A stretch of DNA of 54,509 bases from Blastocatellia bacterium. Lineage in GTDB: Bacteria > Acidobacteriota > Blastocatellia > UBA7656. Position 1 is the stretch's first letter. Every line of letters starts with the position of its first letter. The notes beneath the pieces were generated by a model. That model saw nothing but the letters and a program-made list of their open reading frames with translations. It was not told the DNA's origin and made no database searches. The DNA is taken from positions 1 through 54,509 of the forward strand of contig JAKEHD010000310.1 of the NCBI GenBank assembly GCA_022615215.1. The letters run 5' to 3'. Both the position numbers and the translations under genes were made by a program. Shown in pieces: positions 1 through 54,509 of the stretch.

Positions 1-41
1 AATACATTTATTGTCGGTCGCAAATCATACGCCTCAAAAAC

Positions 42-1160
42 ATGGAAGACGCACAAGGAACAGGCACTCAAAAACTGCACCGCTTTCCCTGCCCCGGCTG
101 CGGGGCCGATCTCGAATTCGATCCGCGAGAAGGGTCGCTCGCCTGCCCTTACTGCGGACGAACGGAAATCATCCCCGCAAGCGCAGAGCAGGTCGAGGAG
201 CGGTCTTATGAAGAGTATCTGCGTCCTCGCTCGGATCAATTGGCCGCGCTGGCTCAGAATGCGCTTGAGGTGAAGTGCCAGGGATGCGGGGCTACGGTCA
301 CATTCACTCCGCCTGAAGTTGCGGGCGAGTGCTCTTTTTGCGGCAGTCAAATCGTCGCCCAACCCAAACACGCGGACCCGACAGTCGCGCCTGAAGGCCT
401 GCTGCCGTTTCGCATCGCCCAAAATCAAGCGACCGACTCGATCAAAAAGTGGATAGCATCCCGATGGTTCGCGCCGAATGCGCTCAAGAGGTTCGCCTAT
501 CAGGAGACCATAGGCGGCGTCTATCTGCCCTTTTGGACTTACGACGCGCACACGTTCACCTTCTACAGAGGACAGAGAGGCGAGTACTATTACGTGACAG
601 AAACTTATACAGAAACCGACGCTCAGGGCAATACCGTGACGAAGACCCGGCAGGTGCAACATACCCATTGGTATCCGGCATCGGGCAAGGTCTCGCGCTG
701 GTTTGATGATTTGCTTGTGGCCGCCACCAAATCGGTCTCGCGCCCCCGGCTCAAATCGCTCGAACCCTGGGATCTGCCTGAACTCAAAGCCTACGATCCG
801 GCTTATCTATCAGGCTTCAAAGCCCAGCGTTATGAAATAGACCTCGCGCAAGGATTCGAAGAAGCCAAAAAAATCATGGCGCAAGTGATCGACTCCGACG
901 TGCGACGCGACATAGGCGGCGACGAGCAAAGGGTAGAGAGTATCTCGACTTCTTATTCGGGCATAACATTCAAGCATCTCCTGTTGCCCGTCTACATAGG
1001 GGCATATCTATTCAATCAGAAAAGCTATCAGGTCATGGTCAATGCGCGGACGGGCGAAGTATCGGGCGAGCGGCCATACAGTTTCTGGAAGATCACCTTC
1101 TTCATATTGTTCCTGCTGGCAATAATCGGGCTGATAATTTACTTCGCAAGGGGCCAGTGA
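42..1160 (+). CDS. Conserved hypothetical double zinc-ribbon protein with C-terminal membrane anchor
   Basis: 372-aa ORF. Two zinc-ribbon pairs (CPGCG..CPYCG and CQGCG..CSFCG) near the N-terminus. Hydrophobic C-terminal helix ITFFILFLLAIIGLIIYF. No catalytic motif recognised. Confidence 0.7.
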   Translation: MEDAQGTGTQKLHRFPCPGCGADLEFDPREGSLACPYCGRTEIIPASAEQVEERSYEEYLRPRSDQLAALAQNALEVKCQGCGATVTFTPPEVAGECSFCGSQIVAQPKHADPTVAPEGLLPFRIAQNQATDSIKKWIASRWFAPNALKRFAYQETIGGVYLPFWTYDAHTFTFYRGQRGEYYYVTETYTETDAQGNTVTKTRQVQHTHWYPASGKVSRWFDDLLVAATKSVSRPRLKSLEPWDLPELKAYDPAYLSGFKAQRYEIDLAQGFEEAKKIMAQVIDSDVRRDIGGDEQRVESISTSYSGITFKHLLLPVYIGAYLFNQKSYQVMVNARTGEVSGERPYSFWKITFFILFLLAIIGLIIYFARGQ

Positions 1161-1331
1161 GCCGCTGTCGATTATTCAATCATTTCTCATCTCTACTATG
1201 CGCGCTCAAAGCGCGCTCCCAGGTATTCATATCGCATGCTTTTTTCCATCTCAGCGTGTAGAATAGCTTGTTCTTATCGCTTCACATTAGCTCACCTGAT
1301 GGACTAATGTGATACGGCCTGTGCGGAGGGT

Positions 1332-2477
1332 ATGATGGAATTCGAGTTGAACGAAGAACAACAACAGATAAAGTATTCAATACGCGAATTCTCTGAAGCG
1401 GAACTCGCGCCTCACGTCCTTGAGTGGGACGAATCTCAGCACTTCCCTATCGAGTTGTTGCCCAAGTTCGCCGAAATCGGCATCACGGGCGTCCTCTTCC
1501 CGGAAGAGTACGGCGGCGCGGGGATGGGATATATAGAATACAGCACTATCATAGAAGAACTCGCGCGCGTCGACCCTTCGATAGCTCTCTCGATTGCCGC
1601 TCATAATTCATTAGGCGCAGGTCATATTTTTCTCGCGGGCGACGAAAGGCAAAAAGAGCAATACCTGGCACCCCTTGCGCGCGGCCAGTACCTGGGAGCC
1701 TGGGGGCTTACCGAGCCGAGTTCAGGCTCCGATGCAAGCTCCATGCGCAGCACTGGCGTAAAACGCAACGGCGGATGGGTGCTGAACGGCTCGAAGAACT
1801 TCATCACCAATGCAAGCTTTGCGGGCGTAACGGTCGTCCTCGCAATCACAGATCGCACGGCAGGCACTCACGGCATCTCCGCATTCATAATCGAACGCGG
1901 AACGAAGGGGTTCGCCGTCGCAAAGAAAGAGAACAAGCTCGGCATGCGGGCGAGCGACACTGCCGCTCTGGTCTTCGACGATTGCTTCGTGCCCGATTCG
2001 AACCTTATAGGCGAGCCGGGTCAGGGGTTCATTCAGGCCATGCGCGTGCTCGACGGCGGGCGCATATCGATAGCCGCGCTCGCGGTCGGCATAGCGCAGG
2101 GCGCTTATGAAGCTGCGCTCCGCTATGCGAAAGAGCGCCATCAGTTCGGCAGGCCGATAGCCGAGTTTCAGGCCATACAATTCAAGCTCGCAGACATGGC
2201 GACCGAGATAGAAGCCGCGCGCCTGCTCACATATCAAGCCGCAGCCCTGAAGGACAGGGGCAAGATCACGACCAGGGAATCCTCTATGGCCAAACTATTT
2301 GCGAGCGAAGTGGCCGTGCGCGCAGCTGAACAGTCGGTCCAGGTACACGGCGGCTATGGCTATATCAAGGATTACCCGGCCGAAAAATACTGGCGCGATT
2401 CGAAGCTCTGCACCATCGGAGAGGGCACGAGCGAAGTGCAACGCACGGTCATCGCCCGGCAGATACTGAGAGCGTGA
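1332..2477 (+). CDS. Acyl-CoA dehydrogenase (short/branched-chain type)
   Basis: 381-aa ORF with a ggaggg RBS just upstream. Family-typical segments [11 protein letters not shown] and [30 protein letters not shown]. Confidence 0.9.
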
Positions 2478-2623
2478 TGCGTGATGTGTGATGTGTCCGT
2501 TGTCCGTCGTTCTTTTATTCCAGGCCCTGGAAGAAATGCAACGGACAGAAGCGTACATAGGAGCGGCTACGCGATTACGCGACCACGCTCCGCTGCCGGA
2601 CAACGGACCACGTACCGCTGACA
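2474..2623. repeat. Heptanucleotide-phased intergenic repeat element with 12-bp inverted repeat
   Basis: GTGATGC GTGATGT GTGATGT GTCCGTT GTCCGTC at 2474-2508. GTCCGTTGTCCG (2495-2506) is perfectly complementary to CGGACAACGGAC (2597-2608). The right arm is again phased: CGGACAA CGGACCA CGTACCG CTGACAA. Confidence 0.8.
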
Positions 2624-2627
2624 AAGA

Positions 2628-3578
2628 ATGAGCCTGACAGAAAAGATCATAAGCGGAGACAAGCGGTTGATAGCCCGCGCCATCAGCGCGGTCGAATCGG
2701 CGCGCCCCGACGCTATCGAATTATTGAAAGAGATATTTCCTCACACGGGCAAGGCGCTCGTCATAGGGATAACGGGCGCGCCCGGCGCGGGCAAAAGCAC
2801 CCTCGTAGACCGCCTCGCTGCGCATTATCGCTCACTCGATGAAAAGGTCGGCATTATAGCCGTAGACCCCTCAAGCCCTTTCACGGGCGGGGCCATACTC
2901 GGCGACCGAATACGCATGCAGAACATGGCCTGCGACCCAGGCATATTCATACGCAGCATGGCGGCGCGCGGGCACCTCGGCGGTCTTGCGCGAGCTACCG
3001 TCGATGCGGTAGCTATACTCGATGCCGCCGGGTATAATAAGGTGCTCGTCGAGACTGTAGGTGTAGGCCAGGATGAAGTCGATATAGTGAAGGCGGCCGA
3101 TGTTACGGTGGTTGTGCTCGTACCCGGCATGGGCGACGACATACAGGCCATCAAAGCGGGCATTATGGAGATCGGCGATGTCTTCACAATCAATAAAGCG
3201 GATCGCGAGGGAGTGCTCAGGACCGAGCGCGAACTTGAATCGCTGCTCTCTATATCGGAGAGGCGCGACGGATGGAAACCTCCCATAGTCAAGACCGTCG
3301 CCACAGAAGACGGCGGGATAGATGAGCTTGCGGAAGCGATTCGAGACTATGCGGCTTTCTCGGATTCGACGCGAAAGCCGGGCGACGACCGCCGAGCAAG
3401 CGTGGCCGAATACCGGATAATAGAGATGCTCAGAGACAGGCTCTTGAAGCTTGCACTCGACAGGGGCGTCACCGGAGAGGAATTGCGAGACATGGCCCGG
3501 TCGGTCGCAGAGCGCAGGCGCGATCCCTATTCGGTCGTAGACGAGATAATCTCGCGCCTCGGAATCAACGGCCAGTAG
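2628..3578 (+). CDS. meaB: Methylmalonyl-CoA mutase-associated GTPase MeaB/ArgK
   Basis: 316-aa ORF. P-loop GITGAPGAGKSTLV, VETVGVGQ switch segment and NKAD G4 motif, typical of the MeaB/ArgK G3E GTPase family. Confidence 0.9.
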   Translation: MSLTEKIISGDKRLIARAISAVESARPDAIELLKEIFPHTGKALVIGITGAPGAGKSTLVDRLAAHYRSLDEKVGIIAVDPSSPFTGGAILGDRIRMQNMACDPGIFIRSMAARGHLGGLARATVDAVAILDAAGYNKVLVETVGVGQDEVDIVKAADVTVVVLVPGMGDDIQAIKAGIMEIGDVFTINKADREGVLRTERELESLLSISERRDGWKPPIVKTVATEDGGIDELAEAIRDYAAFSDSTRKPGDDRRASVAEYRIIEMLRDRLLKLALDRGVTGEELRDMARSVAERRRDPYSVVDEIISRLGINGQ

Positions 3579-3611
3579 ATATATGTCACAAAGGAAACCA
3601 TCTGCGAAATT

Positions 3612-4013
3612 ATGAAAATAGATCATCTTGGAATAGCGGTTCGTTCGATCGAGGACTCCAGCAAGTTCTACCTGGATGCGTTCGGACTTGAGATCGCCGA
3701 AACTGAAACTATCGAAGACCAGGGGGTGCATGTCGCCCTCCTGCCGGTCGGAGAGTCGCGCATAGAACTGCTGGAGCCAATTTCCGACGATACTACGGTC
3801 GGCCGTTTCATCCGCAAACGGGGCGAGGGGCTGCATCATATATGCTACGAGGTCGAAGACCTGCAATCGAAAATCGATCGATTCAAAGCGCACGGCGTCA
3901 GGGTGCTCGACGGCTACCCGAGGCGCGGCGCTGAGGGCAAGCTGGTTGCCTTTCTACACCCGGCGAGCGCAAGCGGTGTTCTCGTCGAACTGGTCGAAAA
4001 GGCGAGAACTTAA
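3612..4013 (+). CDS. mce: Methylmalonyl-CoA epimerase (VOC/glyoxalase fold)
   Basis: 133-aa ORF starting MKIDHLGIAV. Contains IELLEP and HHICYEV metal-ligand segments. Lies directly downstream of meaB. Confidence 0.85.
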   Translation: MKIDHLGIAVRSIEDSSKFYLDAFGLEIAETETIEDQGVHVALLPVGESRIELLEPISDDTTVGRFIRKRGEGLHHICYEVEDLQSKIDRFKAHGVRVLDGYPRRGAEGKLVAFLHPASASGVLVELVEKART

Positions 4014-4034
4014 AAAGGAGGTTGAAAAACTTAT

Positions 4035-5258
4035 ATGAAACCATCAGGAAAAGTCATTGCGGCCATCGTTGTCGTGGCCCTGCTCGCGGGAGCAGCATTG
4101 CTTGCACAGCAGTCCATCTCCTCGCCAACAACTGTCAGCCTTTCGGCGCAGGATATGGAGATGTGGATCAAAGAAATATTTCCTCCCACACAACTGCAAC
4201 AACTCGCTTCGGACCCGGAAGAGAAGAAGAAACTCGTAAAGAATCTCAAGAGGATAATAGCGGTCGGCCAGTATGCAGAGTCAAAAGGCTTTGCCGAACG
4301 CCCCGAAATAAAGTCGGAACTCACTATTATACCCGATAGCGTACTGGGCCAGATTTTCTTGCAGAAGAACCCCGACAGACAGGTGAGCGACGAGGAAGTG
4401 AACCAATACCATAAAGATCATCCAGACGATTTCAAATCTTTCATGGAGATCGATCCTAAACTCAAAGAAGAGGCTCAGGGACCGCAGGGCGAAAGGATCA
4501 AAAAACAATACGGGCAAATCAAAGTGCTGGCAGAACTTGCCCGGCAGGCAGGACTCGAAAGCGAAAAGTTCGCGGAGATTCAGGTACTACTGAGCCGGAA
4601 CCAGTTCCTCTATCAGGCTTACGTGCGCGATTATCAGGAAAACCTCGGCGAGACTGAAAACGACGCTGAAATGGAACAGTACCTCAAAGAACACGAAGAC
4701 GAATTCAGGAATGTCCGCCATATCCTCATCGGCACGAGCCCTCCGCCCCCTTCCCCGACAGCCGATAAAAAAGAGGATGCGAAGGATACCCCCAAAGTCC
4801 TGTCAAAAGAGGAAGCCCGCCAGAAAGCCCAGTCCATACTCGACCGCATTCGCAAAGGCGAGGACTTCGTAAAACTCGCAGCGGAAAATTCGGATGATCC
4901 GGGCTCGAAAGATAATGGCGGCAGCTACGGCATAATCACAAGGGACGAACAGTTCGTGCCCGAATTCCTGTCAGCCGCTTTCGCCCTGAAACCCGGAGAG
5001 ATCAGCGACCCGGTAGAGACCCAGTTCGGGTTCCACATAATCAAGGTCGACGCAATCGATGCATCGGCTCTCAGCGATCCTCAAACCAAACAGAAGATTG
5101 CCGGAGAGATAAAGCAGGCGAAGATACTGAAACATCTCGATGAGATAGTGGCTGCGAGCAGCGTTGAGATAGCCGAGGATTTCAATATAGAAGCGCCGCC
5201 GAGTCCTGCGATTCAACCTGCGCCGTCACAGGTCGCGCCGCCGGCTCAAAATCAGTGA
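4035..5258 (+). CDS. Parvulin-type peptidyl-prolyl cis-trans isomerase (SurA/PrsA-like), secreted
   Basis: 407-aa ORF with an N-terminal signal/anchor helix. Parvulin domain VRHILIG...GGSYGIITRDEQFVPEF...FGFHIIKV. Pro-rich tail. Confidence 0.8.
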   Translation: MKPSGKVIAAIVVVALLAGAALLAQQSISSPTTVSLSAQDMEMWIKEIFPPTQLQQLASDPEEKKKLVKNLKRIIAVGQYAESKGFAERPEIKSELTIIPDSVLGQIFLQKNPDRQVSDEEVNQYHKDHPDDFKSFMEIDPKLKEEAQGPQGERIKKQYGQIKVLAELARQAGLESEKFAEIQVLLSRNQFLYQAYVRDYQENLGETENDAEMEQYLKEHEDEFRNVRHILIGTSPPPPSPTADKKEDAKDTPKVLSKEEARQKAQSILDRIRKGEDFVKLAAENSDDPGSKDNGGSYGIITRDEQFVPEFLSAAFALKPGEISDPVETQFGFHIIKVDAIDASALSDPQTKQKIAGEIKQAKILKHLDEIVAASSVEIAEDFNIEAPPSPAIQPAPSQVAPPAQNQ

Positions 5259-6160
5259 TTGAAAATTTATGCAGGGGGATGGACCGCTCGGTTTCATCCC
5301 CCGCTCTTCACACTCTCCAACCGGATGCTATGAAACTGGGCTCGTTCGAAATCGAAGTCGTCTCGGACGGCACGTTCGCGCTCGATGGAGGCGCGATCTT
5401 CGGCGTGGTCCCGCGCGTGGTGTGGGAGCGATACTTCGAGCCTGACGAGCGCAACCGAATACGCCTCGGCCTCAATTGCCTGCTCGTCCGAACGGGCCGC
5501 GAAAACGTCCTTGTAGACACAGGCATGGGCCGCAAATGGGACGGCCGCTCCCGCGACAGGTACGCGCTCACCGATGAAACGGACCTCTTAACCCGACTCA
5601 GTGAAAAGGGTCTCGCTCCCGAAGATATAGATGTCGTCATCAACACTCATCTGCACTTCGACCACGCGGGCACAAACACCATTGAGCGTGACGGGCGACC
5701 GGTTCCGGCATTCCCGCGCGCGCGCTACGTAGTTCAGCGCGGCGAGTTGGAACACGCGCGCTCGCCGCACGAACGCGACCGCGCAAGTTACGTCGCAGAG
5801 GATTTCGAACCCGTCGCAGAAGCGGGCCTTTTCGACCTGATAGAGGGCGACGCGGAGATAGTCCCAGGCATTCGCGCGATCAAGGTCTCAGGCCACAACC
5901 GCGACCTTGAGTGTGTGCGCATAGACTCAGAGGGCGAGACGGCATTCGTCTTCGCCGACCTGATACCCACGACGGCGCACATCCCGCCGGCATGGGTGAT
6001 GGGATTCGACCTCTACCCGGTCGAGACGCTCGAACAGAAGAAACGACTTCTGCCGAAAGCCATAAGCGAGAAATGGACGTGCGTCTTCTATCATGACCCG
6101 CGCACGCCCCTCGGCCGACTCCGTGAGCGCGACGGTAAGATTGAAGTCGAGCCGGTGTGA
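5255..6160 (+). CDS. MBL-fold metallo-hydrolase
   Basis: HxHxDH motif (NTHLHFDHAG) and downstream His/Asp ligands. The real start is more likely the ATG at 5330 (MKLGSFEIEVV) than the GTG at 5255. Confidence 0.8.
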   Translation: MIENLCRGMDRSVSSPALHTLQPDAMKLGSFEIEVVSDGTFALDGGAIFGVVPRVVWERYFEPDERNRIRLGLNCLLVRTGRENVLVDTGMGRKWDGRSRDRYALTDETDLLTRLSEKGLAPEDIDVVINTHLHFDHAGTNTIERDGRPVPAFPRARYVVQRGELEHARSPHERDRASYVAEDFEPVAEAGLFDLIEGDAEIVPGIRAIKVSGHNRDLECVRIDSEGETAFVFADLIPTTAHIPPAWVMGFDLYPVETLEQKKRLLPKAISEKWTCVFYHDPRTPLGRLRERDGKIEVEPV

Positions 6161-6175
6161 AAGGAGCCGTTCAGG

Positions 6176-6290
6176 TCATGAATGATGGGGCGCTGATTTT
6201 TGAACGATGAACGATGAATGATGAACAGGGAGTTTCATATTCATCGTTCATTATTCTGCATTCATCATTTCTGCTGACCACTGACCACTG
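6176..6290. repeat. Heptanucleotide-phased intergenic repeat element forming an imperfect hairpin
   Basis: GAACGAT GAACGAT GAATGAT GAACAGG / loop / ATATTCA TCGTTCA TTATTCT GCATTCA TCATTTC TGCTGAC CACTGAC CACTG. GAACGATGAATGATGAA pairs with TTCATATTCATCGTTC with one bulge. Confidence 0.8.
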
Positions 6291-6310
6291 TTTTTTAGGA
6301 GGCAACCAGA

Positions 6311-7231
6311 TTGTCACAGATAAAGATAGGAGTGATAGGCGGGAGCGGCCTCTACCAGATGGAAGCTCTCACAGAGGTTGAAGAGATCACCTTAGACACG
6401 CCGTTCGGCAAGCCTTCGGACGCTTTCATAACCGGCAACATTGCGGGTAGCCGCGTGGCTTTCCTTCCGCGACACGGGCGCGGGCACCGATTACTACCGA
6501 CCGAGATTCCTTTCCGCGCCAATATATACGCGATGAAGATGCTCGGCGTCGAGCGAATCATATCCGCGAGCGCCGTCGGCTCGCTGCGCGAAGAACTCAA
6601 GCCCATGGACATAGTCTTTCCCGATCAGTTCTTCGACCGCACACGCCATCGCGTTTCTACATTCTTCGGCGACGGCATAGCCGCGCACGTCGCCCTCGCT
6701 CATCCCGTTTGCGAAGACCTCTGCGACCTGCTCGATAGCGTAGCGAGAGCGGAACTTTCCAGCATAGACATTCATCGCGGCGGGACTTATCTATGCATGG
6801 AAGGCCCTCAATTTTCTACAAGGGCCGAGTCGGATGTCTATCGCTCGTGGGGGATGTCCGTCATCGGGATGACGAATCTTCAGGAAGCGAAGCTCGCGCG
6901 CGAGGCCGAAATCTGTTACGTGACCGTTGCGCTCGTGACCGATTACGATTGCTGGCACCCGGACCATGACTCTGTGACGGTCGAGATGATAATCGAATAC
7001 CTGAACCGCAACGCGGAGAACGCGCAAAAGCTTATCGCTTCGGCAGTAGAGCGATTGGCCGGGCGGGAACGCGCATGCAAGTGCGGCCAGGCTCTCCGCC
7101 ATGCTATCATTACATCGCCCGACAAGATCACCCCCGAAGCCAGAGAGCGGTTGAAGGAGATCGTGGGCAAATACTTGACATCCTCGCCCGCCCTAAAGGG
7201 AGGGGATTCCTCAAAAGGAATGCGTGAGTAG
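6311..7231 (+). CDS. mtnP: S-methyl-5'-thioadenosine phosphorylase
   Basis: 306-aa ORF with a TTG start 8 nt after AGGAGG. N-terminus [19 protein letters not shown] and [16 protein letters not shown] are typical of the MTAP/PNP family. Confidence 0.85.
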
Positions 7232-7656
7232 CTGTGGTCCAAACGATCTTACAATCTCCCACAACATCTCCTGAAGTCCAACGACTTCCGCAGATTCACC
7301 ATTCAACGGCGGGTCCAACGACTCCGCCTCCTGGCGCAGCAACGGTCTGCCCGACCGCCGTTCCTTGCCAAAAGGAATTGATTGTGATTCTCTACTTCGG
7401 CGTTCTAGCTTTTACGTTAAGGACTACCCTCAACAACCACCTAGCAAGAGTTTCAAAGAGCCGCGATGCCTTCGACCGGACAGCACTTTCAGCCTTTCCG
7501 GGGTTGGAGTCGCATCCGTATTCACGGAGGATTTTATTTCGATTCCTGAATGTAGTCAACTTGATTTCCAGGACGTGACAGTCGCATTTTATCCCCCTTC
7601 TCGTGGCAGGCGACTTCACGCTATGGATTGTTAAACTGATTTCGAGGTAGTACGTC

Positions 7657-8079
7657 ATGTTCGGCACGAAGTTCATCACCCTGGCTTTTACGTTCATTCT
7701 GACGGCGGCGATCATCGATCCTGGGATCGCTGCCCAGCAGACAGGCAAGCGATTGGAACCCATTCGCGACCCCGCGCTTGAGACCTTCGCCAAGCATAAC
7801 CTTGAGGTCGCGCGATGGAACATAACGAGGCGCAAGGCTTTTGAGGGCGCGCGCGATCGCTTGCAGGAGATCATAGATACCTATCCCGACTTCTCACGAA
7901 TGGATGAGGTTCTCTACTGGATGGGCGAAGCGCATCTGAAATTGAACAAAAATGAAGAGGCTGTCGATTACTACAAGAAGCTCTTGAAGGAGTATCCCGG
8001 CAGCGAGTTCACTGAAAAAGCGCGCGCGCGCCTCGCGGAGCTAAAGGTCGAACCTGACAAAGAGGGAAACGCTAACTGA
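7657..8079 (+). CDS. TPR-repeat secreted protein, BamD/YfiO-like
   Basis: 140-aa ORF with a signal peptide. TPR-like segment LYWMGEAHLKLNKNEEAVDYYKKLLKEYPGSEF. Shorter than canonical BamD. Confidence 0.6.
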   Translation: MFGTKFITLAFTFILTAAIIDPGIAAQQTGKRLEPIRDPALETFAKHNLEVARWNITRRKAFEGARDRLQEIIDTYPDFSRMDEVLYWMGEAHLKLNKNEEAVDYYKKLLKEYPGSEFTEKARARLAELKVEPDKEGNAN

Positions 8080-8180
8080 AGCGCCGCAGGGGTCAGAGAG
8101 AATACGCGCCTTTCCGAGCGATGTTATTCGCATCCTTCGCGCTGCGGCTTTCATTAACAACCAATGAGGTGAAACTGTAA

Positions 8181-9119
8181 ATGTCGATTCTTGTCGTAGG
8201 GTCGGTGGCATTCGACTCGGTGAAGACGCCTTTCGGAGAAAGAGAGAAAGTAATAGGAGGAGCGGCGATGTATTTCAGCGTCGCCGCTTCTTTTTTTACG
8301 GATGTGCGCGTGGTCGCCGTCGTGGGAGAAGATTTCGGGCCGGAGCAGGAAGCCCTGTTTCACGAGCGCCGGATAGATATATCCGACCTTGAGCGAGTGC
8401 CGGGCCAGCGCAGCTTTTTCTGGAAAGGCGAGTACGGCTATGACCTCAACGTCGCACACACGCTCGATACTCAACTGAACGTCTTCGCCGATTTCAAACC
8501 CACACTGTCTGAGGCAGCGCGCGAAACGCCATATCTCTTTTTGGGGAACATCCAGCCAGGCTTGCAGATCGAGGTGCGCAATCAATCGAAGGCGCGGCTC
8601 GTTGCCGCCGATACCATGAATTACTGGATTGAAAAGACGCCCGAAGAGCTTCGGGAGATGCTAAAGTGCATAGACATTCTCATAATCAATGACACAGAGG
8701 CGAGGGAACTGGCTCAGGAATCGAACCTCGTGCGCGCGGCCCGCTTGATACTCTCTTTCGGCCCCAAACGGCTCGTGGTCAAACGCGGCGAATACGGCGC
8801 GGCCACTTTCACTAAAAATTCGTACTTCGCCACGCCCGCTTATCCGCTCGAAGACGTATTCGACCCGACCGGGGCGGGAGACAGCTTCGCGGGCGGCTTC
8901 ATGGGATACCTCGCGGCGACCAACGCGGACGATGAAGCAGCGGTCAGGCGGGCGGTGATTTATGGTTCGGTCATGGCGTCGTTCAATGTCGAAGAGTTCA
9001 GTTGCGAGCGCACGCGCCGCCTGACTTATGACGAGATCAATGCGAGATTTCGCGAACTGCGCGCCATTACCCATTTCGAAGAGGCGGAGATGCCTCGGCG
9101 GTTACTTGCAAACGAATAA
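8181..9119 (+). CDS. PfkB-family carbohydrate kinase
   Basis: 312-aa ORF. C-terminal PfkB signature DPTGAGDSFAGGFMGYL. N-terminal VGSVAFD typical of ribokinase-like kinases. Confidence 0.85.
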   Translation: MSILVVGSVAFDSVKTPFGEREKVIGGAAMYFSVAASFFTDVRVVAVVGEDFGPEQEALFHERRIDISDLERVPGQRSFFWKGEYGYDLNVAHTLDTQLNVFADFKPTLSEAARETPYLFLGNIQPGLQIEVRNQSKARLVAADTMNYWIEKTPEELREMLKCIDILIINDTEARELAQESNLVRAARLILSFGPKRLVVKRGEYGAATFTKNSYFATPAYPLEDVFDPTGAGDSFAGGFMGYLAATNADDEAAVRRAVIYGSVMASFNVEEFSCERTRRLTYDEINARFRELRAITHFEEAEMPRRLLANE

Positions 9120-9139
9120 TAGGATGTGGCGCAATCCTG

Positions 9140-9538
9140 CTACTCAGGCATGCACTTTCGACAGGGTTTGAGACCGCGCCGCAGGGCGGCTTCTTCGCTG
9201 AGCGCGCTACGCTGGCAACGCGAGGGCAGATGGGTCGAGGCATGGTAAAACTCATTGTCACCCGTGCATGAATAAACCAGCCTGACCGGAGCCGACAGTC
9301 TCTTCACATCGGGGGAATCGTCTTTGCGGGCTGGAACTGAAGACGCCGCAGCATTCGTCATAGCGGGCGAGGACTTCTTTTCGGGCGCGTCGCCGACGGC
9401 CATTTCGGTCTTCATATAACTGAGGACCACCCATCCAGCGCCGAAGAGTATGATGAATGCGATGAGAGAGACTAATTTATTCAGGAAGATCAGCGGGTGA
9501 TTATTGCGTAAAGGACTTCGAGCTTGGAGGCTTGCCAA
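9140..9538 (-). CDS. Membrane-anchored hypothetical protein with C-terminal Ada-type/sunset-like Cys motif
   Basis: 132-aa ORF. One TM helix (LVSLIAFIILFGAGWVVL). C-terminal FYHASTHLPSRC...GLKPCRKC resembles the Ada metal-binding-like motif. Confidence 0.55.
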   Translation of the reverse strand: MASLQARSPLRNNHPLIFLNKLVSLIAFIILFGAGWVVLSYMKTEMAVGDAPEKKSSPAMTNAAASSVPARKDDSPDVKRLSAPVRLVYSCTGDNEFYHASTHLPSRCQRSALSEEAALRRGLKPCRKCMPE

Positions 9539-9667
9539 AGTTTACGCTCCTTTCGATTGGTCCGATAGAATCATTATTTGGAAGGGTGGAAGGTATCATA
9601 GTGAAGCAATCGAGTCAAGCTCTAATTTACAAGCAGAACTTGACTCGCCAGAACTCCGGGAGGACCG

Positions 9668-10525
9668 ATGATGGCTATGGAATTTATGAAACTTCAAGGG
9701 CTGGGCAATGACTTTTTAATCGTCAAGGTCGAAGATGTGCGCGAACTGAGAGGCGAGGGCGAACTCTCACAAACCTTATGTGAGAGAAACTTCGGCGCAG
9801 GTGCCGACGGCGTGGTCTTCGTCAGCCCGTCTTCTCAAGATGATTCGGACTTCGCATCGCGAATCTTCAACGCCGACGGCAGCGAAGCCGAAATATCGGG
9901 CAACGGCACACGTTGCGCCGCAGCCTTTATATACTACCGCGAGATTTGGAGCGAACCTGAAATAAGGATAGCGACGGCTGCGGGCGTAAAGCGCGGGCGT
10001 TTGATTGATCGGGAGGGCACGCACTTCGAATTTCAGTTCGATATGGGGGAGCCTGTGCTAAAGAGCAGCGACCTTCCGATGTCGCTTCCCGAACCTCTTG
10101 AGCGGGTTGTAAGGTATCCCTTGAACCTGGGCGATGAAGAACTAGAAGTAACTTGTGTGTCTATGGGCAACCCGCACTGCACGGTCTTCGTGTCGGACCT
10201 CGACCGTATAGACATATCCGAGATGGGACCGCTCATCGAAGGCCAACGGGTCTTTCCCAACAGGACCAACGTGGAGTTTGTGCGTGTTCTCTCAAGCGAA
10301 GAGATCGAGGTCCGCTTCTGGGAGCGGGGCGTCGGGCAGACGCTCTCTTCGGGGACAGGCTCGTGCGCCTCGGGCGTAGCGGCTATGCTGAACGGATTGA
10401 CCGGGCGCAGTGTTCGGGTGCATACGGCGGGAGGCATCCTTCAGGTAGAGTGGCAGCATGACAACCACGTGGCGCTGACAGGTCCGGCCGAGGTCATTTA
10501 TGAAGGGCGATGGCTGCGAGATTGA
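9668..10525 (+). CDS. dapF: Diaminopimelate epimerase
   Basis: MKLQGLGNDF N-terminus and both catalytic Cys segments (SGNGTRC and SGTGSCA). The true start is probably one of the internal Met codons at 9671-9686. Confidence 0.9.
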   Translation: MMAMEFMKLQGLGNDFLIVKVEDVRELRGEGELSQTLCERNFGAGADGVVFVSPSSQDDSDFASRIFNADGSEAEISGNGTRCAAAFIYYREIWSEPEIRIATAAGVKRGRLIDREGTHFEFQFDMGEPVLKSSDLPMSLPEPLERVVRYPLNLGDEELEVTCVSMGNPHCTVFVSDLDRIDISEMGPLIEGQRVFPNRTNVEFVRVLSSEEIEVRFWERGVGQTLSSGTGSCASGVAAMLNGLTGRSVRVHTAGGILQVEWQHDNHVALTGPAEVIYEGRWLRD

Positions 10526-10609
10526 AGGATACCCGACAAAGCTGACCGACGCGACTTCAAGTGCGTCCATCCAGCCTATGGCTAGGCAGCACGCTTGCGA
10601 AAGCCGCAA

Positions 10610-11326
10610 TCATTCTCGCCTAAGTGGACCTAGCGGAATTTCTACACTTCCGTCTGGGTTTACCTGGAGTCTTGTTGGGTCGCCAATAATCGATCTGGTG
10701 TTCCGCGCGGCCTGCTCGTCAAAGTTGGCGAGGCTCTCACTGGCGATTGGATATAGAATCTTTACCTCGCCGTGCGTGGCGTCGTCGGGCACAAAATAGA
10801 GGATCGTTTTAAACGAGTGCTCACGTCTGAGGCACCAATATGCGAGGAGTGCAAGCACTTTCTGGCTCAGGCGGAATCGCCAATCTGTTGTGTACAGAAG
10901 GAGATGCACAGGAACGTGGGAAAGAGATCCATACTTCTTGGCTTTCGCCATAAGTTTTGTGTAGACATGGTCGGCCAATTCCCCGTGGTTGTAGCTCGCG
11001 GGAGCGGCGTCATAGAACTTCCCAAAGTGGTCAAGAGCAGCCACTTCCATGAGCTCCAGATACTCCTTACCTGATTCTGTTGGAAGTGTGAAGTCGAAGT
11101 CATCCTCCGGATTCTGAATAGGGTTCTCCACAAGCTTATAGAAGTTCGTTCCAGTTTTCCTAAGCCCGTCGATCACGAACGGCACAATGTAACGCTCGAC
11201 TTCAGCTTTGTCTGTCGGAAAGTCGATGGGACAGAACTCCGCACTCCGATCATGAGGAGTGATAATGATCGGCCCGATGGTGCCAGTGGGCTTTTTGGGC
11301 TTTTTCTTCGACTTGCTCATCACCAA
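10610..11326 (-). CDS. Hypothetical protein (possible degenerate PD-(D/E)xK-like fold)
   Basis: 238-aa ORF with a Lys-rich N-terminus (SKSKKKPKKP). DFDFTL...(13 aa)...YLELMEV strand pair. No family recognised. Local GC of about 47-52% is below neighbouring genes. Confidence 0.6.
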   Translation of the reverse strand: MVMSKSKKKPKKPTGTIGPIIITPHDRSAEFCPIDFPTDKAEVERYIVPFVIDGLRKTGTNFYKLVENPIQNPEDDFDFTLPTESGKEYLELMEVAALDHFGKFYDAAPASYNHGELADHVYTKLMAKAKKYGSLSHVPVHLLLYTTDWRFRLSQKVLALLAYWCLRREHSFKTILYFVPDDATHGEVKILYPIASESLANFDEQAARNTRSIIGDPTRLQVNPDGSVEIPLGPLRRE

Positions 11327-11403
11327 AAGAATACACTCATTCGCTGCCCAACTATCAATTTATCGTTGTAGAAAGCCACGTCCGCAATGATTGACAATGC
11401 CGA

Positions 11404-11895
11404 TCAAGATGGCTGATGCTCCAGCTTATCAACCCGGTCTTCAAGGTGCCTCTTCTCGGCAATGACGGTTAGTATGTTATCGTTGAGCGCGCGCAGTCTG
11501 TATTTGATGTCTCGGATATCGTTTTGCGCCTCTGTGAGTTGCGCCAAAACCGCTTCCCATACGGGCCGGGTCTCCAGAAGTCGCTGCTCGACCTTTTCTT
11601 CAAGCGCCGTCAGGCGTTGGTCGAACGAGTCCATACGCGCGTTCATATTGCGCTCGAATGAGTTCATACGTTCGGTCATATTCTGCTCGAATGAATCCAC
11701 GCGCGCGGTCATGTTCTGCTCGAATGAATCCATACGCGCGGTCATATCGCGCTTGAATAAATCCATCTGCGCGTTCATATTTTGCTCGAATGAATCGAGC
11801 CGGGCAAGGATACGCTCGAAGCCTTCGGGGAGCTTCTGGGTTGTGTCTTCGTTGTTCATAATGGCAAGAGTAGTTGAAACCGCAGGCGGTGTCAA
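11404..11895 (-). CDS. Hypothetical coiled-coil protein with six tandem 11-residue repeats
   Basis: 163-aa ORF. Residues 33-98 form 6 x 11 aa (consensus MDSFEQNMTAR), followed by a heptad-like coiled-coil tail. The likely start is Met13 at 11859. Confidence 0.65.
   Translation of the reverse strand: MTPPAVSTTLAIMNNEDTTQKLPEGFERILARLDSFEQNMNAQMDLFKRDMTARMDSFEQNMTARVDSFEQNMTERMNSFERNMNARMDSFDQRLTALEEKVEQRLLETRPVWEAVLAQLTEAQNDIRDIKYRLRALNDNILTVIAEKRHLEDRVDKLEHQPS
11602..11799 (-). repeat. Six tandem 33-bp repeats inside a CDS (encode the 11-aa repeat MDSFEQNMTAR)
   Basis: Contiguous in-frame 33-bp units, e.g. gaatccatacgcgcggtcat(a/g)ttctgctcgaat variants on the + strand. There are no spacers between units. 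Confidence 0.9.
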
Positions 11896-12013
11896 TCTGC
11901 GACATTACTATTGCGCATATACGTCCGGGATAATATCATAAACGCGGGCCTGAAACGGTCCAGCAATCATATTCGACCTCCGGGTATCGAACATCCCGGA
12001 GCTTGGGGGATGA

Positions 12014-12385
12014 ATGGCATTTTGCCCTGATTGTGAAGCTGAATATAGAGAAGGCATTACGGTTTGCCCGGATTGCGACATGGAGCTTGTGCCGGAGTTG
12101 ACGCCTGAAAACCTTCTGCACGACCGTGACGAGGGCGAACCCGTTCCGCTTCAATCGTTCAAGACGAGCGCCGAGGCCGAGTTGGTCTGCAATCTGCTCG
12201 GCGAAAACGATATACGCTGTTTCGTTCAGGGAGGCGATTTCGCCGTGATACCCGGCAGCTTTTCACAGGAAGTCGTAGTAATGGTCGACGAGCGAGACAT
12301 CTCCCGCGCAATAGAATTATACGAGGCATACTTCGACGCAGAATCACCTGCCCCTACCGATCAAGAGCAAGACGAAGACGAATAA
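12014..12385 (+). CDS. Putative signal-transducing protein (DUF2007-like) with N-terminal zinc ribbon
   Basis: 123-aa ORF. CPDC..x10..CPDC zinc ribbon, then a small alpha/beta domain and an acidic tail. Confidence 0.6.
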   Translation: MAFCPDCEAEYREGITVCPDCDMELVPELTPENLLHDRDEGEPVPLQSFKTSAEAELVCNLLGENDIRCFVQGGDFAVIPGSFSQEVVVMVDERDISRAIELYEAYFDAESPAPTDQEQDEDE

Positions 12386-12481
12386 TGCAGGCCGGAGAGC
12401 TTCCGTCTGCCGCGCGCTGACTTCCATCGCCCTGGAAGCCGGAAGCATATTTGCCGCCCGCATACAAAGAGGGGGTCTGTC

Positions 12482-13576
12482 ATGAAGATTGTTTTCCGCA
12501 ATTTCATTCTCTTTTTAATAGCGATGGGGCTTGCGCCTTTAGCCCGCGCGCAGGAAGGGCCTACGAGAGCCGAGTTCGAATGCCTTTCTATGGCCTATTC
12601 ATCCAGGAGGGCCGTGCCGGGAACAGCAGAGACTTTTTCCTCTTTCCATCACGTATGGATACCAGGCGTAAGATACGGTTATTTTCAATCCAACGGGCTG
12701 GAATTGCTTTACGATATGGAAGGCGACGGGCAGGAGACAGTCGTAGTCGTGCATGGCGGGCCTGGCCTTCCTCATGAGTATTTTCATCCGATGCTGTCGA
12801 ACCTGGCACAGTACGCAAAGCTTGTTTTCTTCGACCGCAGGGCCGATATGTCAAGCTCTCTATCTCCGCACAAGCCTGTATCGCTGGACGAAATGGCCGA
12901 TGATCTGGACGCGCTGCGTCAATCGCTCGATCTCACGCGCGTCACCCTGCTTGGCCATAGTTTCGGAGGTGCAATCGCGCTCAATTACGCCTTGCGTTAC
13001 CCCGACAAAGTGAAACGCCTTATATTGACCAGCACATCGGGCATGATCGAAGGCCCCGCCGAAGTCGAAAGTCGCCTCGTAAAGGTTCTCTCGCCGGATG
13101 AAAAAACCGCATACTATTCCAACGAAGGCAGCTCAGGCGCGAACACACCTTGCGACCGGGTGCGCAAACGCTACCGCGCGCTCTATCCGCACTATTTTCG
13201 TCACGTGCCCGACGCGGCCACACTCGACGGCGGCGTCTATGCGGCCTACTTCGATATGTTGGCAAGAAAAATGGTTCTGGCAAGCGAAGAGGGAAGATTC
13301 GATGTTCGCGCCCGGTTGAGCGAGATCAAAGCGCCCACGCTCATCATCGGCGGACGCCATGATTTAGTCACACCGGTAAATCACTCGGTCGAGATGGCCA
13401 AAGAGATACCTCACTCGAAGCTCGTGGTGATGGAACACAGCGGCCACTTCCCATTCTTTGAAGAGAACTACATGTTCACCCAATGGGTGCGATCTTTCAT
13501 GATGGGAACGAAAGACCTGCGCGATGATTCGGTGACCAAATCGATCATCACAGCCTCGACCGGAAGCTCGCAGTAA
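12482..13576 (+). CDS. Secreted alpha/beta hydrolase (proline iminopeptidase-like)
   Basis: 364-aa ORF with a signal peptide. HGGPG oxyanion motif, nucleophile elbow GHSFGG and C-terminal HSGHFPF. Confidence 0.8.
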   Translation: MKIVFRNFILFLIAMGLAPLARAQEGPTRAEFECLSMAYSSRRAVPGTAETFSSFHHVWIPGVRYGYFQSNGLELLYDMEGDGQETVVVVHGGPGLPHEYFHPMLSNLAQYAKLVFFDRRADMSSSLSPHKPVSLDEMADDLDALRQSLDLTRVTLLGHSFGGAIALNYALRYPDKVKRLILTSTSGMIEGPAEVESRLVKVLSPDEKTAYYSNEGSSGANTPCDRVRKRYRALYPHYFRHVPDAATLDGGVYAAYFDMLARKMVLASEEGRFDVRARLSEIKAPTLIIGGRHDLVTPVNHSVEMAKEIPHSKLVVMEHSGHFPFFEENYMFTQWVRSFMMGTKDLRDDSVTKSIITASTGSSQ

Positions 13577-13598
13577 GACCGAAACCGGGAACGCGGAG

Positions 13599-13650
13599 TA
13601 GACAGGGCATTCAATACTGTAAGAGAATGTCCTGTCTATTCCGTTTATTC
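13599..13650 (+). terminator. Rho-independent terminator after the alpha/beta hydrolase gene
   Basis: 13-bp stem TAGACAGGGCATT / AATGTCCTGTCTA with one mismatch, followed by the T-rich tract ttccgtttattc. Confidence 0.65.
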
Positions 13651-13669
13651 TCCGGTCGAGGTCTTCCCG

Positions 13670-13987
13670 ATGAATTGCGAGTTGATAGTCTTCGTAACCG
13701 CGCCAAACACCGCCGAGGCCGCACGCCTTGGCGAAATGATCGTCGCCGAGAGGCTGGCCGCCTGCGTCAATTTAGTCCCGGCTATAGAATCGATCTATTG
13801 GTGGGAAGGCAAGGTCACGCGCGACGGCGAATCACTCCTTATAATCAAGACGACCGATGAGCGATACGCGGCGCTTGAGCGTCGAGTAAAAGAGCTTCAC
13901 AGCTACAGCACGCCCGAAGTCGTTGCATTGAAGATCGAACGCGGCTCGGAGGACTACCTCAAATGGTTGCGCGATTCAACGGCTTGA
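13670..13987 (+). CDS. cutA: Divalent-cation tolerance protein CutA
   Basis: 105-aa ORF. LAACVNL...SIYWWEGK...HSYSTPE matches the CutA1 pattern. Confidence 0.85.
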   Translation: MNCELIVFVTAPNTAEAARLGEMIVAERLAACVNLVPAIESIYWWEGKVTRDGESLLIIKTTDERYAALERRVKELHSYSTPEVVALKIERGSEDYLKWLRDSTA

Positions 13988-14026
13988 GGAATAGGTCTCC
14001 CTTTTGATTTCGCCAATCCGCTCGGA

Positions 14027-15607
14027 TCAATGCTTGAAGTGGCGCATCCCTGTAAAGACCATAGCGAGATTATGCTCGTTTGCGGCGGCTATAACCTCTT
14101 CATCGCGCACTGACCCTCCCGGCTGAATAACTGCGGTCACGCCCGAACGCGCCGCTTCATCTATCCCATCGCGAAAAGGGAAGAAGGCGTCCGAAGCAAC
14201 CACCGATCCCTCAAGCGGAAGTTGAGCTTTCATCGCTCCTATCTTTACCGAATCGACCCGGCTCATCTGGCCCGCGCCTACGCCTATGAGTTGTCCGTCT
14301 CGCGCATACACGATGGCGTTCGATTTGACGTGCTTGGCTATTATCCACGCGAACCGCAAAGCCTGCATCTCTTCTTCAGACGGCTCTCTTTCAGTCACGA
14401 CGCGAACGCTCGAATCATCCAGCACGCCGAGGTCTCGGTCCTGAACCAGCAGTCCGCCGCCGATCATTCTGATATCGTAAGGCGCAAGTCGCCCCTGACG
14501 TTCTCCCATTCGCATCACGCGCAGGTTCTTTTTCGAGGCGAGGACTTCGAGCGCGCTTGATTCGTAATCCGGCGCGACGATGGCCTCGAAAAAAGTCTCG
14601 GCGATAGCCCGCGCTGCGGACTCCGTGACCGGGTGGTTGAAACCGATGATCCCGCCGAAAGCCGAAACGGGGTCAGTTGCTCGCGCTTTCTCAAACGCCT
14701 CGCGCGTGTCTCTACCCATCGCAGCGCCGCACGGGTTCGTATGCTTTATGATCGCGCAAGAAGTGTCTGCGAATTCCGATACCAGAGACCACGCGGCATC
14801 CATATCTATAAGGTTGTTGTAAGAGAGTTCCTTGCCCTGAAGCTTTTCAGCCGTCGCAATCCCCTGCTCCGAGCCGTAGGGCAGATAAAGAGCGGCCCTC
14901 TGATGTGGGTTCTCGCCGTATCGCAGATCGGTTTCTTTTCTGGCAAACAGTATGAAACGGGCCGACAGGTTGGAGGTTTTATTAACGTGCAGAGTTTCGG
15001 TTTCGGCGTCCAGCGATACAGAGTCTATGAGGAATTGCGATATAGAGGCATCGTATCGAGCGGTCATCTCGAATGCGCGGCGGGCAAGTTCAAGCCTCGT
15101 GAGGCGCGACAGCCTTCCCTCGTTTGCATCCATCTCTTCAGCTATGGCCGCATAATCGGCCGGGGAAACGACCACTGCCACATCTTCAAAATTCTTTGCC
15201 GCCGAACGAATCATCGCCGGGCCGCCAATATCTATATTTTCGATGGCCTCTTCGACCGTAACGTCCGGGCGAGCGATGGTTTCGCCGAACGGGTATAGAT
15301 TCGCAACCGCCATGTCTATGTATTCGAGTTGGTTCTGCTCGACCTGTTGACGGTGTTCTTCGCTATCGCGTATGGCGAGAATGCCGCCATGCACTTTCGG
15401 ATGCAGGGTCTTCACCCGTCCGCCGAGGATTTCTGGAAACCCCGTCAGGTTGGACACATCTCGAATATCGAGACCGGCATCTCTCAAAGTCCTCGCCGTC
15501 CCCCCGGTCGAGACCAGTTCGACCGAATGCCTGTTCAAACAGCGGGCAAATTCCACGAGTCCTGTCTTGTCGGATACGCTTATGAGCGCGCGCGCGATCT
15601 TTTTCAA
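14027..15607 (-). CDS. purH: Bifunctional AICAR transformylase / IMP cyclohydrolase
   Basis: 526-aa [35 protein letters not shown] and C-terminal GMRHFKH are diagnostic. Confidence 0.95.
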
Positions 15608-15782
15608 TCTTCATACCTCACGAGGATAAATAGCGGTGATCGGGTTTTCGCAAAAAGCAGATAGTAGATCAAAGCATCGGCGCAAGTCAAAACAAGCAGC
15701 GGTGTAACCGGGCCTGTATGGACAATTTTTCAGGCTCAAGTAAAACCTTGGAAGAGTCGAAGTGTCAGTTCAGCTATTCGCC

Positions 15783-16931
15783 CTAAACTGCTTTATAAAA
15801 AGGTAGTTCCACGACCGAACCAGTTAAATATTCGTCCCACGTATTTATTTCAACTTCTGTGCCGGGATCGAAAAAACCATACTTGATATAGGCCATCGCT
15901 ATGACCGTCCCAAGCGTCTCGGAGCGAATGGCGCTCGTAACATAGCCGATAGTTTTACCATCTTTTGAAACCTTGTCTCCGGGCGAGGGCGCTTTATCGC
16001 CTGTCAGAGTCAGTCCGGTCAGCTTCTTGCTGATATGGCCGCGATAGGTAGCCATTGCGACCGCTTCCTGGCCCGTATAGCATCCCTTCTTGTAACTGAC
16101 AGCATCAGCAAGCCCCACCTCTAACATCATATTGCTCTCATCAACATCGACCCCATAAACAGGTATCCCCGCCTCGATTCTCAACGAGTCGAGCGCATCG
16201 AGGCCGAATGGAACGATCGAATGAAAGCTTCCCTTCAACAACAGGAAGTCCCAAACATCTTTCAACCCGTCTGCCGGAACCAGTATGTCATAACCCAACT
16301 CGCCGGTATGCGACGCCCTCACGACCATAACATGCTGACCTGCTATTATGGTCTTTATCCATTCGTGTTCGGCGAGCGAGGGCACCGGCTCGAAACAGAC
16401 CTCTTTCATCACGAGAAGAGATTTCCGGCCCTGAACCGATAGAATGCGGTAGAGGTCGGAACATTCTTCGACCTTGAAATCGCCCGCGTACGAAAACGGA
16501 AAGATGTATTTATAGATCTGTTCGTGAGTCTGCGGGTCGTTGACGATCAGGTATTCCCCTTCATCAAAGCAGAGGACTCGGCAAAGAGCTTTTACCTTCC
16601 CGTGCCCGGTCAAAAAGGCCGCTCGCATCCCCTTGCCTTTCGCGAGAGTCTTCACGTCGTTGGTGACCAGGCCATTGAGGAACTGAACGGATTCTTTTCC
16701 GCCGATCTTTATCGCTCCGTAAAATGACAGGTCTATCAACCCGACGGAATCGCGCACGGAGCGGTGCTCCTCACTGCGACCGCTGAAGCATCGGGCTATC
16801 TCCCAGCCGAAAAACTCGGCAGAGTCTGCGCCCAATTCTTTTTGACAATCGTAAAGAGGCGTCCTCTGCAATTTGCCCTGTGCTATCTCACCCATAATCA
16901 CTCTCCTGTCGATTGCGGTTTTGCAAATCAA
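15783..16931 (-). CDS. Aminomethyltransferase-family (GcvT/YgfZ-like) folate-binding protein
   Basis: 382-aa ORF. GLIDLSFYGAIKIGGK...FLNGLVTNDV and CYTGQE motifs. The probable true start is MGEIAQ at 16895. Confidence 0.8.
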   Translation of the reverse strand: MICKTAIDRRVIMGEIAQGKLQRTPLYDCQKELGADSAEFFGWEIARCFSGRSEEHRSVRDSVGLIDLSFYGAIKIGGKESVQFLNGLVTNDVKTLAKGKGMRAAFLTGHGKVKALCRVLCFDEGEYLIVNDPQTHEQIYKYIFPFSYAGDFKVEECSDLYRILSVQGRKSLLVMKEVCFEPVPSLAEHEWIKTIIAGQHVMVVRASHTGELGYDILVPADGLKDVWDFLLLKGSFHSIVPFGLDALDSLRIEAGIPVYGVDVDESNMMLEVGLADAVSYKKGCYTGQEAVAMATYRGHISKKLTGLTLTGDKAPSPGDKVSKDGKTIGYVTSAIRSETLGTVIAMAYIKYGFFDPGTEVEINTWDEYLTGSVVELPFYKAV

Positions 16932-17072
16932 CTATAACACGCCTCGCGCGAAGACCGGGGAATCAAGGCTCCTTTCAGCAGTCTCTCAAGCCGCCCGAAT
17001 CTTAACGCGACACTTTAAAGGTCGGCGCACCGACTCTTAAAGTAACTCCTGATCTATCTCCTATAAACATTT

Positions 17073-17106
17073 GAAGCGGTTCCCTGGAACAGAAAGGAAC
17101 CGCTTC
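17073..17106 (-). terminator. Hairpin terminator downstream of the 17224-18033 membrane-protein gene
   Basis: Perfect 11-bp stem GAAGCGGTTCC / GGAACCGCTTC with a 12-nt loop. Only a weak U tract (AAAUGUUUAU) follows on the minus strand. Confidence 0.55.
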
Positions 17107-17223
17107 ATCACATATCGCTCTGAAAGTCTGTCGGAAATATCTTCACGCCCGAATCAACCCCGGCGCGCTTCAAACAATCAGCTTTTTCAGCAAATCAGAC
17201 TAAAGAGGCCCGACCGACTTCCG

Positions 17224-18033
17224 TTACTTATTAACGAACAGGGTAAAGTGCTGGGCAGCGCCCATGAAAAATAGCATGGGAATCGACAGCCAGGTGTTCA
17301 TGCGCGAGGCCAAAAACGCCCTGCGCGCCAGCTTTGCTGACTCGGCGGGGATTTCCGTGCCATTTTCGGCATTGTTATAAGTCCAGGCGATTATACGCTT
17401 CTGATGAGGCCAGATGATGCCCCATACGTTCAGCATCATTATGACTCCCATACCTCCGCCTATGGCTATCGACATCGAGCGACTGCTCGGCGGTTGAACG
17501 GTTCCTGCTCGCGTAGGCCCTTCACCGCCGATGATCATAAGCAATACTATCGCCATAATGATCATCAGAAGGGCGACGATAACGGCAAGGATCCAGCCAT
17601 TATTGAGCGCGCCCGAAAGCGGTTGCAACAGGCCGTAGATTATCGCAAAGATCACCAACACGACGACCAGCCATTTGAAGAAAGTCGGCCAGGTATTCGG
17701 CTCCGAGTGCAAAATGATGATGTAATAAATTACACCCGCAAGCACCGTTATCGCCGCTCCCCAGCGAAACCACCATAGGGCGCGCGGCATCAATTGCGGA
17801 ATCACCTTCCCTTTGGTCGGCCCGTCGAGAGCCTTCATCACATTGGCGTTGACGAAGTTGAAGAAGTATAGATGGCCTATCCAGGTGATTCCGGCGAGGA
17901 AATGAAGCCATCTTAAAATCATCTCAATGTGCGTTTCCCAACTTGTTGGCCAGAGAATCTTTATGTCCTGTAAGGCGACCAATACTGTCTGTGCAAACAA
18001 CATCGGCAGATCGAAGATTAACGCTGGTAGCAT
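17224..18033 (-). CDS. Polytopic membrane protein (urate-hydroxylase PuuD N-terminal-like domain)
   Basis: 269-aa ORF with about 6 TM helices. WLHFLAGITWIGHLYFFNFVN resembles the PuuD/urate-oxidase N-terminal membrane domain (from memory, unverified). Confidence 0.6.
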   Translation of the reverse strand: MLPALIFDLPMLFAQTVLVALQDIKILWPTSWETHIEMILRWLHFLAGITWIGHLYFFNFVNANVMKALDGPTKGKVIPQLMPRALWWFRWGAAITVLAGVIYYIIILHSEPNTWPTFFKWLVVVLVIFAIIYGLLQPLSGALNNGWILAVIVALLMIIMAIVLLMIIGGEGPTRAGTVQPPSSRSMSIAIGGGMGVIMMLNVWGIIWPHQKRIIAWTYNNAENGTEIPAESAKLARRAFLASRMNTWLSIPMLFFMGAAQHFTLFVNK

Positions 18034-18546
18034 ACGCCCTCCTTAAGACGGTTGATGGTTTGACAACTTCTCAATGTGAACACAGAGGCAAATGATGCGG
18101 CTGGCTCAAGAGCGCCTACTATAAATCTCCCATCGCCTGGTGTCAACCGGAGCGAAGATGTATAGAAGATCGAAGCTAGATTGTTTTCAGATGATCTGAA
18201 TTTCGGACGGAAGGTCATAAACAAATTTCCCGCAACGGATTAAGCGATAATCGCGGAGATGCGCGCAAACTCGCCTGGCACTAGATCATCAGGAACGCGC
18301 CGCACAGAATCATTCCCTTGCGCGCAAAACAGCGAAAAGTCGGGTCAAGATGCACGCATAGAAAGACTTCTTGCAGGCCGCTTTCGAAAGGTTGATGCTT
18401 GAATTCGCCAATCCGAAAAGGCCAAATTGGCGATTACGAGGCGGCCTTAAAGGTTTCAGGCGGGCGCGCGGCGACTTCGCGCGCCCACACCCAAAACGTA
18501 TCAGGCACTCAAAATATCCGTCCGGCAAAACGGGCCGCCTGCCGGA

Positions 18547-18921
18547 TCAGACTGAAAACGAACTGCCGCAGCCGCAACTGCCGGACGCATTCGGATTGCT
18601 GAATGTAAAACCGGACCCCATGACCGAGGTAACGTAATCGACCTGGACGCCATCAAGGTACTGGCGCGAAAACATGTCTACGAATACCCTGAGTCCGCCA
18701 TGGTCGAGAATCTCGTCGCCCTGGCGGGGAGCATCTTCGATCTGCATAGAGTACGAAAACCCGCTGCACCCGCCGGGCACAACCCTTATTCGCAGGCCGG
18801 CTTCGGGTCCGGCGTTTTCGGCCTCGATAAACTTCTTCACCTCATTGATGGCTGTCTCCGTCAATGAAAGATTCACCTGTGTCGTAGTGCTCATCTGTCC
18901 TTCCTCTCCTTCATAATTCAT
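18547..18921 (-). CDS. Fe-S cluster insertion protein, IscA/ErpA (HesB) family
   Basis: 124-aa ORF. GCSGFSY and C-terminal CGCGSSFSV motifs. Confidence 0.9.
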   Translation of the reverse strand: MNYEGEEGQMSTTTQVNLSLTETAINEVKKFIEAENAGPEAGLRIRVVPGGCSGFSYSMQIEDAPRQGDEILDHGGLRVFVDMFSRQYLDGVQVDYVTSVMGSGFTFSNPNASGSCGCGSSFSV

Positions 18922-19247
18922 TATTCAGTATAAGGCATTTCACCTGTTTCAGCGGGGTCGGCGATCACTTCTCCGATCCCAGGAATCGCCTCGCGCAGGG
19001 ACCGCTCAAGCCCCAACCTCAAGGCTATCATAGAACCCGTTCCCGATTCGAACCGGCCTATCAAGGTCACTCGCACATTGGTTCCCTCAATGCCGCTCAA
19101 TTCCACATCGTTCCCATTTGCGTGAAGCGCAGGGCGAATGCGATCAAGAACCTTTTCGACCTGCTCCCGCGTTACTGAGAGATCAAGAGACATCCTTCGA
19201 TTTCCCAACTCGCCAACCTCCACTGGAAGACGCATTATAAATGCCAT
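18921..19247 (-). CDS. NifU C-terminal (Nfu)-like domain protein lacking the CxxC site
   Basis: 108-aa ORF. VEKVLDRIRPALHANGNDVEL matches the Nfu domain. The usual GACGSCPSS position reads GRFESGTGS, and the protein has no Cys at all. Confidence 0.7.
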   Translation of the reverse strand: MAFIMRLPVEVGELGNRRMSLDLSVTREQVEKVLDRIRPALHANGNDVELSGIEGTNVRVTLIGRFESGTGSMIALRLGLERSLREAIPGIGEVIADPAETGEMPYTE

Positions 19248-19285
19248 CGAGCCGAGTTTTCAACTCCGTCTTCTTTCGGCAGGGG

Positions 19286-20368
19286 TTAATCGCCCATATT
19301 TATGACAGGCAATCCCCCTCCCTTCATCGCAGCTATACTCAATTGAGCAGCGACATTATCGGCTATATGCATAAAGGCTTCGGCCTGCGGGCTGTCAGGC
19401 TCTCCGATCACCACAGGCACTCCGTTGTCGCCGGATTCGCGCACATTTGTTGACAGAGGAATACGGCCGAGCAGATTCGTTCTAAAGCGATTGGCCAGTT
19501 CTTCCCCGCCCCCTGAGCCGAAGATGTAGTGCCGCTCCGAGCAATTACTGCAAACGAAGTAACTCATGTTCTCAACTATGCCGAGCACAGGGATGTGGAC
19601 CTGCTCGAACATATTGAACGCCTTGCGCACATCGGCCATAGCCACCTCTTGAGGCGTGGTAACGAGCACAGCCCCCTGGACCGGGGCCAGTTGGGCGAGG
19701 CTGAGTTGGGCGTCCCCCGTGCCGGGCGGCATGTCTATGACCAGATAATCAAGCTCGCCCCATTCCACATCATAAAGGAACTGTCGCACAAGCGTATGCA
19801 ACATAGGGCCGCGCCAGATCACAGGCTTGTCTCCAGGGTTCAAAAATCCCAGCGACATCACCTTGATCGAATGGGCTTCGTGCGGGAGGATTTTCTGCCC
19901 GCGAATCACAGGCTCTTTGGTGAGACCGATCATTATCGGCACATTCGGCCCGTATACATCCGTATCCAGCAATCCGACCCTTGCGCCGCGAAGGGCCAGA
20001 GCGACGGCCAGGTTGACGGCCACAGTCGACTTCCCTACACCGCCCTTGCCGGAACTGACGGCGACGATGTTTCGAACCCCCGGAATCGACTGCTTGTCGC
20101 CCATCCCGCGTCCTTTCGGCACTTCGGCTTCCATCTTTATATCGACCCCTTCAACTCCCGGCACGCCGAGGACAGCTTCACGAGCGGCTTCCTGAAGTTT
20201 TTCCTTCACAGGACAGGCCGGGGTGGTCAGCACGAGTCTGAATTTAACCTGCCCTCCTCGAATCTCCATATCACGTATAAAATTCAGCGCAACTATATCG
20301 CGATGGAGATCAGGGTCTTTGACAGTGCTCAACGCCGCAAACACCGCTTCCTCATTAACATTCGCCAT
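19286..20368 (-). CDS. apbC: Mrp/NBP35/ApbC Fe-S cluster carrier ATPase
   Basis: 360-aa ORF. N-terminal MIP18-like domain, deviant Walker A SGKGGVGKST and CSNCSERHYIFG CxxC motif. Confidence 0.9.
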   Translation of the reverse strand: MANVNEEAVFAALSTVKDPDLHRDIVALNFIRDMEIRGGQVKFRLVLTTPACPVKEKLQEAAREAVLGVPGVEGVDIKMEAEVPKGRGMGDKQSIPGVRNIVAVSSGKGGVGKSTVAVNLAVALALRGARVGLLDTDVYGPNVPIMIGLTKEPVIRGQKILPHEAHSIKVMSLGFLNPGDKPVIWRGPMLHTLVRQFLYDVEWGELDYLVIDMPPGTGDAQLSLAQLAPVQGAVLVTTPQEVAMADVRKAFNMFEQVHIPVLGIVENMSYFVCSNCSERHYIFGSGGGEELANRFRTNLLGRIPLSTNVRESGDNGVPVVIGEPDSPQAEAFMHIADNVAAQLSIAAMKGGGLPVINMGD

Positions 20369-21112
20369 TTATAATTCCTCTGTATCCCTCAATTGCCTGT
20401 CTATCTGCAAGCGCAGGATATTGAGGCTGCCGGGCTTCCCCGGCGGAAATATTCTATAATCACAACTCTGCGACCCGGCAGCTATACGGCACTCACGAAA
20501 GACATCCGTTTCAAGCAACTCTCTGTATAATCTCAACTCCTCATTGCATATCTGATCGTAAGAAGCGGCAACCGCAACCATAGGACAATTGCGCTGCTTG
20601 ACCAAATAGGATCCGTCCTGAAGTCGGCGAAACGTGATATCGTAGCCTCGCTCGTTCACAAGTGAGCATAGCTTTTTGACCCTTTCATCAAAACCGAGAC
20701 CTTCAAGTCTTGGTTTAAGTGAAGCGATGAGATCGTCAGCCTGTTCGCAAAATATCCTTGCTACAGCAGGCTCGCCGAACATCGTCTTGACCTGCCTCAA
20801 CACATTGAGAGCGAATGTATTATAGCCGGTGGGGAAAAGTATCTCGGCTTTGTCCGTAAGATAATAAACGTGTCCGGGTCTGCCGCGATCATGCCGCTCA
20901 ACATCGAATTCGACCAGCCCATCCCGGCGCAATAAATCGAGGTGTCGTCGAATGCTGACTTTGCTCACTCCCACAGCAGAGGCTATCTCCTCAACCGTCA
21001 TGCGCTTTTTCGTCCTGAGTCGCGCCAGTATCTCACTTCTGGTCTCTTTAAGAATGTTCGTTATAGCAGCTACCACAACCATTATGCTAGGCAGCATCAA
21101 AGGTTTTGTCAA
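20369..21112 (-). CDS. Winged-helix transcriptional regulator with C-terminal four-Cys cluster (SufR-like)
   Basis: 247-aa ORF. wHTH segment MTVEEIASAVGVSKVSIRRHLDLLRRDGLV. C-terminal C-x12-C-x18-C-x8-C. First gene of the apbC/nfu/iscA operon. Confidence 0.65.
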   Translation of the reverse strand: MTKPLMLPSIMVVVAAITNILKETRSEILARLRTKKRMTVEEIASAVGVSKVSIRRHLDLLRRDGLVEFDVERHDRGRPGHVYYLTDKAEILFPTGYNTFALNVLRQVKTMFGEPAVARIFCEQADDLIASLKPRLEGLGFDERVKKLCSLVNERGYDITFRRLQDGSYLVKQRNCPMVAVAASYDQICNEELRLYRELLETDVFRECRIAAGSQSCDYRIFPPGKPGSLNILRLQIDRQLRDTEEL

Positions 21113-21152
21113 CTTTTTTGCTATTAAAATCTGGAGCAGGCTAGATTGGGAA

Positions 21153-21182
21153 TTACAAATAGTCCTGGCAATAGGCTATAAT
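21153..21182 (+). promoter_or_regulatory. Candidate sigma-70 promoter of the encapsulin operon
   Basis: TTACAA (21153-21158), 18-nt spacer, TATAAT (21177-21182), in the 151-bp divergent spacer. Sequence match only. Confidence 0.45.
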
Positions 21183-21263
21183 CACGGCCTGATGCAAAAT
21201 CTCATTCAAAGAGGGCCGAATATTTGAGACCGAATCTCTAAGAAAGAGCTATTTTACGGATCG

Positions 21264-22091
21264 ATGCAAAATTTCGTTCATACAGGAAACCCCTTGACGG
21301 CGGATGAATGGGATGGTTTGACGAAGAACATAAGAGCGATAGGAAACGCGACGGTCGCACGCCGTTTCATTGAGGCGACCGGGCCACTCGGTCCAGGCTG
21401 CCAGACGGTTCCTATCGAAACCATCGAAGGTATTACAGAGGGGTACAAAAGTATTTCAGGGTCCAGGAAGGCTCTTCTGACAACCAGTTCCCGAAGCAGT
21501 GCTATAGTTCCCATCATCTCAAAAGACTTCGTCCTACACTGGCGAGACCTGGCGGAAGCAAGGTTGATCGGCAGAGGAGTGCCTTTGGCAAAAGCGGCCG
21601 CAGCCGCTTCGATCTGCGCGCGAAGCGAAGACAAGCTCGTTCTCTTCGGCCACACCCCGCTTGGTTATACAGGAATAATGAATGTAGAAGGCCGTAATAC
21701 TGTGACCCGACTTCGATGGCATTCTCCGGGAGATGCCTTCAATAACTTTACCTCGATAACGCGGCTCCTTATGAGCAAAGGTCACGACGGACCTTTCGCC
21801 GCCGTCGTCCACCCTCATATATTTGCAGGCATGCACAGGGTATTGAAAGGGTCTTCCCTGCTTGAAATATCTCATGTCAAGGCGCTCTTGACCGCCGGAG
21901 TATTCAAATCTTCGCTGCTTGCGCCGCGTACAGGCATGGTTGTTTCTGTCGGCAAGCAAAACCTGGAACTGGTAATTTCGGTAGACACCAGCGCGGCTTT
22001 TTTAGGAGCGAAAAAGATGAACCTTCCGTTTCGAGTCTTCAAAGCCGTTTATTTGCGCATTCTGAAAAGCGACGCTATTTGTACCTTTTAG
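21264..22091 (+). CDS. Family-1 encapsulin nanocompartment shell protein (linocin M18-like, HK97 fold)
   Basis: 275-aa ORF. N-terminal LTADEWDGL...ARRFIEATGPLGPG and C-terminal LELVISVD...FRVFKAVYLRILKSDAICTF align by eye with T. maritima-type encapsulin. An adjacent cargo gene carries a targeting peptide. Confidence 0.85.
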   Translation: MQNFVHTGNPLTADEWDGLTKNIRAIGNATVARRFIEATGPLGPGCQTVPIETIEGITEGYKSISGSRKALLTTSSRSSAIVPIISKDFVLHWRDLAEARLIGRGVPLAKAAAAASICARSEDKLVLFGHTPLGYTGIMNVEGRNTVTRLRWHSPGDAFNNFTSITRLLMSKGHDGPFAAVVHPHIFAGMHRVLKGSSLLEISHVKALLTAGVFKSSLLAPRTGMVVSVGKQNLELVISVDTSAAFLGAKKMNLPFRVFKAVYLRILKSDAICTF

Positions 22092-22121
22092 CGCCAACAC
22101 TTCAACCTGATCAGGAGGATT

Positions 22122-22472
22122 ATGGAAGCCAACAATGAAGATATCACACTGCTTCGCGACATACTTGCCCGCGAGCTTGGAACTATAAATAATTATCAGA
22201 ACCTGCTCTCCCGCGCTCAAAGGCCCGAAGTAAGGGAGTTTATAGCCCATATAATCGAAGAGGAAAAAGAGCACATCGCCGAATCCATGGAATTGATCAA
22301 AGAATTGGACCCGGCCCAGGCCTCCCTGTTTAAAGAAGGAAGCCACTGGAGAAAAGTGTCTCTTCAGCCTGCTTCATCACAAACAGGTCGTGCTTCTGCC
22401 ACACTCCCCGAAGATGATAATCATATCTCACCTCTCACCGTAGGGAGCTTGAGGCGCTCCGAGCAAGGTTGA
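22122..22472 (+). CDS. Encapsulated ferritin-like cargo protein (EncFtn) with C-terminal encapsulin targeting peptide
   Basis: 116-aa ORF with AGGAGG 7 nt upstream. Four-helix ferritin-like ExxH segment HIIEEEKEHIAESMELI. Flexible linker, then LTVGSLRR near the C-terminus (encapsulin cargo-loading consensus TVGSL). Confidence 0.85.
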   Translation: MEANNEDITLLRDILARELGTINNYQNLLSRAQRPEVREFIAHIIEEEKEHIAESMELIKELDPAQASLFKEGSHWRKVSLQPASSQTGRASATLPEDDNHISPLTVGSLRRSEQG

Positions 22473-22491
22473 CGCGCAAAGAGTAAATCCG

Positions 22492-22785
22492 ATGGATGAA
22501 GAAATATCGCCTAAAATGCAGGAATACCTTGAGAAAGTCGAAAGAGAGCTTGCACGGTACGAGCATCCCCTCTTCGATTGGCAAGCTTATACTGCTGAAC
22601 CGGGAATCGAAGTCTGTGTCTTCTTAAAGTACTCGGGCATTCACGATGATCCATATAGATTTCAGATCACCCCGCGAGAACTCGAAGCCCAGGCATTCGA
22701 ATGGGACTTTCAAAGACAACTATACAATTACCTTCACGACTATCTGGTCGAGATGTTCACCAGAAGCCCGCACATAAGAGAATGA
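22492..22785 (+). CDS. Hypothetical 97-aa protein, third gene of the encapsulin operon
   Basis: ORF lies 19 bp after EncFtn on the same strand. No recognisable domain, targeting peptide or signal peptide. Confidence 0.55.
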   Translation: MDEEISPKMQEYLEKVERELARYEHPLFDWQAYTAEPGIEVCVFLKYSGIHDDPYRFQITPRELEAQAFEWDFQRQLYNYLHDYLVEMFTRSPHIRE

Positions 22786-22849
22786 AGTATTGAAGTAATA
22801 TCCCCACACGGGGACATTGCCTGCTCACGAAATGCCTTCTATCAGGCAT

Positions 22850-23731
22850 TCAGGCGCGCGGATGAAATTTTTTGTATATCTCTCGAAGTCTCTCATTAGT
22901 TATATGTGTATATATCTGCGTGGTGCTGATGTCGCTATGCCCTAACATCATCTGCACAGATCGCAGGTCGGCTCCGTTCTCCAGGAGGTGAGTTGCAAAG
23001 CTATGCCTCAAGAGATGTGGAGTGATATGGCCTATCTTTGCCTTTTCACCATAACCAACTATCGTCTTCCAAAAGGCTTGCCTCGTTATAGGGCGTCCTT
23101 TGTCGTTAATAAACAGGTCGGGGCTTGATTTTCCGCCCAACAACTTCGGGCGGAGGGTGAGGTATTTCTTCGTCCAATTGATCGCGCTCTGTCCCATAGG
23201 CACTCGCCGTTCCTTGCTGCCCTTCCCCAGAGTGATTAGAAAGCCCATGTCCAGATTGAGGTCTGCCAACTTCAAAGAAACAAGTTCCGACACTCGCAAA
23301 CCTGTGGCATAGAGAATCTCCAGCATGGATTTGTCCCGCAATCCCGAAACGGTCGAGGTGTCAGGGCTGTCGAGCAACCTTTCGACTTCTTCAGTCAGTA
23401 GAAATTTGGGCAGCGATTGCCACGATTTAGGAGTCTCTATATTGGCGCTCGGATCGCGCTTTATGAGACCATCCAATATCAGGTATTTATAAAGCCCTCT
23501 CACAGTAACGAGAGCTCTCGCTATGCTTCTCGTCTCCAGACCGCTTTCATGCAGGTGTTTTATGAATCTCGTGAGATCATCCCTTTCCAGAGACAGAAGT
23601 TCCTTCCCGGCATTCTTGGCAAAGCGATCCAGTTTCTCCAGATCGCTCCGATAAGCGATCAGAGTGTTTTGAGACAGGCCCTTCTCTACACGCGCATAAT
23701 TGAGAAAGCTTGCAACTATATCGCGAGGCAC
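22850..23731 (-). CDS. xerD: Tyrosine site-specific recombinase XerD/XerC
   Basis: 293-aa ORF. N-terminal SAM-like FLNYARVEKGLSQNTLIAYRSDL. Catalytic ATGLRVSE, HLLRHSFATHLL and GHSDISTTQIYTH. Confidence 0.9.
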   Translation of the reverse strand: MPRDIVASFLNYARVEKGLSQNTLIAYRSDLEKLDRFAKNAGKELLSLERDDLTRFIKHLHESGLETRSIARALVTVRGLYKYLILDGLIKRDPSANIETPKSWQSLPKFLLTEEVERLLDSPDTSTVSGLRDKSMLEILYATGLRVSELVSLKLADLNLDMGFLITLGKGSKERRVPMGQSAINWTKKYLTLRPKLLGGKSSPDLFINDKGRPITRQAFWKTIVGYGEKAKIGHITPHLLRHSFATHLLENGADLRSVQMMLGHSDISTTQIYTHITNERLREIYKKFHPRA

Positions 23732-23863
23732 TCGAATCTCCTCCTTTACGGGTTGACTCTATAACCGACTCTTTGACATATTCTATACGACTTGGGGCCG
23801 AAAGAGAATTCGACCCTCATCACTTATACTAAAGCAGTCAGGAATAATTTTTCGTGAGGCGCA

Positions 23864-24928
23864 TTGATGAAGCTAAATGAGATAGCGGAAAAGCTCTCAT
23901 GCAGACTGGAGGGCGACGGAGACATAGAGATTACAGGTCTTGCAACTTTAGAAACTGCCCGCCAGGGAGAACTCAGCTTTCTAACGAACCCTAAGTATTT
24001 TTCAGAGGCAAAAACAACCGGAGCTTCGGCCATTATAGCGGGACGAGATTGTCCTCCCGTCACCATTTCGATTCTCAGGCACGAAAACCCTTACCTGACG
24101 TTTGCAAAAGCCATTGAAATTTTCCATTCTCCCCCGCCGAATAAACCGTTCATTCACCCTACGGCCGTCATTTCAGAGACCGCTTCGCTCGGTAACGCCA
24201 TCTCCATAGGAGCCTACACATATATTGGGAAAGACGTAATTATAGGAGACCGCGCAAATATAGGGCCTCATTGTGTAGTTTACGACCGTGCCTGTATAGG
24301 AGAAGATTCCGTCATTCATTCCGGGGCGGTCATAAGGGAAGACGTAAAATTAGGCAAAAGGTGCATAATTCAAAATAACGCCGTCATAGGAGCAGACGGT
24401 TTCGGCTTTGCAAAACAGGATGACGGAACCTGGTACAAAATTCTGCAAGCAGGTTCGGTTGTAATAGAAGATGATGTGGAAGTCGGCGCATGCACTACTG
24501 TAGACCGAGCAGCACTTGGAGAGACGATAATAGGAATCGGCTCTAAACTGGACAATCTGGTTCAGGTCGGGCACGGCTCCGTAGTCGGCAAAAACGCACT
24601 CCTGTGCGCCCAGGTTGGATTGGCAGGTTCAACGAAAATAGGAAACAATGTCATTCTTGCAGGCCAGGTCGGAGTAGCAGGACATCTGGCAATCGGTGAT
24701 GGAGCCATAGCAACTCCTCAAACGGGTATTCCGAACTCAGTCGAACCCGATAAAATAGTTTCAGGCTCCCCTGCCATAGACCATAAGAAATGGTTAAAAT
24801 CATCGGCTGTGATAGGAAAGTTGCCTGAAATCCAAAAAGTCGTGCGTGATCTCGAAAAAAGAGTGGTGAAGTTAGAAATCATCTTTAAAGTATTGCCTGA
24901 AGAAAAAATGACACAATTCAACCAATAA
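23864..24928 (+). CDS. lpxD: UDP-3-O-acylglucosamine N-acyltransferase
   Basis: 354-aa ORF. N-terminal LxxIA...G domain, long left-handed beta-helix hexapeptide repeats and a DNLVQVGHG segment. Confidence 0.9.
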
Positions 24929-24951
24929 ACAGAAGGGTTTAACCTGGATTT

Positions 24952-25485
24952 ATGAATGTAAAACTAGAAAATCAATCGCCCGTCAAAATCAAGAACCTTG
25001 AGAATAAAGTGCAGAAAGTGCTTGATACGGTTCCGGCAGAGCACTTGAGAGGTTTCACCAAAATAGTATTCGTTGATATGGTCACAGAACCCAGGATATC
25101 TGCTGCGCAAAGGTCAGCCCTGCCGGGATTGTACCACCCTAGAATGGGAGGCCAGATGGCCTGGGCCGAGGTGGCAACATCAGTCTTACTCCCTAAGAAG
25201 AGGTTTCCCCAATCCGTTCTGAACCGGATGGCGTTAAAATCTAATCTTGCCCAGGTAATCCTCTCACTGGTTGCTCAACATTACTACCTGACCCTGTCAA
25301 AAGGCCGCAAAAAAGGTCAACTAGAGCTTGCATGCAGGCAGTATGTCGAAAAGCATTTTGAAAAATGGAGAGAAAAAGAGGGCGGTTTCAGGGTACGTCT
25401 GCTGAAGCCCTTCAAGCCTTACCTGGATAAATTCGCGCGAAAGATGGCCAAAAAATATCGCCAGGAACTCGACCGCAACAAGTAA
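24952..25485 (+). CDS. Hypothetical basic protein
   Basis: 177-aa ORF lying 23 bp after lpxD. Lys/Arg-rich C-terminus. No family recognised. Confidence 0.5.
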   Translation: MNVKLENQSPVKIKNLENKVQKVLDTVPAEHLRGFTKIVFVDMVTEPRISAAQRSALPGLYHPRMGGQMAWAEVATSVLLPKKRFPQSVLNRMALKSNLAQVILSLVAQHYYLTLSKGRKKGQLELACRQYVEKHFEKWREKEGGFRVRLLKPFKPYLDKFARKMAKKYRQELDRNK

Positions 25486-25596
25486 AAGTATTTATGGCAT
25501 TCTTTAGCAGAGGTCTCGGTTTTTCCAGGATATATCAAACTGGCAGGTCGGTATGTGCAACTTTCTCATATGAGCATACGGATCAAGCAGGCTCAT

Positions 25597-26412
25597 TCAT
25601 TCGCCGAGCGATTCGAGAGCTTCTTTCAAGGCAGCGCGAACTTCGTCATTTCCCACCTGAGATTTTCGGAATTTTATCGTTATAGAATAAGACTTATTTT
25701 TAGGCATATATTTATACTCGAAGTTCCTGGCCCTTTTTACCTTGCCCTGTCGTACTTTTCGGGCCTCGTCCCTGGTCAGCCCCGACTCCCGAATGGTCGA
25801 AACAAATCGCCGCATCTCATCAACAGAAGGTTGTCTAACTACCTGTAATAACAGGGATTTAGAGGTTATGTCGGCGCGCCGACATAACTCTCTGACATCA
25901 GACGGAATGGAGGCCAGCGACAGGGCTTCGGTCACTGAGCTTCTCGATTTTCCGACTTTACGGGCTATCTCCTCGTGTGTATATCCGAACTTGTCTGCCA
26001 GGGCTTGCAACCCTTCGGCTTCTTCAAAAGGCGTCAGGTCTTTTCTCTGAAGATTCTCTATAAGAGATATTTCTGCGACTGCCCTGTCATCAACGTCCAT
26101 TTCGATACAGGGAAGCTCTGTAAGGCCGGCTTCAAGGCTGGCCCGATAGCGCCTCTCACCGCTTATAATCATAAAACGGCCCACATCGCTTGGGCGCACC
26201 AAAAGGGGTTCGAGGACGCCCTTCTCTTTTATGGAAGCGATTAACTCTGAAAGGTCTCCCACCTCAATCCTGGGCTGGTTAGGATTTGGTGCGAGTTTGT
26301 CAATAGGAATCATGCGCCCAATCGGAGCACCCGCGCTCCTGCTTGTGAGTTGTTCGACATAATGGGCGTCATGGCGTAGTTTGAAGTTGCCAGGCAAACC
26401 TCTTTTAGACAC
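25597..26412 (-). CDS. parB: Chromosome partitioning protein ParB/Spo0J
   Basis: 271-aa [17 protein letters not shown] and GERRYRAS ParB boxes plus an HTH. Overlaps parA by 8 bp. Confidence 0.9.
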
Positions 26413-27256
26413 GACGGATCACCTCCTCGCATAAACTTGAATACTCCAGAGCGCCGCTCGATGCAGGCGCAAAAGTGAATATGGTCTCCTTATAAGCGGG
26501 GCTTTCCTCCAGGCGAACCGATTTGCTTATTACGGTCTCGAATACTTTCGCTCCGAAAACCCTCCTTATCTGTTCGTGAATATCCTTGGCAAGGGTGGTT
26601 CTCTTGTCGTGAAGAGTTATCACAACGCCCAGGACTTGCAAATTGGGGTTGGGGCGGGCCTTGACCTTTTCAACGGTTTCCAGAAGATCATCGGTCCCCT
26701 CCAGAGCGAAGTATGAGGGCTGAATCGGTATTATCAAATAATCGGAGGCCACAAGGGCATTTACAGTAATAAGACCGAGGGTCGGGGGCGTGTCTATGAG
26801 CACATACTCATAATCTTTTACCACACCCTCTATGCGGTCTTTCAATCTGAAAGGAGCGTCGAATTCTCCTATGAGTTTGCTTTCGAATTTAGCCAGGCTG
26901 ATTCTGGAGGGCAGAATATAAAGATTCGGAATAGAGGTCTGCTTTACGACATATTCAAAGGCCACTTGAGAGTCTGTGAGCAATTCATATATCGAATGCT
27001 CGATCGTATTATGATCGAGAAACGATAGAGAACTGTTTCCCTGAGGATCAAGGTCTATCAAAAGAACTTTCTTGCCGGTCATTGCGAGGGCTGCCGATAA
27101 GTTGATGGCCGTAGTCGTCTTCCCTACCCCACCCTTTTGATTGGCTATAGCTATTACCATAGTCCCGTAGTCCCTCCTGCCAGAGCTTTTGCATCCTAAT
27201 TCGTAAACAAGATCAGTGTCAAGAGCGAACCCCTTGCTTTCCTCCGCCTCCCGCAC
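26405..27256 (-). CDS. parA: Chromosome partitioning ATPase ParA/Soj
   Basis: Deviant Walker [16 protein letters not shown] and IDLDPQGN. The true start is probably MVIAIANQ at 27160. Confidence 0.9.
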
Positions 27257-27459
27257 GATTTAACCTGCTCGAATCGAAATCGTCTCGAAAAACAGGGAAT
27301 TATTCTTGCGGCGGACTACAGAGTAGACTTTCCATAGTGAATATGATTTAATTGCGAAACAATCTGTAGGGACGAGGCATCATTGCCCATCCATAAATTT
27401 GAAAGCAAAGTGTCTTTTTCAAAAGTTATCCGGTTGAATGGACAGAAAAGGGTGAAATT

Positions 27460-27936
27460 ATGGAAATAGAAATGAAGATTCGAGGTCTTATGATGGACCC
27501 GGCAGCCAATACCCCGATTATAATACTGAAGGACGTAAACGGCGACGCGATGCTGCCTATATGGGTTGGAGCATTTGAAGCAAACGCTATCGCCGTCGAA
27601 ATCGAAAAACTTGCCACTCAAAGACCGATGACACATGACCTTGTAAAAAATATTATATGGGAGATGGGAGCGACGGTAAGACGGATCGTCATCACAGACT
27701 TAATCGAAAATACCTTCTTCGCAGTTATCGAAATGGTCAGGGATGGAGAAGTATTGCTTGTCGACTCCCGTCCGAGCGATGCGATAGCTCTTGCCCTTCG
27801 CGTTGATTGCCCCATATATGTCAGCGAGGATGTAGTTAAAAATTCAAGCGCTTCTATCACAGAAGAGCCCTTATCGCCGGATGAAGACGATTGGCCGGAA
27901 GACATAATGGATGATGCCAGCGACTATAAGATGTAA
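27460..27936 (+). CDS. Bifunctional nuclease (BFN/DUF151) family protein
   Basis: 158-aa ORF. LPIWVGAFEANAIA...RPMTHDL...FFAVIE...VDSRPSDAIALALR is the BFN family pattern. Confidence 0.8.
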   Translation: MEIEMKIRGLMMDPAANTPIIILKDVNGDAMLPIWVGAFEANAIAVEIEKLATQRPMTHDLVKNIIWEMGATVRRIVITDLIENTFFAVIEMVRDGEVLLVDSRPSDAIALALRVDCPIYVSEDVVKNSSASITEEPLSPDEDDWPEDIMDDASDYKM

Positions 27937-28145
27937 AGCACGCCTTTTCATAGCGGTTCTATTGGGTGTTATCCAACTCAATTCGTGATGACCGACTATG
28001 GACATCGATCTGGCCGAAAAAAGTTTCCATGCGGTCAAAACTCGATATGCATTTCCTCACAGTCATGGTAGAATTCCCGCGCTGGCCGGATGCGGGTCTG
28101 CCGGATAGAAGGCCAAGCGATACTTTGACAGATTAAGGAGGCAAC

Positions 28146-28592
28146 ATGGCTTCGTTCAACAAAATAATTATCGTCGGTTATCTCGGTCGCGATCCAGAAC
28201 TTCGTTATACGCCTCAGGGAACTGCGGTCTGTAATTTCTCTGTGGCCACCACCGAACGCAGAAAAGACAAAGCAGGGGAATATCAGGACGTAACCACCTG
28301 GTTTAGTGTGAGCTTATGGGGAAACAGAGCCGAGCAAACAAGCCAGTACTTGAGTAAGGGCAAGCTTGTATATCTTGAGGGACGCCTCACTCAAAGGGAG
28401 TATCAGGATAGGGACGGCAACACACGAACAAGTCTGGATGTCAATGCTTCGGATCTACAATTCATCGGCCCGCGATCTGATGATACTTCAGGATTCAGAG
28501 AGGAAGGCCCTGCAAGAAGTGAGTCACCTGAAGCACGACCGGCGGCAGAGGATGTAACAGATACGATCAGCGATGATGATATTCCCTTTTAG
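28146..28592 (+). CDS. ssb: Single-stranded DNA-binding protein
   Basis: 148-aa ORF with an AGGAGG RBS. MASFNKIIIVGYLGRDPELRYTPQGTAV OB fold, disordered tail and C-terminal DDDIPF. Confidence 0.95.
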   Translation: MASFNKIIIVGYLGRDPELRYTPQGTAVCNFSVATTERRKDKAGEYQDVTTWFSVSLWGNRAEQTSQYLSKGKLVYLEGRLTQREYQDRDGNTRTSLDVNASDLQFIGPRSDDTSGFREEGPARSESPEARPAAEDVTDTISDDDIPF

Positions 28593-28631
28593 AGCAATTC
28601 CCTTCTCCCAAAAGGACTCGGCAGCATAAGA

Positions 28632-30038
28632 TCAATTCCCTGATACAAAAGTCTTGGTCAATCCCAATTCTTTGATCTTATGCTGCAAACTCTGACGGTG
28701 TATACCGAGTTTTGCTGCTGCCTGAGTTATATTACCACCTGTTTGATTGAGGCATTCTTCGATGTATTTCCGTTCAAACTCTTTCTTGGCATCTCGAAAT
28801 TCTAAAAAAAAAGGGATGCTGATCAGGTTATCTGTTTGAGTCAAATCTTTATTTTGCAAATTCTTAGCACTGAGTTCTTCAGAAAATACGTCTAAAGTAA
28901 TTTCTTCATTTTCAGCCAATACCACTGCCCTTTCAATGTAATTTCTGAGCTGACGCACATTTCCGGGCCAATCATACTCCAGCAACGCTTTAAGCGCAGC
29001 TTTCGATATGCTCAGGGGATTAGCCTTATAAGCTATAGAAAATCTTTTGCAAAAAGCATTAGCAAGGGCTGGTATATCGGATTTTCTTTCTCTGAGAGGA
29101 GGGACATTAATAGAGACGACACAAAGCCTATAGTATAAATCCTCTCTGAATTTTTGGAGTTCGATCTCTTTCTCAAGGTCTTTATTTGTGGCGCTTATTA
29201 TCCTCACATCGCTTGAAACGGTTTCGTTACTTCCCAGGCGCTGAAAGCTCTTCTCTTCAATCACTCGGAGGACTTTAGCCTGGGTCGAAAGGCTCATATC
29301 TCCTATCTCGTCCAGGAAAAGCGTGCCTTTATTTGCTGCCTCAAACTTCCCTACCCTCTTACCTGCCGCCCCTGTGAAAGCCCCTTTCTCATGGCCGAAG
29401 AGTTCCGATTCTATCAATTCCTGCGGCATTGCCGCGCAGTTTATGGCAACGAACGGGCCTGCGTCTGCCCGCCCGCGCGCATGAATCTCTCTGGCAACCA
29501 TCTCTTTTCCGGTGCCTGACTCTCCGGTAATCAATACGTTTACATCCGTCTGTGCCAACTTCTCAATAAGTGAATAGACCCTCGTCATGGCAGGCGACGA
29601 ACCGATCAACTGGCCGAAGGTTTCAGTCCCTGCAAGTTCGTTGCGCAGCCTCTCATTCTCGCTTCTGAGGCGAAAGGCTTCGATAGCATTTTTGACCAAT
29701 ATTCTCAACTCATCGACATCGAACGGCTTTGCCAGGTAGTCGTAGGCCCCTCGCTTGATCGCTTCCACTGCGAGGCGCTCAGAGCCGTGCGCCGTCACTA
29801 TAATGACTACAGGGGGTTCACGGCGCGAAACGAGAGTCGGCAAATAATCCAATCCCGATTCGGATGCGAGTTTTACGTCCAGCAATACCACGCCCGGCGA
29901 ATTGCTTTCAACGATAATTTCAGCCTCGTTGACGCTGCCGGCCTCAACTATCGTATGCCCTTCTCTCTCAAGCGCCCTCCGCATTCCGTATCGAGATGCC
30001 GGTTCATCGTCAACTATAAGCACTGTCGAATTCATCAT
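28632..30038 (-). CDS. Sigma-54-dependent response regulator (NtrC/Fis family)
   Basis: 468-aa ORF. REC domain (VLIVDDE...LLDVKL), AAA+ domain with GESGTGKE and GAFTGA loop, and a C-terminal Fis-type HTH. Confidence 0.9.
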   Translation of the reverse strand: MMNSTVLIVDDEPASRYGMRRALEREGHTIVEAGSVNEAEIIVESNSPGVVLLDVKLASESGLDYLPTLVSRREPPVVIIVTAHGSERLAVEAIKRGAYDYLAKPFDVDELRILVKNAIEAFRLRSENERLRNELAGTETFGQLIGSSPAMTRVYSLIEKLAQTDVNVLITGESGTGKEMVAREIHARGRADAGPFVAINCAAMPQELIESELFGHEKGAFTGAAGKRVGKFEAANKGTLFLDEIGDMSLSTQAKVLRVIEEKSFQRLGSNETVSSDVRIISATNKDLEKEIELQKFREDLYYRLCVVSINVPPLRERKSDIPALANAFCKRFSIAYKANPLSISKAALKALLEYDWPGNVRQLRNYIERAVVLAENEEITLDVFSEELSAKNLQNKDLTQTDNLISIPFFLEFRDAKKEFERKYIEECLNQTGGNITQAAAKLGIHRQSLQHKIKELGLTKTFVSGN

Positions 30039-30086
30039 CGTCTCCCCGTTCTCTTACTTTATTGCCGCCTTGTAAATCATCAAGAG

Positions 30087-31400
30087 CTAATGGCCGCGAG
30101 CAAGCAACACTCGAAGGTCTCTCACATTATTTCCTGTCGGCCCTGTTAAGACAAGGCCGCCAAGTTTTTTGAAAAAAGAGTATGAGTCATTTCTCTTAAG
30201 GTAATCCAGATAATTCAGATTTTGCTTCCGGGAGTTGTTTATCGTTTCGGCATCCGCAACTGCGCCGGCAGCGTTACTGTTGCCATCGATGCCATCTGTG
30301 CCGCAAGAGAGGACTGCCACATCCCTTACTCCAAGTGCCGCCAGTCTGGCAGCCGAGTATAACACGAATTCCTGATTGCGCCCGCCCCTGCCATCACCTG
30401 AGACGGGGCAAGACACTTCCCCGCCGGAAACCAGACATACGCTATCGCCCGCATGAAAGCTACGGAGATATAACAAACGGTCTATCAATCGATCTGCCAC
30501 ATCCTTGTATTCACCTTCAAAATGTTCCAGGTCCGCTTCTACCCGAAAACCTCTTCTCCTAGCTACCTCGGAAGCGGCTTTTATAGCATCGAGGTTATCA
30601 AGCAATAGCAAAGCAGTCAGTTGGCGATTGCTCCAACCCGCAGGCAGGCAAGAAATTCGCTCTTGCTTTATCGTTTCCGAAACACCGGGAGGGAGTTTAT
30701 CAATCAATCGGTATTCATCAATAATGGCAAAAAACTCTTCAACACTGGCGTCATCAGGTAGCAAGGGATTTGAAGCGAGGGAGTGCAAGTCGCCAGGATT
30801 TACGTCCGACAGGTATAAGGCTATACACCGCAAATTCCTGGCTTCATACCCCAGCCTTCCTCCCTTTATTTGAGACAGATGCTTTCGGACAATATTAATT
30901 TCGCGTATAGCAGCTCCGCTATTTACCAGAGTGCTGTTCAGGCTCCTAATATCTTCAAGACCCAAATCCGATGATACGGGAAATTCCACGAGTGAGGAGC
31001 CGCCCCCGGAGATAAGGAAGATAACCAGGGCCTTGCTGCTACAAGTGCGAATCGCGCGCAGGATTTTTTCGCCTGCCTTCAAACTGTTGCTATCGGGCAA
31101 GGGGTGCCCGGCAATAATAACCTCTGATTTAACTTCAACATTATGGCGGTGATCGGATACCAGTATGCCTCTATTGATGCGAGGGCCGAGCAATCTTTCA
31201 ATGACAGATCCCATAATCAGGCTGGCTTTTCCAAAGCCTATGATTACAACTTCCGAACAATCAGCAAGGTTTATATTTTCATCATTTAATTCAAGAAGAT
31301 CGCCTTTTACTTTAATCTTCTCTCGTATAACTTTTTCAATATCCAAGTCCCTCAAAGCGCAGAGAAAAATTTGCTTTGCTTCTTCTTTCAAATCCGTCAT
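30087..31400 (-). CDS. Glycerate 2-kinase / hydroxypyruvate reductase family (DUF4147 + MOFRL)
   Basis: 437-aa ORF. IGFGKAS, ISGGGSSL, SGGEVSCPVSG.GRGGRNQEF and CGTDGIDGNS motifs. Confidence 0.8.
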   Translation of the reverse strand: MTDLKEEAKQIFLCALRDLDIEKVIREKIKVKGDLLELNDENINLADCSEVVIIGFGKASLIMGSVIERLLGPRINRGILVSDHRHNVEVKSEVIIAGHPLPDSNSLKAGEKILRAIRTCSSKALVIFLISGGGSSLVEFPVSSDLGLEDIRSLNSTLVNSGAAIREINIVRKHLSQIKGGRLGYEARNLRCIALYLSDVNPGDLHSLASNPLLPDDASVEEFFAIIDEYRLIDKLPPGVSETIKQERISCLPAGWSNRQLTALLLLDNLDAIKAASEVARRRGFRVEADLEHFEGEYKDVADRLIDRLLYLRSFHAGDSVCLVSGGEVSCPVSGDGRGGRNQEFVLYSAARLAALGVRDVAVLSCGTDGIDGNSNAAGAVADAETINNSRKQNLNYLDYLKRNDSYSFFKKLGGLVLTGPTGNNVRDLRVLLARGH

Positions 31401-31519
31401 ATAGAGAGCCTTATCTGAGGTTGAACCTCAACTCTGAAATCCATCTCAGAGGGTTTATAAAAGATTTCAGTTCCTTTGCAGAAAGCAAGTCTTGATCTGT
31501 TTTCTCTACAACTTTAAGG

Positions 31520-32332
31520 TCAAAAAGTCGGCAAAAGCCAGAGCGGCACGCCGGACAGAAGACTACTGGTCACTGCTTTTTCGCCATAGCCGGTCATCGG
31601 GCGAAATAGCCTTTGCAACAACCCTTTGCGCGGCTGTATGAAAAATATCTGTGGCTCTCCGCTCAATCCTGCAAGAGAAGCTGCTCGTTTGACGGCCGCA
31701 TCCAGGCCGCCGAGCGAGTCTACCAGTCCAGCCTCTTTCGCCTGCCTGCCCGTCATTATTCTCCCATCGGCCAGACGCGCTATATCGCTCTGTGGCTTCT
31801 TCCTCGAAGTAGCTACGACTTCTACAAACTGGTTGTGAGTGTCATCTATGACATCCTGCAAAAGCGACTCTTCATCTTTGGAAAAAGACCTGTAAGTGGC
31901 CAGCATATCCTTGTACGGTCCAGACTTCACCACTTTGGGGGATATGCCCACTTTGTCATAGAGATGACTCAGGTCGCTTGCCCTTATTATGACGCCTATC
32001 GAGCCGGTGACGGTTCCGGGATTCGCAAATATCTCGTTTGCAGCCATCGAGACATATACGCCTCCCGACGCCGCCACATCCCCCATCGAAGCGATTACAG
32101 GTATACCTTTTTCTTTGACCTGTTCGACGGCAGCAAAAACCTCCTGGCACGCAGCCACGCTCCCGCCTGGACTATTCACTCTGAGAACGATGGCCCGCGC
32201 ATTTCTACGTTGAGCCTCTTTCAGAGACGCTAATATCTTTGCGCGACTGGCTCCAAAGGCATCGCTATCGGCGATCACGCCCTCGATCTTTACTATGGCT
32301 ACCCGAGTGTTTGATTTTCTTCTCAAGCGCAT
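31520..32332 (-). CDS. sppA: Signal peptide peptidase SppA, 36K type
   Basis: 270-aa ORF. VNSPGGSV, MGDVAASGGYY-like (ASGGVYVS) and SIGV segments of peptidase family S49. Confidence 0.85.
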   Translation of the reverse strand: MRLRRKSNTRVAIVKIEGVIADSDAFGASRAKILASLKEAQRRNARAIVLRVNSPGGSVAACQEVFAAVEQVKEKGIPVIASMGDVAASGGVYVSMAANEIFANPGTVTGSIGVIIRASDLSHLYDKVGISPKVVKSGPYKDMLATYRSFSKDEESLLQDVIDDTHNQFVEVVATSRKKPQSDIARLADGRIMTGRQAKEAGLVDSLGGLDAAVKRAASLAGLSGEPQIFFIQPRKGLLQRLFRPMTGYGEKAVTSSLLSGVPLWLLPTF

Positions 32333-32352
32333 CTTTAACTATCCGCAGCAGG

Positions 32353-32823
32353 TCAATCCTTATTCTCGATCCGTTTCAGCATTTCATCGAGTATCATCTG
32401 GTTCGAAGCGCCTCGCGCGGCTATTTTTTTCGCCCCCCGGTCGCACTCCTCTTGTATAGGATGATTGTTGTGGCCTCTGGTCCATGTCCACTTCACCTTA
32501 TGAGACCGGGCCGCCGCATTAAGCCGCCGCCAGTATTCATGATTCGCCTTCTGCCGGTAATTTCCTTTTTGAGTTTCAACAACATACTGGGAGTCTGTTA
32601 TAACCTCTACTTCACACGGAACCTTCAAAGCCTCCAATCCTATCGCCGCAGCCACTATCTCGGCCTGGTTGTTGGTCGCAAAGCCGAGGTACTCTCCGAC
32701 CACTTTATGCCGACTCTTCCCTTCCCTATCTACATAAGTGAGGACCGCAAACGCTCCGGCCTGCGCTTCTTCCCTGCCATTGCCAAGAGAACTGCCATCG
32801 CATACTAGAGTGACCTTTTTCAT
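32353..32823 (-). CDS. rnhA: Ribonuclease HI
   Basis: 156-aa ORF. DGSSLGNG..., NNQAE and TDSQYV catalytic DEDD segments. WVKGHxG-like WTRGHNNHPIQEECD. Confidence 0.9.
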   Translation of the reverse strand: MKKVTLVCDGSSLGNGREEAQAGAFAVLTYVDREGKSRHKVVGEYLGFATNNQAEIVAAAIGLEALKVPCEVEVITDSQYVVETQKGNYRQKANHEYWRRLNAAARSHKVKWTWTRGHNNHPIQEECDRGAKKIAARGASNQMILDEMLKRIENKD

Positions 32824-32917
32824 AAGATGAAACGATTATATTTCAACGATCACTTTAAAGAAAGCAGCCAAGCTAAACTTCAAGCCTGATATCAACCACC
32901 CGGTATCATAAAGCGAT

Positions 32918-32948
32918 AGGGCGAAGCCTTTTCCAAAGGCCTCGCCCT
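32918..32948 (-). terminator. Hairpin terminator downstream of the 650-aa secreted-protein gene
   Basis: 11-bp GC-rich stem AGGGCGA(A/G)GCC with one mismatch and a 9-nt loop, lying 35 nt past the stop codon. Confidence 0.55.
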
Positions 32949-32982
32949 GTTCCTCAAATATGCTGTTAGGAATCTGTCGGGT

Positions 32983-34935
32983 TTATTGATCCAGTTCGGA
33001 AGAACTGATGTTGTAGGTTTGCATGAGCTTCAATACATCCTGGCGTATCGCATCCCATCTTACAGCCAGAGCGTCTGCTGCGCGGCTCGTCGTCGTTGTG
33101 AACACGGCATCGGTGCTTCTTGCCTGACGGGCCAAAGAGAGAGTTGCTTTCCGCAGAGCTTCAGGGGTCTGAAGCGAAGCACTCAACCTCGAATAAAGCT
33201 GGGTCGAATTAGCAAAACTATCGATGGCAAAAAGCAATTCTATCTCCGGTTCCTGGAGACGGTCCCGGCCCTCAAGTTCGATCTTCGTTCCCGTAAGTCG
33301 CACGCCGAGAATGCGCTGGCACTCAGCGAGCAATTCCTCAGCCTGCCGCTGGAGATCCATTCCAGTCACAGGGACCGACCCGCCGGAAGAGGGGCGGCTC
33401 GCAGTTCTCGGCGGATAAGAGTCTGATGCAGAAACAGGCTCCGAATTCGATGCATTGGATAAAGATATGTTGAGGTCGCCCCCTGCGCCGTGAACGACCA
33501 CGCGGCGCACATATTCAACATCGTCCTTGACCTGCATTTCTATGCGGCCTCTGGTTAAAACCTGAGTCACCATTCCGGCAGGTCTCACCGCTCGCGCGTA
33601 TACTTCGAGAGTGTCGCCGTTCACAACGTGTTCGCCATACCAGCGCCACCCGCCTGTATTGGCCTGAGTGTTGATGAGAATATCGATTCCGCCGTCGGGA
33701 TTTCTTCGAGCGGTCGCGGAAAGCACATTCGCCAAGACGGTGCCCGATTCCGACGCAGGCTCTGCTTTTCGGTTGCCTGGCCTGGCAGCAGTATTGATTC
33801 CGAGGCTCTTCGCGGTCGTGGGGTCGAGGTCACCCGTCTCAGGCAAATTGTTCTCGCGTTGATATGCGCGCAAGGCATCCGAGACACGCGGACTCATCTG
33901 ACCATCTATCTGACCTTCATAATACCCTTCATCTCTGAGCGCGACCTGCGCGCGCCGAACCATCTCAGCCGACGATAGCGGAAGCGGCTCGCTACCGGCT
34001 TCAGATGCATCCTCGGAATCACTTTCATCTGGTAGAGATGCATCATTAGACACAGCGGGCGGCCTCTCATCACGGGCAGGACGGGGATCATTACGGGAGG
34101 GTTGAGGCTCAACGCGGTCGGGCTGACGGTCTGTGGGATACGAATTGCGGTCTCTTCGATAATCAGGTCTTGAGGTTTCGGACGCTGGCGGAGAATCGGC
34201 AGTTCGGCCGTCTGCGGGGTAGTAAGTTCCGGGATCACTCTCAGCAACATAACCATCTCTTATAAGAAGCGGTTGTTTTAGCTGAATGCCGAAGCGAGTG
34301 CCCGGTGCCACTTCTGCCTCTTCACCCTTCGATAGCAACACGGCTGCCACGCCCGCGCCTGCTCCGGCGACGCCGCCTATGGCAGCCCCTTTTCCGCCTC
34401 CGGCCATTCCGCCGATAATGGCGCCCAGTATGCCTCCGCCGCCTATGAAGACGGCCTTGCGATCATCCTTATCACCGGAAACTTTTCCTTCATCATCTAC
34501 TTGCTGCTGCGCATAAGGATCATCAGAGGTCAAACTTCCCACAAGGCCGACCCTGGAACCGTTCGGAAAGACGAGCGTATCGAAATCAATCGCTATCGAA
34601 CCCGACCTGCTCATTCGTCTGGCAGGTGTCACTTGAGTGACCCGTCCCTCAACGATCGCGCCCGCAGGTATGACCGTCTGACCATTCACATAAACAGGAA
34701 CCGCCACCGTAGCAGTGAATATATCCCCGACCCTGGAAGTCTTGGAGTTCAAATCGCTGTTCATCCGCATGCTGATTATCGTATCGGCAGGCACTGTACT
34801 GCCAGGGTCGTTGTAGGAGCGCGAACCGTATCGATCTCGTCGGTTCTGGGCGCTGGCCTCTGCCAGCAAGCTTATGGCAAGAGCGGTTGCCATAATTGCG
34901 CAGCACAAAACCTTCAAACTTGATCTGACTATCAT
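32983..34935 (-). CDS. Secreted hypothetical protein with glycine-zipper segment, Pro/Arg-rich linker and peptidoglycan-binding (PG_binding_1-like) domain
   Basis: 650-aa ORF with a signal peptide. GGGGILGAIIGGMAGGGKGAAIGGVAGAGAG glycine zipper. VALRDEGYYEGQIDGQMSPRVSDALRAYQRENNLPETGDLD matches the PG-binding repeat. Confidence 0.65.
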   Translation of the reverse strand: MIVRSSLKVLCCAIMATALAISLLAEASAQNRRDRYGSRSYNDPGSTVPADTIISMRMNSDLNSKTSRVGDIFTATVAVPVYVNGQTVIPAGAIVEGRVTQVTPARRMSRSGSIAIDFDTLVFPNGSRVGLVGSLTSDDPYAQQQVDDEGKVSGDKDDRKAVFIGGGGILGAIIGGMAGGGKGAAIGGVAGAGAGVAAVLLSKGEEAEVAPGTRFGIQLKQPLLIRDGYVAESDPGTYYPADGRTADSPPASETSRPDYRRDRNSYPTDRQPDRVEPQPSRNDPRPARDERPPAVSNDASLPDESDSEDASEAGSEPLPLSSAEMVRRAQVALRDEGYYEGQIDGQMSPRVSDALRAYQRENNLPETGDLDPTTAKSLGINTAARPGNRKAEPASESGTVLANVLSATARRNPDGGIDILINTQANTGGWRWYGEHVVNGDTLEVYARAVRPAGMVTQVLTRGRIEMQVKDDVEYVRRVVVHGAGGDLNISLSNASNSEPVSASDSYPPRTASRPSSGGSVPVTGMDLQRQAEELLAECQRILGVRLTGTKIELEGRDRLQEPEIELLFAIDSFANSTQLYSRLSASLQTPEALRKATLSLARQARSTDAVFTTTTSRAADALAVRWDAIRQDVLKLMQTYNISSSELDQ

Positions 34936-35144
34936 AATGTATTTTCCTCCATTGCTCTTGGACTTCCTGACCGGGGAAAGTGATCCGTAAATGCTGAGAC
35001 GATAAATATAGACCCGCGTGTTGTCCGGGCTAATAAATCTCCAGTATCAGTCTAAAGTCTCTCCCCACAGCCACTTGCCATGTTTCCCAATTTCCCTCAC
35101 ATCAATAAATTTCGTTATCAGTCTCATATTGTTTCATCAACCCG

Positions 35145-38100
35145 TCAAGCACCATCGGATGAACCTCTGACAGAGACCACACGGTCTGTAAAACCTTCGA
35201 AGGCGTCATCGTGGCTGATGACGAATAGTTGATCGAAGTCCTTGATACGCCCTATTTGCTGCGCCAGGTTGCGACGCCTCTCTTCATCCATGTTGGTCGT
35301 CGGTTCATCGAAAAAGGCCAATCGCATATCGGATAACTCTTTAAGCAGGGCCAGACGAACCGATAAGGCGGCGGCCATCTGTTCTCCGCCCGACAGACTG
35401 GCAAAAGGCCGCTCGTGGCCCTCCTCTTCCTGTACGACTTCATAACCCATGTCCCACCTCAGCGATACCATGGGATTGCCGGTTATATCACGATACAACT
35501 GGTTCGCCTCGATCGAAATCGATTGCAGATGCGCTTCGGTGATGAAAGGGCCTGCCTTCTTTAAAAGCTCACGGATGAATTCCGATAGGGATAGCAGTTG
35601 TTTGCTGTGCTCCATATTGCCTGCCAGTTCCGTCATACGGTCTCTGGCAATCATCAGCTTTTCGATCTCCGCGTTCAACTCTTCAACTCTGACCCTGGCA
35701 GACTGCGATTCCGCTCCGAGAGAAGCGGTCAGGTTTCTCAATTCTTCAAGCCGTTTCTTAACCTCCGCATGCTTTTCCTCATCGTAATCGGAGCGCGCAT
35801 CTCGAAGCACTTTTTCCAATCGCTCTAATTCCTCGCGATCTTCTTCAAGCTGCTTCTCAACGGTATTCAACTCGGTCTCGCGCGATTCAAGCATAGCCGC
35901 AACGGGCTGGTTCTCTATGTATACACGATAATCCTTTTCGGATGCCGCGCGGCGCTCGCGCGCTCGCGCTATCTCCTGGTCAAGCTCGGCATATTTTTCG
36001 AGCCGCCCCGACAATGCCTGAGTTGCCGCCGACAATTCCCTCTCGCGTTTTTCCAACTCATTCAGGGATTTTTCGATCTCTTCTCTTTTTTCAAGTGATG
36101 CTTTAAAGGTTCGAACACGGCCTCGCGGGTCGTCGAGTTCGATCAACCTTTTTTCAACCTCGGTTAAGTCATCACTTAAAGTGCTCATGGATTCGAGGCG
36201 ATTCTTCAACTCTTCCTGAGCGTTCCGTTTTTCAGTTCCCTCAGACTTCAATCTCTCCAGATTTTTTCTAAGCACTTTCAGGCTTTCATACTTCGACCTG
36301 GCTGCCTGCGCCTCGCGCAAGTCATGCTCAATCCGACCTAGCCGGTCGGTTTGTAGACGCAACTGTTCATCGTCGACTTTTGTAGATTCAATCTCCCTTT
36401 CCAGTTGCGCGGCTTCTTTTCGCTTGATCTCAAGGTCTTCTTTGTAACGAGCCAGTTGCACACACTGCGCCGACACCGCAGAGGATGCTTTCAATGCCTT
36501 CCTTGCATCGGCAAGCTTGCGCTGAATCATTTTACGATTGCTCTCGGCGAGAGCCAGACGCTCCTGTTCGTTTCCCAATTGTGCTTTGAAGTATTGATCC
36601 AGGCCTTCGCCTTCTTTCATGTTCAGGCATCGCTGAGATAATAATGGGCAAAGCCCGTCCTTCACCTGGGATAGAACCTGCTCTTCACGCGCAATCCTGG
36701 CTTTAAGGTCCGCAACCTCAGACATGGCCGTTTCATTCTCAATCTCAAGTTGAGGTAATGTAGCGGCTATTTGTTCGGCAGCCAGGCCCGCAGCCATCTC
36801 TTTTTCTAAGGTGCTCGTCTCGCCGTTTATCCTGGCAATGGTCTCGCGCGTTCGGGTCAGTTCCTTCCTGCGTCCGGCAAGGCGTTCGAGCGCCACCCGC
36901 ATCTCGCGCAATTCCAGCTCCAGCGCCTTCCTCTCCTCTTCAAGGTGCCGCGCGCGTTGGGCCTCCCCTTCGAGGGCTTCAGCTTCAGCTATCTGTTTTG
37001 ACAGGTCAGAGTATTCACGACGCAAAGATTCCAGGTCGCGCTCGCCAGACTCGACGCGCTCTCTCAGCACGCTCATTTCCCCTAAAGCCTTTTGCAACTC
37101 TCCGCGTCTGGCTTCAAGTTTTTCCTGCTCCGCAACCATTGGGCTCAGTCTTTCCATCTCAGCCCGGTCCATCTCGATTTGTTTCAACTTCTCTCGCAAA
37201 GTTCGGAGCCGTTCTTCTACTCGGAAGGCCTCGCGCTCCTTCTCCGATAACTCTTTGCTGATCTCATCCCGAATCGCAACCTGCGGTTCGAATTTCGATA
37301 AATGCGTATTAGAATCGTTATAAGACTCATATCCGGCGGCGGCAGACTCGACGGCAACTTTAGCCTCACGCGCGCGCTGAACCTCTTCAGTTAAAACAGC
37401 ACGGCGGGGGTCTATATCTTCAATCCGAGAAACGAGGGCCTGAGATTCTCCGGCCATACGCTCTATGCTTCTCTGTAAAGCGTCAAGCCCTTCCAATTCA
37501 TGGCGCGACCTGTCGCGCTCGCGCTCGGCCTCTGCCAGGTCGCGCTTGAGGCGAAGAAGTTCAGTCTCATAGCGGGATTTTTCCCCCAGCAATCCGTCCA
37601 GGGCAGCGACCTCTCCCTCAAGCCGGGCGATCTCTTCGCGTAGATTCGCCTCCTTGGATTCTATGAGCCGCACGAGCGCGCGCAACTCTTCCGACGAGCG
37701 TTGATACTCGTCAACCCGCAGCACTTTGTCGAAGCTGATTTTTCTCTTCGCCGGCTGGTCGGCAAAGTCGACTGTGAAGGTGCCCTGCGGGACGCCTATG
37801 GTCGAGGTGAATAGCGATTTGAGATCGGTGGTCGGTTCCACGCCGAGGTGCTCTTTGATCCATGAGCCGACCTGGCTTTTCTGTTCCACAAGCTTGAGCT
37901 TCGTGATCGGGTCGTAGACATGGTAGCCGCTGGCTGTATCCCTGTAGACCGTATAATGGCGACCATCGAGGGCAGACGCGAACGTGACACGCACAGACCC
38001 TTTCCTTGCCCCTCTTCGCAAAAAGTCTTCCTTCTTATAAGGCAGTTGATCGAATAGCGCCCAGGCTATGGCTTCAAGAATCGTGGTCTTGCCCGATCCA

Positions 38101-38195
38101 TTCGGCCCGCTGATGGCCGTGACCCCGGCACCGAATTCGAAACTGCCCGATTCGTAGCTCTTGATGTTTTCCAACTCCACTCTGGCAATAAGCAT
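35145..38195 (-). CDS. sbcC: SbcC/Rad50-like SMC-family ATPase
   Basis: 1016-aa ORF. N-terminal Walker A GPNGSGKTT, about 750 aa of coiled coil with a central Cys pair (CPLLSQRC), C-terminal signature LSGGE and Walker B LAFFDEP. Confidence 0.8.
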   Translation of the reverse strand: MLIARVELENIKSYESGSFEFGAGVTAISGPNGSGKTTILEAIAWALFDQLPYKKEDFLRRGARKGSVRVTFASALDGRHYTVYRDTASGYHVYDPITKLKLVEQKSQVGSWIKEHLGVEPTTDLKSLFTSTIGVPQGTFTVDFADQPAKRKISFDKVLRVDEYQRSSEELRALVRLIESKEANLREEIARLEGEVAALDGLLGEKSRYETELLRLKRDLAEAERERDRSRHELEGLDALQRSIERMAGESQALVSRIEDIDPRRAVLTEEVQRAREAKVAVESAAAGYESYNDSNTHLSKFEPQVAIRDEISKELSEKEREAFRVEERLRTLREKLKQIEMDRAEMERLSPMVAEQEKLEARRGELQKALGEMSVLRERVESGERDLESLRREYSDLSKQIAEAEALEGEAQRARHLEEERKALELELREMRVALERLAGRRKELTRTRETIARINGETSTLEKEMAAGLAAEQIAATLPQLEIENETAMSEVADLKARIAREEQVLSQVKDGLCPLLSQRCLNMKEGEGLDQYFKAQLGNEQERLALAESNRKMIQRKLADARKALKASSAVSAQCVQLARYKEDLEIKRKEAAQLEREIESTKVDDEQLRLQTDRLGRIEHDLREAQAARSKYESLKVLRKNLERLKSEGTEKRNAQEELKNRLESMSTLSDDLTEVEKRLIELDDPRGRVRTFKASLEKREEIEKSLNELEKRERELSAATQALSGRLEKYAELDQEIARARERRAASEKDYRVYIENQPVAAMLESRETELNTVEKQLEEDREELERLEKVLRDARSDYDEEKHAEVKKRLEELRNLTASLGAESQSARVRVEELNAEIEKLMIARDRMTELAGNMEHSKQLLSLSEFIRELLKKAGPFITEAHLQSISIEANQLYRDITGNPMVSLRWDMGYEVVQEEEGHERPFASLSGGEQMAAALSVRLALLKELSDMRLAFFDEPTTNMDEERRRNLAQQIGRIKDFDQLFVISHDDAFEGFTDRVVSVRGSSDGA

Positions 38196-38449
38196 AAGCA
38201 GTTGTCCCCATATTCATGCCCGGATCATATTCGAGGAACGTCGATGCGACTTAGATTTTATCACGCGCCGCCGCACAAATGAAATTTCCACCTCGAAGCG
38301 AATTCCGAAGCAATCAGACTTGAGGTTGATTTCGGTTCCGCCAATATATAATATGGCGGTTGAGAACTCCCTCCCCGTGGGCAGGATTCGATGGCGGGGA
38401 TTTCCTTCTATCTCCCCATCCTCACTTTGATAAATGGTGTGGAGAGTGT

Positions 38450-38490
38450 GTTCTTTTGAGAAGGCGTTCTTTTGAGAAAGCATTCTTTAG
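38450..38490 (+). promoter_or_regulatory. Three direct repeats TTCTTT(T)GAGAA at 15-16 bp period upstream of the 38527 gene
   Basis: gTTCTTTTGAGAAg gcgTTCTTTTGAGAAa gcaTTCTTTAGg, lying 37-77 bp upstream of the ATG at 38527. Each unit has the inverted half-sites CTTT..AAAG. Confidence 0.5.
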
Positions 38491-38526
38491 GTTTGGGCCT
38501 CACACCTGTTCAGGCTGGGTTTTCGA

Positions 38527-38940
38527 ATGGCTATCGCTCTGGTAATCATCGCATTGGTGTTCGTGACGGCGCTCGGTCTGCATGCTTACAAGCGCATGAT
38601 GGAATCGCGCGAGGCGCGCATGACCGAAAACGAATACAATACGGCCGTCACGCTATGGAACTATGCGCGCCTCGTCAAAAGTCAGATTGACGAAGCCGCG
38701 CGTCAAGGAACGGGAGTAATAGATTTTTATAAAATAACGGTCCCTCACAGTTCCGGCTACAAGATGTCGCTCGAACTCATAAGCCACTCTTTCCGCATAT
38801 ATGCCATACCCGACAGGTATAACCGAACCGGGCGGCTCTCTTTTTATACTGACAGCACCATTACCGTAAGAGCTTCCGACCGGAGCGGCGGGCGGGCGAC
38901 CGCGAATGATCAGGAATATGCCGGCACTCCAAACTTATAA
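38527..38940 (+). CDS. Hypothetical N-terminally anchored protein
   Basis: 137-aa ORF with a single N-terminal hydrophobic helix (IALVIIALVFVTALGL). Lies 87 bp upstream of the histidine kinase on the same strand. Confidence 0.5.
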   Translation: MAIALVIIALVFVTALGLHAYKRMMESREARMTENEYNTAVTLWNYARLVKSQIDEAARQGTGVIDFYKITVPHSSGYKMSLELISHSFRIYAIPDRYNRTGRLSFYTDSTITVRASDRSGGRATANDQEYAGTPNL

Positions 38941-39027
38941 TATACTGTCGATTGCACTGCCACATTGCGAAGTGGAAAGAGCGCGACACGATACCGGTAA
39001 TCCGGCAACATACAGGATCGAGATGAT

Positions 39028-40908
39028 ATGAGGTTCAGCGGGGTCGAAAGCAAAGCGCGACTGGTGATGGCGCTTTTCGTAGTTGCGCTGCTTTTGACCA
39101 TAGGTCTCAGCCTGACACTCTACTCCCAGGCAAGGCGCGAACTCGCAAACCAGCGCGTGCGCCAGATGGAACTCGAAGCCTCTCTTCTGGTCTCCCGCTT
39201 ATCCGATAAACAGACTGAAAACAGCAGCAACCATCTCAAGCAACAGCTTGAACGCAGCCATATATCAGCGACAGTAGCCCTGTTTTCCGTCGACCGCAAA
39301 CTTATCGCGCTGGCTTCTACGACAGATCGCATGCCGGATGTTCAGGCTCTCTCGCCGAAGGTCGTATTCTCTGATGCCGTGCTATCCAAGGAAGATACAG
39401 GAACCGACCCGCCCACTACAGTCCATTTTCGCAATGAAGCGGGATTCGAGATCGTCGAAACCCTCGCGCAAGGGTCCACGGCTCTCGTCCTGGCCCGACC
39501 CGTCAGCGAGGCGTCTTCGCCCATAATTTTCTATGTCGCCAGTTATCAGGTAATCGCGCTGATACTGGGGATAGGGCTTGTTTTTTTGCTGGTCCGCTGG
39601 CTGCTCAGACCTTACCGTCGCATGGTCGAGGCAGCGCGCGGAAGCCCCGTTCGCGCATCCTCCGCAATGAGCGAAAGCGAGTTCGTCGTCGAAACATTTC
39701 AGGCCCTGGTCGAACAATTGAAGGCCAAAGAGCGCGAGCTTGCCCATCTTCACGAAACAGAGCGCAATCGGGCCGAAAGGTCCGAACATTTCAGCGAACG
39801 GCTGATCGCCAATATGCCGAGCGGGTTGGTGGCGATAGATGCCGCCGGCACCGTTACATCAGCAAACGCCCGCGCGATAGAGATATTCTCTCTTGCAGAA
39901 ACATCGCAACTGTCGACAGTTGCACCTCCCTTCGACGGTAAATTGCAAGCTCTGTCGATAGACTATCGCGTCTTGTTCGAGTCAGCGCCTAAAATGGCCG
40001 AAATGATCGCAAGGTGCCTGTCGGACGGGATCAGCTTTCGACGAGAAGAAGTGGAGGTGATAGCCCCCGATGGACGACTGCGCCACATCGGTCTGAGCGT
40101 ATCTCCCATCGGACATACTCCGAACTCACAGGAAGGCGCGCTCTGTTTGATGACGGACCTTACGGAAGTTATAGAGTTGCGCGAGCGCATGAAATTGCAG
40201 GAAAGCCTCGCCAACCTCGGAGAGATGGCAGCGGGCCTGGCCCACGAATTCAAGAACTCGCTGGCAACCATACAGGGCTATGTTCAACTTCTCGACGCGC
40301 AGATCGAGCCGGCCGATGCAAACGATGACCGCCGGCAATCGCTCGACGCCACGCTCAACGAGGTCCGGTTGCTGGCCAGACTCATTACGGATTTTTTGAA
40401 CTTCGCCCGCCCCCAGCAACTCAACCTGTCTCGAATCAATCTTCGCTCGATCATAGAGGATTGCGCCGGTGAAATCGGCGCTCGAATATCTCAAGCCGGG
40501 ATCGAACTGCGTATAAAGGGTAATTTCGCCGACTTCGAAGGAGATGAATCCATGCTCAGGCGCGCTTTCGTGAACCTTATGCGCAATGCCGTCGAGGCCA
40601 TAGACTCGCAAGCGCCGGATAAACTCATAGAGGTCACAGGCACGATTGTCAACAGTACAGGCCGCCGTTACGCGCACGTTCGCATACGCGATACGGGCAG
40701 CGGCATCTCCCCCGAAGACATGCACAGAATATTCATTCCTTTCTACACAACCAAATCACGCGGATATGGAATAGGTCTTGCCATAGTACAGAAGATCATA
40801 GTAGCCCATGGGGGCAACGTCACCGTCGAATCAAGCGATAGCTCCGGCACAATCTTCGATTGCCGCCTTCCTCTTCTCTGGCCCTCTCAGCCTGTGGAGC
40901 AAAAGTAA
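39028..40908 (+). CDS. Sensor histidine kinase (membrane sensor + PAS + HisKA + HATPase_c; NtrB/PilS-like)
   Basis: 626-aa ORF with two TM helices. H-box AAGLAHEFKNSL, N-box RNAVEA, and G-boxes DTGSGI and GYGIGLA. Confidence 0.85.
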   Translation: MRFSGVESKARLVMALFVVALLLTIGLSLTLYSQARRELANQRVRQMELEASLLVSRLSDKQTENSSNHLKQQLERSHISATVALFSVDRKLIALASTTDRMPDVQALSPKVVFSDAVLSKEDTGTDPPTTVHFRNEAGFEIVETLAQGSTALVLARPVSEASSPIIFYVASYQVIALILGIGLVFLLVRWLLRPYRRMVEAARGSPVRASSAMSESEFVVETFQALVEQLKAKERELAHLHETERNRAERSEHFSERLIANMPSGLVAIDAAGTVTSANARAIEIFSLAETSQLSTVAPPFDGKLQALSIDYRVLFESAPKMAEMIARCLSDGISFRREEVEVIAPDGRLRHIGLSVSPIGHTPNSQEGALCLMTDLTEVIELRERMKLQESLANLGEMAAGLAHEFKNSLATIQGYVQLLDAQIEPADANDDRRQSLDATLNEVRLLARLITDFLNFARPQQLNLSRINLRSIIEDCAGEIGARISQAGIELRIKGNFADFEGDESMLRRAFVNLMRNAVEAIDSQAPDKLIEVTGTIVNSTGRRYAHVRIRDTGSGISPEDMHRIFIPFYTTKSRGYGIGLAIVQKIIVAHGGNVTVESSDSSGTIFDCRLPLLWPSQPVEQK

Positions 40909-41015
40909 CAGGGCGTAAACTAATGTAACAGACAGTTTTTCTTCCACTTAAAATCCAATCCCAAAATACCGCCAGACGGGGCGAAAGCAGCTATTTCAAT
41001 AGCCTGATCAGGGTA

Positions 41016-41031
41016 TGGCAGGATATTTGCA
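41016..41031 (+). promoter_or_regulatory. Sigma-54 (-24/-12) promoter upstream of the pseudopilin gene
   Basis: TGGCAGgatatTTGCA has GG (41017-18) and GC (41029-30) separated by exactly 10 nt. This closely matches the TGGCAC-N5-TTGCA consensus. It lies about 50 nt upstream of the GTG at 41082. Confidence 0.7.
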
Positions 41032-41081
41032 CTAGAACTGGCGTCGTAATTCAAATTCATGCCCCCCGGCAGGAGGTTGAG

Positions 41082-41546
41082 GTGGAAAAGTACAGAAAGT
41101 CAAACTCTCGCTTCGGCGGAGAAAAAGGCTTAGGACTTATGGAGGTCATAGTCGGCGTCCTCGTAACGCTGATTGTGTGCTCGATTCTGCTTCACCTGGT
41201 TCGCCTGGGTTATGAGGTGCATAAACTGAATTCCACGACATCGGGCATCGCCGACAAACTTGGAGTGGCGCGAGAACAGGCAATGAATCATCGCCAGGAC
41301 TTCAGCGTCATTTTCGAGGCAGAGAGCAGGCGGTTCGGGCTCGACCTTAACAACAACGGCAGGCTCGACACCATCGAATCCGATGAACTGCCCGAAGGGG
41401 TCGGCCTGTTAGAAGACGCGATTGTAACCTTTTCAAGGTCGGGTAATTTGAAAGCCGGTTCGAAAGAACCTGAGATCATAATCAGCAATAGTAGAGATGC
41501 GCGCACTATAACCGTATCTTCTCTTGGCGCGATTGAAATCGATTAG
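41082..41546 (+). CDS. GspH/FimT-like pseudopilin (type IV pilin-like N-terminus)
   Basis: 154-aa ORF with a GTG start 5 nt after AGGAGG. Prepilin-like G/LGLMEVIVGVLV with Glu at +5. GspH-like AREQAMNHRQDFSVIF...FSRSGN. Confidence 0.7.
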   Translation: MEKYRKSNSRFGGEKGLGLMEVIVGVLVTLIVCSILLHLVRLGYEVHKLNSTTSGIADKLGVAREQAMNHRQDFSVIFEAESRRFGLDLNNNGRLDTIESDELPEGVGLLEDAIVTFSRSGNLKAGSKEPEIIISNSRDARTITVSSLGAIEID

Positions 41547-41787
41547 TCTGTCGCTAGACTGCATTGACAGGGTCGGGGAGTTACTCTGTCAGAGCGGGTA
41601 GGCCGCGACGGGGGATCTATTAAGGAACTAACAGATTGCAGAAACTGCCGCTGCTCTCTGTCCCTCTCCACCATTATCTGATCTTCAGATCGAGATACCT
41701 CCGTCGCGACCTGCCCGCATTTTTTCGTCCTGACGAAAGTCTCATCCCGCCGCCTTCATTCTCTCAATATACGAGACAGAACTTCAT

Positions 41788-44241
41788 CTATCGCTCCTCT
41801 TCGTCGCTCTTATCTTCGGCCCGGCGATTCGATTTGCCGTTGGCGTTCAAGAAGTTCGGGAAGGTAGGCTCGACGGCCTCTTCTATATCGGGGAAGCTGC
41901 GCAGCCAGAGCGACGGCTCTTCTTTCATCTCTTCCGTCACACGCTCGCGCAATCGATTCATGAAGGCCTGAGCGCCCGTCCCATCCGCATCGGCCAGAAA
42001 CACGACCAGATCGTTGCGCGAATTCGTCGATATGAGATCTGTCTCGCGGACTAGCGATCTCACAAGCTCGAAGAGCCTCAGCGCCTTCTGTGCGCCATTG
42101 GAAGTCATGTCAGGCAGGCAGCAACCAACTATTGAAAATGATGACCCGCTGTCTATAGCCGCTTTGACGCTCGTTTCGACCATCGAAACGAAATTTTGAT
42201 ATGGAGTGAACCGCTCGTTGTCGGCCTCCGTCAAAAAGCCTGGCGGAACCCCTGTGCGATCTGTCTTCCTGCCCGCGCGAGGGGCTCGCGGCTCTGCTCC
42301 TGTATGAGAAGTTATTATCCAGGAACTGATGTTGCGATAGCGCGCTATAAGATGCCGCGCTTTCTGTCGGAGTTCCTTCACATTGACAGGCTTCGTCATA
42401 TAATGGTCCGCGCCCAGTTCCGCCGCCAGCACGCGATCACTCGCCCTCATGTGCGCGCCCGATATGATCATGATAGGCATGTTCAGACTCGACCGGATAT
42501 GAGCAAGTATCTTGAACCCGTCGATTATCGGGAGGTCCACATTCAATATGACCAGGTCCGGCTTGAACGATATGAGCTTCGCCAGGCCGCTCACGCCATC
42601 ATGCACGACCTCCACCGTGTAATCGCCGAGTTCCTGGGCCGTCAACTCGCACGACATAGGGTTGTCATCTATGACGAGCACGTTGAAGTCTTTAGGGTTT
42701 ACCGCTTCCTGCGATACGGGCGATTCTCTCGGAGTGGGAAGAGCGGCCGGTATATGAGTCGAAAAAGTCTCTTCGCCTGTCTCAGGCGGGTGCAGCAATA
42801 TCTCCACCGCGCGACGGGTTATGGGCGAGCCTTCGCTCGCCGTCCGTCCGCTCCCGCCCTTTCCCTGCGCGGGAGATGATTCGACCGACTCGGATGGCGC
42901 TTGATCGTATTCGCCGACCGCAGGCCGCGAAGAAGGCATCTCCTCTTCAGACAGATCGCGCCCTTGATCTAAAAGAGATAAAGGTGATTCGTCCGACTCG
43001 ATGCCGGTCTGCAAATCGGAGCGAGCAGGAAATTCTGCCGCTTGCGGCGCAGAAGCAGGTCTCGCTTTCGCATCATCATAAGCGACGGACCGCTGCTCGA
43101 TTTCATCCAGGTCTATAGGAGAAGCTATGCCTGCCAGGTCATCCAGCAGGTCCGACAGCGGGTCGGATTGTTCTTCGTTGCTCCAATTCGATTCGAAGAG
43201 CGATCTTTCGGAAGGCCGCTTATCGGGAGAAGGGACGTTTGGGGTTTCCGAACGCTCGCCTGAATCTTCAGACTCCGGCTTTGAAGCCGCCAGTCTCTCG
43301 TCGCCCGGTAACGAAATGTCGTTGACTTCCCTTTCGCTCACATCAGAGCCGGAACTTTCTTTCGTATGCGGCAAGTCCGTGTCGATCTCGCCAGATCGTT
43401 CCGAGGCAGAGGGCGGCGGTTCGGTCTCTTCCAGTTCCGGCAGATCGATTTTTATAGAAGGCGGCCCGACTTTGAATCTCGTAGCGAAACGCTCCTGCGC
43501 GCGGCCCAGCAAGAACACGCCTCGTGAGGGGTCGACTTCGATTGCCTGATCAGGAATCGAAGGAGATTTTTCAAATACGAAGAAGCGGGTGGCTCGTTCT
43601 GAAATCTCTTTCACTTCGAATCGAAACGATTCTCTGACGAGCGGCCTGAAGTATTTGACCACTTCCTGCTCTTCCCCGTTGGCCACGAGCACTGTGGTCG
43701 CCCCGAACGATGCGGCCCAGTCGGCAAAGGCACGAACGCGATCCAAGAGATCGCCTTTTTCGCTCAACACAAGGTGAGCGACAGGGTCGAATATAATGCG
43801 ATGAGGCTTTGCCTCGCCGAGCAGCCATTCGAGTTCGCGCAGGACGGGCGTTATCTCCCGCAGCCCGGCTATCTGTTGAACGATCTCGCTTGTATATTCG
43901 AGTATGATCAGGCGTCCGCTGTATATATCTTCGAGGCAGTCGTATCCGAGCCGCGCGAACCGCCGAACCGCATCTTCGGGAGAGTAGCGAATAACGAGCG
44001 CGCCGCTCTCTCCGCGTTTCAGTCCTTCGATCAAGAATTTGATCCCGAACAGCGATTTGCCCGCCGCATCCCCATGGATGAGGTACAGGCATCCCTGTTC
44101 GAGTCCGCCGAGCAATTCGTCGACAGGTTCGACACCGGCGGCTACAAGCTTTCTGGCTCTCGCTTCCATAAGCAAATAAATTATGGTGCTTAAAAAGTAT
44201 TCCGGGGAGCTTCGCCCACAGGATAAGGGCGAAAGCATCAA
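41788..44241 (-). CDS. Multidomain signalling protein: KaiC/RecA-like ATPase, about 250-aa acidic disordered linker, receiver (REC), degenerate GGDEF domain
   Basis: 817-aa ORF; the likely start is MEARARKL at 44169. P-loop-like HGDAAGKS and Walker-B-like RIIFD. REC segment VLVIDDN...DLVILNVDLP...ADHYMTKP. C-terminal RETDLISTNSRNDLVVFL aligns with PleD-type RESDLLSRYGGEEFVV. Confidence 0.75.
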   Translation of the reverse strand: MMLSPLSCGRSSPEYFLSTIIYLLMEARARKLVAAGVEPVDELLGGLEQGCLYLIHGDAAGKSLFGIKFLIEGLKRGESGALVIRYSPEDAVRRFARLGYDCLEDIYSGRLIILEYTSEIVQQIAGLREITPVLRELEWLLGEAKPHRIIFDPVAHLVLSEKGDLLDRVRAFADWAASFGATTVLVANGEEQEVVKYFRPLVRESFRFEVKEISERATRFFVFEKSPSIPDQAIEVDPSRGVFLLGRAQERFATRFKVGPPSIKIDLPELEETEPPPSASERSGEIDTDLPHTKESSGSDVSEREVNDISLPGDERLAASKPESEDSGERSETPNVPSPDKRPSERSLFESNWSNEEQSDPLSDLLDDLAGIASPIDLDEIEQRSVAYDDAKARPASAPQAAEFPARSDLQTGIESDESPLSLLDQGRDLSEEEMPSSRPAVGEYDQAPSESVESSPAQGKGGSGRTASEGSPITRRAVEILLHPPETGEETFSTHIPAALPTPRESPVSQEAVNPKDFNVLVIDDNPMSCELTAQELGDYTVEVVHDGVSGLAKLISFKPDLVILNVDLPIIDGFKILAHIRSSLNMPIMIISGAHMRASDRVLAAELGADHYMTKPVNVKELRQKARHLIARYRNISSWIITSHTGAEPRAPRAGRKTDRTGVPPGFLTEADNERFTPYQNFVSMVETSVKAAIDSGSSFSIVGCCLPDMTSNGAQKALRLFELVRSLVRETDLISTNSRNDLVVFLADADGTGAQAFMNRLRERVTEEMKEEPSLWLRSFPDIEEAVEPTFPNFLNANGKSNRRAEDKSDEEER

Positions 44242-44350
44242 TAATCAATAGAAAAACTTTCGTGCTTTAAGCCATCTGCGAACGCTTCCCGGTTCCCCGA
44301 GCTGCCTCTCAACCTATTCAAAATGAATAATAGTGTGAATTCACCAGTTT

Positions 44351-44483
44351 CAGCTATCAGCTATCAGTCTTCAGCCATCAGCGGCCAGTGGTCAATGGTC
44401 GGTGGTTAGTAATCAGTCAATATCGATCACGCATCACGCCTGATAGCTGATGGCTGACGGCTGACAGTTGACAACTGACGGCT
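44351..44483. repeat. Nineteen consecutive phased degenerate heptamers with dyad symmetry
   Basis: CAGCTAT CAGCTAT CAGTCTT CAGCCAT CAGCGGC CAGTGGT CAATGGT CGGTGGT TAGTAAT CAGTCAA TATCGAT CACGCAT CACGCCT GATAGCT GATGGCT GACGGCT GACAGTT GACAACT GACGGCT. The left-arm words are reverse complements of the right-arm words (CAGCCATCAGC / GCTGATGGCTG). Confidence 0.85.
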
Positions 44484-44487
44484 GCAA

Positions 44488-46008
44488 TCACAAGAGCGCG
44501 ACGGCCTGTCGCAGTCGTTCGACGGTTCGCTTTTGTCCAAGAGCGATCATTATATCGAACATTCCAGGCCCGACCGATTGCCCAGTCAGCGCGGTGCGGG
44601 CGGCATTGATCAGAAGGCCCGCCTTCACCCCATTCTCTTCGGCATAATTCCTCAAGACGGCCTCCGCCGCGTCGTGTGTGAATTCATCTATCGAAGCGAG
44701 GCGTTCTGCGAGTCCGGGAAGCAACTCTTTCAGGCGTTCATCTTTCAAGTTCTTCTTGACCGCCGCCTCTTCGTATTCGAAATCGTCCGTAAAGTAGGGC
44801 CGTCCGAGCGCGGAAAAATCGGTTATCGCGCGGTAGCGCGCTCGCAAAAGGTCGACCGTTTGCGCGAACCATTCGCGCTTATCGGTTTCATAGCCGTCGC
44901 TCCATAGACCCGCCTTCTTAAATTCCTTCGCAACCATCGAGGTCAGTTCTTCAATCGGCATGGAGCGTATGTATTCGCCATTCATCCAAAGGGCCTTCGG
45001 GTCTGTCCAATCGCGCGCGTCTTGAGGAAAAGAGTCTTCCTTGCTTTCGTTGAAGTTGAATATGGCGGCCGCTTTGTGTACTCCTTCGAGCGAAAACTTT
45101 TCTATAAGTTCCTGCCGCGTCATGATCTCCTTATCCGAACCCGGCGACCAGCCGAGCAGGGCGAGAAAGTTGACCAGCGCATCGGAGACGAATCCGCGAT
45201 CTCTATAAGTGGTGACCGATACGACCTCGCCGTGTTTGCGCTTGGAGAGCTTCTCCCTTCCCGGCGCGAATATCAAAGGCAGATGCGCGAACTGAGGCAA
45301 AGCCACGCCCAGCGCCTCGTATATCAATACCTGTTTGTGAGTGTTCGTCAGGTGGTCCTGCCCGCGAATGACATGGGTTATTCGCATCTCTATGTCGTCG
45401 ACGACGACCGAGAGATTATAGAGCGGGTGCCCGTCGGAACGTATGAGCACAAGGTCTTCGATGTCCGAGTAATCGCGCTCCTGTGTGCCGTAAACCAGGT
45501 CTTCGAATCGGGATACGCCCTCTTCGGGGACTTTGAGCCTGATTGCGGCAGGCTCTCCCGCCTCAATGCGGCGCGCTGCTTCTTCGAGAGGCAGGTCACG
45601 GTAAGGGTTGCGCTCTTTTCCGATCAGGGCCTGAGCGCGAGTGCGATCCGGTATCTGTTCTTTCACAGTGCGATCACGGGGCGGCTGCTTCGGCGTAAAG
45701 TCGTAATAAGCCCGGCCCGCTTCGATGAGGCGGCGGGCGGCAGCGCGATGTTGTTCCACGAACGAAGATTGAAAGAAAGGGCCTTCGTCCGGGTCAAGAC
45801 CCAGCCAGTGCATGCCTTCGAGTATACCCTGAACCATAGCATCCGAAGAGCGTTCGATGTCGGTGTCTTCGATGCGAAGAATGAAAGTGCCTTTATGTTG
45901 GCGGGCGAAAAGCCAGTTGAATAGCGCAGTGCGCGCACCGCCGAGGTGAAGGTAGCCTGTGGGCGAGGGAGCGAAGCGAACTCTTACGGTGTCAGTCATA
46001 ACCTGCAA
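44488..46008 (-). CDS. gltX: Glutamate--tRNA ligase
   Basis: 506-aa ORF. HIGH region (PSPTGYLHLGGARTA) and KMSKS-like KLSKR. The start is either the TTG at 46008 or the ATG at 45999. Confidence 0.95.
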   Translation of the reverse strand: MQVMTDTVRVRFAPSPTGYLHLGGARTALFNWLFARQHKGTFILRIEDTDIERSSDAMVQGILEGMHWLGLDPDEGPFFQSSFVEQHRAAARRLIEAGRAYYDFTPKQPPRDRTVKEQIPDRTRAQALIGKERNPYRDLPLEEAARRIEAGEPAAIRLKVPEEGVSRFEDLVYGTQERDYSDIEDLVLIRSDGHPLYNLSVVVDDIEMRITHVIRGQDHLTNTHKQVLIYEALGVALPQFAHLPLIFAPGREKLSKRKHGEVVSVTTYRDRGFVSDALVNFLALLGWSPGSDKEIMTRQELIEKFSLEGVHKAAAIFNFNESKEDSFPQDARDWTDPKALWMNGEYIRSMPIEELTSMVAKEFKKAGLWSDGYETDKREWFAQTVDLLRARYRAITDFSALGRPYFTDDFEYEEAAVKKNLKDERLKELLPGLAERLASIDEFTHDAAEAVLRNYAEENGVKAGLLINAARTALTGQSVGPGMFDIMIALGQKRTVERLRQAVALL

Positions 46009-46024
46009 TTATCCGGGACCGGCG

Positions 46025-46054
46025 AAAAAAAAGGCAAGCTCCTCGGAGCTTGCC
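46025..46054 (-). terminator. Canonical Rho-independent terminator after the VIT/vWA gene
   Basis: On the minus strand: GGCAAGCTC-cgag-GAGCTTGCC followed by TTTTTTTT. Confidence 0.85.
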
Positions 46055-46130
46055 TTCAAGCACAGATTGAGAGGAGGACATCACAAACTACGGAGACAGG
46101 AACTCTATTCTCTCGAATCCAGGATTCTCT

Positions 46131-48668
46131 TCAATTACCCTGCATCGAAGGAGCGACATATCGGACCTCCTTCAATTGAGCCAACGCCTCAAGCTTATCT
46201 ATGGCGATGCGGCCTATGACCATCTTCGCCGTCTTAGGGTCGAGCACTACTTCGAAGCCGAGCCTCTTGAGTTGTTCGATCACTTCAGGAGACTTGTCCG
46301 TGAGCCAGACCTGAAGTTCGGCCTTGCCGTTGCGGACGAAGCGGGCTTCATCAACTCCGGGTTGCGCGCCCTTATTCTTCAATCGCTCGACGAGGGCGAC
46401 GATTGACGGATGGAGTTTGGAAAGAAGTTGCCGGCGCTTCTGCTCTTCGGGCGATAGCTGCTTATCACTGAGACCAGACGATTCAGCAAGCGTATTACCA
46501 ACCTCACGAGAAGGTTGTGACTTGGGTGGGGGCGGTGTATTTACTCTTCCCGGTCCTGCACCGCTTCCGCTTCCTGTCCCCATACCTCCGGCTCTACCTG
46601 ATTTAAGCTCGCCCTTTTTTGCTCTCGGTAGCGGTGCAGCAAACGGACCCGAGGGTGCCCGCGGCGCTCCCTGCATCCTGATCGCTTCTTCAGATCGCCC
46701 GAACACGCCCTCGTGGCTTACGCCTTCGGGCATATCGACGGGCACTTCTATGCGGCGAGGCTGCCCGCCTTCGGTTACGACCATCTCCTCTACAGCCACG
46801 AAGGATGTGAATTGAGTCATCAAACGAAATTCAAGGCCGAGATTGGTGATCGTCTCCTGTATATCTGCGCGAGCAGTGCCTTGCTGCAAACCGTTGTAGT
46901 CCTGGCTCATCAGGTCGTCTATGCGTGTTCGCGCCCAAAGCGTTGCAAGCACGTCATGGCGAGTCTCCAACTCGGGAAGCGCGACGGGTATCTCGCGCAT
47001 AAAAGCGCGGCCAGACATATTGCCTTGCAATCGAATCACTCCGCGCCCGCTGCCCGTGTAGCGGCCCGACAAGATGACAGGCTTCGCGCTGAAGAGGTCG
47101 GGTATGCGCGCAGGATAAACATCCGCAACAGGCAGCCCGCCCCAATCAATCGAGATGTCCGTAAGCAATGGATTGCGCACTCGCTCATGAAATCTGCGCG
47201 CCGCAGCCGAGCCGTCATCGCTCAGGGTCACGTATTCGACTTCGCCGCGACCGTGCTCGGCCATCTTGTCTAACAGGAAGCGATTGACCGAACTCCCTAT
47301 GCCGAACGAAAACACCCGCGCGTTCGGATGCTTCTGGATTTCGGAGATGATCTCCATATCGTTGCCGATGTAGCCATCGGTCATAAAGCAGACTATGCGA
47401 ATGTGATTCTGCTTATCCGAAGGAGCGAGCGCAGCCCGTATTGCCTTCATCATCTCCGTTCCGCCCCGGCCCGAACGCGAAGCCAGGAAAGCTTGCGCCT
47501 TGCCGAGGTTTTCGGCCGTCGCGGGGACCGGCTCAGGGAACAGTATGTGAGTATCTCCGGCAAAGGTTATCAGGTTGAAAGTATCGTTCGGGTAGAGACC
47601 GTCGAGCGCAAGCTTCATGGTCTCTTTCGCTTTTTCAATCGGAAATCCGCTCATCGAGCCCGACGTGTCCAGCACGAAGACGAGTTCTTTCGGGGTCATG
47701 TCCTCGACCGTTACGCGGTCAGGCGGCTGAAGTATCATGGTGAAAAATCCGCCCCTGTCCGAGCGATGCACGAGCATTGCGTCTTCGACTTTGCGGCCCG
47801 CCACGTCGTATTTCAGTATGAAATCCTTGTTGGGAATTACGTCTTCGCCGCGAAGTCGAACTAACGCGCTGTGATTTGTCGGACGTTCCACATCTATTTC
47901 ATGCAGGGTCGATTTGAGATCATCGATCATCACGCCCGCATCGAGAGCGACTTCGATTGAGATGTCGTGACCGGCGCGCGTTCCTTTGGCCGCGACCGGC
48001 GGAGTGATACGCGAGGCGTCGGGCACCTGCGTGGTATCTGGAGACCAGCCGCCTCCCTGCTTGCCCGTCGGCTGGCCCGGAATGTAGCGAGGGCCTACGA
48101 CCATGGGGAAGACGAATTCATAAGACCCGTCTTCGTACTTCAGGGTCTCGACGTAGCTTATCGTGATTATGACCTTTTCGCCGGGCATTATGTTTGCGAC
48201 CGATTGAGTGAATATATTGGGCCGCTCCTGATCTAGCAGGCTTGCGACATTGCCTGCGGCGCGGGCGGCTTCGTATATTGCGCGGGCTTCTTCGCGCCGC
48301 TTGATGCGGCCCCGCACTGTGCGGTCGCCGACTACCATTGTCATATCGTCTACGGCGGCGTTTTGAGGAAGGGGAAATGTGTAGACGGCTTCGATCTTCT
48401 CTTCGAGAGGGTTCTCGAATTCCTGAGTCACGATGACTCGCGAAAGGAACCCGCTGATTTCGGCTTTCACGCGGGTGTGTTTGAGAGGGCACTGAGCGGT
48501 AAACTGGCCTTCGGAACCCACGATGTTGAGCGACCCTTGAGTGATCGCGTCCGATGCTTCGGCTACAAACGCGGATCCTCTGATGGCTCTGATCTTCGCA
48601 AGGGCCACGTAACCGACTATCAGTGCGATTGACAGGATCACATAAAATAGAATCGTCCTTCGTTTCAT
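46131..48668 (-). CDS. VIT + von Willebrand factor A domain protein, N-terminally anchored
   Basis: 845-aa ORF. VIT domain (ISGFLSRVIVTQEFEN...). vWA MIDAS segment VFVLDTSGSMSG. Gly/Pro-rich linker and a C-terminal alpha/beta module. Confidence 0.85.
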   Translation of the reverse strand: MKRRTILFYVILSIALIVGYVALAKIRAIRGSAFVAEASDAITQGSLNIVGSEGQFTAQCPLKHTRVKAEISGFLSRVIVTQEFENPLEEKIEAVYTFPLPQNAAVDDMTMVVGDRTVRGRIKRREEARAIYEAARAAGNVASLLDQERPNIFTQSVANIMPGEKVIITISYVETLKYEDGSYEFVFPMVVGPRYIPGQPTGKQGGGWSPDTTQVPDASRITPPVAAKGTRAGHDISIEVALDAGVMIDDLKSTLHEIDVERPTNHSALVRLRGEDVIPNKDFILKYDVAGRKVEDAMLVHRSDRGGFFTMILQPPDRVTVEDMTPKELVFVLDTSGSMSGFPIEKAKETMKLALDGLYPNDTFNLITFAGDTHILFPEPVPATAENLGKAQAFLASRSGRGGTEMMKAIRAALAPSDKQNHIRIVCFMTDGYIGNDMEIISEIQKHPNARVFSFGIGSSVNRFLLDKMAEHGRGEVEYVTLSDDGSAAARRFHERVRNPLLTDISIDWGGLPVADVYPARIPDLFSAKPVILSGRYTGSGRGVIRLQGNMSGRAFMREIPVALPELETRHDVLATLWARTRIDDLMSQDYNGLQQGTARADIQETITNLGLEFRLMTQFTSFVAVEEMVVTEGGQPRRIEVPVDMPEGVSHEGVFGRSEEAIRMQGAPRAPSGPFAAPLPRAKKGELKSGRAGGMGTGSGSGAGPGRVNTPPPPKSQPSREVGNTLAESSGLSDKQLSPEEQKRRQLLSKLHPSIVALVERLKNKGAQPGVDEARFVRNGKAELQVWLTDKSPEVIEQLKRLGFEVVLDPKTAKMVIGRIAIDKLEALAQLKEVRYVAPSMQGN

Positions 48669-48810
48669 TCAACTCCTCCAGGTCTGACGCAGTTTCCGGT
48701 CTCCGTTTCGCCGGGCGGATCTTATGCTAAAAACTCGCCAAGCAAACCGCGACCTGGGGGCGGGAGGGCTGCGTCAGTGCATATCCTCAGATTACGCGCA
48801 GCACGGCGTA

Positions 48811-48840
48811 AGAAAGAAATCTTTGAGAAAGAAATCTTTG
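48811..48840. repeat. Perfect 15-bp tandem duplication AGAAAGAAATCTTTG x2, each with an AAAGA-N2-TCTTT inverted repeat
   Basis: Read directly at 48811-48825 and 48826-48840, in the spacer between the TonB receptor 3' end and the VIT/vWA gene start at 48668. Confidence 0.85.
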
Positions 48841-48997
48841 CGCGTTCAGATCATACTCTACTCGGCCGGCGCTGGTTATTTAGACACCCCGCACGGCCTC
48901 AAGTTCCAAAATTTCTCTACGGTGACAGAACGAAACAAGAAACAGAGCTTGCAGTAAAGACGGAGGGCAAGGGTACAGCTATGAGATTGCATACATG

Positions 48998-49031
48998 AAA
49001 AAGCGGTAGCGAGCCAGTGACTCGCTACCGC
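48998..49031 (-). terminator. Rho-independent terminator after the TonB-dependent receptor gene
   Basis: On the minus strand: GCGGTAGCGAG-tcactgg-CTCGCTACCGC followed by TTTTT. Confidence 0.85.
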
Positions 49032-49056
49032 TGAAGATTCGTGTCGGATGGTATCT

Positions 49057-52000
49057 TTAGAACTGATACTTGAACCCCATCTGCACCTGGAACGCGGGCG
49101 TCTGAGGAGTGTTGTTGAGCAACATTTTGCCAAAGCGCGGGGAGGTTGGGCTTTGATCGAAGAGTTGCAGGAAGTTCGGGTTTGTCGGTGCAGAGAACCC
49201 GCAATCGAGCGGAACAGGCGCGGAGCAGAAGTTCTGCACCGTCGAGCCGCCAAGCTCGATGTTTTCGAGGTTGAAGACATTGAATACTTCGGCCGAAAAC
49301 GTTATGCGATGGCGCTCGGCGAAAGTGAATTGCTTCTGCACCCGGACGTCGACGTTCCTGTAAGCGCGGTTGCGGAAAGCGCCGCGCAGGAAGGAAACGC
49401 CGGGGGCGCTATAGGGCCTGTCAGCCGAGATGAGATTGCCGCTGAAGCTGTTGCCGTCCCCATTCGCGTCAGAGCCAAAGGCCGCGTCAATCGGGCGGCC
49501 TGACAGCAGGCGAACCGCGGCCGACAGGTTTATGCCATACGGCAGGAAGAAGACCGGGTTGACTACGAACTGATGCCTGCGGTCGAAGCGCGAGAAGTTG
49601 TAGTCAGGGCCGAAATTGAAAGCGTCCTGATAGTCGAAGCCGGTCGCGTTGCGCTCGCTGTCATCATCCGAAAGGTTCTTCGACAGCGTGTAAAACGCGT
49701 TGAGTTGTCCCCAACTGCGCTGAAACTTGCTGCGAATGGTGAGAGCGCGATACAAAGATTTCGCGCTCGATTCGCGTATGGTGATGTCGCCCAGCGATGG
49801 TATCGGGCGTGGACCCGCAACCGCCGAGCCGTAGAAAGGTCTCTGCGCCGGATCAGTCGCGCGGATAACAGGCGCGGGGAGATTCACATTGCGGTTGCGC
49901 TCAAGGCGGAGCGTGTGAACATAAGTGAAGTCAGCCCCAAGGGTGAATCCTCTCGCAAGCTCGTGCTCGCCGCCAATGCCCATCTGATAAGAGAGCGGAT
50001 TGTGATAGTCCGGTCCCATGAGTATCGGACGCGAGCCGGTAAAGGGATTCGGGGCCGGCAGTCCAAGCGCCGCCGCTATCTGCTGCACCTGCTCTATACT
50101 GATGACTGGCAGGTTATCGAGCGAGAAGTCATTGAGGTTTATACCTATGGTCAGCAATTGCTTGTAGACTGTGTTGTTAGCCCCGGCGCCCCCGAGCGGA
50201 AGCTGGAGCGTAAGATCGCCGGGCGGGATGCGGAAGTTATTCAGCGGCCCGGCCAGCAGAAGGCCGGGGGTTCGCGCGTAGTAGATTCCGCCGTAGCCTC
50301 GAATGACCGTCTTCCCGCTACTGCTCGGATCCCATGCGAAGCCGAGTCGCGGCCCGAACTGCTTCGTGTCGTCAGAGATTTCCGTCGGGTCGAGCACATG
50401 GCCGGACGGGAACTGGAAGCCTTTGATAGTGTTTATCAGGAAATCGTTGCCAAGCTCCGGCGAAGGATTGAATTGTCCCTCCCAGCGCAGGCCGAAGTTG
50501 AGCGTGAAGTTCGGGCGAACGCGCCAGGAATCCTGCGCGAAGAAAGCAAGCTCTTTGGTTGAGAAATCGAGCAGGGTGTTCCCAAGCTGCCGCCGATAGA
50601 AAAAGCTGGTGCTGTCGAAGCGGTTGACGATGCAGCTCGGGACGCCGGGGCAGCCTGCCATCGATAGCCCGTCGAGAATCGTTTCCGTCGAGGATGTGAA
50701 CGCACCGAACGAGCCGAACTGGTTGAACCCGAATGACTGGAATGTGTCGATGTAATTGAGCTCCCCGCCGAACTTGATCGTGTGACCGCCCCTGGTCCAG
50801 GTCACATTGTCTGCTATCTGGAAACGGGTGTCGCGTTGAGTGGTCGGAAGGAAGGAGCGCGTGCCGAAGTTTGCAAGCGCCGTCTCCACGGTCGTCGTCT
50901 CGACATTGGAAAGACGAGGACGAGTTTCGCGAGCAAACTGCACGCGCAATTCGTTGACCATATTCGAAGAGAAGAAACTGGTCATCTGGCCCACGACTCC
51001 ATTGGTCCTGTCTTTCTCAACGCCGTTGTTCGAAAGGGCGCGGTTCGTGGTCGGGTTGATTGAGTCGCCGGTTGCGACGGCATTCTCTCCGTTGTTCCTG
51101 CTGTAGTTGTAACGCACGTTGAAGCGGTGATTGCTGTTGATCTCGTAATCCACTCGCCCCAGCAATGCTATTGCGTCGTTGGTCTGATCGAACGGCGCTT
51201 CGAGAGACTTGAGAAAGTCGAAAGCCTCCTGCTGGGCGGCGTTCGGTGTGAATTCGGTGAGCCGGCTGAAGAGCACCTCACGATTTTGGCGGAGGCGTTG
51301 CTGCTCATAAGCTCCAAAGAAGAATATCTTGTCCGTCCTGATAGGCCCGCCTATCGAGCCGCCCCATTGCTGCTGCGAAGGCGCGGGGAAAACTTCCCGC
51401 TCGATGTCTTCTTCGAGCGCGTCGAAGAAACGATTGCCCCTGACGAGCGATTCGGGCCGGTTCAGAAAGAACGCGGAGCCGTGAAAGTCGTTCGTGCCTG
51501 ACTTCGTAACGGCATTGACGATGCCGCCGGTCGAACGACCGAACTCAGCCGAATATCCCGCGGCCACCACCTGAAATTCCTTTATCGCTTCCTGCGGAAT
51601 CGTATAAGCGTTGTTCGAGCGCTCGCCGCCGCGAATGCCGCCGAAAAACGGCTGGTTGTAATCCACGCCGTCGACGTTGACGTTAGCGCCGTAGATGCCG
51701 CGCTGCCCCACGAGCGAGATTTGATTTCGCTGAGGATCGACCTGAGCGCCCGGCGTGAGCGTGACGAAGTCCTGGAAGCGGCGACCATTGATCGGCAGGT
51801 TTTCGATAGCCTGCTGATTGAGGACCGCATCAGCCTCAGAGCGAGTAGTCTGAACCTGTATGGCTCCGGCCGAAACCTCTACGACTTCGGTGACGCCGCC
51901 TGCGCTCAGGGTGACATTTATTTCGGCAGTGCGGCCGACTATGACTTCTACCTTGTTCACAGTGGTGGCATTGAAGCCGTCGGCTTCGGCCACGACAGTG

Positions 52001-52254
52001 TAAATTCCCGGCGGCAGAAGCAGGATGGTGTACAAGCCGTCGCCGCTCGTTTTCACCGTCCGCTCAAGTCCGGTCTGTGTGTTAGTAGCTTTCACCATTG
52101 CGCCGGAGATGGCAGCCCCCTGGCTGTCAAGCACGACGCCGGAAATCCGACCGTCGCTGGCCTGCGATTGCGCCAGCGCCGGGGCGGTGCCGAAGGCCAT
52201 CGTAAGCGCCAGCACCAGTGCGCAAAGTGATCGAAATGGAGTTGATTTTGACAT
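49057..52254 (-). CDS. TonB-dependent outer-membrane receptor with N-terminal carboxypeptidase-regulatory-like domain
   Basis: 1065-aa ORF with a signal peptide. CarboxypepD_reg-like [20 protein letters not shown]...GIYTV, then a plug, a long beta-barrel and a C-terminal aromatic ...MGFKYQF. Confidence 0.9.
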
Positions 52255-52809
52255 TTTCCTGCCCCCTCATTTTAAGGTGTGGCCGCTCTTCCTTCACGCT
52301 TGATGCAAGGGAATCATGCGCGAGTAATTGCAGCCGGTTATGTGAATTGATAGTCCATGAAGAGTGGCGATGTGCGGCGCTGGCGGTCCTTATGATTCAT
52401 CATCAGGAGTCCCTCTCGCCCGCCCGCCAAACCAGGATTTTCAATTGCGATAAGTTTTATGCTTCCGGTCAATTCATCCTTCACCACAAAGAATCAAACG
52501 CAAATTCGGTAGTTGTAAAGGAAAGGCTACTTCAAGGTGTTAAGCAAGTCAAGGAAAATAGATGTTAAACTTCCGCCCTCCGATGAATTCCAGAACCGAC
52601 CTCTTGCGGCACTACATATTGTATGCAATCCGCTTTCGCCGTCTACATGTTGTCCTTTTTCAGGAAAGTATCGGAGGACGCGATCTTCCCCCTGCCGCCT
52701 GTCAGCGATTCGACGATTCGGGCCTCCAACCCCCGCAGAGGCACGTTTTTCATGCAAACCTGTTTATAACAGATCAAGCCCTCGACACGGGCGGTCCATC
52801 GCAGATACC

Positions 52810-52836
52810 AGATAGAATCGATTATCGATTCTATCT
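52810..52836. other. Perfect 27-bp palindrome (13-bp arms around one central base)
   Basis: AGATAGAATCGAT-T-ATCGATTCTATCT. I derived the reverse complement by hand; it differs only at the central base. Confidence 0.9.
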
Positions 52837-52855
52837 TTGATTTCAAGCCCTCGGC

Positions 52856-53737
52856 TCACTGGTTAGAGGTGCCCTGTACCTGTAATTCTATAAGGGCTTT
52901 GTAGGATCCCTGATTATCGGAGAGCGTACCTTCGTTTATGGACAAAAACAGCAGCCCGTCGCGCACGGCTGTGAATTCGGACGTGCGCCCTATGAATATG
53001 AAATCATCGTTGTCGGCCCCTATGACTCCTATCAACGCGCCCGTAGGGCGATCGGGCATAAGCTTTCTCGGATCGGGCGCATCGATCCCCTCGGGGCCGC
53101 TCGCCTGCTCCGTGTCCGGGTTCAGAGTGACAGACCCGTTCGCGTTGATACGTATAAGGTCGCCTCGCTTGACTATCAACCCGGTGCTCGTCCAGTCGCG
53201 CGTCGCTATGACGTCGATGTTTGCAGTCCTGACCAGTCCGGTCAATTTGCGCGGGGACGGTTCGGTTTCAGTCTTCTCAGGAGTGGGGGTAGGAGGAGTC
53301 GAGGTGTTGTCAGGTTGAGACGGTTCAGGCTCTCGCGCAGGCGGCTGAGACTCACTGGCGCGAGGCTGATCGCCCGGCGGCGGCGCGTTTCGCGCAATCT
53401 CTACGCGCGGCTGAGTAACGCTCGGAAGAATAGCAGGGTCGTTATCGCGGACCGGTTTATCATTGCTGTTCGCATTCGCAGAATCATTATCAGCGCCGCT
53501 CGTTACGCCTTGAGCCGAGTCGAATTCTATACGAGCGACATCGCCCATGTATATCATGGCGCGGCTCAAATAGCGGCCTGAGCCTGTGTCGAGCAGCACG
53601 ACGAATTGATCGTCGGCAAAGCTTATGACCTTGCCTTTGAGCACGCTGCCGTTCTTGAAATGTATGGTATCGGCTCGCGCAGTCGTTGCGATAAGCCCTA
53701 TAGAGATCAACAAAAGAACTGAAAATAATTTGCGCAT
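52856..53737 (-). CDS. Secreted hypothetical protein with Pro-rich linker and C-terminal beta-sandwich (PA-IL/LecA-like?) domain
   Basis: 293-aa ORF with a signal peptide and a Pro/Ser/Glu linker. The lectin-fold suggestion for the C-terminal GDLIRINANGSVTL...GALIGVIG...GLLFLSINEG is tentative. Confidence 0.6.
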   Translation of the reverse strand: MRKLFSVLLLISIGLIATTARADTIHFKNGSVLKGKVISFADDQFVVLLDTGSGRYLSRAMIYMGDVARIEFDSAQGVTSGADNDSANANSNDKPVRDNDPAILPSVTQPRVEIARNAPPPGDQPRASESQPPAREPEPSQPDNTSTPPTPTPEKTETEPSPRKLTGLVRTANIDVIATRDWTSTGLIVKRGDLIRINANGSVTLNPDTEQASGPEGIDAPDPRKLMPDRPTGALIGVIGADNDDFIFIGRTSEFTAVRDGLLFLSINEGTLSDNQGSYKALIELQVQGTSNQ

Positions 53738-53812
53738 GATTATCCTTGAACCTCCACTGATTTCTGATCGGCGCGCATTATATCAGATCGTCAGCCGCTA
53801 AGAAACCTGACA

Positions 53813-54229
53813 TCACTCGCCTTCCCGATTGACCCTTTGATTGTAGTCTTCAGACGAAGCCGGGTCGAGTTCCCATCGCTTGCGGTCGCGGTTGCTCACT
53901 TTTTCTTTAGGTTGAAGCGGTTCGTTGTCTTGATATGTGAGACCCATCGCCTCGCCGATCTCTTCGACGATGGCCTGGTCAGGCGTAGGGCAAGACCCTC
54001 CCACAGTCTCGTCGCCTATATCTGCTCGTCCCCAGTCGGCATCCAGGTCGCCTCCGGAAAGATCGGGCGTTCGCGAATGATGTTCGCGCAGCCCCTTCAT
54101 CAATCGCTCGCCGCCAGATTCATAGCGTTGGGCATCGGCGAATTCCTGCTGCACCTCTTCATCAGGTTCGTAGGGTTCGCTCTCGGCCCTGCCAGCATCT
54201 ATAAAATGTTTTTTCTCCTTATCAGCCAT
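53813..54229 (-). CDS. Conserved acidic hypothetical protein (DUF6335-like)
   Basis: 138-aa ORF. SGGDLDADWGRADIGDETVGGSCPTPDQAIVEEIGEAMG resembles a conserved family of unknown function. Confidence 0.6.
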   Translation of the reverse strand: MADKEKKHFIDAGRAESEPYEPDEEVQQEFADAQRYESGGERLMKGLREHHSRTPDLSGGDLDADWGRADIGDETVGGSCPTPDQAIVEEIGEAMGLTYQDNEPLQPKEKVSNRDRKRWELDPASSEDYNQRVNREGE

Positions 54230-54317
54230 TCTAAGGCACGCTCCCGTCAGTTCATTTCCTGGCTCGCTCTCGGTTGAAGCTAGAGTCTATCACAGTAATG
54301 AAAAAGGAGAAACATGG

Positions 54318-54369
54318 TTTTCAGCCGTCCGTCTTCAGCCTATATTCTGATAGCTGATAGCTGACTGAT
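54318..54369. repeat. Heptanucleotide-phased repeat element upstream of the tRNA-Pro promoter
   Basis: TTCAGCC GTCCGTC TTCAGCC TATATTC TGATAGC TGATAGC TGACTGA. CTGATAGCTGATAGCTG is the reverse complement of CAGCTATCAGCTATCAG at 44351. Confidence 0.75.
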
Positions 54370-54379
54370 GTTCAATTGC

Positions 54380-54409
54380 TTTGACAAGCCGAGAGGCACG
54401 CGGTTATCA
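54380..54409 (+). promoter_or_regulatory. Candidate sigma-70 promoter of tRNA-Pro
   Basis: TTGACA (54380-54385), 18-nt spacer, TATCAT (54404-54409), ending 17 nt before the mature tRNA 5' end. Confidence 0.55.
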
Positions 54410-54426
54410 TGCCCCTTCGTTATAAA

Positions 54427-54503
54427 CGGGGCGTAGCGCAGCCTGGTAGCGCACCTCGTACGGGACCAGGGGGTCGTTGGTTCAAAACCAATCGCCCCGA
54501 CCA
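54427..54503 (+). tRNA. tRNA-Pro(CGG): tRNA-Pro (anticodon CGG) with non-canonical anticodon arm
   Basis: 77 nt with encoded CCA. Folded by hand: acceptor CGGGGCG/CGCCCCG, D arm GCGC/GCGC, T arm GTTGG-TTCAAAA-CCAAT. Anticodon arm CCTCG-TACGGGA-CCAGG gives anticodon CGG at 54461-54463, but with A at position 33 and a C:C mismatch in the stem. Confidence 0.8.
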
Positions 54504-54509
54504 CTAAAT

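Follow-up and report, generated by a model that had tools for sequence, protein, structure and literature searches.

In described family-1 encapsulin systems the cargo gene usually lies directly upstream of the shell gene (PMC8346489). Among these, the Flp/EncFtn operons of T. maritima, R. rubrum and H. ochraceum pair the shell with a ferritin-like cargo carrying a C-terminal targeting peptide of the GSLK/IGSLK type, and the targeting peptide published for EncB is PLTV(I)GS(T)L (PMC11202242 Table 2). SufR of cyanobacteria, Mycobacterium and Streptomyces combines a wHTH domain and a GRP AT-hook with cluster ligands arranged as C-x12-C-x2-E ... C, and is the first gene of an operon that it presumably represses, with sufBCDS downstream; its own promoter carries a CAAC-N6-GTTG-type operator flanked by A/T-rich sequence. 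In Mtb SufR the ligands are C179/C192/E195/C220, and 50 bp of DNA are needed for full affinity (preprint 10.64898/2025.12.26.696629). We found no paper naming both encapsulin and SufR in the literature searched.

Genes resembling both systems lie back-to-back in the window, the whole 54,509-nucleotide stretch of Blastocatellia bacterium contig JAKEHD010000310.1 analysed here, which we compared with approximately 50 related loci from GTDB and metagenomes. All ORFs of a first-pass annotation made from the sequence alone were present at the positions it gave. The best explanation, which we regard as likely, is that the locus comprises two separate, back-to-back transcription units whose adjacency stems from shared ancestry at a variable genomic slot. 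Unit 1, on the − strand, would be an autoregulated Fe-S carrier operon of a SufR-like regulator, apbC, a Cys-less nfu and iscA. Unit 2, on the + strand, would be an iron-storage system built on a family-1 encapsulin, of the kind represented by EncA/EncB of M. xanthus.

The first gene of Unit 2, at 21264–22091 (+ strand), encodes an EncA-like family-1 encapsulin shell of 275 aa. The protein scores 184.4 bits against NCBIfam encap_f1 (NF041155), above the curated cut-off of 100, and 149.8 bits against Pfam Linocin_M18 (PF04454; cut-off 24.3, E = 1e-43), bearing out its earlier assignment as an HK97-fold encapsulin. Its best solved-structure match is M. xanthus EncA (PDB 4pt2/7s20, E = 6e-69). 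A degraded prophage HK97 capsid gene beside an integrase, with no encapsulin present, might leave a similar trace: the shell has a weak match to Pfam Major_capside (22.9 bits, below the cut-off), and a tyrosine recombinase gene lies 64 bp downstream of p97, the last gene of the unit. This recombinase, however, is the chromosomal XerD (TIGR02225, 369 bits; cut-off 329.6), syntenic in every Blastocatellia locus, shell-bearing or not, and no further phage genes lie nearby. The shell passes an equivalog-level encapsulin model, its nearest relatives are structurally characterised encapsulins, and the neighbouring cargo bears a targeting peptide. On these sequence comparisons the prophage reading appears effectively refuted, and we assign it a negligible probability. 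A ferritin fusion on shells that have no separate cargo was also rejected, as the apparent N-terminal extensions were artefacts of ORFs antisense to apbC.

The 116-aa product of the second gene (22122–22472, + strand), which begins 30 bp downstream of the shell and is preceded by AGGAGG, is predicted to be an EncB-type encapsulated ferritin-like ferroxidase. Its best matches are EncB_fam and the PDB structure of EncB (7s5c, E = 3e-12, aligned over EncB residues 21–88). The EncB_fam score lies just below the cut-off with a significant E-value (NF058679, 78.2 bits vs 90), as does that of PF22277 (25.8 bits vs 27), a family that precomputed Pfam annotation lists for this exact protein; TIGR04535, also with a significant E-value, gave 46.9 bits, well below its cut-off of 125. 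Residues E18, Y25, E48 and H51 are invariant among 20 homologs and form the di-iron E-x6-Y and E-x2-H motifs of a two-helix ferritin-like domain. The protein contains the segment EEEKEHIAE and ends in ...SPLTVGSLRR. Within the C-terminal cargo-loading peptide PLTVGSLRR (22431–22457, + strand), which follows a linker of variable sequence, TVGSL is invariant in the 20 homologs, and the peptide is identical to that published for EncB (PMC11202242 Table 2). The ORF positions, the EncB matches and the invariant TVGSL all uphold the initial description of a ferritin-like cargo bearing EEEKEHIAE and LTVGSLRR.

Unit 2 thus resembles the M. xanthus EncA/EncB system in having a shell nearest EncA, a cargo nearest EncB and EncC, the same di-iron residues and the same PLTVGSL peptide. 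It differs in its shorter cargo, just under the EncB_fam cut-off, and in its host phylum, Acidobacteriota; the window locus showed no counterpart of EncC or EncD. The Flp/EncFtn operons share the pairing of a shell with a ferritin-like cargo that has a C-terminal targeting peptide, whereas the window peptide is of the TVGSL type and its cargo is downstream of the shell. From established knowledge of the family, the shell would self-assemble, the EncB-like two-helix cargo would enter it via the C-terminal PLTVGSL peptide and oxidise Fe(II), and the iron mineral would be deposited inside. As far as sequence can tell, the nanocompartment of this soil acidobacterium is an ordinary iron-storing compartment of the EncA/EncB type, recognisable in kind and unusual in gene order.

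The order of shell and then cargo, which departs from the usual cargo-upstream arrangement of family-1 systems, was found in all nine Blastocatellia loci with both genes, whereas both outgroup EncB-type loci (L082 and L102) have the cargo first. The inversion noted in the first-pass annotation therefore stands as a property of these relatives. An objection that the order is not inverted, built on the expectation that M. xanthus encA precedes encB, was dropped since L082 and L102 both run from cargo to shell; the Corallococcus locus L081 has no shell upstream of encB, and no statement on the M. xanthus encA/encB order was found in the literature searched. An EncA/EncB-type store with reversed gene order in Blastocatellia adds to the catalogue of such systems and leaves their understanding unchanged.

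The third gene, p97 (22492–22785, + strand), starts 19 bp after the cargo in the same orientation as the encapsulin genes and encodes a conserved acidobacterial protein of 97 aa (377 homolog clusters, 30 invariant columns). It is probably co-transcribed with the encapsulin genes, judging from this layout, though it is not specific to them. An exhaustive profile search yielded 145 representatives, and p97 was found in the genomes of 339 acidobacterial species, most of them having no encapsulin. No encapsulin lies near p97 in approximately 19 of 30 Blastocatellia loci, and none of 50 loci from other Acidobacteriota has one. This pan-acidobacterial distribution removes p97 from the encapsulin system, in which the first-pass annotation had included it. 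The gene follows the shell or the cargo at 3–40 nt in all shell-bearing loci, seven loci have the shell and then p97 directly with no cargo between, and the protein is under strong purifying selection with conserved His, Asp, Glu and Tyr residues, all of which would suit a dedicated accessory or non-canonical cargo of the encapsulin, such as an iron-release partner. Against this role, p97 carries no TVGSL-like targeting peptide, it lies upstream of a MidA/NDUFAF7-like methyltransferase gene in 45 of 50 Terriglobia loci, and most of its host genomes have no encapsulin to serve. Sequence searches of Pfam, NCBIfam and the PDB gave no match, and Foldseek comparison of an AF2 model (pLDDT 80) with the PDB gave none better than E = 0.095. 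Taken together, these observations make an accessory role very improbable. The only functional lead is a pair of fusions of p97 to an LMWPc domain (LMW-phosphatase/ArsC-type), and such rare fusions also speak against an encapsulin partner. The gene defines a strongly conserved, phylum-restricted family of 97-aa proteins without known fold or function.

On the opposite strand, the SufR-like, COG2345-type regulator gene (20369–21076, − strand) is followed by three genes for Fe-S cluster carriers. The ApbC/Mrp carrier ATPase gene (19286–20368, − strand; NF008669, 356 bits, cut-off 348; Pfam ParA and FeS_assembly_P) directly abuts the regulator stop codon. Next is a NifU-like domain protein (18921–19247, − strand; Pfam NifU, E = 5e-12) with zero Cys in its translation, a Cys-less Nfu whose gene is present only in the window, L001, L007, L014, L030 and L101. 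The last gene of the operon encodes an A-type carrier of the IscA/ErpA family (18547–18921, − strand; TIGR00049, 124.5 bits, cut-off 58.8) that matches Pfam Fe-S_biosyn, and nearly all Blastocatellia loci keep it in synteny. The regulator gene is followed by apbC in each of the 15 informative metagenome loci, and this linkage extends to regulator homologs of 40–53% identity that have unrelated divergent neighbours and no encapsulin. Because the linkage holds even where there is no encapsulin, we assign the regulator, from its gene neighbourhood, to the Fe-S carrier operon.

The regulator itself has all the sequence hallmarks of SufR/COG2345 proteins, in support of its first assignment as a SufR-like wHTH regulator, and is distinct from SufR proper. 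Pfam HTH_20 and HTH_5 matches mark an ArsR-type wHTH. The full-length match to SufR_cyano (TIGR02702) reaches 81.7 bits, far below the equivalog cut-off of 178.8, and apbC, nfu and iscA rather than sufBCDS lie downstream. The C-x12-C-x18-C-x8-C cluster is present as first described, at the head of the apbC/Cys-less nfu/iscA operon, and its four Cys are invariant in eight homologs, as are an RGRPG AT-hook and the extended pattern C-x12-C-x2-E-x15-C-x8-C. Numbered from the GTG at 21076, the invariant residues C164, C177, E180 and C205 have the C-x12-C-x2-E-x24-C spacing of the Mtb SufR ligands, and C196 is one further invariant Cys beyond the SufR pattern. The regulator probably senses a [4Fe-4S] cluster. 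The listed ORF extends to a TTG at 21112; however, homologs align only from its residue 13, and a conserved −35/−10 pair sits inside its first 12 codons. For these two reasons the true start is most likely the GTG at 21076, and the divergent spacer would therefore be approximately 187 bp rather than the 151 bp first reported.

The promoter predicted for the regulator/apbC operon (21084–21112, − strand; 10 of 12 positions in a consensus scan) consists of a −35 TTGACA at 21112–21107, a 17-nt spacer and a −10 TAGCAT at 21089–21084. The −10 is only 7 nt from the GTG, and the regulator transcript is therefore probably leaderless. All 28 regulator-bearing loci share the TTGACA/TAGCAT promoter, which is also kept upstream of apbC in loci that have no regulator. 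Overlapping the −35 is a candidate SufR-type operator (21105–21131, no strand assigned) that reads, on the regulator strand, TTTTAA-TAGC-N6-GTTGAC with an A/T-rich flank, in agreement with the operator published for SufR and the A/T flanks that it requires (preprint 10.64898/2025.12.26.696629). A (C/T/A)A(A/G)C-N6-GTTG motif with constant spacing is present in each of the 28 regulator-bearing loci, even where protein identity falls to 40%, and is a perfect CAAC-N6-GTTG in L096, L097 and L101; the window differs from SufR sites in its left half-site, TAGC in place of CAAC. We disfavour reading the A/T-rich block upstream of the −35 as an UP element only, because loci that keep the promoter and lack the regulator do not have the CAAC-type left half-site.

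By analogy with SufR, the regulator carrying a [4Fe-4S] cluster on three Cys and one Glu would bind TAGC-N6-GTTG and its A/T flank via the wHTH and the GRP AT-hook. Since the site covers the regulator's own −35, binding would repress Unit 1, and loss of the cluster, when Fe-S runs short or oxidative stress sets in, would lift this repression. More probable than co-regulation of the encapsulin by a SufR is that the regulator represents a COG2345 subfamily, so far uncharacterised, with the ApbC/Nfu/IscA carriers rather than SUF as its regulon. For this subfamily the locus offers a well-footprinted candidate operator and regulon.

The shell has a predicted promoter of its own. The −10 box, TATAAT at 21177–21182 (+ strand), is conserved across shell-bearing loci, and in 10 of 11 of these loci, the five without a regulator among them, the promoter element GCTATAAT ends 6–9 nt 5' of the start codon of the shell. 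In the window and its closest relative, L103, the −10 box lies 81 nt upstream of the shell start because of an extra leader. A mini-ORF in the window's leader is not kept in L103 and was treated as incidental. Unit 2 would be transcribed from this TATAAT promoter, with read-through into p97.

The first-pass annotation proposed that the SufR-like regulator controls both divergent promoters, making the iron store and the Fe-S carriers a single Fe-S-status-sensing regulon. The divergent arrangement is indeed kept in six GTDB loci including the window, in five metagenome loci and in L103, the regulator and encapsulin are limited to the same subclade, and a link between iron storage and the need for Fe-S clusters would be physiologically sensible. 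The pairing, whose lack of conservation in relatives the first-pass annotation took as grounds for refutation, is conserved only by half: among the 11 shell-bearing GTDB loci the regulator is present in six and absent in five, and all five of the latter keep the identical GCTATAAT promoter, while three of nine regulator-bearing GTDB loci and nine of 14 informative metagenome regulator loci have no shell. The window has no exact site besides the candidate operator, which is single in each spacer and sits over the regulator's own −35, and a search around the shell promoter and across the rest of the window gave no second operator above chance. The distance from the operator to the shell start varies from 62 to 150 bp, and in the window the centre of the site falls approximately 75 bp 5' of the point where shell transcription likely begins. 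Given the separate shell promoter, the single operator, the variable distance and the independent presence and absence of regulator, shell and cargo, the comparisons leave a shared Fe-S-sensing regulon unsupported, and we consider it unlikely. Some cross-talk is possible in L004 and L005, where the spacers are only 62–66 bp and an extended AT-hook footprint, given the 50 bp or so covered by SufR, could touch the shell −35 region. In the window lineage, it seems doubtful that the repressor at 21105–21131 also modulates the encapsulin promoter through such a footprint or through DNA bending. Were it to do so, iron megastore and Fe-S carriers would share a response to Fe-S cluster status, and an encapsulin would for the first time be tied transcriptionally to an Fe-S sensor.

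Two separate units at a variable slot agree with the occupancy of the locus across relatives. The conserved syntenic frame in Blastocatellia runs ygfZ-like, membrane protein, iscA, apbC, variable slot, p97, xerD and lpxD, and approximately 16 loci have apbC directly divergent from p97. An adjacent cargo is present in six of the 11 shell-bearing loci and absent from five. An unbootstrapped NJ tree built on four short proteins groups all 14 bare loci in a single clade and shows a mosaic in the clade of the window. Several loci retain what we read as deletion scars: the shell-type TATAAT persists upstream of p97 in L022, the TTGACA-N17-TAGCAT promoter approximately 115 nt upstream of apbC in L006 and L015, and an operator remnant in L013. 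Within one subclade of Blastocatellia, the encapsulin cassette, regulator, cargo and nfu would each have been kept or lost independently of the others, which argues that the adjacency of regulator and encapsulin reflects shared ancestry at one slot rather than an obligatory functional unit. The locus offers a clean comparative example of how history at a variable genomic slot can, by accident, produce a divergent arrangement that looks meaningful. Neither the GC nor the GC3 content of the encapsulin cassette points clearly to horizontal transfer. Both the regulator and the shell-cargo cassette occur in one shared subclade only, a distribution compatible with their joint arrival as one block.

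The six ORFs called in the first-pass annotation were all found at their coordinates, and its encapsulin shell and ferritin-like cargo with a loading peptide were upheld. Proteins of the window match entries of Blastocatellia bacterium MAGs at 100%, which assigns it to a Blastocatellia (Acidobacteriota) MAG. The 275-aa shell protein (21264-22091, + strand) scored 184 bits with the NCBIfam equivalog model for family-1 encapsulins, above its cut-off of 100, matched Pfam Linocin_M18 at E=1e-43, and had M. xanthus EncA entries as its top solved-structure relatives (E=6e-69). We rejected the shell as a prophage remnant since it passes the equivalog model and the recombinase is a syntenic chromosomal XerD. 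The 116-aa cargo gene (22122-22472, + strand) starts 30 bp 3' of the shell gene with AGGAGG ahead of its start, and its top family is EncB (78 bits; PDB EncB 7s5c, E=3e-12). Twenty aligned homologs show no variation at E18, Y25, E48 and H51 or, beyond a variable linker, in the C-terminal TVGSL, and the PLTVGSL of the cargo exactly matches the published EncB targeting peptide, PLTVGSL (PMC11202242).

The shell gene precedes the cargo gene in all nine Blastocatellia loci with both (the window, L004, L005, L014, L018, L020, L085, L087, and the closest relative of the window, L103), while cargo precedes shell in two EncB-like systems outside Acidobacteria, L082 and L102 (4-nt overlap), bearing out the unusual order noted earlier. 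In published family-1 systems the cargo gene usually lies immediately 5' of the shell gene (PMC8346489). Our expectation that M. xanthus-type systems would depart from this cargo-first order was contradicted by L082, L102 and a Corallococcus contig in which no shell was found upstream of encB. The window is predicted to encode a further EncA/EncB-type family-1 iron-storage system with reversed gene order, a known system rearranged in this lineage, and nothing suggests a functional consequence. Downstream of the shell gene in L082 (7356-8958) are genes for an unannotated 315-aa protein and for a PNPOx-like FMN-binding protein, of which the second may be analogous to the M. xanthus flavin-binding cargo EncD. 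Seven loci (L001, L003, L007, L013, L030, L086, L088) have intact EncA-like shells, 55-68% identical to the window shell, followed directly by the 97-aa gene p97 without an adjacent cargo. Their cargo must be encoded elsewhere in the genome, or the shells must be empty; M. xanthus EncC and EncD are cargos encoded elsewhere in the genome.

The regulator gene (20369-21112, − strand) encodes an ArsR-type wHTH protein in which the reported C-x12-C-x18-C-x8-C cluster was confirmed and to which cyanobacterial SufR gives a full-length but sub-threshold match. The Mtb SufR preprint defines COG2345 by the wHTH and a GRP AT-hook, with C179, C192, E195 and C220 as [4Fe-4S] ligands and a CAAC-N6-GTTG-type operator whose binding needs A/T-rich flanks (10.64898/2025.12.26.696629). 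RGRPG and C-x12-C-x2-E-x15-C-x8-C are invariant in the window regulator and seven homologs, and Mtb SufR has exactly the same second-to-fourth Cys spacing (x27) and the same Glu at +3. We classify the regulator from its sequence as a SufR-like COG2345 member and exclude a SufR equivalog, because the score lies below the cut-off and no suf genes adjoin. The alignment of homologs begins only at residue 13 of the listed ORF, and a TTGACA-N17-TAGCAT promoter lies within its first 12 codons, 7 nt from GTG 21076, indicating that the gene probably begins at this GTG, on a leaderless transcript. Both divergent units appear leaderless: in many loci only 6-9 nt separate the −10 box from the start codon (window regions 21076-21112 and 21177-21194, and their equivalents in L001-L030).

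Genes for apbC, a cysteine-free NifU-like protein and an IscA/ErpA-type carrier lie 3' of the regulator. A scan of the regulator alignment against metagenomes returned 18 loci. Of these, 15 extend far enough past the regulator to show what follows, and in every one of them apbC comes next, then nfu and/or iscA. The apbC linkage extends to regulator homologs of 40-53% identity with unrelated divergent neighbours (a 2-oxoacid:ferredoxin oxidoreductase, a recombinase, a secreted protein), and the regulator is predicted to be part of the Fe-S carrier operon. All loci share, read on the regulator strand, the pattern TTTTA-(C/T/A)A(A/G)C-N6-GTTGACAAA-N16/17-TAnnAT-N6/7-start, with a perfect CAAC-N6-GTTG site in L096, L097 and L101. 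Where Blastocatellia loci have no regulator, the promoter 5' of apbC persists but the left half-site is missing, which argues that the element is a putative operator, beyond a mere UP element. It overlaps the regulator's own −35, the classical geometry of autorepression. This conservation-defined candidate operator and the carrier regulon of the SufR-like subfamily are among the most reusable outcomes.

The first-pass annotation had joined the encapsulin and the Fe-S carriers in one Fe-S-sensing regulon, in which the SufR-like regulator would also control the divergent encapsulin genes. Such cross-talk is conceivable above all in L004 and L005, where the spacers measure 62-66 bp, but the comparative evidence makes a shared regulon unlikely: each spacer has one operator-like site, at the regulator promoter (the only exact match in the whole window), at 62 to 150 bp from the shell start. 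A GCTATAAT box ends 6-9 nt 5' of the shell start codon in 10 of 11 shell-bearing loci, including five without the regulator. Occupancy is a mosaic, with the regulator present in 6/11 shell-bearing loci and absent from 5/11, an adjacent cargo present in six of the same 11 and absent from five, and the shell absent from 3/9 regulator-bearing loci. A neighbour-joining tree built from core genes of the flanks placed all 14 bare loci in one clade, the window's clade being a patchwork. Deletions have left scars: L022 retains a TATAAT 5' of p97, L006 and L015 a stranded promoter, and L013 a remnant of the operator, which suggests that losses occurred several times independently. Given the mosaic, the patchwork and the scars, we regard common descent at a single variable slot as the best explanation of the encapsulin-regulator pairing. 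The earlier statement that such a coupling is undescribed holds: in the library that we searched, no paper mentions both encapsulin and SufR.

The window and L103 have an extra leader of ~72-81 nt (21183-21263; compare L103:2000-2078) between the shell TATAAT and ATG, as compared to 6-9 nt in other relatives, displacing the conserved box upstream to 21177-21182 (+ strand). No −35 element could be recognised for the shell. The window leader opens with an 11-codon mini-ORF (ATG 21192, MQNLIQRGPNI*), not conserved in L103, whose initial 24 nt are similar to the true start of the shell gene. This resemblance and 29/61 matches at offset 72 (about 21 at other offsets) suggest a tandem duplication of the promoter and shell 5' end.

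The 97-aa gene (22492-22785, + strand) had been taken as a member of the encapsulin operon, a placement not upheld by its wide family, many of whose loci lack encapsulin neighbours. The family has 377 clusters with strong conservation (30 invariant columns) and occurs in 339 species-representative genomes, Acidobacteriota without exception; an exhaustive profile search returned only 145 cluster-50 representatives. When the window proteins were mapped onto the best 80 p97 loci, Blastocatellia showed a stable frame, iscA-apbC(-) ... p97(+) xerD(-) lpxD(+), with apbC immediately divergent from p97 and no gene between in about 16 loci. The other 50 loci come from Acidobacteriota outside Blastocatellia, chiefly Terriglobia; none of the window-type neighbours lies beside p97 there, and a Methyltransf_28 (MidA/NDUFAF7-like) gene follows it in 45. 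We place p97, by its distribution, outside the encapsulin system; in the window it is probably co-transcribed with the encapsulin genes because their cassette happens to lie upstream. Its AlphaFold model (pLDDT 80, α-βββ-α) had no significant match among PDB folds, and two members (P0160, P0178) have a fused N-terminal LMW-phosphatase/ArsC-type domain. This orphan family, confined to Acidobacteriota, also counts among the most reusable outcomes.

The NifU-like protein (18921-19247, − strand) has zero cysteines, and since ESGTGS replaces the canonical CxxC, it is predicted to be incapable of usual-mode cluster ligation. This cysteine-less nfu occurs in just 5 of some 30 Blastocatellia loci, and also in L101. 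A GCV_T-fold folate-binding protein (15783-16931, − strand) carries KGCYTGQE, which we take to be the YgfZ-type signature tied to Fe-S cluster repair. Its gene is syntenic upstream of iscA/apbC in some 20 Blastocatellia loci, which gives the left flank the look of a wider neighbourhood for Fe-S maintenance. In several relatives (L007, L014, L017, L020 and L030) ApbC has only 277-310 aa (360 aa in the window), and the N-terminal FeS_assembly_P (DUF59) domain of the window protein seems to be missing there.
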